DNA of 64,000 nt from Lobosporangium transversale (Eukaryota), in NCBI RefSeq assembly GCF_002105155.1, contig NW_019028980.1, positions 124,001 through 188,000 on the forward strand, in the 5' to 3' direction. Positions 1 through 64,000 of this stretch are shown here, piece by piece; position 1 is the stretch's first letter; each line of letters starts with the position of its first letter. Made by a program: the position numbers and the translations under genes. The notes under the pieces are model-generated. The model made no database searches. It was not told where the DNA came from and saw only the letters and a program-made list of their open reading frames with translations.

Positions 1-2
1 CC

Positions 3-1367
3 TTCGATCAAGGTGCCTCTCTTCGAGCAGTTGTGGACTCACTGCCGAGGCTGGAAAGACTACAACTGGCAAACCAGCGTCGAATGAAACCGGACCTAGG
101 CGCTTTACAGTATTTACTATCGCATTTAGGCAAGTGCATCTCATACTTCGGTTTGTCCGCTTACTTCTGCAGTATTAGCAATGATGCTACAGTTAGCTCT
201 TCACCATCCGGGGTACCAACATTGCCAATGCTTCCTCGCCTCAATGAAATCCTTATCGATGGCAAGATGCGGGGGCTGGAAGAAGACATGTTCCTGCCAC
301 TCATTAAGCGCTGTTCGCAACTGAAAAAGATTTCTGTCTCCACTTCATCAACAAGCTTTATTTGGGGTCTTTCAAAGGCACTTAAATCGCACTGTCCTCT
401 CCTCGACAGCCTGATAGTTGGACACACAGACGCTCCAATTGATGATGAAGACTGTGCCAAATGGCTTGAAGCAAGCCAAGCATGGAAGGAGTTGTCGTTC
501 CAATGCGTAACAGGATTTGGATCTAGGACTCGGGAGGCTGTACTACAACACTCTTCTACACTGGAATCATTCACGGCAACACGTTGTCTAGGACAACCGC
601 CATATTTTTTTATGGATATTCTCCAGACCTGCCCGAACTTAAAGAAGCTTAATCCGTTTGACTTTGACTCTAAAGGATTTGCACCTATAAAAGCCCGAGC
701 TTTCGCTCAAAAACACATTGCTGCCGCAGGATCAATCAAGTTTTTCCGGCTACGAATCGATGCTTCGAATCAATCCTCACTTCAGCAAGAATCAACCGCC
801 GCTACTCTTCAATCTACGTTGCCTTTGCTGCCTCAGCACAGATTTGCTGGCCCATCAGAGACAAGTCAAATAAACAATGATCATACAGTCACACCAGGGA
901 ACCCTAAGCGGCCATTACATCGAGAATTGATATCGAATATAGGGGTAAATGGAATTATGGGTTTGCGAAATCAAGCATCAATGACCCATCGCAGCTGTTA
1001 TGGACGTCTTGCAACCATGACAGACCTTGAAGAACTTTGGTTAGGTGATCCAGACATAGATTACATGAACACTGAGACTATGCTGATGACCAAAATGTAC
1101 GATCAGGCACCGCTTGATATCGAACAGACTGTAAACTCTGGGCTTGATTTATCGCTTGAGAGTGGACTAGATTTAATGTCTGGCATGGATAAACTACGAA
1201 TCCTGGGTGTCCATGGTCTTCCACATCGGATAGGAATTGAGGAATTGAGATGGATGGTACGAGAATGGCCTAAGTTGAGAAGGATCCATGGTCTTTTCTG
1301 GAGGAGACAATCACCAGAAATGGTGCAATGGATACAGGAGAATGCACCGTTCCTTCAACATTCATAG
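3..1367 (+). CDS. F-box-associated RNI/LRR-like protein of the family expanded in Mortierellaceae; 5' end lies outside the window
   Basis: The frame is open from the window edge. It has repeated LRR-like units (LPRLERL, CSQLKKI, CPLLDSL, CPNLKKL) and the family C-terminal signature GLDLSLESGLDLMSGMDKLRILGV...IGIEELRWMVREWPKLRRIHGL. Confidence 0.75.
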   Translation, partial: FDQGASLRAVVDSLPRLERLQLANQRRMKPDLGALQYLLSHLGKCISYFGLSAYFCSISNDATVSSSPSGVPTLPMLPRLNEILIDGKMRGLEEDMFLPLIKRCSQLKKISVSTSSTSFIWGLSKALKSHCPLLDSLIVGHTDAPIDDEDCAKWLEASQAWKELSFQCVTGFGSRTREAVLQHSSTLESFTATRCLGQPPYFFMDILQTCPNLKKLNPFDFDSKGFAPIKARAFAQKHIAAAGSIKFFRLRIDASNQSSLQQESTAATLQSTLPLLPQHRFAGPSETSQINNDHTVTPGNPKRPLHRELISNIGVNGIMGLRNQASMTHRSCYGRLATMTDLEELWLGDPDIDYMNTETMLMTKMYDQAPLDIEQTVNSGLDLSLESGLDLMSGMDKLRILGVHGLPHRIGIEELRWMVREWPKLRRIHGLFWRRQSPEMVQWIQENAPFLQHS

Positions 1368-1515
1368 AAACATTGACTATATTTATCAGAGTGATAAATA
1401 GTCTCAAATAAATAAAAGCAAAAATGTCATAGCATCGCCACCGCCACCAATTTTCCTATTGAAAGAAGGCGTGCCTTTGTTCCAGTATTTTCCTTCTCTC
1501 ATTTGTCAACAAGAG

Positions 1516-4500
1516 ATGACTTTGACAGTAGGGCCAACAGTATTCTACGCCATTTGCCAAGAGGCGGGTTTGGTTCTAGGCATGAATGGATCGCCTAACA
1601 TGCTGAATGTAGAGCCTCCTCGATTCCAACGGGACACTGCTCGACTCATTCAGCGAAACTACTCAGGGTCCGATTGTGTTGAATCATTCCTTGAGGGTCT
1701 ACAGGAACATTTAGAAAAACCACAAAACTTACGAGCATGCCTGCTACCTATTTCAAGTTCTTCTGCAGAAAGAATATCTTCGTAAGGCTTTCTTTTTAGG
1801 CAGTATTTATTGCGTCCTATGAAAATACCAATTCATGTAACCTTCAATGATCCTTTTACATTGATAGATTCTCGTTGAATGAGAGTTTAATCCGCATACT
1901 TTTGGGAATTGATATACTTCAACCAGGACTTATGGAAGCTTTACTTGACCAGATATTTGGTTTTCTGAATGATGAGTATGATTTATTTTGAGGCACCTGA
2001 AATGGATCAACTATACAGAAAAGGTGTTTTTATTTTTATTTTTTTTTATTTTCAGTTTCAATTCGATGCATATTTATATATAACGAGCTGCTTTTTACTA
2101 TGCATACAATGTCAACTACCATATAGCGAAATAGACTCGCCAATACCAAAACTCATCCTTCAACAATTAAAATGGCTAAATAACATCATTGAGCCTGGAA
2201 AGCTTTCAGCTAAGCTTTTGGAGGTACTTGCTTCGCATACAGCTTAGGTTTTTTGATGGTGGCCTAAACAAGATTTCCAAAATAGTTATTGAATGGTATT
2301 GATATGTATTTGATAGGTGATTGGCCTCTCGTCCCAGCCAATTCAGAGGGATATCATTACAAGTTTACCAGAAATTATACCGGATTCTGAGCATAGAGTA
2401 AATGCGATTTTCATTTAAGTCTTGGATCTATGGAATCCCTTCATTGTCTGAGCCAACTGACCATTTCTTCTTCTTTTTCTTTTTTGCGTGGGAAATGATA
2501 TCAAGGCGGTAGTGCTAGGTCTCGTTGAGCTGATGGAGAATTCATCAGAACTCATGGTCCCCATTTTGGATGCATTATCCAATCTTAATTTACAATCAGA
2601 CATATTGGTCAATGCCAGGAACCATGTCATGAACAAACTTGAATCAGCTGAACTGGATGACCTGCCAATTGTCATCAAATTCCTGCTTCAAACTGTCGAG
2701 CCCGAAACTGTTGAAGATGTGATTGAGGCAATCCGTGCCAACCTCGATTTTGGATCAATCAATAAACTCCAGAAGAATGTAAATCAAAAATCTAAGAGGG
2801 CGTCTAATCAAACCCCCGAGGTTTTGATTCTAGGTAATCAACCACTTTCATATCCATTCACAAACTCAAGATCGACTATAGCCTTTTCTCTCTTACACAA
2901 ATTTCACACATATCTGACTCTTCAATTTGATTTCTCAGATGCACTCAAAACTGGCATTCGATTCCAGAAATTTGTGACAGACGCATGGTATAAGGCCTTG
3001 GCTAATATAGTTAAATCAGTAAGTCCCAACTACCTATTTAAATGGAACGCCGCGCTCTTCTCGCTTCATTTATATTATTAATATATTATTTCTCAACTGT
3101 ATAGGGTCAATACAAAGTAATTGATATCATGGTCATTTTGATTCTACATTCTATCGTCAACCTCAAGAAAAAAATTGAGGTCTTGATCCGCAAAAAGATC
3201 ATTGATGGGCTACTTACCAGAAAGCTACTTAGTGAGACAATTATGATCCATGGCATATCACTCAGAGAGTAAGGTGAAATTTTATTTGTACAACTTATAA
3301 TAAGTGGAAACTGAGTATCGTGTATTGGCGAAATAACAGGCTATTCTGTATAAAACTTCAAACAGATATATGCCAGCAGTCCTGTCGATATCCGAAAACT
3401 TACTCCGATCCAGCGGCAGTCACCCCATTGTAGCCAGAACAGCCTCCACTCTCTATACAAGCGCATTTCAAGTATCGGATATATTTTATCGTCAAGAGAT
3501 TGTAGGCTCTCTTCTAGTGCATATTGGTAGTGGGTCCTCGGTAGAAATCGACGCTTCGTTAGCTGTTCTTCAGAACATTGTCAGGGTCTCAAGGGCCGCA
3601 TTGAACGAGTACAGTGCATTCATCAAGGGCGTATTAGATTATCTCGACAATCTGTCTCTCGAACAGATCAGACAGTTTTATTTACTTCTTGGGTCACTGG
3701 CTAGAGAAGTACGCTTAAAGGTTTATTTAGTAGCTTCAACAATGCCTTGATATGCAGCATGTCCTAAGCTCAGATGTTTTTTTTTCTGTATTAGGATGAA
3801 ACCTCTGCAAATTCTGGAACACTTCTTAACGACCTTCACATCTTGATTCGCAAGCAACTATCTAATCCAATAGTGAGGTTCAAGAAAATTGGAGTCATGG
3901 GTGCGATTGCCATGGTTCAGGCATTCGGGGTCAAGGAGAGCGCTCAGAGTGGCAGAGGCTCCTCTAGTCAGGCCGTTACCAGCCATCGCCAAGCGGAGTC
4001 AGATCCACTCCTCAAGATTTCAGTATCTTATCTCCAAATGATCAGGGATTCTTGCCAAAAGTCATCCGTACATATCACCTTTATATATATTTTTTTATCC
4101 CTACTGTGTAATGCCTTTGCGTCGACTACCAACAAACCGTTAGTTGACGTTAATGAACCTATCAACATAATATGAAAACCATTCATAGGTTTGTCTAGCC
4201 CTGACATACGATGAACTTGCAAGCATGGTTATTGCAGGCAATCTTGATCCAAAATTAGTGTTCTGGATCAAGGAAGAATTCTCTGACCAATTTGCAGGAA
4301 CATTTGTTTTCGCCGCCAACGAGGTCTTCACAATGCGGCCAAGCAGGAATATAGCCATGGAGCGCTGGATGAATCTCGATGGTCCTGTAAGTATTGTCCT
4401 TTTATGTTTACTACTGATACCTCTAAGGCTTTTGAGTACTGATGTTTTCAGCTCAATTCAAATTCATGACGGTTTATTAGGAGTCAGAACTATCGATCGG

Positions 4501-7500
4501 CATCATGCCTAGTTTATGTGCTGATATAGCAGAGTCATCACAGAGTGCTGGGTTTAGCACTGAAGATACCTCCGTGTACCTGTGCTCACTATTCAAGTTA
4601 CTACAGGCTACTGAAAAGAGCGGGGAAAATGGCTTGGATGACATCGATGGGCTTTTAGGATGTGGAATCACCATGTTTAAGCGAGAATACTTCGAGGTAA
4701 TGGATCGCGATATGGCACGCAAAACAAGGACTATAGGATATTGACCTCTGACTATACTGCTTTATATGGATGTTCTCTCTAATTTAATAGGATGTCTCTG
4801 AGGTGTATAGTATCGAGATCTGCCACATGATTGCACAGGGTTTGTTGTGTGCTATTAATTGGTATGAGAGTGAAGTTTGATTGTAGCGGCTTCAAAGCAC
4901 TGGTGTCAATTTGGAAGATCCTTACTGAAACAGTGCCGTACTTCCTTGTATACACTAGGTTTCGCGAAATTTCAAACGCGTTTTCATTCGATGCTTCTGA
5001 TCAAACGATGGGTAAGATCATCGCCACTAACCTACTCTCTTACCCAGTTGTAAACAAACAATTCCTCGATACGTTTACTAAAACATACAATTCACTTTAC
5101 AGCACGAATTATTATCCGTTTGCAGCAAATCTCGGAATTGGAGCGAATGTTCCGACATGTCTTGAAAAGCGTTCCTGGCTTCCGGCCATTGGAGGCCAGT
5201 CAAGCTGCGGCCAAAGATGTCTCGCGAGGGACTGTGCCAATGTCTTTATCGATCCAACCAGTGAGCTCTAATGCGATGGGCAAGATGTCAACGCGAGCCA
5301 TGGATATCGACCAGCCACAAAAACCTTTCACGGTTCACTCAAGCGAGATTGTGACATATGAATCTCTATCGCCTTATCTCAGAGAGTTTGAAGTATGACC
5401 CACGACCTACTGGGCATAAGTAAATTATTCGCGCTTTCACCAAAAACTCCTTAGCTGACATGCCTCCCTCCTTTCTCATGGAAATATTAGATGGATGTGT
5501 TCCACGTTTTACGTGTCCACAAGCCAATCACTCGAGAGATCTTTGAAATATCTGAGATTACTCAAGACAAGAACGTCCAACTGCAGTACCCTGAACTATT
5601 ATTTTTGCTTAAAGACCTTCATGCCAAGATTATGTTCAAACTTCCTTTACCTGTTACAAACCTGCCATTCGGAAAAAAACCACAGCCGCCTGTAGCAAAT
5701 AATTTGCTGCTCGTGCGTATGAACACATTTGATTTTGTTCGCAATGTGCTTTTGATCATTCCACATGTTGCGACGAAGTCAAAGATGATGCTGGAAACGC
5801 TGCATCATGAAGAAGAGGTAATGATAAGGAGCAATAGTCAATTGATTAAGGCATCAAAAAGAAACATATGCGGCTCGTTGCACATTGTAGACTGAAATTG
5901 ACCCTGTAATACTGTAGGTCAGGGATCAAAACGGAGAAATGGTGGATCATAGTATTATCATGGAATGCCTGAATGTCTCATTAAAGGTGCTACAATCCCT
6001 TCTATCCTGGAACGAGATCAAGGCAAGCGATCAAAAAGAGCTACGGCTTGTAAGTATCATAAAAAAAAATCTATTCTTTATTCCATAGTTCCGGTGTGCT
6101 GTAGCTTTGTTTTTTATAGTATTATTAATGTTGTTGTTGTTTTTTTGCATTTCAAAAACCATATAATAGGAGCTGCTCAAATCCCTTGCTTTGGATGAGC
6201 TATCGGAGGAGCAGAAGGCATCAGTACAAAAGTCTGTCAATCTTTCAGCAATGGCGGTTCAAGCTTTTAATAATTTATCGGCATGGCGGAAAATGATGCC
6301 AAACTTTGAATGCTCCACTTTGCTTATTGAAATAATTGATAAACTATTGAGTTTAGTCCCTGTGAACTCAGAGACATCTACTAAGGCGTCAGCTCTTGCA
6401 ACTGACGTCCTATCGTACAGATGGCCAGCATCTAATAACATCAAGGTGAACCTGATTTCATTATTGAAAACTAGTAACACACATATTTCGGTTCTTTTAG
6501 CTATTTGGGGTCTTAAAGCTAACTATTATTATTATTATTTCAGCCTGATCGTCTCGCATATGTTCTAAGTCAACAAATTGGAAAGTCGGACATGCGACTT
6601 GCTATGATAAATGAATACGTGACAAAAGTGTTGCCATCCTTTCTGGATCAAGATGAAGGACATGCTGAGCTTCATCCACTTCTTACTACTAGTACATTCA
6701 CTACTTATACAAAGGTGAAAAAAAAGAACTTTAGTCTAAGTTTTTTTATCGTCTTGATTTAGCAGCGGTCGTAACTAACTTTTTCCATCTTTATTTTATT
6801 TTATTTTATTTATTTTATTTTATTTATTTTATTTATTTTATTTTATTTTATTTATTTTATTTATTTTATTTTATTTTATTTATTTTATTTATTTTATTTA
6901 TTTTATTTATTTTATTTTATTTTATTTATTTTATTTATTTTATTTTATTTTATTTATTTTATTTTATTTTATTTATTTTATTTTATTTATTTTCTACTGT
7001 TATTGGTAATAGGCCCTTCATACTCAACTTGCTCTACTGGTGGGGGAATTTGATGAGGAGAAATTTGATAATACGCAAGCGGCATTCGACCATATTTCAG
7101 ATCTATGTCTCTGTTTCCAGCAATTGGCAGCGTTTGTCAAATCAAATGATAAACGAGAGGTCCTTGGAGTAACTTTGAAACACTCAAAGGTGTTTATGGA
7201 GCAGTTCATCAAGAGAATCTTGCCTTTTTTAGGAGTCCATTTCCGAGGACATCAAGATACGGTTGCAAGAATATTCAAGAATCACTTGCAACCTGCTACA
7301 CGATCACTTCAGGTATGGAACCATTTGACTTGCTAATTACTTCTATCATTGGCTCAACTTACTGTTTCACTCAATGATACGTTCCCTGTGTGTGCTGTGT
7401 CTGCATTTCGCCACTAGAATGTCTGTGGGCATGCAAAGGCATCCAGAGAGCAGGCATTGATGGCGATGGTTCCTTCGATCAAGAAAACCATGGAAGGGCT

Positions 7501-8321
7501 TATTTTCGAGGTTAAGCTGATGTTGGAGACAAATGATGCAGGAGCGGCATTCTGGCTTGGTAACTTGAAACATCGTAATCTTCGGGGTGAGGAGATCAGT
7601 TCGCAGCTTCCTGCTGTATCTGATGAAGAGTCCGACCATGACCAGAGTATAGATGAGCAAGGAGATGGCGATACGGCGAGTAATGATGATGTAGCTCAAA
7701 CCAACTCGAGGAAGAAAAGGGCTCGCGGCGGTACATCTAAGCCTTTGTCTTCTACAAGGGCCAAAAACTCCAAAGAATTTAAAAAGGCAGTAAACACCAA
7801 TTCCAAGGATAGCCGTGCTAAGTCAAAGAAATCTGCCGCTACGACAGAAGATGAAGATGTACGAATACATACAAAGAGGTAAGCAAAAGGAATAATAAAA
7901 GAAAAAAGAAAAACTTAGAGTGTTTAGCTCATAAGCTAATGTCTAATTTTTATTTTATAAATGCATATAAAGTCAAATTACAAATAGTGATATGAGTGAA
8001 GATGAACAAGATCAACTGGTGAATGAAGATGAGAGTGATATTGGCATTGAGAAGAGAAGGAGGAAAGCGCCGCGGATCCAAGTGGAAGACAGGGATGATG
8101 AGGATGAAGCAGTTGGAGCAGAAGAAGTGGATGAACTTGACGACGATGATGAAGATCAATACGATGCTCGTATGCTTGAGGTACAGGAAGAGAGAGCAGA
8201 GCGACGTCGTCGTGTCCGCAATCCGTTTATTGATGATGCAGCCTCGGAAGGTGACGAGGAAGAAGACGAGGAGGAAGAGGAAGAAGAGGAAGAAGAAGGA
8301 GAAGACCTTGATAGCTACTAA
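1516..8321 (+). CDS. FANCD2: Fanconi anemia group D2 protein homolog (multi-exon, ~20 introns, acidic C-terminal tail)
   Basis: Spliced ORF pieces carry FANCD2 motifs: PKLILQQLKWL, IQRDIITSLPEIIPDSEH, LMVPILDALSNLNL, DDLPIVIKFLLQ, RQEIVGSLLVHIGSG, KGVLDYLDNLSLEQIR, NDLHILIRKQLS (ubiquitinated-Lys motif), LQPATRSLQNVCGHAK and AFWLGNLKHRNLRGEEISSQ. ATG at 1516; first intron 1782-1867; stop at 8319-8321. Confidence 0.93.
6789..6993. repeat. (TTTTA/TTTA)n microsatellite inside a FANCD2 intron
   Basis: About 200 bp of mixed TTTTA/TTTA units, read directly from the sequence. Confidence 0.95.
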
Positions 8322-8567
8322 TAAGATTAGATCTAGAAAAACATTATCCAATATAATCACGGCCATTGTGGAGCAGCCTGATGGGCTGAGCCTTTTTGGA
8401 CTTTACTTGCTCACATCTATGTAGTTCATTCATCACATTTACCTTCCTTTTTTTTTTTTACTAACATTCGGTAGAATCAGCTTTTTTTCCTATTGTGCAG
8501 CATCCATTTCTCCCATCTATACAGCCAAGACAAGACTATAAAATACAATACACATCACATTGCTGCA

Positions 8568-9855
8568 ATGAGTTGGTAAGAGCGAGATGAATGTGCTTGT
8601 CTCCTTAAAAAAGTGTTTGGTATTCGTAAGTGTGTATGCCCTGTTTATTTATCTTTTATGGGTGTTTTATTTGACATTATGTAGGTCTGGTCTTAAGAAG
8701 AATCTGTCCAGGGCAACCACTTCGGTGTTGTCCAAGACAGGAAATATTGATAGGACAACAGACCGGGAGTTTGAAGAAGAGGAGAAGCGCTTCAGGAGGT
8801 AAAAAAAAAGTGGACAGATGTGTATGGATATTAAAAATGAAAACATACGAGGACATGAATGCAGCCATGACTCTGTCCTTGGTCTTTTCTATTATTAATC
8901 AGGTTATTATGTTTCTTGTCTTTCCTCAAATTAACATTAATTTTTTTTTTCAGTCTGGAGCAAAAGGTTGAAAAGCTTCAAAAGGAGGCCAATGGATATG
9001 CACAAGCCGTGAGACGTATGTATAATGTTTTGTTAATATTTTGCCAACCTTGGGGAATCAACTGTCAAAACGCAGACTTATTCGCGTCCTACCTTTCATC
9101 CAAGCGTAGATATGACAGGATCGCAGCTTAAGATCGCATCAACTATTGATCAATTCTATGATGAAGGAGCACCAATGGGGATTTATGGCGTGAAATATAA
9201 AGAGGCTGTTGCCAAGCTTGAGCAGCAAACCCAAGACGAAGTGGTAACGTTCGTGTTTGTTTAATGTTTTTTACCCTCTTTTGTTACGACAGAAGAACAA
9301 AATACTATTAAATTCTTAAAAAAGAAAAGAAATGAAAGAGAAAGAAAGTACAATTGATAGGCCTGTTCTTATTCTATTTTCTTTTTGTTTATATTTTAGG
9401 ATGCTACATTCAGAACGACAGTGCTAGAGCCTATAGGCAGATATTCTGCCTACTTTCCAGAGATCAATGAGGCAATCAAAAGGCGTAATAAGAAATTACT
9501 TGACTATGACTCTGCTCGATCTAAAGTCCGTAAGCTAGTGGAGAAACCATCGGAGGATAATACGAAATTACCACGAGCAGAACAGGAAGCTAATACATTG
9601 CGAGAGGCCTATGAAAGTATCAATGCACAATTGACCTCAGAACTCCCCAAGATCATTGATAGTCGAGTGGCGTACTTGGACCCATCCTTTGAGGCGGTCG
9701 TCAAATCACAATTGTCGTTCTCCCAGGATGCACACAGCACTCTGGAAGGCCTGCGACAGTTCTTTCCACCGGAGACAGAGGGCTATGAACTTGAGGAGTC
9801 AGCAGAGGGCATCTTGGCCCAGATGAGAGAGTTGTCTATCTGTGGGCTAGCCTAA
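8568..9855 (+). CDS. RVS161: N-BAR domain amphiphysin, Rvs161/Hob3 type
   Basis: Exon 1 (ATGAGTTG, 8568-8575) spliced to 8685 gives MSWSGLKKNLSRATTSVLSKTGNIDRTTDREFEEEEKRF. The last exon has FPEINEAIKRRNKKLLDYD and RVAYLDPSFEAVVKSQL and ends LSICGLA*. No SH3 domain. Confidence 0.92.
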
Positions 9856-9944
9856 AAACAATGAGATCATTACAATGAATATAATTTTTTTTTCCTTTTT
9901 TTTTAATGATAACAAACTATAATTTTAGTGTACGATGTAAAAGA

Positions 9945-11025
9945 CTAGAACCCGAAGAATCCGATATTCTTTGCAGTGTATGTTTGATATTGCTCGGTAG
10001 CTCGCCATTCCGCATATTTAGGGTCCTTCTCCAGCTTGGCCTTGACAGCCATGATGGCTGGAGTCTTTTCTTCGGAAATCTGGACATCATTTCCGCACAG
10101 ATATATCAAATGCTCGATCACAGATGCTGTCTTAATATCTGCAATTGATAACTTTTAAAATTAAATAAAAATTAGTCAATCGGACATATCTTTTTTTTTA
10201 AAAAATATATAAATATATATATGTATATTATGAGCTCATCAAGGTAATTTTAATAGCTTACTTGGTCGCCTACATAGTGACCATTCGATCCGTTGGCCTT
10301 CAAATGTTTTTCATGAGCCTGAATCCAAGAAGGTAAGTTTGATTCCTTGAAACGTTTCAGGAATGTACGTTTATCTTCTTCGTTAGGAGATTGAACAATG
10401 CTATGAACTAGAAAGGTGAAAAGAGAATGTGTAGAACTGTGGTACATCCGGATAAGACTTTCTTGCCAAAAGTCATTGCCTAAAAGACCTGATCTCTTAG
10501 CCAGAAAGCTTTCAATGGCACTGATCTCTGCAAGTTCAAGCACCTTTGAGAGATATAAAAAATAAACGGATGAATGAATGAACGATAGAGCTACATAGGG
10601 CTCATTGGCGATTTTCCTTTATTTTATTTTCCTTTATTTTATTTTCCTTTATTTTATTTTCCTTGTAGCATTCAAAACTTGGTGGTTAGTACAGTACCTT
10701 GCCAGACCGCGTTTCTTCCTTCAGAACAGGGACGTGTCCAAATGGAGTCAATTGTTTTAGGGCACGCCAATCCTATACATCGGAAAGATAAGGAAAGTAT
10801 AAGTTGAAATGACTTATCTTTCTTTCCAATTTTTTTTCTTAAGGGAGAAAGAGTTAATCATACAGCCAGGTACACGTCTGTGAACTTGTATGGTTCTCCA
10901 GAAAGGATCAGAGTCGTTCGAATGCAACCAGCCAGACCATGGAAAGGGAAGTAGATCAGATTGTGAGTGTTGTCTTTAGTCAGTACCAGATCAGCTGTAT
11001 CCGACGAAGTTGTTGAATCTACCAT
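9945..11025 (-). CDS. Glutathione S-transferase (multi-exon)
   Basis: N-terminal LIYFPFHGLAGCIRTTL; middle exon TPFGHVPVLK; LAEISAIESFLAKRSGLLG; C-terminal HEKHLKANGSNGHYVGDQ...TIADIKTA. ATG at 11025, stop at 9945-9947. Confidence 0.88.
10612..10662. repeat. 15-bp tandem repeat (TTTATTTTATTTTCC) x3 in a GST intron
   Basis: Three consecutive copies are visible. Confidence 0.85.
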
Positions 11026-12185
11026 TTTTGTTCCTGGAAACCAACGTTGCGATGTGGAAGAGTATGCGGAACAAAAGTAAAGTGAAAAGGTGATTAAAAG
11101 AGTCAAATGCATACAATATTTATATTTATAGTTCCCTTGTTTGTCGCCCCGGATGCTGCGCAAAAATTCAAAATAAAGTCCGATGTTTTCAATTAATCAG
11201 GCCTTAATTACCTGCTATGTCCTCCATGGCGACTTCTCACCGCTAGCAGTGAAATGAAGAGGCGACAATGTTACTCTTAACGCCTTCTTTGATGTAGCGG
11301 TCATGCTTGAATCGTTCGATTCAAGGGAATAGAGTAACGAGTGATCGTCAGCTTACGCTAAAGACATGTAGAAGAGAGGGTTGCGTCAGTAAAACAATAT
11401 AGCGTAAATGTCATTAAGATCAAGTGAAAAAGGTAATGGTAAATTTGCGTATCAACACGGCACACGGTTCAATGGGGCTTCTCAGCTTTGATAGTTTCCA
11501 AGTCAGCACATGAAAATCAAGGAAGAAAACCTGCTCAGAGGGGAATCGCGGCTTTGGCATGACTCCACGTCAATACACCATGTGTACAACAAGTATCAAT
11601 AAGCCCTTCATTGATATTACTCCATCATCCTCACCATTAAAAAATTAAAAGTATCACGCTCACTCTTAATTGTGCACAAGGGCAACAAGCTTTACAAGGT
11701 GCCTGAAAGAACAAATAGCGAAACCAAGAGAACTGTATAATGGGAGGAAAGACAGGAAAAGAGGAAGAGGATGACGGAGGGTGGGAATGATATAAACAGG
11801 GCATATGCAGCATGGTGATGATGTTTAAGTGACTTTTTTTATTTTTGCCACCACGCGCTTCTCGCCCTCTTGCAATGCTTGGCCAATGACTTTGCTCGTA
11901 TCAATTAGAATAAACCGAATGCAGTTGAGAAATAAGCCGATGTCCCCGATGATATAGTTTGTAGGTCTTTGATCAAGAAAAGGACGATAATTTACAGCGT
12001 TCTTTTCTGACAAAAGTGGTTAGTGTGGTGCAGGGTCCAATCATGAGGAATTCTTGATACAAGCAAGTAACCTTAAAAAAATTTCTTTGCAAAAAGTTCT
12101 GGACTGATCTTTTTTTTACACTCATTCCTCTATTCCATCTCTTCATTTAATTCATTTTCATTCCCCATCTATTCTTTACATTAAT

Positions 12186-12875
12186 ATGAGTCCCTCCATA
12201 TCTCTCCTTGCTCCACCTGCCGCTGGCCCTAATCCAGCCATGGTTTCCTCTTCCTGCATATCTGCAGCTGCTACCACTGATCATTCGGTTACTACCATCT
12301 CTACCTTGGATCCTAATCAGCTTAAGCAATTTTACGACCAGTATCCGGATTACAAAGAAGAAGAACAGGAGTTCCCATTATGGATTGAAGGTGTCGATAC
12401 AACCTATGCACCTTTTATCCCTACATCTACTCGACGTGTCCTCTTGGCCCTAGAAATGGTTCGTCTTTGTTCCTCAGATAGAGTCCTCGATGTTGGATCC
12501 GGTGATGGTCGATTCTGTTTTGCAGCAGCTCATTTCTTTGGAGCCCAGAAAGCCATTGGTATCGAATATGAACAAGATCTGGTCGAGCGATCTACAGTAT
12601 TAGCACAGAAATATGTGGATGAGGGCAGGGTATTATTTCAAAGAGCTGATCTCACCAATTGGAGACATTCCACTATCATGCAATCCAAGGAATGGACAGT
12701 CATCATCGTCTTCTTATCGCCAGAAGGGGGCACTGACATGGAAGAATGGCTCGTCCAGGAATTCGAACGTGGTGTCCGCATTGTAGCTTTGGTCTTTGAT
12801 CTGAAGCATCTGAAAGGTCTCCGCTGTAGTGTGGAGGATGCATATGAAGGCATCTGGATCTATGAGAAATATTAA
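12186..12875 (+). CDS. Class I SAM-dependent methyltransferase, FAM173/aKMT-like; single exon
   Basis: APFIPTS precedes motif I VLDVGSGDGR, then post-I AIGIEYE and VLFQRADL. Confidence 0.8.
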   Translation: MSPSISLLAPPAAGPNPAMVSSSCISAAATTDHSVTTISTLDPNQLKQFYDQYPDYKEEEQEFPLWIEGVDTTYAPFIPTSTRRVLLALEMVRLCSSDRVLDVGSGDGRFCFAAAHFFGAQKAIGIEYEQDLVERSTVLAQKYVDEGRVLFQRADLTNWRHSTIMQSKEWTVIIVFLSPEGGTDMEEWLVQEFERGVRIVALVFDLKHLKGLRCSVEDAYEGIWIYEKY

Positions 12876-12908
12876 GTGATTTCTTTATTTCTGCTATCTC
12901 TTCACTCG

Positions 12909-13054
<146 letters not shown>

Positions 13055-13329
13055 CTCTCCTCTCTCTTTTACTCTCTCACCTTTTTCTTTATTCGTCTTA
13101 CTTTTTTATTCTCTTTCATCCAGTCTTGTCTACACGGTCGTCGTGTCAACCAATTCAACAGTCGTAAATTAAGGTCTTTATCATCAGATATGATGTTGTG
13201 ATAATCGTTATGGAGTTCGTTTGTTTTGCTCAGAAAAGTTTGTGTCATCTGTCCATTTCTAGCAGTCCCATTGAAAATTTATGCTTCGTCAATAAACGAT
13301 AATTTCATACCAAATGTTCACATTCAAGC

Positions 13330-14490
13330 ATGGAGTCCAACACAATCCAGGTTTCTGAACTACTCTACCTTGTGGCACAATATTTGCCACCGTAGAGCTT
13401 GTATCATTTAATGCTAATCAGTAAGGAGTATTTATCCAACTGGAACTGCTTTTCTATACTAAAGCAACCATCAGGCTTGATTGCATACCATATGAAGCTC
13501 TCGAACGAAATCACCAATTCCTTCGATCCATAAAAATGAAGTTTGGCGCGTTCAATTCGAAATCTCGCCCTAATCTCGCCCAGCATGTCCCTCTACCTTT
13601 CGGGGCTATCGTTTCTTTAGTATCCTCCTCCCCACTAGTATCAATATCTCATTATCGCCATCATCATCATTATCAGGTTTCAAAGAATTAACGACAAAGA
13701 CCTCATTCAGGCCACCAATACCTCCTCTCAAAACCAACTATCTCAAAGTTTCTAGCGACTACTATCAAGACTCTAAAATTTCACCACCTCGGAATCTGCT
13801 TACCATCATTCGTCATTGTCCATATCTCACAGAGCTTGTGCTTGTTGTGGATAAATTGCTTGTATCTAAAGATGATATGGCGAGGTCCTTCTTTTGACCC
13901 TACCTTGTCTTGAGCGGCTGAAGTTGCAAGGGTCCACTATCGATCAATAAGTGTTGGTCAAGCTCTTAGCAGCTTCTCTGAAACATCCTTGTTTATTGAG
14001 CTAGACTGCACAACACTTGAAGCCACTGGAGCAAAATTCATTAAGTATTGACAGTGACAGTAACAGCAATAGTCAAGGAAAGAATAAGAATGCTACAGCG
14101 GTCAAGGTCGCCCAGCTGGCCAAGCTCTTGGCAAATTGTTTACAAACAGATTGATCAACTATTCAAACTAGATTCCTTTGTGCTCCATGCTGGCAGAAGC
14201 GATTGCGTTCATATATGTTTATCATTCTTTTGGCAATGATTTGGTTGTCGAGCCTGACTGGTTAATGGACTTGGCTATTCTCAAGGAACTAAGGTCTTTA
14301 ACCCTGGTTGCTGAATTCAGGGTAAAAATGGACATACCTGCAAAGCAATTCATATTAGAGCAGTGGCCGAAGCTGAAATCACTTACCTTTGAAGGAAGCA
14401 ATTTTGCAAAGAGAGTCCTTTGAACAAAAGTGTACTAGGATTGATTGAAAGAGCAGGAGCTACATTTAAAATTGATTTATGAACCCCTGG
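13330..14490 (+). pseudogene. Decayed F-box/RNI-like gene
   Basis: From ATG 13330 it reads MESNTIQVSELLYLVAQYLPP*SLYHLMLISKEY (F-box-like). After frameshifts come ALERNHQFLRSI, LLTIIRHCPYLTEL, LPCLERLKLQGSTIDQ*, then LAILKELRSLTL...ILEQWPKLKSL and D*LKEQ. Multiple stops and frameshifts. Confidence 0.75.
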
Positions 14491-16095
14491 TTCATATTCG
14501 ATCGTTAATAAAGCTTAGATGAATATTTTTCGCCGAGATATGTATGGTAATGCTGTTTTCTGATGTGTTCTGAACAAAGGTACTTTGGGGAGTAAGAGGT
14601 TTTCTCGAACTGATGAAGCTGCTATCAGTATGAGCAAAAGCCTTAGTCTCGCGAATAATCCTTAACATTATTATGAACTCTGGTAATATATCAAGGCTTT
14701 TTCCATGGAGGTCGATTACTTTTGTTTCATTTTAAACGAAGGAAGAAAAAGAAAGAACGAGGTGTGTCGAGTTTGAAAACCAATATGGATATGACCTTCA
14801 GATATTTAGACATGTATTGATGAGGGAAGAGTGAGGAATGAGGGAGGAAACACGAGCCACCTCACAACAGACTATCCGTGCGTGAATGCATCAATTGAGA
14901 GTAGAGAGATTAGATAAAAAAATAAAAAAAAGGTTGTACGCAGATTAGGTTTTTGAATAAAGGCTATCAGTGTGCAAATGTGTAACTGGGCGGGAGATCA
15001 ATGATAGCAAAATGGCCGTTTTTTTTAAAAAAAAAAAAAAAAAAAGGATTGGGGTGTGCAAAGACTTGTCAATATAATCAGCCTATAAAAGTAGTAATAG
15101 AAAGTTGTGAAGAAACCCATTCCGGTATTGTCCAAGTGTCAAGGAAAGTAAAAGAAAAAAACCCCGCCATCACGGCAATGGTTGTGCATTAATGGATTTG
15201 TTGCCCAATGCTCATTTTATTTTCATTTCGAGAAAGATAAGATAGGACTAATTTTTGATTGTATACGCAAGGAAAACTATAAACCACAACCCTACGATTA
15301 AAGGTCCTTCTTGCTTTGCTAGAAGATCAAGCTGGGTTATAATTTTCTTTTTTTCCTTTCTTTTCAGGCATGCATGTTCATGTACATACATGTACATTAT
15401 AGCAATGATATATGTATCTATATTTCTTAATCTTGCTGTGTTGAGGTCTAATGCTTGCCGGACATCCTATTGAGAAGAGAGTTTATCAGCACATCCAAAA
15501 TAATAAAAAAAGGCTTTTTTTCTGTTGAGCTGGTCAATGCTTATCATTCAGTAATCTTGTTAGAGTTTGTCAACATTTTAACCCCTGATACCGCAACATG
15601 GACAGTGATGGAGAGAGGTTTTATAGGAAGAGATAAACTAGAGACGATAGGATACACCGTATGAGTGAAGTAGTGAAGTAGTGAAGTAGTGTGGAGTGTG
15701 CGGAGCAAGAGATGCATTGACCCAGTTAAGCAGTAGTGAAAAAGTAGCCAAGAATTTAGCGAGTTATCAAGTTTTAGATAGTTGACAATGGGGTCATTCT
15801 AATTGCTCGATGGAAATGCACTAAAGAGTTCAGTTTATATTTTTGTTTAGTACAATTCAATTCAATTGATCGCGTCCCTTTGTCGTCATATTTAAGAAAG
15901 TGCTTTTTTTTTCTTCTTCTTTCCTTTCTTCTTCTTCTGCTTTCTCTCACCGCCTTCCTTTGTCTTTTGACACCGTCTCTTTTTCTTTTTAGTCCTTTCT
16001 CCTTTTCTTCTTTCCTTTCTTCACTTCTCTCATTCACTTGCATTCAGTGGCTCATTTCTTTTTCTTTTTCACCTTCACCTTTATTTTTTTCACAT

Positions 16096-17979
16096 ATGCC
16101 AGAAATGACAATGGAAAAGCAACATAGAAACGTTCACAAGCCTCTTCTCTTTGAGATCGCTTGGGAGGTTGCTAACAAAGGTATATGTTCACTCTGGTTC
16201 ATACATGGACTATATCTTCCAAAGGTAGATGTCTTTAAATAGGAGCATACAGTTTCTTTAATGACGATCACCTTTTGATTTGTTTTACTCTTAATTTAGT
16301 TGGAGGAATCTACACTGTCCTCAAATCCAAGGCGCCTGTTACTTGCCATGAATATGGTGATCGCTATACAATGATTGGGCCTTTGTCCTACAAGACCGCA
16401 CCTTTGGAGGTTGAAACACTCGAACCTGATACGCCTGAACTTCGCTTGACACTTGAATCCATGAAAGAACGTGGCGTCAAGTTTTTATACGGTCGTTGGT
16501 TGATCGAGGGTGCACCTAAGGTGCTTTTGTTCGATACCGGCTCAGTCTACCATAAACTGGATGAGTGGAAGGGCGATCTCTGGAATGTAGCCGGGATCCC
16601 CTCACCACCCAATGATCATGAAACAAACGAGGCTATTCTCTTTGGCTACCTTGTAGCCTGGTTCTTGGGTGAGGTAAGCTTTCTCAGAAAATAGAAAATC
16701 GCAGGACTAAGTTCTCAGGCAAGGAAGGAAACAGAATAGAACTGGAGAGAAGAGGCGCTGGAGAGGAAAGATAGTAAGGAGAAAAAAAAAAAAAAAAAAA
16801 AAAAAAAATAGAGCAAGCTGGATATGAAATGGGAGTGAATAACTGTAATGTTAGGTTGGGGTTATTGTCCATGTTTATCATGGGACACACAACTCTTTAC
16901 TCATGAAGGATGGTTTTTAACTATGTACTACTTCCGAGTATCTATCCTTGTCGGGATTGCATTGCCGAGTCACTTTGTCAGTTCTGACTATTATCAACCT
17001 CGTCATAGTGTCCTCATAGCCGTCTTATCTTCCTTGTTACTTTTCCATTGGGTGGATTATATTCTCTATCCTCATCTTGTACCGCTTACGATGGAGAGAA
17101 AGAAAGTCATGAAAAAAAAGTTGGAGTACAGAATGCACAACAACAGATCGGACCCCAAATGGGCTTTATCACCACAAGAAGGAAATTTTGCACAAAGTTT
17201 TATGGCCTTGTTGACTGCTTACTTTTTTTTTTTTTCTTTTTTGTTTTTCTCGCATGTTCTGGCATGAGGATCAGAAGAAGAGATGACCGCTTGTATCAAC
17301 TGACATACACCTTAATAAGAGTACAATAACTGTTTCAGAGGCAAAAAATGAAGTGAATGTCTAGTCCAACAACAGAGACCAATTGTCCTTCATCTGTGTA
17401 CACACTGTGACATGTAAACACTGCGAGAAAAAGGGGACTTGGACACAAACAAACAAAAAACAATACGCACAAGCAAAAGGAAAAAAGGGTGGATAATCAT
17501 TATGCGCACTAATCGGCTGCTAACAAATGATTTACGGCTTTCCCAAAAAACTAAACTAATTCTTTCTTGCCCTGTCTTGTCTTGTCTTGTCTGAACCAGT
17601 TTGTTGCACACGAGCGCAAGGCGGTTATTATTGCTCATTTCCATGAGTGGCTCGCTGGTGTGGGTATCGCTCTTTGTCGCAAACGTCATATCGACGTCAC
17701 TACGATCTTCACCACCCATGCCACATTGCTTGGCCGTTACCTCTGCGCTGGCTCCGTCGATTTCTATAACAACCTCAGGAACTTTGATGTAGACCACGAG
17801 GCAGGCAAACGTGGTATCTATCATCGTTACTGTATCGAACGCGCTGCTACTCACTGCTGCGATGTCTTTACTACTGTCTCTCACATTACTGCTTACGAAG
17901 CTGAGCATCTGTTGAAGCGCAAGCCAGGTAATGGAATGTTGGATGAAAGAGACATGTATCACATTCGCTACGAATAATG

Positions 17980-18013
<34 letters not shown>

Positions 18014-19674
18014 TCATTATCTCATATTTATTTGTGTACATGTCTTTAGATGGTGTATTGCCCAATGGTTTGAATGTGGTTAAATTCTCGGCCATGCATG
18101 AGTTCCAAAATTTACATGCGGTGTCAAAGGAGCGTATCCACGATTTTGTACGCGGACACTTTTATGGTCACTACGATTTTGATCTCGACAATACCCTCTA
18201 TTTCTTCACTGCTGGACGATATGAATACCGTAACAAGGGTATCGATATGTTTATTGAATCTCTCCAACGTAAGTCTCAGTCTTTTATACTAACTTTTCAG
18301 ACAGACAGCACATGGAGGTATTTAATATTTTTTCGAGGATATAATCTGATCACGATGTCATCGTCATTAATTTTTTTCTTTTCATTCAAATATCATAATC
18401 AATTTATTTTAGGCTTGAACGAGAAATTAAAGGCCGCTGGCTCGTCGACCACTGTGGTCGCCTTCATCATTACCCCCGCTGAAACGCACTCATTCACAGT
18501 TGAGACTCTCAAAGGTCAAGCTGTCGTCAAGCAGCTGAAGGAAACTGTTCACGATATTGCTCAGCGCATGGAAACTCGTTTGTTCGAAAAGGCTGCTCGG
18601 TATGTTTTTATTATCATCACTATTGCTATTGTTCTCATTTAATTCAAAACAGCACATGTAAATCTGATTATATTTCAACCTTATTCTCTTTATAACAGTG
18701 GTGGTGATGTTACCACGACCCAGTTCTTGACCAATGAGGATCAGATCTTGCTCAAACGCCGTACTTTTGCATTGAAGCGGTCGACTTTGCCGCCAATTGT
18801 CACGCACAACATGGCTGATGACAGCAAAGACCCTGTTTTAACTCAACTGCGTCGCCTCGGTCTCTTCAACCACCCATCAGACCGTGTCAAGATTGTTTTC
18901 CATCCCGAGTTCATCAATTCCAACAACCCATTGTTCGGCCTTGACTACGAAGAGTTTGTCCGTGGTTGCCATTTGGGAGTCTTCCCTTCATATTATGAGC
19001 CTTGGGGCTATACTCCCGCAGAGTGCACAGTCATGGGAGTCCCCAGTATCACGACCAATTTGTCTGGTTTTGGATGCTTTATGGATGATAACATTGTGGA
19101 CTCATCTGAATATGGTATCTACATTGTAGACCGTCGTATGAAGTCTGTGGAAGAGTCGATTCAACAATTGGCAGAACAGATGTTAATGTTCTGCAACAAG
19201 TCTCGCCGTCAGCGTATCAACCAACGTAACCGTACAGAACGTCTGTCGGATCTCTTGGATTGGAAACGGATGGGATTGGAATATATCAAAGCTCGTCAAT
19301 TGGCAATGAGGAGAGCTTACCCCGATTCCTTTGATGATGACTACTTTGGTGCTGCAGAACAGGGTGGCCCTCGTACTAAGGTTCCTAACCCCCGCTCAGC
19401 GCCTGGATCACCGCGTATCCGCACACCTCAAGAAGGATCTGAAGCGGAATTGACTTTAGCTAATATGTCGATCCATGATCGTGAGAGATATCTTCAGTAC
19501 AAGATGCAAGGACATGATGATGATGATGTAGATCAGCAGATCAAGGTCCCTTTCCGTCGCCAGTCGACACGTGAGGAGTTGTTGGCAGAAGGCGAGTTTG
19601 AGGTTGCGGATGAGGCTGGAGATAACGCTGTTACGAATGGTCATTACAAGTCGGGCAGCAATGGTGTCAGTTAA
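16096..19674 (+). CDS. GSY1: Glycogen [starch] synthase (GT3); exons ~16096-16180, 16300-16673, 17600-17927, 18050-18268, 18413-18599, 18699-19674
   Basis: Motifs [67 protein letters not shown] and [21 protein letters not shown]-terminal phosphosite cluster PRSAPGSP. Confidence 0.97.
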
Positions 19675-20104
19675 ACCAAATGTGCTTTGTTTTACCCAAA
19701 CAAGCCTTAGAAGATTTATGTACTTTGCCAAATTTATCCTTTATCCTTATCCTTTATCCTTTTCTCAACAAAAAAAAAAAAAAAAAGAAAAAAAATTATT
19801 TTGCTTTTTTTGTCGGCCGTTTTGCTTGTTTTGCTCGTTTTGCTCTTGTTTTCATTTCGATTGTAAAATAAAATATATGAGAAAAAAAAATGTGGAGACA
19901 TTGGAAAATAGATATACATTTTATATGACAAAATAACGACGACCTCTCCATCAAAAATTTCCATTTCTCTCCATCCCCTCGCATATGTATCATTTCTATC
20001 TTCTTTTCTTGCCCTACGTCCTGACCTGTCCTATCCTGTCCTATCCCACTCTGTCTTGTCTTTTTTTATTATAGTTGCTATTTTTTTTTTTTTTTTTTTT
20101 TTTT

Positions 20105-21695
20105 TTAAACCTCCCACATCATACCAACACCGAAACGACTCTGACCCTTGCCATGATCCATCTCTCCACTGATCAGGAATGAGAATCCGGGGACGATCTT
20201 TTCCTCCAATACTGCGGAGACCTTGCCTGTCGTATCGACTTGTCCACGGAATGTTGACCGTCTAAATTCAAATTTGCCTCCGACTGTCGCAACGGCTTCC
20301 CGACGTCCACCCGCAGTCATCATCTGAAACTCTGTACCGAAATCAACCTTTTCAGAGTAACGCAAGTAATACGCTGCAGAGAATGCTCCGAATCCTTGAT
20401 ACTGTGCAGTAGCAACATAATCCTTGCCTGTATATTTGGCCACATAGGACCAAATCGTTTCCTCCTGACCAGGTGTAGGACGTTGATACACTGCTTCTGC
20501 TCCCAAAGACAAGTGTTGAGTCACAGATTGTAAATAAGATCCAATAAAAATACCAGTGCCTTCTACAGGTGACGGGTTCACGCCTTTAAGGTTTACATTG
20601 AAATCTTTGCCATTGTAATCCTGTTCCATCTGCAACATTGAGTGTCCTGGAGTCGTCGACAGCTGATAAACAAAAAAAAAAAAAAAAAAAAAAAAAAATT
20701 AAAAATTAATTAGAGATTCTAGCTGAGTCTTTGACTGCTGAATGACCTCATTCATCAATCACAAATCACAGCTTTTTTTTTTTTTTTTTTTGTTATATAC
20801 CTGCGCTTGGACCTTAGAGATATTACGGTTGCTCCATGCATAGTTGGCTCTTGCCTGTACATTGCCATCAGTATCCAAGTTACCCGAAAGGAAAGACTAT
20901 ATTAAATCCACGCATTTTTTTTTTTTTAAACAAAAAAAGTTAAATCTTTGATTAATTTTCTATTTCCTACATCAGCATTATTTTCGCTATTACGGGATTT
21001 TGCTAGTTTTTGTGAGCTAGATAGGACATTTTTTTTTTACCTCTTGACCGATAAAGATAGTACCAAAGTTATAAGTGGACGGGGCAGCGACCGATCCCAT
21101 CGCGAATGAATGTGTAACCTGGAAGTTGGGGGTCAATACCTTGGTGATATCGCAACGAGCTCCATCAAAAACATGGTTGGTCAAGAAGGTCTCTAATTCA
21201 CGCAAACCACAAAAAAAAAAAAAAAAAAAAAAAAAAAGCTGATCAGTAAAGAGAATCGTACCGATGTTTTTGAATGATCAAATTTGAAAGATTCAGCCAG
21301 TCTTGATCTTTTTGTTTTTTTCTCTGCTCATCGCAATCCACTAAGACAAAAAAAGTTATTCTGATCTACTCTTCTTTAAGTTTCCTGCATCTTCCGGCTA
21401 TTTTTTTTTTTTTTTTTTTTTTTTCCTTTTTTTTCTGCTTGTTTCTTTATCTGTTTTAATATGTCGTCTTACGTTTGACTTCACGGTTGACACCCTCATA
21501 CGTGCCAGGGTTTGGCAAGTTTAAGTCATCGCGGAACTTGTTGACTTTAGCCCATGCGGCCTTGGCCTGTCCCAACAAACCCGAAGGTGCAGACTCAACT
21601 GAAGGTGCAGACTCAACTGAAGGTGTAGAGGGTGCAATAGGTACAGAAGAGATGGGATTGAAGCCAAGAGGCGTCTTCAGAGGGGAGGTTGACAT
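20105..21695 (-). CDS. TOM40: Mitochondrial outer-membrane translocase channel Tom40 (4 exons)
   Basis: Motifs LNLPNPGTYEGVNREVK, FLTNHVFDGARCDITK..PNFQVTHSF, SYLQSVTQHLSLGAE and FRGQVDTTGKVSAVLEEK, and a C-terminal beta-signal SRFGVGMMWEV. Confidence 0.95.
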
Positions 21696-21837
21696 GATTG
21701 ATGGGCGAAATGTGTTTTTTAAGAAGGGTGTAAGGAGAGTGAGAGAAGGGAGAACTTGTACACTGATATTCTATTGTGGCATTGTGTATTGTGGTGAGAT
21801 CACGTGCTATATCTAGTTGTGATCTACAGAGGATGGA

Positions 21838-22535
21838 TCAGATCGGCGGATACACAGCTCTAAGTACATCTCGCACTACATCGCTTGCAGTCCTTTCGTC
21901 CATAGGATCAGTGCCAGGGACTCTTGCCCTCAACTGTGCTCCCGCATGGCGATGCCTGTAATCATGATCCAAGCTTTCACTCTTCGGCTGCTTTTCCCGG
22001 TGAATACCAGGGCCGCGACCGATTTCTTCTTCACTAGTATCACTACTGGAGAGTTCATCTTCCTCATCTTCTTCCTCCTCAGAGTCGCTAAAAACAACTA
22101 CGCTGCCACTGAATGATCGGTCGTCTGAATCAGACATCACCACGAACGACGCTCCGCCATCACTACTCTGAGTAGAATCCCCACTACTTCCCTTGTCTTT
22201 CTGAGCCCGACTAGCATTACTACGATTATGCTTCCTTTGTCGCTGCCGCCGTCGCTGTTGTCCATTCAATTGACTACCATATCCTTTTGCAGGGAGTTTA
22301 CCATCTTTTATCGTTGTTTTCGCTAATTTTGTGGTTAATGTTGTAGATGGCTCTGCGGATATCGGCGACGATGGGGACGTGGTCACAGGTGTTGGGTCAC
22401 ATATCGCTGAAGCAAACATCTTCCGTCGCCTAGTCGATTTGAGCTCCAGTCTGTGAGAAAAGACCTTGTCCGCTGCAATCGTAACCAGATCTGGTGTCAC
22501 AAAGGTGGACTGGAAGATTGCAGCCAATGTTCTAC

Positions 22536-22571
<36 letters not shown>

Positions 22572-24588
22572 TTTAATATATTAAAGAATATTTTCTTGAA
22601 AAAAAAAAAAAAAAAAAAAAAAAAAAGGTATTACACACCTCAAAATGGCCTCAAGATCCAAAGCTGCTCGCGCTGTCAAGCCTCCATGGACTGCTTCGTG
22701 TGTCCTGACGCCCACGATAACATCTCGTATATACCTCATCATATCGTTCGATATTACCACCATCTTCATTCGCTTTGAGAGTTCGTCCCATTCCTACAAA
22801 GAAAAAAAAAAAAAAAAAAAAAGAAAAGAAAAAAAACCATACAATATACAATGAATACACTATCTGCTAACTCTGAAGGTTCTTGCCCAACATCCAGAAA
22901 ATAAAATCGTATCTTTTTTAGGACAATGACATTACCGTTCTTCGGAATAATGCATGTTTTCTGGCAGGTACAGGCTGTATCCGTGATTGAGGTGTTGTAG
23001 ATTGATAGGCTCCATTGATCGCAAAATAATCGAGCTAGATTTACAGATAAATAAATAAAGTTAAAAGGAGAAGATAATTAGTATTTCGATTGATATAGGC
23101 TGTATAAGCTTTTTCCCTTCTCCCTAATGACATTAAGATTTCCAGTTACCAGTTGCTTGGGTATATTATCTGGAATATTAGGTGAGTTAAAGATTGCAAC
23201 GATGAGAAGGTCTGGAAGCATATATCGGTTCTTATCATTGATCTCCTTGTTGTTGATCATCTATGGATAGTTTCAAATCAAGACAAACTCAGTTCAGTTC
23301 AGACGAACGAATTGACAACAGCAATCTAATGTCTTTTCTTTTTTTTTTTTTTTTTTTTTTTTTACCTCTAGCAGAATAGCATAAACTTCTTGGCTGGCAT
23401 TTTCCAATCCCTCTAAAATAATAGCCTGAGCGATCCTTCTCCCAATATAAGTGGCCCCTGATGTCTCTCCTCCAGGACCACCGCCAAAACTATAACCATA
23501 GCCATAATTACCGCTATAGCTATAAATCCCAGAATTCGATACACTCTCATGTCGTCGTCGAGGAAACGTAAAATCGACAGGTGTCACAGGGGTTTGCCCA
23601 GAAGCAGAATGGATGGGCGTCCCAACTCCTGGATGTAAAAAGCTCATTCCTGCCTGTGACTGCTGAGATTGTATCCGTTTACTGTTGATACTGTTGTGAT
23701 GAGTAATGCTTCCATCAAAATCCGGATTATTGTGAACCATAGTTGACTTGCGTGAACGGCTGTGGATAATATGATCCGCCATTGCATCGCCTGTATGCTT
23801 TGATCTAGACTCGGACTGCAAAAGAGTTAAAAATGAGTACTGTTGTTGAAAAGGAAATCCGACATCCCTTGTTATGAGACTAATAGTGATAAGAATAGCA
23901 GCGACAGACAATATTTGATCCGACCTACCCGCCGTAAAGTCATGCTTGAGTCGTCGCCGCCGCCACGGGAATAGTCACCAGAGTCATTACGTAAATGGTG
24001 CCCCCCTCTTCGGATTGACCCTCCATCTGGATCTCTTTCACTCGCAGTCCTAAATGAGGCAATGGAAGGCGCACCATTTTTTTCTGCATGTGGTCGGAAG
24101 CTGTAGTCAGATGCTTCGGAGTAGTTGGTAGCAACAGATCTACGTGACTTTTCAAATCGTAGCTTTGCATTCCGTTGCACATACTCATCCATAGGGTTAG
24201 AGTATTGATAGTACTGTCCTGAAGGCGTATGTGGATGACTGTAGACGCTGCTGTTGTTTTGATAGTGATGATGATGAGGATGCTGACCGATGTAACTTCC
24301 ATTCCCGACAGCGCCGCTGCCGCCACCGCCTCCATTACCATGGGATGAATGTTGCCCTGGTGTTGAGGAACTGATATCAGCATGCCGTCCTGTGATGGCC
24401 CCAATGATGTCCGACCTTGTTTGCTGTGCGTGACAAACTATTGTAGCAGTAGTCAATCCAAAGACGACTGCTGAATGCTTCAAGAAAAATATAACAAAAA
24501 GTCAATTGGCTTCTGCTGCTTTCAGTTCGATTGGTTAATCCGAAACGAAAATGAGGACATGTTATATTTATATATATATTTTTTTTTA

Positions 24589-24622
<34 letters not shown>

Positions 24623-24820
24623 TAAGACTATCGTTACCTGCTCAACAATAGCCTTGAGTTCAGGTACAGTCTCAGGAACAGTATGAAGTACCAGATGCTT
24701 GTTCTTGGCAATAAGACAAATTAACATTGACAGGAAAATCTCTTCAGAGAAGATGATGCCTGATGCCTTTCTGATAGCTGCCATCTTGCTCCGAATCCAT
24801 GCTCGGTTTGCAGGCGCCAT
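21838..24820 (-). CDS. MoxR/chelatase-like AAA+ fold protein with degenerate catalytic motifs and long low-complexity insertions
   Basis: Colinear with MoxR AAA+: LICLIAKNKHLVLHTVPET (Walker A position), CHAQQTRSDIIG, AQAIILEGLENASQEVYAILLE (Walker B position), IPKQL/LDYF, lid YIRDVIVGVRTHEAVHGGLTARAALDL...FVTPDLV...VFSHRL, and C-terminal TASDVVRDVLRAVYPPI. Confidence 0.72.
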
Positions 24821-25145
24821 AACGAAATGTGAACAATGATGCCGGACAAGACAGGGTGATGGAGCTATCCTGTTTTTTACTCTTTGCTTTACTTTTATTT
24901 GCGTGTGTGGTGTGCGTGTCTGTTTGTCTTGTAGGTTACAAGAAAAGAGAGAGACCCTTTTGGTGGCAAGGTATGTGGTGGGCGAAGTATGAATATCGAT
25001 GTGGTAAAATGGTGTGAAGTGGTGAGTGTGCCTTACAAGCAATCAGTGGTATCCTTGGATTTAAATTCGAGGGAGTAGGATTTAACGTTCAGAAAGACTT
25101 TAATTTTTCTTTTGCATCATCCCTCGACTCATCTCATACACTCCC

Positions 25146-27235
25146 ATGTCTTCAGACAAGGTACTAAATATACTCTGTCAACGCCTACATTAACACCGAT
25201 AGCACCGGATATGCCTTTATTGGCAGGAGTATAAAGAAGAAAAAAAAACCTAATGCTTGTATAATAAAACTGTTTGATTTCTTAACCAGAAACGCATTCT
25301 GCGCGATACCTTTGGGGACGATGACTATGACGAAGATGACGATCACAGTTTGAATGGCGATCGTAACCACCAAGGTAAATGAGCGAGACATTCTCGGTGA
25401 TGTCGTCATTTGACGAAGCAACCAATGATCAGATTGAGTCTAATTCTTTTTTATTATTTTTAAAACCAGATCACACAGAGGACAATCAGGGAGAAAAACA
25501 GAATGATGCAACTAATAGTACACAGGAAGAGCCTCTAATAGAAGAAGAACCAGAGGAAGAAGGCACTCCATTGCCCAGTTTCAAAAAAAGGAATGCAGAC
25601 GGCAATGGGTCTCCAGCGCCAGAGGCCAAGAAGAAAAAGTATGAATATATTTGACTAGTCATTCGAATTGAATCAGATTGGACAAAAGTGATCATTTTTT
25701 AACTCATTCAATCGTCTATCTATGATTGAATATATTCATAAAGGATCGCTAAGAAGCCAAAACCCTCAGAGAATAAGGATCTTCCAGAAGACGGTGCGGA
25801 TCTACCCTTGGATCCTAGACAACAAGCCTTAATGAAATTGGAAAAGGATTTTGATTTGGCAATGAAAAGTGGGAAAACGTCATCCAGAAGGCGCGCCAAA
25901 GACGATGAGGAACTTGTGAGTCTTGATTGTATCGTTTACACACAGTGCATAAATCGAGCACAGCATATGACCATTATAAGGAGCGATAAAGTGGTTTTTA
26001 GTTTTTTCAAGTATTCTGACCTGGAAAGTTATTTATTCCCGATTATTTTTATTTTTTATTTTTTTTCTTGGTGGGCAATAAATAGGACAAGGATCTGGAT
26101 GAAAGTGCATCACGATTTGTTGCCAAGATGCGGGAGGCTGCATTTTCAGACATTGATTCCAAGCTAAAGCATCAGTCAGCACTTGCAAAAGTTAGAATGC
26201 TGCCTACTGTAAAAAAGCAGTTGAACAAGTAGGTTAATGACGATAAGAAAAAAAAAAAAAAAAAAAAAAAAAAAAGACTGATATTTGCTCTGAAAACATA
26301 TGAGCTTGTTCTTATTGAACTGTCTATGTCTATGTATCTATATAGATCACATATGCACAACATTTTCTTGGAAAACGGCATTCTGGAGGCAATGAAGCTA
26401 TGGCTGGAACCCCTTCAGGATGCATCACTCCCTAGTTTAGATATCATTCAAGACTTTCTGGACCTTTTGGAGATTGTAAGGCGTCTTTTGAGAACGTTAA
26501 ACAGTTTTCAGGACAAAATGGACATTGAACTATAAGAGACAGACTTTCTGAACTTAATCTTAACATACTTGATCTGCTTTCAACACTATAATTTTTGGCA
26601 ACTCTAGTTGCCAATCCAGACCGACCATCTCGTTAGCAGCTCAGTTGGACGCGTCGTATATTTCTACACCAAAGTTGATGACTCTCGAGTAACGCCTGCT
26701 ATCAAGCGCAAGGCCCATGCACTTGTCGGTACGCTACAACGTTTATCAAGACTAGGAAAAAAAAAAAAAAAAAAAAAAAATCTTGCATGAATGCTTAAAA
26801 TATTTCTTTTATACATATTTAGACAAATGGAGTAGACCTATTATCAAACTCAGTCAGGATTATAGGGACAAAAAGATCAGTTATGCTGTTGACGATGCAG
26901 GATCATCATCGCAGCGCAGACGTCCCGCAGCTTACAGCAATCCAACTTCAGAGTAATGATCTCTATTAGTACCCTCATATACGTTCTTGATGTTGGATGA
27001 TATTGACTAGAAATGGTTTTATTATAATCATTGTTATTAATGGAGGGAGTGGTATATGATTTTGTGTATGTTGCCTTCCATTTTTAGAGCACCTGGACCC
27101 AGCAGGAGCTTGGCAGTCAGAGTACCGCAGGTGGACCGTGGATCATATGCAGTCATGCCTGAATCGACCGTCACATTTGATAAATCTCGTGGTGGCAAGG
27201 TAATGTCTGTTGAATTCAAATGTGTTTCTTCAAGG

Positions 27236-27267
<32 letters not shown>

Positions 27268-27430
27268 TTTTTGATCAATAAAGGAGAGATAGGCTCGCTT
27301 GAATCTTCCTTGAAATTACTAATCGCTCCACCTGAATTCGTTTTTTATTCTTCGTTTATTATTTCAGAATGATAAATACAAGAAATTGAAGTCACACATG
27401 GCAAAGATGAAGCAAATCAAACGATCCTAG
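25146..27430 (+). CDS. SPN1: Transcription elongation factor Spn1/Iws1 (about 10 exons)
   Basis: TFIIS-N/IWS1 domain: ALAKVRMLPTVKKQLNK, FLENGILEAMKLWLEPLQDASLPSLDI, SSVGRVVYFY, KAHALVDKWSRPI, plus AVRVPQ..SYAVMPES. Exon 1 is MSSDK (25146-25160); stop at 27428-27430. Confidence 0.9.
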
Positions 27431-30015
27431 CAATACTTGGGAGAATAGGAAAAGAGGGCTACGAAATGTGTCGGATATATTTAGTTGACCTTGACATGTA
27501 CTACTTGACTACGAAAAATAAATAAATAAATATAAAAAAAAAAAAAAATGAAATAGATAAATAGATATGGAAGAGCACATGTCAACGAACGGTAAATGAC
27601 ATTTGATTGCGCGATCTGGAGAGAAGAGGGCCATTTCGCAAGTAAGAGCGAAAGTGTGCGGGCGTAGACATGATCGAAGGAACTGCATCCTATACCCCCT
27701 GGATCGCTGAATTTGTTTGACTAGCCTTTCCGCGACGGACTAAAAAAGATGAAATGCGAAAAAGAGACTTATAATCAACAACAACGGGAAGCTCAATAGT
27801 TGGTCAGGAACTGGAATGAGTAAAGTGTTTACATACTATACTCACTACATTTGGTTGTTTTTATTCTTCACCTTCGAAAATATAATGCTATGGTTAAAAA
27901 GAAAAAAAAAAAAAAAAAAAAAAAACTTGACCTACTTGTCTGAAGCTGTAGTTACTGACACGGCTCGTACTTTTTGCAATGGCAAACATTGAGAAGTAGG
28001 AAGCAGAATATTATTGATTCCACACAGCTGCCCTTCGCTTTCATTATCCTTCTTTCTCATCTTTCTCATCTTCCACATCCTTCACATTAACTTTAGTGTA
28101 AAAAAGGAAAAAGAAAGAACAATGCGGAAGATTATTATGATGAAATCTAATGAGGCAGTGGCAGTTATGATCATAGGATATTATGACCAAATAACAGCAT
28201 TTAGTTTGTTTTTACGGAGCTTGGAAAAGTTGATAGTGAACAGTAATATAAATAACATCAGCGGTAGTGGGAAGAAAGAAGAGAAAAGAAAATAAAAGTG
28301 GAGTTGGGATAAATATAAATATATAGATGAAGGTTAATAGTTCGCTTTATGCTATGCATCATCATTTAAGGCGATGTTTTCAACCACATGGTATTTTATT
28401 ATTATTATTGTTATTATTATTATTATTAGAGTAATTAGCACAGCCACGCTTGCAAATGACAACAGAGCAAGCAGGAGCAAAGAAATGCTTCACTCAGCAC
28501 AGACCATATGATTATTACAACGACGACTCTCTTGCTGGCTGTACATTTTGTATTTATATAAATGTTGTACTGTATAAAAATGTTGTATACGAATGATGAG
28601 CTTTGAGGAAAGAAAAAAAATAAAAAATAAAAAAAAAAAAAGTTTAAATAATTGAACATGCAATTACGTATTACGTGTGATCCTTTTCATTTCCCAAAAA
28701 AAAAATTCAAAACGCAATTGAGCGTGTTTCGAAGACAAACCCGCCACGTTTCATGAAGAGAATTGATTTGTTTATCTTTAAACATTAATTTTTCTATTTT
28801 CTATTTCCATTTTATATGTACTTTTTATGCATTTCTCAATGCAGTTTTGCTTAACATGATGCAAACCGATCGATTGTATAAAAAAAAAGAGAGAGAGAGA
28901 TAGGAAAACAAAGTGAGAGCAAACAGGCAAGTGCGCAAGTGTGAAAGTATGATGGGTATAAAGACATATAAAATACAATTGAGCATTGACTTTGTATGAG
29001 ATGACATGTGTCTGTGTTGAATAATATTTTCTCTGAGCAAAATAAAATAAAAAATAAAAAGTTGAGCGGCATGTGTTTGGATGTGGGATGTGGCATGTGG
29101 CAGTTGATACGAAGTATGAAAAGGGAGATGAGTTTAATGGTTTAAAAAATGAATTGGTTGGATAGTATATATAAATGGTATAAATGAAAAAAGCGGTTGG
29201 TCTATAGACAAGCTCTACTGCATGCAGATGTATATATTATATTACTCAATGCTTTAGCTTTCTCTCCATTCTTTCTCTTCTCCCTCTTACTTTCTCTGAG
29301 ACAGACACAGACACAGACACAGAACAGACAAAGGGTAAAAAAAAAAAAAATTTGTGCGTGTATTTGGTATTTGATAGAGTACAGATGTATACATGAATAC
29401 ATACAGATGCAGTATGTACTAGAGTAGAATACCTTTTTTTTATATGATTCAATTGTGTTTACAGTTGACAAGGTATCAAATTGTCAATGCCCCCATACCG
29501 ATACGCCATTTTGTATGTGCGTGTGTGCACATGGCATTTCATGGAACATTAAAAGACTAAAAAGAATTTTTGTCTCTCCCATTGCACACATTCCTTGGAT
29601 CATCCTCATTTCTTTTTTACTTTCTTTCACTTTTCATCCTTCACCTTCACTTTGTTTCTCTTTCCTTCCTCTCTCAATCCTTAATCTGCTATCCATCGCT
29701 GTTTCTTGTAATCCCATTAACCTTTTTTTTTTTTTTTTTTTTTCTCTCTCTCTGTCTATTTCCTTTTCTATCCTATCTCGCCTATCCTATCCTGCCCAGT
29801 CCCTTTTCTTTCCTATTCTTTTCTTTCTCTTTTCTTTTCTCTTCTCTCTCTTCTCTCTTCTCTCTTTCTCCTTCTTCTTCTTCTCGCACACTTACTTCTA
29901 TCTTCCTCTTCCCTCCCCCCCCTTTTTTTTTCCTCTTCTTTTCTTCATACGACTAAAAAGAAAAAGCCGTTGCAGCACTTTACCATTGCTGCTATAACTA
30001 AAATCTACTTCCGAC

Positions 30016-32523
<2,508 letters not shown>

Positions 32524-33108
32524 TACGAACCCTTTTTTTTCCTATCCTCCTTTCTTTCGCATCTATTCACACATACACACCACATCCTCTCTATCACTCC
32601 CTATTAAGATAGTCGTGTGGTGGTGTTCTTGACATTTTTGTATCTACTGTTTCCTCTCTGTATTTCTTCACTATCCACTTTCTCAACAAGTTTTTTTTTT
32701 TTTTTTTTTTTTTCTATACCAGTCGTATCTTATCCATCTTTCACTTCGTTCTATTTCTATTTCTTGTTTCTAGTTTCTGATTGTTTTCTTTTTATTATTT
32801 TTGACTTCATGTATTCCCGATATACTCATAACATCACAAGAAAGTACCTCTCATCAAATACCAAAAATAAAATAAAATAAAATAACATTTATAAATAACA
32901 TAAAAAAAAAGATACGATTTTTTTAATAAAAGTGTCTCTCAAATCTTAAAAATCAAAAGGGCAAAACACAAATAATAAAAGTAAAAAGCACAAGCGATGA
33001 TGGAAAGATGGGGGGTATAGGTCTTTTTGTATGCTGCTTCAATATTCAATCAAAAAACGTTCCTGCGTTTTTTCTTTTCTGATTCTGCCACAAACAATCG
33101 TATCACTT

Positions 33109-36100
33109 TCATCCCTTAACTTTGGGCTCTCCAAGCGCAATGCTATGACCCGACCGGTAGATCACACCATCCGTCCGGACGAGCAACATTGGAATACAGT
33201 CAGACTCGCTCTGACTACCCTTAACGCGCTTTCGTCGGAACCGGTTATTGGTCGATCGCAGGTGCTTGTCAGACTCTTCCATCATTGCTTCCTGATCTTC
33301 ATCCTCTCCTTTTCCTTCATCATCTTCTTCATCATCTCTTACATCCAAATCATCATCATCTTTTCGGAAATAAAATGATGATTTTAGCGTCACCTCTGGT
33401 GGAATATGGACTACCATCGATTCTGGTGATTGGTATTCGGTCACGGGGGCTTTAATCGTTCCAAACCAAACAGACAAATCTCGTGAAAATCCATGACCCT
33501 TTAGGGTCATGACACGTGGTGTCCCTGAGCCTCCATTGCTGTTACGGTGATGTTGTTGGTGATGATGAATTTGATGATGATGGAACGATCCATCTTGTTG
33601 ATAAGTATTGCCATTGTTCTGATGTGACTCCATCACCCGAAGAGCTTTGTTTCCGTGATTTTTACTGAATGAGTGATGACTGCTTCCACCACTGTTGTTA
33701 CCAGAGCTCGTTGTAGTATTTACAGTACTGTTGATGTAGATAGGCCCTACTGAGGCTCGTGATCCAAATGGGTGGCCATTTAGGCAGATTTCTAGCACCA
33801 TAGGAACCGCCGTCACAGGTGACCGGGGCAGTGACATGGACTCATTGCCTCCAGGTGTGCAGAAATTGTACTGGGCGCAATCTTTGTTATTGAACAGAAA
33901 GAAGATGGTCAGAGCAGCTTCATCAGGGATAGGAAAACACAATAGCAGAATGTAGCTAATATGCATAAAAAATTAAATAAATCTCTTACCAGTTCCTACA
34001 ATGGTCCAGACAGCAGCATCCGTGACATCTTCAGTCCAGATAGATGAATGGCGTCGCTGCTGTTGTATGGTCAGGACCTTACCGGTCTCCTTGTTTGAAC
34101 CAAGCTTATCCTTTCCCAACTCTGCTCCAGCTGCAGAACCAGTAGAGCCTACAGCACCCGAGTTTGCAGCACTGACATAGACTTGAATCGGATTCTGATG
34201 ATACTGGCTATTGGCCGCCAATGCACCGGCTCGAATTCGCTGGGCCTCAGCTTGAGTCACACTCATACTATTGACTCTCCTTCTCGACTTGACCATCGCT
34301 TTAGTAGATCCGCCAGTTGGCTTGATCACGACTGAAGATGATACGCGTCTCTTGCGCTCAACCTTATGTCCATCAGCAGTTGTGATTACGGCCTTTTCGT
34401 TGCCACCACCAGCGCTTCCAAATGCACCCGTCCGCATAGCCTTATTTGCTGCCTCTGACCAGGTAGACATCAGTACCTCTGGGACACTGCCCTCTGGAAT
34501 TTCAGGAACGATATCCATCGCAAACGAACTTGAAGACTGGGTAGTACTGTTGCCACTATTACTGCTACCATCATCATCTTCATTTGTCAAAGCAGAACAG
34601 TTGGCAGAGCCCTTGGTATCTGGCAGATACCTTTTTCCCTCGTTCGCCCGTTGCATGCCCACAACATCTCCCAGACATGCGAGGTATGTTCCTTGTTGAA
34701 GCTTGGACTGCGATGTTTCAGCAGAGGTGGACTGACCCGTGATCTGAAACGCCACTTTGTGGAGTTGCGAGACTGGATCTCCGATAGCTTCTTGGTCATA
34801 TTCGGCTGCTAATTGGCCAGAAGAACCTCCCCCCAGAACCATGCTGCCCTTATCAACCTTCCGGATCACCATTACAGGACTGACAAGACCAGTGGAAAGA
34901 CATTGCAGAACAATCGGTTGGTTATAGTGAATAGGCGTCTGGGGCCCATTTTCCGGAGGCGAATTGATTGCAATGGCGGGTGGTGGTGGGAACCCTGGAT
35001 GACGCTGAAAGTGTTCCTGCAGAGTTTCCGTCCTGGTCTGACCTGGAGTCACTATCCAAACAACAAAGGGATCCCAGCTTCCAGTCCGTGCCACAAAGCA
35101 TGTGCCTCCATCCGTATTTACAGGGTTGACTGAGGCATCAGGAAGTGGATCAAGGCTAGGCCAGTCCCTGAGGTTATTATTACCATAGTTCCATGGCGCA
35201 TGCGCTGAGGGCTGGGCCGTCGTGGACACCCCTAGATATTTTGTTGACACTGTCTGAGACCGAATCCTGTTAAATAATGAGATTGTGGTACCGTGATGGA
35301 TGCATACTAAGATTAAATTCAGATTAAACAAAACATCGACATGTTAATAATATATCAAGCCATACAATGCGAAAAGGATAGAAATTAAAAAAATAAAAAA
35401 AATAAAAATTACATTCCATGTTCTTGATACTCTGGCGCTTTTTACTGGGCTTGCTGATAACTTTGATAGGTCGACTGGCAAATGTACCTAGCTCGATATC
35501 ACCAGCCATCAAGAACTTGACTAAGACTTCGACTTTTTTACGCTTCTCATCTGCATCGTTGATATACAACTGTTTCGAGACACATTTTCCTGTCACGATC
35601 GGTGTTACAGAATCATCCTTAGTCGTCGTCCAATCGATCACTCCTTGTTGACTGCCAGCTTCTCCACAGATTGAGATGACCATCTTTGGTGGTGTAGGAA
35701 TGGGATTGGTTGTCTCTCCTAAAGACTGGTTACCACTACTGCAACTACCTGGTGAAGGCACTGACCACCAGTTACCGCCAAGGAGCATGGTCGTAGGTGG
35801 TGGGCATAGGAAACGCTTCTCTGTTCCATAAGATTTTTGAGCCACCTTTGATGTAAGGATTAATACTGACTTTTCACCCCCTGCAGCTGGAGTTTTAGCG
35901 GCAAGAAAACGTTTGATGATGGTCCTATCAAGAATATATTTCGTGTGATTAATAAGTTACAGCTGCATTTTGAGCAAGGTATGGAAAGTAATGGCAAAAT
36001 AGAGAATGTAACAGATTAAAACTTACTTCATAGTCTTGTTTGAAGGCGGCTTGAGATCTGGTGACAACATGATGGGCTTTAATGAAGCAGCAGATCCATG

Positions 36101-38404
36101 GCATGGCAATCTGGGGGATTCCGCTATTTCTTCCTTCTCATCAACTAAAGACGACGAAGAAGAGATAGTGCGGCTACGAGCAGGTCTTGGAGGACTACTA
36201 CTGTTGGAAGGCGATGAAGCTGAGGGTGAGCGGGAAACGCCTTCATTAGAACGACGTTTGCGTGGAATCCTGGTAAACTGGGTTGTGCCACTCTGACTAT
36301 GACTATGACTATAATGGCTATGGCTATGACTTGTAAGAACGTTGTTTCCGGTAGGCGTTATAGGCGCATCTAGGATTGGCCCATCGCCACTAAAGATAGA
36401 ACGCGAAACGTCATGATCATGATCAATCTCAGGTGTTGATGCTGTCTCCATCTTGATCGTTGTTTGTTCCTCTTGATAGGCCGTAGCAAAGAAGCTGGGG
36501 TTCACCTCTACACTATGTGGGTCAATGTGATCAGGAGAGTGACAAATCGAGTCCCGATGTTGAAGTGTGGATATCGACGATGTTTGTACAGTTGAGGATG
36601 TAATATCCTGTTTGTCAATAAAGCTCATGTCACCTGACATGTCAAAGTTACATGCAATATCCATGGGGGTTACTGTCTCAACAGGGGGGTGCATTGAGTC
36701 TGCTGAAGCTCTAAACATGCGATGACCAACTTCACTGAGCGAACCAAGCGATGATGGAGAAGAAGCACTTGACGCATGCATCTCGATGAAGGATCCCATA
36801 GAAGTGTCTGTCTGGATGGAAGCTCTGCTGCGATCTTGCGAGCCTAAAATAAATGGGCTATTCTGGTACAAGATCGATCCAGGGCTCCCTAATGCTTCTC
36901 CAAATGCGGGCGAAAAGAATGCGGGCGTCAATGGTGCGGTTACACAGCCATTTGTAGGCGATAGTGGAGCAGAAATACTGCTGTCGCTGGGGTCACGGCC
37001 TTCAGTTCCGAAGCGAAAATCGCCGTTCCTAACATCACCACTCAATCGGAATGAACTGGACCTGCCTGAAATGTCGACATGTAAATCACTGGGGCGCTTT
37101 GTCACTGTCCGAGTCGGTGCTATGCTCATTTTGCTGCTTATGCTCGGCGCAACCGAGAAAGGATGAATGCTCGTTGAAGCCATGGACTGTTGGTGTTGCT
37201 GTTGAGAGATTTGGGACGACTCTTGTTGGTGGTGAAACTGCAGCTGCTGTCGCTGAATGCGTAACGAATCATCCTGTTTTATCAACTCTGACAAATTTGG
37301 AGTGGATGCATGTCGGAAATGGCCCTTCATATCGTGACTAAGCTGATGCTGTTGTTGAAACACCATGTCCTCTAATGGCTGCTGCTGCGCCGTTAACCCG
37401 CTCATAGACAGAGGGCGTGACTGACCAAATAGAGCATGCTGTGACATTGCATCCTCTTCAAGCTGTGAGGATTGTTGCTGTTGTTGTTGAGGAATAAATG
37501 ACTGTTGAGGTTGAAATGCGAATGGTTGCTGTTGCGACTGCAGCTGTGGCTGGGGCTGCCCTTCTCCATGATGCTGAATCGGAAATATAATAGGCTGCTG
37601 TTGCTGTGACGACGACAAGGGCGCAGAAGAAAACGGCGTTGGCCCTGACTCGGATGAACTAAATTCCATCTGCGCAGGATTAAATCCTTGTGCATGCGCA
37701 TGCGATTGCTGTTGTTGTTGTTGTTGATGATGCTGTGACCGCAATGGGTGCTGTTGTTGTTCCATGGCGGCGGCGGCAGCAGCAGCAGCAGATGCTTTGA
37801 GGCTCTTCATATAATGCGGTTTCAACGCAAGATCAAGGTTCACAGCACCATTTTGATCAATCATGGCTGTATCTGCTGAATCAGAACCGATAAAGGAATT
37901 ATGGCCGCTGCCGCCATTGCCTGTATGGCCCAATGTAATAGCCATGCTACTGTCCCCATTGCTACTATTTCCATTCCCATGAAACCCGCTACTATCCATG
38001 GATCCTCCTGCTACACCGTTCTCGAGTGAATTGCCAGGAACCAACATACTATTCGGAGATGCGTCAAAGATTGAGGAGATGGGACCAGCCATCCCCGATG
38101 GGAGGCCAAAGTCATTTGATGTAAACTCTGTGTGGTCAATTGGGAAGGGATCTGGCTGTCCGCTAAATTGAAACATACTGTCAAATCCGAGCGAAGTCAG
38201 ATTGTTAAAGTCACTGGGAGGCTGAATCCAGTCCGGCACAAGGCTTGAGCCTGTATCCATAGAGCTTGAGAATACTCCGTCCTGATCAGACACAGCAGAT
38301 GCGGATCGCTGCAGCTGGCCTAGCTGATGAGAGTGATGCATCTGGGCCGAAGGACTGGCTGGCAGCAACTGCTGCTCGACTGTCCGTGTATGGATGTCCG
38401 CCAT
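33109..38404 (-). CDS. Fungal CSL (CBF1/RBP-J/Su(H)/LAG-1) transcription factor; introns 35925-36026, 35307-35412, 33882-33989
   Basis: LAG1 domain SKVAQKSYGTEKRFLCPPP and SRPIKVISKPSKKRQS; beta-trefoil ISLFNRIRSQTVSTKYL, VLQCLSTGLVSPVMVIRKVDK, DPVSQLHKVAFQ and AVWTIVGTD; IPT domain LKGHGFSRDLSVWFG and PMLLVRTDGVIY. It also has a ~790-aa Gln-rich N-terminal extension. Confidence 0.94.
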
Positions 38405-41400
38405 GAACAACTAACTGAATAACAGTGCCTTATAATAAGGGAAGAGAGCGTGTTCAGGTACTCGAGACCTTGGCCAGATAATCAGCAAAGAACTAGGAGA
38501 TAAAAGGACTCGCCAACACGGACGCTTGCGTGCTCTAGATACATAAGGTAGAAGATAGTGGGGAAAAGTATAAGTTATCTGATGGAAGTACTTTGAAAGA
38601 TTGCCGATCATAAATAAAATGGCGCAAGTAAATGTAGACATGGTGACCAGGCTAGACTAGGCTAGACCAGGCGAGGAAAGCGAAGAAACAGCAGGGCGTT
38701 AAAAACAAAAGTGGACCAAGCGGAAGACAACATCCCCCGCATCATAATAAAATAGGATGATGACACCCATCAACTACACAGGCCTGCACTATGCACACAC
38801 AGACACATACAGGAGACAGGGAGAGAATCGAAAGCAGAAAAGGGGATGGTCAAAAACAATAAAAATAAATAAATAAATGCGCGCCTTCGCGAGGCTTCTT
38901 CTTTTTCAAAAGTGCATGGAATCGTAAGTCGTATTTGTGTATTTGTATATGTGTGTATACAGAGAAAAAGATAGAAAGAGAGAAAGCAAGAGCAACCTAC
39001 AAAAACAATTAAATATAAAAAGACAAGTGGGGACAATGAAGAGGTGCACGTGCAGAAGCCAGGACGAAGAGTAGCCAACAAGATTTGCAAAAAAGTAGAA
39101 TTGTGAGGTCGGGCAGGCGGTGGAGTGGAGCTGCGAGGTTGCGAAATAAAAAATAAAAAGGAAAGTGGAGTCAAGTGGAGTAAAAAAGGGAGTTGAGTGA
39201 CGAATTAGAAAGGAGGTGCACTGGGTGGCTGGGGGATTTAGACGGGGACAAAATCCAATGTAATAGACACAGTGACAACACTAGCCATTTTGGCTTTTTA
39301 CTCGTTGTGTGTATGATTAATGCTTTCGTTTGGTGTATAAGCACGTACACAACCCTCGACGCATTGGGAGCACATGAAGATGGGGGCAAAAAAAAAAAAA
39401 AAAGATAAAGATAAAGATGTGGTGGTTGAAATGACTTGAAGTAATAAATAACAACCACAAGCAACAATAACAGAAGCAACTTCAACAAGATAACACTTGC
39501 TGTTATCGGCACATACTGGATTAAAAAGATACACACAACAATAAACAATAGAATAAGGAGGTTTCGAGGTACAACGAACGCCTGAAGCAGGAAAAAAAAA
39601 AAAGAAATGCAGCCTTTGTACTCAAACAACATCAGTGCACAACCATTAGACTCTCATTTTCTTGTTTGTTGCTCTTAGACAATTGAGAATCAAAAGCGAC
39701 TGCAAAGAATAAAACAAGCAGTAAATACAGCCAACGCGACTCTGACGCGTGGTGTACATGAATGTACACATAAAACTCCAGAAGAGAAATAAAAAATTTA
39801 AGGGATAGATGAAGAAAGGCAATGCGAGGGGGAAGGGGAGAGGGAACGTAAGTGATGAGGAAGAGTGAAGATCAAAGATCAAAAGATGTAACACCACTCG
39901 TAGAATTTGCAAATACAGCCATGCGTTCTTCTCGAAGACATGGACTAAATGATCAGCATAAGAAAACACAATTATGCGATGGTATGATACTACTGTGCAT
40001 ATCTGATACGGCGTGTAATAGAGAACGTATTCGATTTGCATCAAAGAATGGGATAGAGGGATATAGGGATATAGGGATATAGGGAATTGGGGAGAAACTA
40101 TAGCCAGCAATTGAAGGCGTGATCGGGTCTTGGTTCACAATAAATTAAAGAATAAAGGAATAAAGGGACCGCGAATGTAACCTGCATTGGATTGACATGT
40201 ACCTGACAACAAATGCTGGGCGGATTAGATCGGAGTTGAGGTCTAAAGGTAGGATATGGCGAGAATAAAGCTTTTCTTGTAAATTACCAATACTTAGATA
40301 CATGTATTCAGTTTGTCAACAAGGGAATGACATGCAAAGGCAATAAGGCAACAAAGAAAAGTTGAAAGGAAAAAAAAAAAGAGATAGAGGGAGAGAAAGA
40401 TAGAGAAAGAGAGCGAGCCGGAAATTGATGAGTGCACCAAGTGTGCAAAGTAATAGTGTGAAAGAGAAGCATCGACAAATCTCTCTTTCTCGCTCACCAA
40501 GTTGGGCACAATGGAGGCCCACAAAAGATGAGTGGAGAAATATAGACTACGCGCAAGTTGCTGTCTTGCTCAGTCGGCTCTTCTGTTGTTTGTTTGCATC
40601 TTTCCGTTTTTGTCTTTTATTCCCCATCCCCTTTTTTCTTTTTGATAGTTGAATGAATAGACAGATGGTTGCACAGCATCATGAGCAATAGTTTTGTTGA
40701 TTGTATTCGTTTCTATGTTTCTATGTCTCTCATCTATTCGCTTTGCTCTTCCATCATTTATATGACCTGCACGTACTGAATGTGATCAAGGGTTATATAA
40801 ACAGAAAATAATGGAAGCCCATACCGCGTATCGTGCATCGCATATCGCGTACCGAACAAAATGGCAAGAACAGAACGGCATGTCTTCGCTACACATTCCT
40901 TTCACATTCCGTTTACATTGATTGCTTCCCAAGCAGAAACTCAATAGAACTGATAACAACAAAAAAGTAGGGGTGTAACCTTGGAAGAAATAGCCTCCCA
41001 TAATTGAAAAGGGTGTTCGAAAGGAGAAAGATTGGGAAAAAAAAAAAAAAAAGGAGAAACAAAGGAAGGGGGCTACACCGAAGAGTAGTACGAATCGATT
41101 CGCTTTCCTTTCTTCCTTGACACACACCACTTTTTCTCTTAAAATAAGGCACAAGTAAGATGTGGGACGGAACTGTCAATGACCAAGGATAATTACAAAG
41201 AAAGAGAGGCGTTTTGCCTAGCTGTGACGGGAGAATCAATACCGCTACAAGAGGGCATCACGATACTTTTTCTTTTTTCGATGCATGTGTTAATGGTGAA
41301 AATAATCACACAGCATCTGGCTCCAGCCCAGCACTAACAATGCGCCACAAAAGAGCGTCAAGGGAAGAAGACAGGGTCACAATGATTCTTAGACCCAAGT

Positions 41401-41950
41401 CCTTCATCATATCCTTTAGCGTACATGACGAGTGGCTTACCTACTGCACTGTTGACGCACTAAAGCAAGAGCCTAAAGTTAATGTATGCAAACAGAGGCT
41501 TCTAGCGCACAGAAGAAAAGAAGCAAAATGAACGAAATAAAAGAATAAAAAGCAACAAGGGGTTCAGTTAGAACCGTTGTGATTAACAATATATAAGATC
41601 CCTCTAATAACTGGCTAACGACACGGTCTGCAGGTGAATTCAAGAGGAAATGTTGGAACAAACAACTGTATTGCTGCAATATATTAAAAAAAAAAAAAAA
41701 GAAAGAAAAAAAAAAGAGCAGCACTCATCCGAGCGGACGCCTACACTCAAAAAAGACACGCGTATGATGAGCCTGTGCAAGTACCGAAAATGGCTGTATC
41801 ATTGACGAATGTATTCAGTATTACAAAGAGGATATTTTTGCGAATAAAGACAATGCCTTTGAATTGAAGCAACGACAGTTATGAAAGCGGTATCAGCATC
41901 AGCATCAGCATCAGCATTGCGCAATTATTGACTTTTGCGTTTTGGTACCA

Positions 41951-41984
<34 letters not shown>

Positions 41985-42363
41985 TCGAGTTGGAGCTCAG
42001 CTTTTGAACGACACATGTTCCTGAGATGTTGAAGAAACATGAAGGGATGTGATGAAAGATCTCTTTAACTCCACCTCTTCTTTTTTTTTTTTTTTTTTTT
42101 TTTTTCTTTCTTTTTATTTTATTCTTATTTTTTAGAAAATAAAAAAAGATAAATAAAAAGAGTATACAACAAGACAAAAAGGGCAAAAGAAACTAGGATG
42201 GCTTTTGATCTGAATGTCTGACTTTACCTTGTCCGGCTCAAGTCAATAGGATAGTTATATGTGCGTTAAAAGAGTAGATGCAGTGGATGAGGGTATAATC
42301 AACTAAATGGATTAAGATGGGTATGAAACAGCGAGTCAGAGAGAAGGAATATCCGGGTAAGCT

Positions 42364-42407
42364 GAGTGAGTAGAGTGAGTAGAGTGAGTAGAGTGAGTAG
42401 AGTGAGT
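42364..42407. repeat. 9-bp tandem repeat (GAGTGAGTA) x~5
   Basis: Read directly from the sequence. Confidence 0.9.
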
Positions 42408-44144
42408 TGAGCGATGCAAGTAATGTGAGTGAATGAATGAATAATAAATCCCTATTGTGTAATATGAAAATGGTTGAATGAATGAACAGAATGTTGACAA
42501 AGTGAGATCTGAATGAAAGCTGGCAGATCCAGAAGAAGTAGAGATAAAAGATTGGAAGCAAAAAAAAGCAAAGCAGAAGTCAATAGAGCAGAAGCAAAAG
42601 CCAACGGAACAGAAGCAGAAGCGGAGGCAGAGAGAGAGAGAAAGAGAGAGAGAAGGGAGAAGAGGAAGTGGAGGTAATGAGGTTTGACCATGAAAAGCAA
42701 GGCTAGCCTAGCCCCAGTCCCAAGTCCCAATGGCAAGCTGCAGTAGTCTATGTGCCATTGAAAGCAAAAAAACGTTGTGTTCTCCTTTGTGCAACAAACA
42801 TATGACACTCTTGCTCTTCTCTTTCCTCTCCTTTCTTTCTCGAGTCAATGCATTCTGTGCTTTTAGATCATTTTTCATTTCAGAACGGATGAACTCATAT
42901 TAACATTTATGCTCACAAGGATCCCATCCTGGGTATGGTACATGCGCATGCACCCTAACTGTCAAATACACTCAATGAACGACCATATCCTCAATGCTTA
43001 GTTTGCTTCCCTTAGCAGAAACAATCATTCTTCTCGTGCTCGTGTTTACATAAAGACACGAGATTGTTTATGAAAGATGAATAACAAATAACACCTCCAG
43101 ATACTTGTCTCCGTCATTGTCCAAATGAATTCGTGTTCTGTTGCCTATCTACTCTATCTACTCCATTCTTCTCAATTATATATTGTGCAGTAGTGTTATA
43201 ATTAACTAAAACGCCGTTCTTTTTTTTTTTTTTATACAGGGAATACATATTGCACTTGTGATTGCTGCAAAACAAAATAAAATCGGGCCTTCCTCAAATG
43301 GGGATGAATGCTGCATACTGTTGACACTACATTGATATTGACATTGATATTGTTATTGACATTACATTGATTTTGACAATGATGTTGATATTGTTGATAT
43401 TGATGTGGATATTGATGTAACGGATTGAATTGAATGACATTAAAAACTCAAATATTCATTTGTTTAAACAACAGTCACTGGCGCCGAGAGTACATGTGGA
43501 TTGTACTCCTGTTTTCCAACGTAGACGAGATCGTAGGAGGGTGCCGTATCCATCTCTGTTCGATGCAGAAATGAATATTTAATGTTTTTAGTTCATGAAT
43601 TATGATATATTATATATATAAAAATATTCCTTGTGTCTGTTGTCCAGGACTTTGACACCTAAAAAAAAAATAAAGAAAGTTCATGTATGCTCCAGAAGGT
43701 ATCCTTTCCCCCATCGTCTCCTTGAGACATTGACAAGAATAGAAGGGCTTCCTCCTCCTTTCTGATTTTTTTTTTCCGCTTCATGACACCAATAGCACTT
43801 CTCTCCCTTTGTCTCTCCACAAGAAGCAGCTACTTGAGCTTGAGCCGCATTTGGTAGCTAAGCTCTTCTATCAAAACTAAAGTTCATTTCTATTGAATAG
43901 AATAAATAGTACTGAATAATATTACTTACAGTTATACGGAGATCACTGCTCCCGAGTCAGCCTCCTCTGCAGATTGGACAACGTCATCCCTCATGTCAAG
44001 CACTCGAGGACACACCCTCTTAACTTCCAGCTCCATTGAGAAGATTTTATCTTGTAAGTCTCCTTTATCTTTTGGCAGATTTAACATCCATCAAGGGTGG
44101 ACAGATAATCTACGTGTAATACTCTTACCTTTTCCTTGCTTCTG

Positions 44145-44177
<33 letters not shown>

Positions 44178-45255
44178 AAAAAGGGACATCTGTAAACAAC
44201 AGAAGCAAAGCTCGTTTTCATGCAAAACTAAGGGGTGAGGAATGCATGTATTTTTTACGGCTTTTTCTTGCCAAATCATCGATTCAAGGACCAGGGCCTC
44301 ATTGCTTGACCCGGAAAAGTGAGAAATACTGCTGCATTTAGTTGGCTTCAGCAAGCTCTTTTGAATATCTGTTGTGTTTTACGTGTATTTGGACAGGCTC
44401 CATCAGGTACGAAATCAAATTGGTTCTAAAGTTTCTTTGTGGAAAGAAATATACCTAACTTTGTGCACAACCATGCTTTGCCACGGACAATGGATACTTT
44501 TTTTATTTTTTATTTTTTGTTTTTTGTTTTTTTCGATCTGGTCTGTTCTAACACTTCTTTCTGTTGTTTTTCTTCCTAACCTGACGCAATACAGTTGGGA
44601 GTGTAGAATGACGGACTCTATCGAAAAGAAAGGCGATCAAGGCAAAATTGGATTGGTCTATTCCACAAGCCAAAACCAACGTCTACAGTTTATGTACTGC
44701 TTACAATGTCCAAGAAAGAGTTCTGTAACACATTTGAAAATTGAACACATGAATGTGGCTAAAAAAAAGCCCTCCCATTTTGAAAAACCACACCAGAGGA
44801 CTGGGAACATCCTCATCATGCGTTCCAAAGAATGCAATGCACTCTCGCCTCTCTCTTTTTGAAATCCCTGCTTCTTTTTCTACTCCTTTTCCATCCTGTC
44901 CTGTCCTCCTTACTGGAACATGGCCCAGTGCTGACCTCCAATGGTGAAATCTCCCGTGGCAAAGAGGATACAATGATAATTCAAAATCGATAAACAAAGG
45001 TATTTTAATATCTATTTAATATCGCTTGAACCTTACAGACAGAAAAATCAAATAAAAAATTTGTGGGGTGAACCCTGTCAACAGCTGAATGTGGGGGTTG
45101 CATAAATAAACATACACTAATCCACCCTAGTGTATCGGCGGTATATATTTTGTAATAAAAAATAAAAAAAAGAAACACTAGAATCATGACGGACCCTTCG
45201 TCACCTCCACAAGTCATTATATATAATTGTTCTGACGTCCTTTGACAGCCTTCTT

Positions 45256-45300
45256 GAAAAGAAAAGAAAAGAAAAGAAAAGAAAAGAAAAGAAAAGAAAA
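45256..45300. repeat. (GAAAA)9 microsatellite
   Basis: Read directly from the sequence. Confidence 0.95.
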
Positions 45301-46725
45301 ATCACCTCCACTTCACTTCATAACATTTCATTTGTCCTTCATGTCCACCTAAAGCTATTCATCTTTTAAATGTCTATCAATCTCAACCAAATATGGCCGC
45401 AAAACAAAGAAAGACTGTAGGACAAGCAGGGAAAAGAAAACAATCCAAACAAATACTAAAAGCCAAAAGGGCCATTTCAGACAATCAAACAAATAAACTT
45501 CAGATGTCAATATAATATTTAATATGCAGCATGAGCAGTGATGCCTCTCAATAACAGCAACATTTAATCCACCAGTTACTCTGACGAGCAACAACAGTCT
45601 AATAAAACTTGAAGCTTAATACCCTTCTTCACTCCTCTCTCGTGGCGTATGTTATAAAGCTCTTTTTGTTCGCCAAAACAAAAATAAATATGTCTGTATA
45701 TTCGAATGACCTTTGTGCCTTTACGCCTGTTGCCATTGTTGTTTTTGTTGTTATTTTTATTATTACTATGCACATCACTATTGACTTTCCTTTTTTACAA
45801 AAAAAAAACTTTACTCTAGTTACTCTCCCACATTTGTTTGTTTTTCATTATTTTTTTTTTGGATCAAAACGAACCTTCTTTTTTTTTTTTTTTTTTTTTT
45901 TTACATGCATCTGAAAAGAACAAATAAAAGTTGGCGTTTTGAGCCGATCAATGGATGAAATTGAGTATCCGTGGATTTTTTTTTTTTTTTGTTTTTTTGT
46001 TTTTTCCAAGTCTGAGCACTGAACAGATGTCATTTATTTACGACGCTTCAAAGAAGCCTAAAAGAGTTCGGAATGTTTTTTTTTTACATGGGAATTGAAC
46101 GTGATTTTCATCCTTTTCTTCCTATCCACTCTACTTTATCATAAAAATGAGCTGGCGATCTCTCCTTGCGCTATGGCCTAGTCAGTATTAATGGCCTCCT
46201 CCCAATGTTATTTCGCACTAGGCGCTGTCAGACTGTATTAATGATCTTTTTTTGGGTCAGAGGGTGTCCTCACGTCCACTATGAGCTAAAAGATAGGTGA
46301 GGCCAAGGAGTATAGGTAGGTAATATATACTACAGCGATATACATAAGAATACTTTTGATGCGAAGAAAGGATGCTCCATGCGGAGGACCTTAGTATTAT
46401 TCAAAGAAAAAAGAGCCTATGAAGCCACTCGAGAACTCCAAAGTTCTGCTCGTTTAAATAGTTTAATATGGATGTAAAGAAACAAACCTTGGAGAACATT
46501 GCTTATTCACGTAACCACAAAACAAATCGGAGGACATTTCCTTCTTGCATGTACGACAGAATTGTTCAAAAAAAAAAAAAAAAAAAAAAAAAATGTGGGG
46601 TTGACTATCCCTACATTCCGTGACGTTTATAAAAAAAGAAGAAAAGAAATCAGGGGTATGTTGATGACTAACAAAAAGAAGGAAAAGGCAATTGATTGTG
46701 AGAATGTGAGAAAGAAGCTTCGTCT

Positions 46726-46766
<41 letters not shown>

Positions 46767-47291
46767 AAGCTCCTTTCACATCCCATTTATCACTTGAAAA
46801 TAAAGGTAGCGTGTAAGTGCAATAGAAGAGCTTGCAGTAGCCCTTTCTAATGCGACATTCAGATATTACTCTCTGTGCGTGGAGAAGTGGCTGGATCTTT
46901 TACCCCTGAAAACAGAAGGACATGTGCCTATCATTGTATCTGGGCAATGGCACAAATATCACTTAGGCTCCGTTTCTTTTTTTTTTTTTTTTTTTTTTTT
47001 TTTTCCTTCTTTCTCTCATTTTCATTGTTTTCAATTTTTCTTTTGGCGCATTGTTGAACTTGTATATCATTCCCTTTGGTGTATACCTCTCGCTTTTACT
47101 GCTTTTGTTACTATATCTTCTTTTTTTTTGTCGTATAGGCTCGGTGGCATTACAAACGGACAGGGCATTAAATAGCACCGGTCAACTTTCTTCATTCACT
47201 TTTCCAATTGGCATCCAAAGGCTACATCTTTTTGTATCCTTCTTGGCCTTTTTTCTTTTTCTTTTTCATTTCAGAGTTCGACAAGTGTACA

Positions 47292-48987
47292 ATGCTCCCC
47301 AATCCCTCTATTTCCACGCTGACACCTTCTACAGTCGTCACCAGCGATGGATTTGGTTCTATCTTCTCCTCCTCGTCTTCCAGCTCCGGTTTGCCTTCTC
47401 CTGACTCTGAAGCAGCAAGGGCATCCATGCTTCCAACCCCTTCAAGGGCACTGCAGCATATCTCTAGCTTGGCTCGTCACATTGCCACCCAAGGTTTGAT
47501 TCAAGGGATCGGAAGTGATATCACGATCCATGTCTTTGATAAGACCTATCATCTTCATCGGCTCATCTTGACCCAATCTTCCTATTTTGAGGCCATGTTC
47601 CAGCGAGGACCATGGAAAGAACGGGAATCTCAGGTCGTTGAGATCAAATTTGATGACACAAACATCTCCCAGGAGGGGTTTGAGATTGCGATCGGGAGCC
47701 TGTATGGTGTCTGGACAGAAGAAGAAGACAGTATTAACAACAGCAGCAACAGCGATGACAGAACGTTAGGACCTGCAACATCAACATCACCAGTTACTGC
47801 TACTAATACCGCTACCATTAAAACAACGAGCGACGGTAACTCTAACGATAACAACATCCGATCCAACAAGGATTACATCGGTGCGGGGGGAAGAGGAGGA
47901 GAAGTGACAAAGAATAATTACATCATGCGCTCAACTATGTCTCTATCGTCCAAGAATGCCTTGTCTGTGCTTGCCTCGGGAGCTTATTTAGGCATCGATG
48001 AACTATGTGAACGGTGCTGTGCTTTCATCATTCGCACACTCTCAACCCTCAATGTCACCAGAATGGTCGAGTTTACTCATCAAACTAATTATTACCCTTG
48101 GTCCGCTCGAATTGCTGATGCTTGCCACACCTTCCTCTGTCGCAATGGATATGACGATCCCAAGATCAAGTGTCTTCAGGTCTTTGAAGCTTTACCCGCT
48201 TCATGGCTTGTAAATGTAATCGGATCGGACGCATTCTGGGTCCCGGGAGAATGGGAGCGGTACAAACTTTGTCGGGAAATTGTACATAGTCGTAGGAGGA
48301 AGGCAATGGCAAGAAAAAAGAAGAGACAAGATCTTCCATCTTCGTCTCGGCAAACTATTACCACATCGACTCACGATCTACAGCAACACCCATCATCGCA
48401 AAATACAGTATTCGAGATGGAAGAAGACGAAGATGAAATAGTATATGATACTCTGTTCTCAACAAGCATCATCTATATGCACATGTCGTTTGAGCAGCTG
48501 CAAATCATCCTACGTGATATTGATCCCCTCACAGGCGAGCGATTTACGCGATCTGAGGTGATTCACGAAGCCCTATGGCATCAGACAGAGTTGCGGGCAA
48601 TGATCGACCGCAGCGTCAAAGATGATGGACCCTTGGATGTTTTTGATTTCGAAGACCATAATCAACAACAAAACCAAGAATCAGATGTGAGAGAGAAACG
48701 GGATTGGTCTATTCCAGACCAGGATAGGACACTCATCGGTGATATCTCCTCCCCTTCTCAGCGACTCGAGCTTGCAGATGCTTCCTTGTCATCGAGCAAT
48801 GTGCCGAATAAGATCACTCCTAACAAACGATGCTCCTTGTATGCACCCTTCCGGATCAGTGTCGAGTTTGGGGACATTGATCAGCTACAAGACAACGTTC
48901 GCTCCCCGTCTGACATGTTTTTCTACGCTGGGTATGTAGTGGGAAGATGAGCTTGGGGAATTGAAAGGCTTAATCCTTCATTGAAAT

Positions 48988-49021
<34 letters not shown>

Positions 49022-50275
49022 CATGCGTATTTAATAGATCCTACTGGGACGTGTACATCCAAAAGTTACCATCGCCCAAGGGTGTTCAGTTGGGCGTATA
49101 TCTTCATCGTCGCAAATTTCCCGATAATACTCTTGTCACTAAACCTCCGCGACAACCCACGCATGCTTTTACTTTTCCATCAGCTCCTTCTTCCTCAGTA
49201 ACGCAATCAACAGGAGCTTCATTGGAGCCCAGGGCTAATAACACTCCGCATAGTAATAATCCATCATTGTCCTTTGCATTGTGGTCAACTTGGGGTTTTC
49301 GAGCAGCAAATCAGATACATCAACAGGAGCATACAGTCCGTACAGTCTCCTCTTTATCTTCCTCCCCCCCTTCGCCAAAATCATCGTCTACGCATTCGCC
49401 ATTCTTTGTAAGATCTGACAGTGAAGAGGAGAATGAGGACGAAGACGATCTTCCCAACAAAGAACATCATGCGCTTCTGACAATCGATGAAAGCAGCATA
49501 GTATCGATGAAACGATCCTTCAGTTACTATGTTGATAAACGAGAGAAAGTTAGGACTTGGTTCAAGATCTTTGCAGCCTCTCTCGGTCCAAACCATACAA
49601 TAACTCAATTTCAAAGTAGTCCCGACGATTTTTTCACCATGCAGAGTTGGGTAAAGTTTATTTGTAGGGGATCGTTGTTTTGCAGTTTTGCACAAAAAAA
49701 AAAAAAAAAAAAGATAGCCATACTTACACTTTTTGTTTATGGCCATAAAAAGGGGTGGCGCTCTTCAAGCCTGTGTTCACCTAATTACATGCCCGTCACA
49801 TCCAAAGATTATGACGAAGCCAAATTTACAAGTGTATGCTGTGGATTTGATTCATGGCGACAGAATAGTAGTGATAGTAGTGACGATACAAGAGAAGGTT
49901 CGTCGAATTGCTCCTCGTTGGGTAATAATAAGGGAAGGGAGACGGAAAAAGACATGGGTAAGGATTTGAATTCCACTTCGGAAAGTTTTCTCGTAGATAT
50001 GCCTCAACAGCAACAGCAACAGCAACAGCACCGTCAGAAGAAAAAAGGAGAGCAAAAGTCAAAAGGCATTCGCCAAAATACGAAGGCAACCACAACTGCT
50101 ACGAGAGGTTTTGAATGGGATGTCAAAGACGGACATGATGATATGAGTGGTACTAGTCCTTATAAAAAGGATCCACTACCAGAATGTAATTGTGAAGCTC
50201 AAAGGATCTACGGGCGTCATCACCACCATCTTCAACCCCAAACACTCAAGTTTAGCATTGTAATGGGTCATATTT

Positions 50276-50277
<2 letters not shown>
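47292..50277 (+). CDS. BTB/POZ-domain protein, germ-cell-less-like (probable Cul3 adaptor); introns 48932-49037 and 49651-49752
   Basis: BTB: GSDITIHVFDKTYHLHRLILTQSSYFEAMF..GPWKE and EGFEIAIGSLYG. BACK-like: SDAFWVPGEWERY. MATH-like C-terminus: PFRISVEF, FYAGSYWDVYIQK, LGVYLHR and QSWGWRSSSL. Confidence 0.85.
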
Positions 50278-50309
<32 letters not shown>

Positions 50310-50588
50310 CATGCATTCCTTTTGATAAAAAAAAAAATGATAAACGAATAAATAAATAAATAAATATCTGAAAATCTCTTTCCTTTGACATATTGTAGTT
50401 GTTTTTTTTTTTTTTTTTTTTTTTTTTCTTCAATACTCAACGCATAATCTTCAAAAAGGTACTCTTCTGTTACCAAAACCTCCCTTCATTAAATAAAGTT
50501 GTCTTCTGTGGAAGCATTTCTGCTTCGTTTGTTTATTGCTTTGCATCGATTTTTCCACACTATAATCAATTCCACACACCACAGCATC

Positions 50589-51205
50589 TTAAACAAGGGC
50601 TATAATCAGGACAAATAAATAGAAAACAAGCATCATACATGTTAGAGACTGTCAAGCATTGGCTTCAAAAGCTTTTTTTTTTTTTTTTTTTTTTTTTTTC
50701 TCTCTTTTCACATCGGATGTAGTCAAAATAAACTTACTGTCGTAGGGGATGGGGTTGAGGGTGGTGGGGGTGTTGTTCTTGATGGTGACAAAGCGGGCCT
50801 CACGAGGCTGGACGGGCTGTCTCTTCAAGTTGACCTTGACACCGTCAGTCTTAGCCTTAAGCTTGGCAGCAGCGTTCTCCTTGACGCGACGCAAGAAGTC
50901 ATCACGGCACTTGGAGTGCTTAATGTGCTCAACACGGATGTTGACACGCTTCTCGAGGTAGCGGTTGCCGACCCTCTTGTTGATGATGATACCAACAGCG
51001 GACTTGGTCACGTTGTAAATGATACCAGTGCGACTAATAAACAGAGACAATAAAGGAAAGTTAACATTATATAATAAACATTGCCTTCCCAAATGTTCTA
51101 CTCTTTCTCTTTCTTCTCCACTTCCTCCTCCTAGATGAGGTTGTCCCTTCTATTCTGCAACTTTAAAGAGAGTGGCGCTCTGTAAAGAAAGAAACGAGAA
51201 AAAGC

Positions 51206-51237
<32 letters not shown>

Positions 51238-51371
51238 TAAGAAATGATGATGACAGTGTCGTAAAGTTTCGTAAGACTTGAACAAACGGAAAAGCCTGAT
51301 CAAAAGTCAATTGCTCCTTGAGAGCTTGTAAGGGTATCCTTCCTGCTTTCCAGTAGTGAAGTATGTCAAGA

Positions 51372-51402
<31 letters not shown>

Positions 51403-51812
51403 CGCACTTTAAAAACGTCCCGGTGAAGTGTTCTCGTCTCCTCCTCTTCCTCCGTCACTAACAAAATCAAGTTGAAAAAAGTGATCTCTGATTCCTGTAG
51501 TTGATTTCTGCTGATTCCTGACAACTCTTCCCGACCTTTTTTCTTTTTTTTTTTTTTTTTTTTTTTTTTGTAAAAACTAACGTTTTTGTTAAAGTAACCA
51601 CATAAAAAAAAAAAAAGAAAGCGAAAGTATTACCCATGGTAGAATTTGTGGGGCATGCCCTTGTGGATAGCACCGTTGGCCTTAATGTCAACAATATCGC
51701 CAACCTTGTAGGTCTTCAAGTAGGTGGTAAGCTTGATAGGCATACCATGCTCCCTGAAGTTACGGGCGAACATGTGACGGGTGCGGGCGCGGATACCATA
51801 TGAGTGAGGCAT
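50589..51812 (-). CDS. RPL21: 60S ribosomal protein eL21; exons 51633-51812, 50738-51033, 50589-50599, plus a probable 5'-UTR intron 51825-52189
   Basis: [65 protein letters not shown]. The 11-nt last exon completes PIPYDTLV*. Confidence 0.97.
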
Positions 51813-52631
51813 GTTGAATCAATTCTACAAGACATTAAAAAAAATTTGTTGATGATGGTGGAGTGAGTACAAAACAAAAAAGTTTCGCTGTTGATTGATC
51901 TCTTTCACGTCATGATTGATTAACAGGTTGATTGATTAATTGATTGATTGAATTATAGTTGCTTTTATCCTGTAATCTCGAAATGCTGTAAATAAGTCAA
52001 ATGATGATAGTTTCCTCATGCAATAATGTTGGATCAAATGTCGATGATGTATTCTTAGCAGAAAAATTGATCTAACTCCTGATGCCTGATAGTGGGTGAT
52101 GATCTTATTGAGCTTTGGTAATTAAATCGCCTCTTGATCGCCAATACATTTTGAAAAAATTAATAATAAAAAATAAAGCACCCATTTACCCCAGAAGGTC
52201 AATGAAGAAGAGAAGGAACCAACAAAATTCCGTACACGTTTCGATTTTCACATCGAATCCGTTTAAAATTTGAATCCACTCTTCCTTTTTTGGCCACAAA
52301 TGAGCAGTCACAATGACCAGGGTATATTCCATATTTGGTATCTCTTGTTTACTGAAAAGTTCCACTCAGAGTTCCCATGATGTATTATGAGAAGCTCCAC
52401 ACGTATTTTGCCTACCGTTTGTGGCATTTGTCAGGATATCATTTTCTAGGGGCAAAGTAATATAAGTGACGGCTCGGTTTGACCAGGTTTAGCCTTCAGA
52501 TTATATGCAAATAATAGTCAATTTCTTCATGGAACCACAGCTTTTGTGAGGTTACATGGATTGATATCTTTGTAAAAAAAGTAAAAAGAGATATTATAGT
52601 ACTAATATTGATACATACATACTTATATATA

Positions 52632-53936
52632 TTACGATTTAGAAAGAGCATTTGTACTTTCTTCATGTGCCTCGATGCCAGCAAGGCCCGTGCAATAAGA
52701 GTTCTTGAGGAACGAACGGCAGCACTTGTAACCCCATTTGCCATCCGCCCAGAAGGAGCCCCAAACAGTCGTATGGTTGTTGATGTAAACATCCTCTTGA
52801 TATTTGGACTTGACTTTGGCTGGTTCCAGACCCTTAAGCACCCGACCTGCTCTTGAATACTCTACATAATTCTCAGACTGTGCCAATAACAATTCGCGTG
52901 CAGGTGCATCCAGATGTTCCTCGCCACCATATTTGGCCAATATACTCTCCTTGTTCGTATCCTGTTGTTTTGCTTTTTTCTCTTTAAATTGCTTGTGCAG
53001 AAACTCGGTCTGGGTTGGATTAGCTTGTAAATGAACATCGGTTCCCTTTTCTGCGGCCTGCCATGCAAACAATTGAACGTTCGCCATATCTGATGTGTTT
53101 CCAGAGTATCGTTGGAAATTATCTCCTGCATAAACTAATGTACTAGGATCCTGATCTTTGAGTGGATTCTCACGCATGGAGCGGGTCTTAGGATCGTAAT
53201 GGGCAGAGTTGGGGTCAAGATTGTACAAATATTTGGCGCGATCCTCACGAATTCTTAGCGAAAAAAAATAAAAAATAAAAATAAAAAAAAATAAAATAAA
53301 AGAGATATAGTTAGTTAAGTACGATCTTTCTCATGCAACAAGGCGCTATAGAAACCAGAGAGTCTTCTCGTTTGCTTCATAACATATATATATATATGTG
53401 TGTGTGTGTTTCCTTCTCTATTGCTTCTTACCTCAGGTTACGAATAGTTGTCCTTGTTTTGGCATTGACCTTTTGTCCAGGCATATCTGATTTGTCTGCA
53501 TATTTCTCCTCGTCTTCATCGTCATCGTCACTCTCTCCAAATTCATTTGCATTGTTTTCCATTTTGCTGGCCATGGCTGCCGCCTTTGCATCCTGTTTAT
53601 CCAATTCACTCTCCTTGAGTTTCCTCCGCGCCTCCTCGATTTTCTCATACTCATCGTAAATCTTTTTATGTTCCGCTGTATCGTATCCATTCCATCGATC
53701 TCGCTTTGCATCAAAAGACATTTCGACATTTTGGATAATTTCATCCTCCTTGATATTCTTGCCTGTCCATCGAGCTCCTTTTTTCCGTGGTCGCTCTACA
53801 CAATCTTTTGTTTTGTGTGTTATGGCTCCACAGTTCTCACAAGCTCCTTTCCTGTATTTTGTCGCTGCAGGTCCCTGAGGAAATTCAATTAAAAAGGATA
53901 TTAAACAATTTTCTCAAAAGTTAAAGATTGGACCTT

Positions 53937-53970
<34 letters not shown>

Positions 53971-54523
53971 AATTTTCTTTATAAAAAAAAGAACATTTGA
54001 ATTTTCACAATACATACTGCTCTTTGTCCTCGTTGGTACCACTCGTCCGAATGTTCGTTTTCTCTTTTTGGTGCTCTCTGATGCTTCAATGAGGTATGGC
54101 CATCATTAATATACCCTAGAAAATATCGGTTCCGTAATCAAAAATGGCGATAGAGAGAGTTTAATTTCAAAATTCTGCGTTCAGGAACAAGTGATAAAAT
54201 AAAAAAAATTGACGACTGACACAACTACATAAATAGAATAATCGATACATACATGGTGCGTCCGAGATATACTGCGGGATATGTGGGTTAATCTCTCGTC
54301 CTTCCTCATCTCTAGCAGCTGGAGCAGTTCCTGCCTTTCGAGCTGCTTCCAAGTCTTTTTGCTTCCTGTATTCTTCACGGCTAAGTTTTCCGCCTAAAGA
54401 ATATTTGATACCGAGTTGATCAGCGAGAAAGAAAAGAGATAATTTAGTGAGTTGAAACTATGTGCTGTCTGCTTCCTTTATCCTGTTCTTTATAGTGAAA
54501 GGACATTGAAAACCCTTACTCAT
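52632..54523 (-). CDS. SLU7: Pre-mRNA splicing factor Slu7 (coding exon 1 is only ATGA)
   Basis: [36 protein letters not shown], zinc knuckle [64 protein letters not shown] and [17 protein letters not shown]. Confidence 0.96.
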
Positions 54524-54599
54524 GGTCAATATAAAAATAAAATTGTCAACAATGTATGCATGTGTATCCCTTGTCATGAAAGATGGGCACTTTTTAAAG

Positions 54600-54710
54600 G
54601 TGAAGTTGCTCAAGATATATCACGTGCTATGTGACGCAGCCTCGTCCTTAAGTACTAGAGGACGCTGATTGGCTGAATAAATAAGGAACAGTTCACATGA
54701 TATGAAACAG
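54600..54710. promoter_or_regulatory. Candidate bidirectional promoter core between SLU7 and SF3B5
   Basis: The 255 bp between the divergent ATGs contain CACGTG (54621-54626), TGACG (54632-54636), an inverted CCAAT box CTGATTGGCT (54665-54674) and TCACATGA (54693-54700). Confidence 0.5.
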
Positions 54711-54778
54711 ATTTTGAGTTACATCCTGGCTGTTTTTTGTTGGATGCTTGAGTTCAACATCCACTTCGTTAAGCAATC

Positions 54779-55436
54779 ATGGTAAATAAGACAAGCATCA
54801 AGGAATCCAGACAGGACTTGAGTTGTAGATGGACTAATAGCGATGCATTCCCTTATTAAGTCTCAATTTGGTCATATGCTCACTCTTCTTTTTTTTTTTA
54901 TGATGGCGTATAACGATAGGATCGCTCGAATTTGAACAGCCAGCTGGAGCACTTGCAGTCCAAATACGTAGGAACTGGGCATCCTGATACCAGCAAATAG
55001 TAAGCAACGGAAGGGAAAAGAGGGGGAAAAACATGATTTAGTTCTTCTCATTAATGGTTGATTAAACTCTGTTATCCAAAGAGAATGGACAGACGTTAAC
55101 AGAAAGATCGATTGTTTTATTCTTCTTCAGCGAATGGGGCGTTAACCAGGCCCGAGATTCTTACGCATCTTATGTTGGACATTATCCTATGATCTCTTAT
55201 TTTGCTGTTGCTGAGAATGAAAGCATCGCTCGGATCAAATTCAACATTACAGAGGTAAAATTTACTATTACTATAAAAAAAAAAAGACATGTCTCTTTCT
55301 TTTTCATGAATAGTTGCTTAATATTTATATGGTTCCACACCTATTTGTTAACCTAAAAAAACGATATTTTTTGTCATGACGCCGCTTACAGAAAATGCTC
55401 CAACCTTGCGGTCCACCACCGGAGAGGAGGGATTAA
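54779..55436 (+). CDS. SF3B5: Splicing factor 3B subunit 5 (Ysf3/SF3b10); exons 54779-54781, 54920-54999, 55131-55254, 55392-55436; not in the ORF track
   Basis: Spliced protein: MDRSNLNSQLEHLQSKYVGTGHPDTSKYEWGVNQARDSYASYVGHYPMISYFAVAENESIARIKFNITEKMLQPCGPPPERRD*. All introns are GT-AG. Confidence 0.96.
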
Positions 55437-55709
55437 TTCCTTGACTTTATTTCGGTCATGTATTCTTGTATTTTTATTACTCAATAAATTCTCTTTTAAC
55501 CTACTAATATGGTCATCACCTTTACAAATATCTATAATCAGTTAATCAGAAACGTTGCCTATGAATAGATTAATATTTTAAAAGTATAACAAGAGTGAAT
55601 GAAGTAACTCCTGAACCACTTTTTTATTTTTATTTTGTTATTTTTATTACTTATTAATCTTCTGCTTAAACTGATATGGCTGATACGATATTTTCTACAA
55701 GTGGTTTGA

Positions 55710-56024
55710 TTAATTGCGTCCAAAGAGAGACGATCTATTCTTGTGGCTGGCCTTCTTAGCTTTTGCCTTTTTGGCTTTCCTCTTGGCTATCGATTCTGGT
55801 GTGGCGTTAGGAGAAGGGTCCAACTTGGCCTGAAGTTTGTCCATGGTCGATGGAGGAGTACGGCGAAATCGACTCATCAGCGGTGATGACTTTGATGATT
55901 TTGATTTCTTTGCCACCGAAGACGAAGTCTTACGAGGCCTTGAAGAGGATGAAGAGCTACCAGCAAAGATGCGACTGATAAAGCTTTGTTTTGGAGGAGA
56001 GGACTTTGACAAAGTGAGAGGCAT
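55710..56024 (-). CDS. Small Lys/Ser-rich basic hypothetical protein (104 aa)
   Basis: ATG-initiated, more GC-rich than its flanks, with a TATA-like TATAAAA upstream on the minus strand (~56116-56122). No recognisable domain. Confidence 0.55.
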   Translation of the reverse strand: MPLTLSKSSPPKQSFISRIFAGSSSSSSRPRKTSSSVAKKSKSSKSSPLMSRFRRTPPSTMDKLQAKLDPSPNATPESIAKRKAKKAKAKKASHKNRSSLFGRN

Positions 56025-56389
56025 GTTTGTTACTTAAATTCGATTGTCGTTACTGTTATGATAGTTGAGAGAAAGAATTTTTTTACAAGTGAAAAAAGTA
56101 GTGAAGAGATTGGGTTTTTATAGAGATTCTAAATATGCTCTCTGACTGTTGCGCATAGAACCATCAAGCATCCCACAGCGATATAGAGGAAATACGTTCT
56201 AAGATATTGATAGTATGACATGATTGTTGTGATGACATTGTTGCTGTTGTTGGTTATCGCTAGTTATTGTTGGTCTGGAACACATCAACAATGACGAGAT
56301 GGAGAATACAACATGGGTGTTTTAAAAGGAATTTAAGCATTTTAGCATTAAATACATGGGCATGAATGAAATCATTTCATGTTACACAG

Positions 56390-56620
56390 CGAGCAAAAAC
56401 CGTCCATGGAAGTTTGCGTACTAAATTATTGTTTACTAGCCGTAGATGGCCTGCTTCCGTGAACCATAAATCTAGCATTGCTATAAAGCTGTCGCTTCTC
56501 CACGAAATACGAGTTTTACGGCCGGTATAGTCCAGGAGGCCCTACTTGATGTATAGTCAAGTGATGTGTCGCCCGAGCTATGTTGTCTGCACCATTGTGA
56601 TCTCAATCACGCTCCTGGCG
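56390..56620 (-). ncRNA. Candidate omega-RNA scaffold region at the 3' end of the Fanzor remnant
   Basis: A GC-richer, stem-rich segment overlapping and following the Fanzor stop codon, in the position where TnpB/Fanzor omega-RNAs lie. No expression evidence. Confidence 0.35.
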
Positions 56621-57781
56621 GCAACTGGGACATACGATGGCGCAACCAACTAAGTTTCTAACGTTTTTGCATCTGCAGCACACCATCGAAGTGCGTCATT
56701 CATCAGCACACATGGTATTCAGTCTAAGTGATTTTATCTATCAACGATATAAAAAAACTTAGTCGATAACGTTTTCTATTAATTAAGCGTGCCATCCAAT
56801 TTGTTGCTATTGCCTTTTTTTAAGCAGAGAAAAAAATCGTTAGTAGAGTGTCTCGTCACAGCCTGAAGCAAACTCACCATCACCCAAGACAAACAATGAG
56901 TGAATGGAGTCCTTTCATGACTTTCCTTTACATCCTGCTGCAATCATTGTTCTATCGATTCCTTTGTTCTCAATAGCTGTCAGTGCTTCCCATAATGCTG
57001 CACTGACCTCTTGTTGCTTTTTTACGTCCAAATACGACCTTTGAAAAGCAACTGCGGAGTTATAGCCACTTAAGCCTTTAGGTGGGTAGAGAATTTATTG
57101 GTAGTCAAAGCTTGGCTCTCCAGCCTCTTGAGCTAATTGGTGCGTACGGGGTCTATTTTGGCTAGCGTGGTATATATGGCCTTTACTCCTCTTTTGCGAA
57201 AGAGGCTTTAGTTCAAGGTAGACTGGTGGGGGAGTTGGAGTGGCGAGCTCAGCAGCAGCTTGATAGTATAAGCCTGCAGTAGCCGAGGGAACCAATGTCC
57301 CCTCTACCCGAGGAAGCTCCAGCTTGTTGTCCTCTTGAGTAGGACAAACACAGCTGAGCTAAGAAGAGCAACCTGTGTCCATGCAAACCACTCAGCCAAG
57401 CTCGACTCCAAGCTCAGCTCCTGTTGCTTCTTCTTTACGTCTTCTTTCTTCCTTTTCTTTGTTTTCCCATTCTCTCTCCTGCTCAAGGAGAGCAAGTAGG
57501 GCACACTCGCCAATCGAACTGTAGATCCTGTCATATAACTTTTCTTCATCCTCTGCATCTTCCGCTTGCTGGTCTGCTAAATCCTCCACAGGTCGTGATT
57601 GGATGGTATGTGGCACAGCCCGCCAGGACTTCCGTGCTCGGATGATGTGTCGTACACCCGATGTGGCGCCGCTCGGCGGAGGAACGCTTTTCGAGTAGTT
57701 CGAACCGCCATAAACAGAACTTGACAGGCAAGTGGCTTGTGAGAGGTACAGTAGACGTCGAACGTGTGGAGCGTGCGGCAA
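56516..57781 (-). pseudogene. Decayed Fanzor (eukaryotic TnpB-family RuvC nuclease) gene, transposon-derived remnant
   Basis: One minus-strand frame read through stops gives ...ELGVELG*VVC (RuvC-I position) ...GYNSAVAFQRSYLDVKK...LFVLGDGEF...RFFSLLKK [intron-like 56738-56813] IKSLRLNTMCADE*RTSMVCCRCKNVRNLVGCAIVCPSCRQERD*DHNGADNIARATHHLTIHQVGPPGLYRP*. This matches RuvC-II E, CxxC..CxxC zinc ribbon and RuvC-III DRDxNxAxNI. The 5' boundary is uncertain. Confidence 0.82.
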
Positions 57782-58279
57782 ATATAATCTTTTTTTTTTT
57801 TTTTTTTTTTTTTTAAAGCTGAGCTGATAAAATATATGAAAGCGGTGAAAAACAAAGACCCTGAAGAAAACGGAAGCAGAGATTCAAAAACACAGGCGTA
57901 TTGAGGATTAGAACAGTAAAACAAAGAGGACAGGTTTACGTTTTAAATCTCCAGTTCATCGTAGACGCGGTCTTGGATAAACTTTCAAAAAGTTAAAAGT
58001 GAGAGTCATAAATTAAATTAGAAGACAACCAAATCACATTTTGGCATCCAGTAGGGCTATCTGTGTTTTCTCGGTAAAAAAACATCTGATATTTAATCAC
58101 TCTAAATCGAATAAAGACTCCTGCCACCAACAGATGAGTGAACCTTCAAGCTGTTATCAATGAATCCACCTATTAATTTTTTCATCTTTTTAATATAGAT
58201 ATTGACTTCTCTTATGCGTTACTTCCATGCAACACGAACACAGCCCGATCTGCCTCTCTTCGTTGCCAGATTCGTATCC

Positions 58280-60178
58280 TCAGGCACCTTCCCGATGATA
58301 ATCGAGTGGAGAATTATTACTTAAGCCACTATTATCATCATCTCTGCTGTCGTTACTATAGTTATTACTAATATTACTACCGCTACTGAGGCTGCTGTTG
58401 TTCTGTGAAATCAAATACCACCTTCGCTTACACTGATCTCTCGATATTGTGGGGTTACTGCCCATCATGGATGAGATCTTGACCCAATTGATCTTTTGAT
58501 GGTTCGGGAAATGTTGGTGTACCAGCTCTTCCAGCCGTCTTGTTAATGGCTCCGTCCAAGCCATAGGATGGTTCCTATCCATCCAGATCCTTGGAGAATA
58601 CAGTGGTGTTGATGATGGAAATGGTGATGACGGTATGAGTGCTGAAGCCTCAGAGGCATAGCGCACATGCCTTGAAATAGTATGTTCCTGTGACATAGTT
58701 GGTAATGGTTGTGCTGCCAGTAGCGAATGCTCGTTGATGATTGTAGACTGGCGATTTCTATCAAAATTAAGATCCATGGCTTCAATATCCAACGTCATAG
58801 CTCGCTTTCTCTGCAATCCTTCATTTAGCTGCTGCTGTTGCTTTTCTATCTCGCTCATGCTCCTTAAGGCACCCCTCTCATCAAATGGAGTCTCAAATGG
58901 AGTCTCAAAGGGAGAAGCATCTGGGTATTGGGGTGTCCTCAAGGATGATGTTGAATGGTGTCTGCCATGACGTGAATTCCGCGTTAGCCCTGTTGTTGGT
59001 GGCACTTCCGTATTAGACTGCCGCTGCTCTGGTTGCTGCTGTTTCAGCTGACGTTGTTCTGCTTCGCGCGTCTCCAAGAGGCTCCACATAGTTGAGATCC
59101 CAGCTGAAGAGCGCTCTGGAAGGTACTTTTCTTGAATTTGTCCCCATGATGGCCCAAATTCTTGATAACCACGTTTAAGTAGATTGATCTCTTCCTCTGT
59201 CCCCATGCGCCGGCGCATGATCTCCCATTTATTCTTGCACTGCTTTCGTGTGAAGACATTTCCCATCTGGGCTGCTACCCAAACCCAGTTAATTCGGTAA
59301 GATCCCGGAAAATAAAACTCGACCAAGTTTTTGAGGTACTCTGATCGCTCTGGAGTCCAGATACGAGCCATACGTTGATGTAGCTGGTACCGCTGTTGAT
59401 TTTGTTGGTTCAACTGTGCGGGAGGTTGTGCAGTGCCGACAGGAATATGATTATGCGGGCCATACTGCTGCCGATGTGGTTGTTTGTCGTGATTCTGTCC
59501 CATGTCATCGTCCTCATCTTCTATATTATCCTCATCATTTTCAACACAAAGGAGTGGCTGACTTGTTGAAGTTGTTATTACTCCCGATACCGTCGCCTTA
59601 GAATGATTGGACATCGCATCCTTGGTGCAATCGGACAACATGGCCATATTGTCTTTGGAGGACCGCATGCTTGATTCACCTGAAGTGGCTGTGACTGAAG
59701 GTGTGCGAAGTCTACTCGCGTTAAGCTCATAAATGTAACTATAATTATCCTGCCTTTGTTGCAGCTCCCAATTTTGCCCCTCCTCTTTATCCTCTCTTGC
59801 TCTCTCAAGTTCCTCTGATTTTTCTTCATATTCTTCGTTAGAGTCCGGGATTTCCGCATAAAGTCGTATATATTCTTGTTCGATCTCCTCTGCAGTCCTA
59901 TCCAGGTTCATGAGAGTCTTGGCTTGATACCATTGACCATAAAGTTTGTATTTTTCTACCGCGATATAGAGCGACTCTTGCTCAGTACTGGTCCAGGCTC
60001 GTCGCATGTTGGGTCTCCATTTGAGAGCAGGAGGCTGCTCGAGCTCCAGTGCCATTCTTTTCTTTTGTCTTTTATTCTCGTGATCATTACGTTGATCTGG
60101 TTGACTAGTATCCTTAAACTGTGGCTCGTAGCTGAGGTTGCTAAAGTCGTTGTTATCGCTGTTATCAACATTACCCAT
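58280..60178 (-). CDS. Myb/SANT-repeat protein (about four Myb-like repeats), single exon
   Basis: Myb-like repeats RRAWTSTEQESLYIAVEKY..WYQ, IWTPERSEYL..INWVWVAAQMG..TRKQCKNKW, TEEEINLLKRGYQEFGPSWGQI and AWTEPLTRRL..INWVKISSMMG..SRDQCKRRW. Confidence 0.88.
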   Translation of the reverse strand: MGNVDNSDNNDFSNLSYEPQFKDTSQPDQRNDHENKRQKKRMALELEQPPALKWRPNMRRAWTSTEQESLYIAVEKYKLYGQWYQAKTLMNLDRTAEEIEQEYIRLYAEIPDSNEEYEEKSEELERAREDKEEGQNWELQQRQDNYSYIYELNASRLRTPSVTATSGESSMRSSKDNMAMLSDCTKDAMSNHSKATVSGVITTSTSQPLLCVENDEDNIEDEDDDMGQNHDKQPHRQQYGPHNHIPVGTAQPPAQLNQQNQQRYQLHQRMARIWTPERSEYLKNLVEFYFPGSYRINWVWVAAQMGNVFTRKQCKNKWEIMRRRMGTEEEINLLKRGYQEFGPSWGQIQEKYLPERSSAGISTMWSLLETREAEQRQLKQQQPEQRQSNTEVPPTTGLTRNSRHGRHHSTSSLRTPQYPDASPFETPFETPFDERGALRSMSEIEKQQQQLNEGLQRKRAMTLDIEAMDLNFDRNRQSTIINEHSLLAAQPLPTMSQEHTISRHVRYASEASALIPSSPFPSSTPLYSPRIWMDRNHPMAWTEPLTRRLEELVHQHFPNHQKINWVKISSMMGSNPTISRDQCKRRWYLISQNNSSLSSGSNISNNYSNDSRDDDNSGLSNNSPLDYHREGA

Positions 60179-60458
60179 GAGTTGGTGTGTTTCTAATGAT
60201 AATGATAATGGCTGGAAGGAAGAAGAGGTCTGATTCTTTTCATAATAATCTGTGTGTAAACATGCAAGTGTATATGAATGAAAGAGTCAAAGTGAATAAA
60301 TGCTTGAGCATTCACTGCCAACAAAATAAACATCGAGGGAGGAGAAGGGAGAGGAAACGATAATTTTACCGTAAAGCGATCCGAGGAGGTGTCCAAAAGC
60401 GGTGGATATGCTAAGCAGCGAAATACAAGAGGATACTCAAAGAAATATACGAGTTGTG

Positions 60459-60489
<31 letters not shown>

Positions 60490-61966
60490 GGAACAAAGCA
60501 AAGCAAAAAAGATGGATAAAGGAGAATAAAGGGAAGAGTAGCCACGCCGACCGACTACGCCTTTTGCGCCCGTGTCCCTTTTCAACACCGTTCAACACAG
60601 CATATTACGACATATAAATGTGCGCTTTCTTTAGATTGATGCCCCTGAACTATAAAGGCATGGGTACTCTTTCGACCCGCCAAAAACCATAAAAGTGCCA
60701 ATAGCCCAAAATCAAAGGTAGCTACTCGATGCTTGTTGATCTTCCAAATCTACCAGTATTTGGTGGAATTAGTCCGCATTCCTGAATAGCTGCCATTTAG
60801 GAAGATTACTGAGAGACAGGATTCGTGTTGTTCAAAATAATAAAACTTGACTAAGAGCCATCTAACCCTTGAATCTCGAGCCAAATAATGCCTCTGAACG
60901 CTTCAATAGGGTTATGGCGTGCTTTTGGGCCGCAGAAAAGACAGTATTGTCTCTTTTGTGTAATAGGAGATATGAGGTTTATTCCTTGGGGCCGAGCATT
61001 TTGAAGTTACGCCCGCTAGAGAAAATACAAATGGTTCTCGCTTTCCTCGTACTTTCAGCGCTTCAACAGTTCAAGATCTGTGACGTAGTTATCAAAAGAT
61101 GCATGTTTGCCAAAGCATGGATACATCCCTTATAAAAGTCCATGTGTATGCTAAAAAATTGACATGTAGCAGCGTTCAAATGTTTATATACCCTCATATG
61201 AAGCCCGAACAGTCGTCAAACAAAATAGACTTAAAATTGATTTTGTTGATTCCTATAGTTTTTTATTGTACTTTTCGAGGGCGCCATCTATCAAAGTTAT
61301 AAACTAGTAGTAAGATAAGCAAAGGTGTGGCTCGTTAACTTGCTAACTGGAGATGCTAAGTATACGGTCGCCTGACCTTCCTCTTGTTCCTTCTTTTTGC
61401 TTGTATAACACTCCTGGCTGCAGGGGAGTTGGAAGAGGGGAAGAGGAATGAGAGATGGGAGTGTGATGACTATTTAGTAAAGCAAGAGGAGAGCATTGTA
61501 TTCCAGCCACAATTCCTTCATGGTCCATCATTGGACAGCAACAGCGATTTACACATAGCTTTCATCTCTCCAACTGAGTTTTAAGGCATTCGTTTTTGAT
61601 TGATGTGCTTCATAGCTTGGTTTCTTTGAGCATACTGACGACAACAGCATAAAAAAAGTAATCGGCTAAGAGAATCGAATGAATATATACATGAGGGAGA
61701 AGACGAGGAAGAGGAATAAAAAAAAGGAAGCAGACATAGTGAGAAATGTTTCAAAAGGGATTGTTCGGTGCATGGGTGTGTAGAGAATTGAGTTGTTTTA
61801 AGAGGAAAAAAGAAAGCTCTGACCATACTCATAATAGTTATAATTATAATGCCAATGCACGGGCCACTTTTCTTTCCCTTGAATTTATTCAAGGTTTAAT
61901 AGCCTTGGGAGCATGGAAAACCCATCCTATGATTGCACATGTTTTAGATCATCGCTATGTGATAAT

Positions 61967-64000
61967 TCACCAAAGAGCTTTACTATTTTTTGGCTTCGTT
62001 GGGAAGCCTTGCCTAGGGGACTGCGCAGGCCACCCCCCCGGCGTTCCTCTTACTGCGTGGCCCTTTGTGTCAGTGCCTTGTCTCGCAAATGGTGGTCTGC
62101 CATCAAACCCTGGTGGAGGCGGTTTGATCCAAGGTCCCTCTCCGAATATTTTAGGGCGACCAAGAGAGCCCCAAATATCCCACAGGAAAGCTATGAGGAA
62201 GCTCATTAACGCAATCATTCCTAAAAACACGCTAGAATTATACATATCGCACCTATTATCATTAAAATAGATAAGTAAGTAGTTGATAAATCAAAGATAG
62301 ACCTTTTTTTTCCTTTTTTTTCTTTTTTTTTTTTTTTACCATCCATTTTGACCACCAACGGCGCAAGGGAACTTGGAGATGCAAATAAAGATATCGACGA
62401 ACCAGATCAAAGTCATAAGAATATCAAGTCCGAATAGAATATAACGCTTCATCTTTTCCCGTCGTCGTAGGCGTCGGCTCAAATAGTTGAATACAAACAA
62501 AAAACTCACAACCATTGAGAGTATAGCAACGATATAATGGAACGCAAGCCCCGCTTGGCTCGAAAACGGCGAGGGAGACTTTGACACCTGATAGGCGGGA
62601 AAAGATGACATTCAATATGAGTTATTGTTAATAATTATGGGAAATACTATATGGCAAGTCAAGAAACAAAACCAGCTCAATGTTTGTATTTGCTCTGCCT
62701 ACCGGAGATGCTGCAATTAGTAGCACGAGGACAAACACACTTGAGAACAAGCTGATCAGGCGAAGGATCAGCCGCCTCTTGTTAGGTTTTTTGGGAGGCT
62801 CAAGCTGATCCTCTATTTCCTCTTCGTCATCCTCATCCACAGCTGTCTTTGTTACTCCTGATTGCTGTGCGGCTGTTATTTTTGATTTGTCTTGTAAATC
62901 TACAGTATCTTCAGGCATCTTCTTATTGGATTGGCTACCAGCCGCAGGCACTGGAACCAACGTTGATTCGAACTCCTCCTCATTATTTATGTCGTCAGGG
63001 CCGCCAGGCGGGTATCCATGGAATCCACTATGAGCACCACCTCTACCAACGCCATAACCTCCCTCATACTCTACCCTGTCGTTGCCACGGTGCTGATTTT
63101 GATGACTTCTACGATAGTATTCTTCCGATCGGCGATCCCAGTGGCGCCCATCATCTACCACATTTGCCCTATAATTGCGGTACTGCTGTTCCTGTTGCTG
63201 TTCATGCATTCGGATTTGATTCATCGCGGCTATCCTTTCTTTTGGGCCGTATCCATATCTCCTATCAGCGCTGCTCAGATAGCTTCCTCCTCCTCGCGGT
63301 GGCGGTGGCCGTAATGGTGAGGTCATGAGTCTATAATCTGCAGAGTCCATAGATAACCTATAGCCACTTCCCGGACGAATGGGACGACTAACACGACTAG
63401 AGCGGAATGCATCTGGAATAGATGACAGCGCTGCCTCTCGATCTCGATCTGTCATTGCTGCTGCAGTAGGTGCTGCAATATCATGATTATTTTTGCGTTG
63501 ATTCGCTACCCATTCCTTAGCTCTGCTTAACCTATCAGGAGTCTCCACACGTTGGTTTTGCCTAACTGCCGCTGTTGCTACTATCTTGGTATTACCAAAT
63601 TCAGATGGTATCACTAATGCAGAGTCGGATCTAGAGGTTGTAATATGACCCAATCCAGCTTGGCGCTGTACACCGGGGCTTGTGCTCAATGCGCCCTCAT
63701 TATGGATCCCATCGGGCTCGCACCTTTCCCTCTCCCTTCCTTCGTCACGACCTCTGTATCGTTGCTCATACCTCTCTTGTCTTGGTGAATACTCTTCATA
63801 TTCATATTCACTTGCTGGCAGACTCAGAGGCCTGGTTGGGCGTTGATATGAACGCAAACTATCTTGTGATGATGATAAAAACGGCGGTGGTTGATATCCA
63901 ATGAAAGGGGTCGATTGTTCAGCATAGAGCCCGCGTTGTTCATCATCTGGCCAATACGATCCTGAACTCCTACGATCCTGCAGTCCAGGTGGCGGTGGAG
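61967..64000 (-). CDS. Four-TM MARVEL-like membrane protein with a long disordered N-terminus; 5' end lies outside the window
   Basis: The frame is open to position 64000. Four hydrophobic helices lie across three exons: LRLISLFSSVFVLVLLIAA, AFHYIVAILSMVVSFLFVF, LFGLDILMTLIWFVDIFI and (WCDMYN)SSVFLGMIALMSFLIAFLWD. There is a Cys pair in the second loop. Confidence 0.72.

What the first reader, a model, noticed from the sequence alone, without database searches (positions are those of the whole stretch)
56516..57781. Hidden Fanzor (eukaryotic TnpB-like RNA-guided endonuclease) remnant
Seen: the ORF-track fragments 57392-57781 and 57095-57295 share one frame, and that frame continues past the track to 56516. 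Its stops lie at 57392, 57359, 57095, 56915, 56840, 56696 and 56603, plus several inside the intron-like segment. The C-terminal ~60 codons read CADE*RTSMVCCRCKNVRNLVGCAIVCPSCRQERD*DHNGADNIARA...PPGLYRP*. Established: TnpB/Fanzor proteins end in RuvC-II (E-x-x-TS), a CxxC...CxxC zinc ribbon and RuvC-III (DRDxNAAxNI), and Fanzor1-type proteins have a hydrophobic-G-D-G-x-F segment before RuvC-II. That segment appears here as LFVLGDGEF (~56870-56896). Inference: the RuvC-I strand is GVELG (57395-57409, D replaced by E), and this is an inactivated copy of a fungal Fanzor family that may have intact relatives elsewhere in the genome. No transposase or terminal repeats were recognised nearby.
Basis: partly seen in the sequence, partly recalled or inferred. 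Interest (0 to 1): 0.92.

Follow-up and report, generated by a model that had tools for sequence, protein, structure and literature searches.

The report
Dead tail of FEN1-headed fungal Fanzor
This is the broken last eighth of a fungal Fanzor gene (a family of RNA-guided DNA cutters) sitting behind an unrelated repeated sequence; the piece itself cannot cut DNA, but its intact relatives in other soil fungi carry an extra domain predicted to be a flap-trimming nuclease.

Summary
The motifs and stops are there as described, and the Fanzor call holds for the 3' end only. Window 56995-56516 is 56% identical (75 of 134 residues) to a Modicella protein that Saito 2023 lists as Fanzor1. It keeps the alternative RuvC-II Glu, zinc ribbon, RuvC-III Asp and the family's intron, but has four exonic stops and a damaged splice donor.

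The 262 codons upstream do not match the family; they belong to a repeat found only in Lobosporangium transversale. Real RuvC-I, the recognition lobe and the N-terminus are missing.

Diverged copies exist in the same species. Full-length relatives (about 1,140 aa) fold as Fanzor1 plus a FEN1/Exo1-like head with conserved acidic residues. A CGTGGAG motif follows the stop in 4 of 7 loci, a candidate guide-RNA mark. No terminal repeats or transposase were found.

The locus is an ordinary dead copy. The interest lies in its family, which is catalogued but whose FEN1 head was not mentioned in the papers searched.

The parts
56813..56995 (-). Fanzor1 remnant, first kept exon piece (EALTAIENKG ... 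LFVLGDGEF ... LLKKR); the 5' limit of Fanzor homology is about 56995; stops at 56915 and 56840
   Evidence: Family HMM positions 1049-1111, iE 1.2e-15; tblastn of P0003, P0030, P0009 starts at 56989; alignment A1
56738..56812 (-). Family-conserved phase-0 intron after the KKK/KKR codons; ends in TAG; donor damaged (GC at 56813, one base short of frame)
   Evidence: 25-codon insertion in A1; GT..AG introns of 87, 86 and 92 nt at the same place in L003, L005, L007; donors and acceptors listed
56516..56737 (-). Last exon: alternative RuvC-II Glu (56701-56699), zinc ribbon CxxC (56680-56669) and CxxC (56632-56621), RuvC-III Asp (56602-56600); stops at 56696 and 56603; natural stop 56518-56516
   Evidence: Pfam PF07282 E 2.7e-4; 57% to P0003 over matched stretches; the stops face W439 and R470 of P0003
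56436..56515 (-). Candidate omegaRNA scaffold / 3' end: CGTGGAG at 56504-56498, CTAG at 56439-56436 (inferred, not shown to be transcribed)
   Evidence: CGTGGAG within 60 nt of the stop in 4 of 7 loci, null 1 of 5000 by two methods; the window's own fold is not significant, z -1.5
56996..57789 (-).
   Evidence: Only L. transversale paralogs P0004, P0012, P0020 hit it; no match to the family profile, hhalign probability 0.05%; up to 7 other contigs at 57210
57790..58120 (-). 5' non-coding part of the repeat, with a 25-nt A run (57814-57790); outer limit about 58120, inferred from where extra contigs stop
   Evidence: Sequence; extra contigs at 57909-57969 and 58041-58080, none beyond about 58120 (tables 2, 5, 7)
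58280..60178 (-). Neighbouring host Myb-domain gene (not part of the element); the public gene model splices it onto the repeat
   Evidence: Pfam Myb E 6.4e-16; P0002 identical over 630 of 631 residues; model exons mapped

Best explanation
Window 56995-56516 is the dead 3' tail of a Mortierellaceae Fanzor1 gene, and it likely moved together with the unrelated repeat in front of it as a non-autonomous element of about 1.7 kb that was copied several times and then decayed. Shown: the tail's identity, the lost RuvC-I, recognition lobe and N-terminus, the stops, the damaged intron, and diverged copies in the species. Shown for relatives: a protein of about 1,140 aa whose model has a FEN1/Exo1-like head and a Fanzor1 body with all three RuvC acids. 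Inferred mechanism of the parent: the protein loads an omegaRNA from the element's 3' end (probably the CGTGGAG..CTAG stretch plus flank as guide), cuts matching DNA such as the vacated or empty site, and the FEN1-like head trims the 5' ends so that repair copies the element back in. Inferred for this copy: it makes no nuclease and was moved in trans; at most its 3' end could still give a guide RNA, as ghost loci do.
For: Homology confined to 56995-56516 by HMM and tblastn. 19 of 23 library hits cover this tail, 3 cover ORF-X, 1 is the locus's own gene model; 12 of the 22 non-self hits pass the Pfam TNB cut-off. The best hit P0003 = KAF9939674.1 and P0010 = KAG0320651.1 are FZ1 in Saito 2023 Supplementary Table 1. 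The model of relative P0030 (pLDDT 74) has SpuFz, PpFz and GtFz as hits 1-7 (E 4.5e-13 to 1.2e-9), then FEN1 and Exo1 (from E 4.1e-9). FEN1-type acids are kept in 10 to 12 of 12 sequences at seven positions. Copies: of 31 records laid in run X1, 24 are under 99% alike; of 33 in X4 (another study), 24. Extra contigs cover both ORF-X and the tail and end at about 56490 and 58120. One contig joins 56912 to a 31-nt piece above 56992, and loose ends at 57163 and 57091 read as diverged continuations (by eye). L002 is another internally deleted family copy (P0030 566 to 849 missing).
Against: No listed contig spans the whole composite, and the shared-junction evidence is one 31-nt side. More contigs pile on ORF-X (7 at 57210) than on the tail, so ORF-X may be a separate, commoner repeat. 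No terminal inverted repeat or target duplication was found, so the ends are not fixed. The window's 3' region does not fold better than shuffles (z -1.4 and -1.5), and only 3 of 7 loci reach z below -2. CTAG in 6 of 7 loci is weak once any 4-mer is allowed (603 of 5000). X1 may be the source sample. No activity of either nuclease was tested.
Confidence: 0.62

Rival explanations
1. Two independent repeats lie side by side: a 5'-truncated Fanzor1 tail of about 560 bp, and an ORF-X repeat that inserted into it or next to it. Nothing moved as a composite.
For: ORF-X has more paralogous contigs than the tail. Its protein paralogs P0004, P0012 and P0020 show no Fanzor sequence. Fanzor families with constant 3' and variable 5' parts and no terminal repeats are described (MCi-2; PMC3627910 section 12), although there the parts travel together.
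Against: One paralogous contig carries window-like sequence on both sides of about 56992, and copies appear to run on collinearly from ORF-X to about 57060. No end or duplication is visible at the junction.
Confidence: 0.28
2. One reading: the whole frame 57781-56516 is one decayed Fanzor gene and GVELG is RuvC-I with D replaced by E.
For: One frame is stop-poor throughout (5 stops in 968 nt against 8 and 20 in the other frames). The spacing fits the published D-X(125,275)-TS motif. A forced alignment puts VVCMDTG against VVGIDPG, and two short collinear similarities to the relatives' N-terminal third appear at E 0.34 and 1.8.
Against: Forced identity is 39 of 230 upstream against 75 of 134 downstream. 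No HMM, tblastn or profile-profile match. The paralog reads AEIGSRECLNIG, with no Asp at either place.
Confidence: 0.04
3. The repeat has been exonised: the Myb gene really is spliced onto ORF-X and a little Fanzor sequence, as the public 837-aa model says.
For: The same model is on record under three accessions.
Against: The model's introns each skip in-frame stops of the decayed frame and it ends inside the old Fanzor intron. Its cluster has one member. The Myb ORF has its own stop at 58280.
Confidence: 0.06

Closest known systems
Fanzor1 (FZ1) Mortierellaceae clade in Saito et al. 2023 Supplementary Table 1 (PMC10432273), e.g. KAF9939674.1 node715, KAG0320651.1 node718
   Same: 56% identity over the kept tail; same GDG segment, alternative Glu, zinc ribbon and RuvC-III; same fungal family.
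   Different: The window keeps only about 134 residues with stops; RuvC-I and everything before it are replaced by an unrelated repeat.
SpuFz1, PpFz1, GtFz1 (PDB 8gkh, 9cez, 9cf0, 9cer; PMC10432273, PMC11423790)
   Same: The relative's model matches them best (TM-score 0.5-0.6 by target length); rearranged RuvC-II as described in PMC10530073.
   Different: Relatives add a FEN1/Exo1-like head of about 350 aa and a long linker. Spu-1 has 30-nt inverted repeats; none was found here.
Ghost Spu-1 elements (PMC10432273) and MCi-2 Fanzor1 family (PMC3627910)
   Same: Non-coding or variable 5' part in front of a kept Fanzor 3' end; MCi-2 also lacks terminal inverted repeats.
   Different: Ghosts lack the ORF altogether and keep inverted repeats; MCi-2 copies are 99% alike with intact ORFs and 11-12 bp duplications. 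Copies here are mostly under 90% alike and no duplication was found.
FEN1/Exo1/XPG 5' nucleases
   Same: The family profile hits only FEN1/XPG chains in the PDB (15 of 15, best E 4.5e-4); fold match E 4.1e-9.
   Different: Fused to a Fanzor in relatives; wholly absent from the window.

Membership tests
TnpB/Fanzor | TS-x-x-C4 zinc finger followed by RuvC-III (R)D (motif in PMC3627910) | tested here: met
   RTSMVCCRC..CPSC..RD*DHN; Pfam TNB E 2.7e-4, below cut-off; the R before the Asp is now a stop
TnpB/Fanzor | RuvC-I Asp 125-275 residues before TS | tested here: not met
   No match to the family's GIDPG region in any frame; met in relatives, 12 of 12. This bars the claim 'whole or active Fanzor', not descent from one
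Fanzor | Rearranged RuvC-II: canonical Glu replaced by Gly/Pro, alternative Glu about 45 residues on (PMC10530073) | tested here: met
   LGDGEF then ADE about 35 residues later once the 25 intron codons are discounted; that GDG marks the canonical site is my reading of the alignment
Fanzor1 | Placement in the Fz1 clade | tested here: met
   By proxy: two library hits are FZ1 in the published table and the relative's model matches three solved Fanzor1s first. No tree was built here
Fanzor1 | omegaRNA at the element's 3' end | tested here: inconclusive
   Shared CGTGGAG motif; no Rfam match; folding not significant for the window
Fanzor1 | RNA-guided DNA cleavage | not testable with these tools
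   Cannot hold for the window copy (RuvC-I missing, stops); untested for relatives
TIR DNA transposon (Spu-1, Mariner, MuDR, hAT type) | Terminal inverted repeats and target-site duplication | tested here: not met
   Best inverted match 12 of 16 or 9 of 10, none at the inferred ends; an old decayed copy could have lost them
Autonomous transposon | Transposase in cis | tested here: not met
   Window neighbours are a Myb gene and a 104-aa ORF; 15 flank ORFs of L002, L003, L004, L007 gave no transposase family. Only L003 has long flanks on both sides
Helitron | 5' TC, 3' hairpin plus CTRR, insertion between A and T (recalled) | tested here: inconclusive
   A short GCC..GGC hairpin runs into CTAG-T at 56436; CTAG in 6 of 7 loci, but the any-4-mer null is 603 of 5000; 5' end unknown
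FEN1/XPG 5' nuclease (relatives only) | Fold and conserved acidic active-site cluster | tested here: met
   single-sequence Pfam hits are weak and below cut-off; FEN1 residue labels are recalled

The most novel reading that the evidence does not exclude
The parent family is a one-gene, transposase-free selfish element: a Fanzor1 makes an RNA-guided break and its fused FEN1/Exo1-like nuclease processes the ends to drive homing, while truncated composites like this one ride along by keeping the CGTGGAG..CTAG 3' end and may supply guides in trans. Near-identical intact copies in a Benniella assembly (92-96% identical) would be ready test material for a natural two-nuclease editor.
Probability: 0.25. 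Interest if true: 0.7.

Novelty: new member of a known kind. Interest (0 to 1): 0.33.

Why it matters
The locus itself is a fossil. It matters in three modest ways. It points to a Mortierellaceae Fanzor1 clade whose full-length proteins carry a FEN1/Exo1-like head that the papers searched do not discuss, with near-identical intact copies in at least one assembly. It shows why the clade is overlooked: a conserved intron just before the catalytic Glu makes most gene calls stop early (the Glu is present in only 2 of 12 aligned records). It also exposes a likely wrong public gene model that fuses a host Myb gene to transposon debris.

Tried and rejected
No whole genome is held, so intact copies, empty sites and ends could not be searched. 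Word-based homolog search of residues 240-421: 0 of 131 candidates. PDB sequence search with the window protein: 8 of 12 hits were TnpB/Cas12-like but all E 0.13 or worse. Rfam: nothing. Terminal repeats and duplications: none convincing; the 7-nt GTGAACC at 56459 and 58138 was treated as chance. Single-sequence fold of P0030 gave pLDDT 36 and was discarded. The broad alignment A2 was too loose for the locus scan; the closer A6 was used. Viral contigs: 0 relatives among 511 pattern matches. The Atlas gave no usable hit for the ORF-X paralog P0004 and one TNB-named cluster for P0030, possibly its own. Alignment of seven 3' ends showed no shared structure. No RNA holder was listed; the guessed-RNA run X5 has no contig on the Fanzor tail or joining Myb to the repeat, which is no evidence either way. 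Run X7 held next to none of the stretch and gave no empty site. A second, narrower laying of contigs was not obtained, so catalytic codons and ends in the other copies remain unseen. One search used the wrong frame and was redone. VVCMDTG as an alternative RuvC-I was considered and rejected (the paralog has N, within a Cys pattern). The VIA structure comparison was not run.

Full report
Observation. The C-terminal pattern is not chance: one match in the window and none in 200 shuffles, though the pattern was written after seeing the motif. Pfam's Cas12f1-like TNB model matches residues 359-401 at E 2.7e-4, below its cut-off. In the PDB, 8 of 12 weak hits were TnpB/Cas12-like, all E 0.13 or worse.

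Organism and context. A database protein, P0002, is identical to the upstream Myb ORF over 630 of 631 residues and continues into this frame. Its sources name it Lobosporangium transversale, a member of the Mortierellaceae. Its exons map to 57736-57440, 57331-57185, 57073-56930 and 56811-56782. Each predicted intron skips stops, and the model ends inside the old Fanzor intron, so it is most likely a prediction artefact. The other neighbour is a 104-aa ORF without a Pfam match.

What is Fanzor and what is not. HMMER over 1.84 billion representatives gave 23 hits: the locus's own model, 19 on the C-terminal part and 3 on the N-terminal part. Of the 22 non-self hits, 12 pass the TNB cut-off (one WD40 fusion's list was cut). 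I looked up sources for 19 of the 22 (plus P0030); all organism names given are Mortierellaceae genera. A family HMM and tblastn of six relatives match the locus only from about 56995 to 56519, in one frame. Identity to P0003 is 75 of 134 there and 39 of 230 in the forced alignment upstream. The upstream part matches only L. transversale proteins P0004, P0012 and P0020. Its three-sequence profile does not match the family (probability 0.05%; a thin profile, so a weak negative). The paralog reads AEIGSRECLNIG against GVELG*VVCMDTG. RuvC-I is therefore absent, not mutated. Two short similarities to the relatives' N-terminal third (E 0.34 and 1.8) are too weak to use.

Family membership. P0003 is KAF9939674.1 and P0010 is KAG0320651.1; both are listed as FZ1 in Supplementary Table 1 of Saito 2023 (PMC10432273). 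That table also lists two other L. transversale FZ1 proteins, which I did not compare with this locus. An AlphaFold model of the full-length relative P0030, built on 38 sequences (pLDDT 74, pTM 0.51), matches SpuFz, PpFz and GtFz at ranks 1-7 and FEN1/Exo1/XPG chains below them. The family profile hits only FEN1/XPG chains by sequence (15 of 15, best E 4.5e-4). Seven acidic positions of the head are kept in 10 to 12 of 12 sequences, and the RuvC-I Asp in 12 of 12. By eye, 8 of the 19 rows in the part of the Saito table I read show the same head. Four of five other Benniella-labelled records are 92-96% identical to P0030 and one is 69%, which suggests recent spread there.

Intron. Against relatives the window has a 25-codon insertion directly after LKKR. 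Of 7 metagenome loci, 3 have a clean phase-0 GT..AG intron of 86-92 nt at that place. Two have an intron-sized gap that my script did not resolve, and 2 read straight through. The window's acceptor TAG at 56738 is intact. The donor reads GC and is one base short of frame. Many database records end at this intron, which is why the alternative Glu appears in only 2 of 12.

Copies and ends. Five runs hold the stretch or part of it. Laying contigs at 80% likeness, 24 of 31 records in X1 and 24 of 33 in X4 (another study; X1 may be the source) are under 99% alike, and the extra cover lies on about 56490-58120. In X1, 123 of 163 changes are transitions. At 57361, five other contigs carry a base that gives a sense codon, so that stop is not shared. 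One contig joins 56912 to a 31-nt piece above 56992, and loose ends at 57163 and 57091 look like diverged continuations. This is modest support for a composite unit. Against it, more contigs pile on ORF-X than on the tail and none is listed as spanning both. No inverted repeats or duplication were found, nor a transposase family in 15 flank ORFs of four relatives' loci.

3' end. CGTGGAG lies within 60 nt of the stop in 4 of 7 sequences including the window; any 7-mer reaches that in 1 of 5000 trials under each of two nulls. A CTAG follows 45-100 nt after the stop in 6 of 7, but any 4-mer does so in 603 of 5000. Folding is better than shuffles (z below -2) in 3 of 7 and not in the window. This is a candidate omegaRNA mark only.

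Mechanism. Established for studied Fanzor1s: an omegaRNA from the 3' end guides cleavage, and ORF-less ghost loci give working omegaRNAs (PMC10432273, passages). Inferred here: the parent used the same guide logic, its FEN1-like head processed the cut ends to favour copying, and this truncated copy was moved in trans and has decayed.

Literature seen. PMC10432273: passages, section 5, a term search of 9 supplementary files (one scanned PDF not searchable) and part 68 of 158 of the table. PMC10530073: passages, and a term search of 2 held files with no hit for five terms; its main supplementary PDF was too large to read and may bear on novelty. PMC3627910: passages and section 12. PMC11423790, PMC5499597 and bioRxiv 2023.08.09.552727: passages only; bioRxiv supplements are closed. 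Searches: Fanzor+Mortierella 0, Fanzor+XPG 0, TnpB+XPG one unrelated paper, and nothing on the fusion in the listings. FEN1, flap, exonuclease and XPG occur 0 times in the main texts of PMC10432273 and PMC10530073. Subscription papers were not searched. Earlier notes of this scan already report a FEN1-plus-Fanzor design in other genomes; I had reached it before reading them, and they are not independent evidence.

Verdict. A real but dead Fanzor1 tail, about one eighth of the parent gene, from a catalogued clade. Interest 0.33; the family-level FEN1 head is the part worth following, in intact copies elsewhere.

Noticed in passing
window 60178-56782 (minus): Public 837-aa model P0002 (three accessions) fuses the Myb gene to the repeat with introns that skip stops; likely an annotation artefact.
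   Followed up: partly
window 57789-56996 (minus): ORF-X is a stop-poor repeat with a CxxxGCxxxxxCxC pattern shared with P0004; no Pfam or Atlas match; origin unknown.
   Followed up: partly
window 57205-57295 and near 57587-57650: Run X5 (RNA only by guess, though it shows GT..AG joints in neighbouring genes) has contigs that differ from the window at many sites, i.e. another ORF-X copy; a weak hint that some copy is transcribed.
   Followed up: no
L002:2152-3449: Internally deleted, intronless family copy with a stop at the same Trp position after the alternative Glu (ADE*RTS) as the window.
   Followed up: no
L001:2628-2753 and L004:4777-4894: Two loci from one metagenome share about 125 nt at 73% identity some 120-160 nt past the stop; a shared element end or a shared target repeat.
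   Followed up: no
L003:2850-8300: An apparently whole FEN1-Fanzor gene sits alone between a HEAT-repeat gene and a BAR/PH gene, leaving little room for a transposase.
   Followed up: partly
window 55710-56024 (minus): 104-aa Ser/Lys-rich ORF with no Pfam match, covered by one 512-nt contig in run X5.
   Followed up: no
run X7 on window 55154-56160: Contigs differ almost only by C>T (59) and G>A (12), which looks like a bisulfite-type library rather than a strain difference.
   Followed up: no
proteins P0014, P0022, P0044: Database models that fuse Fanzor tails to host genes (WD40 in P0014; unidentified in the other two), the same kind of artefact as P0002.
   Followed up: no
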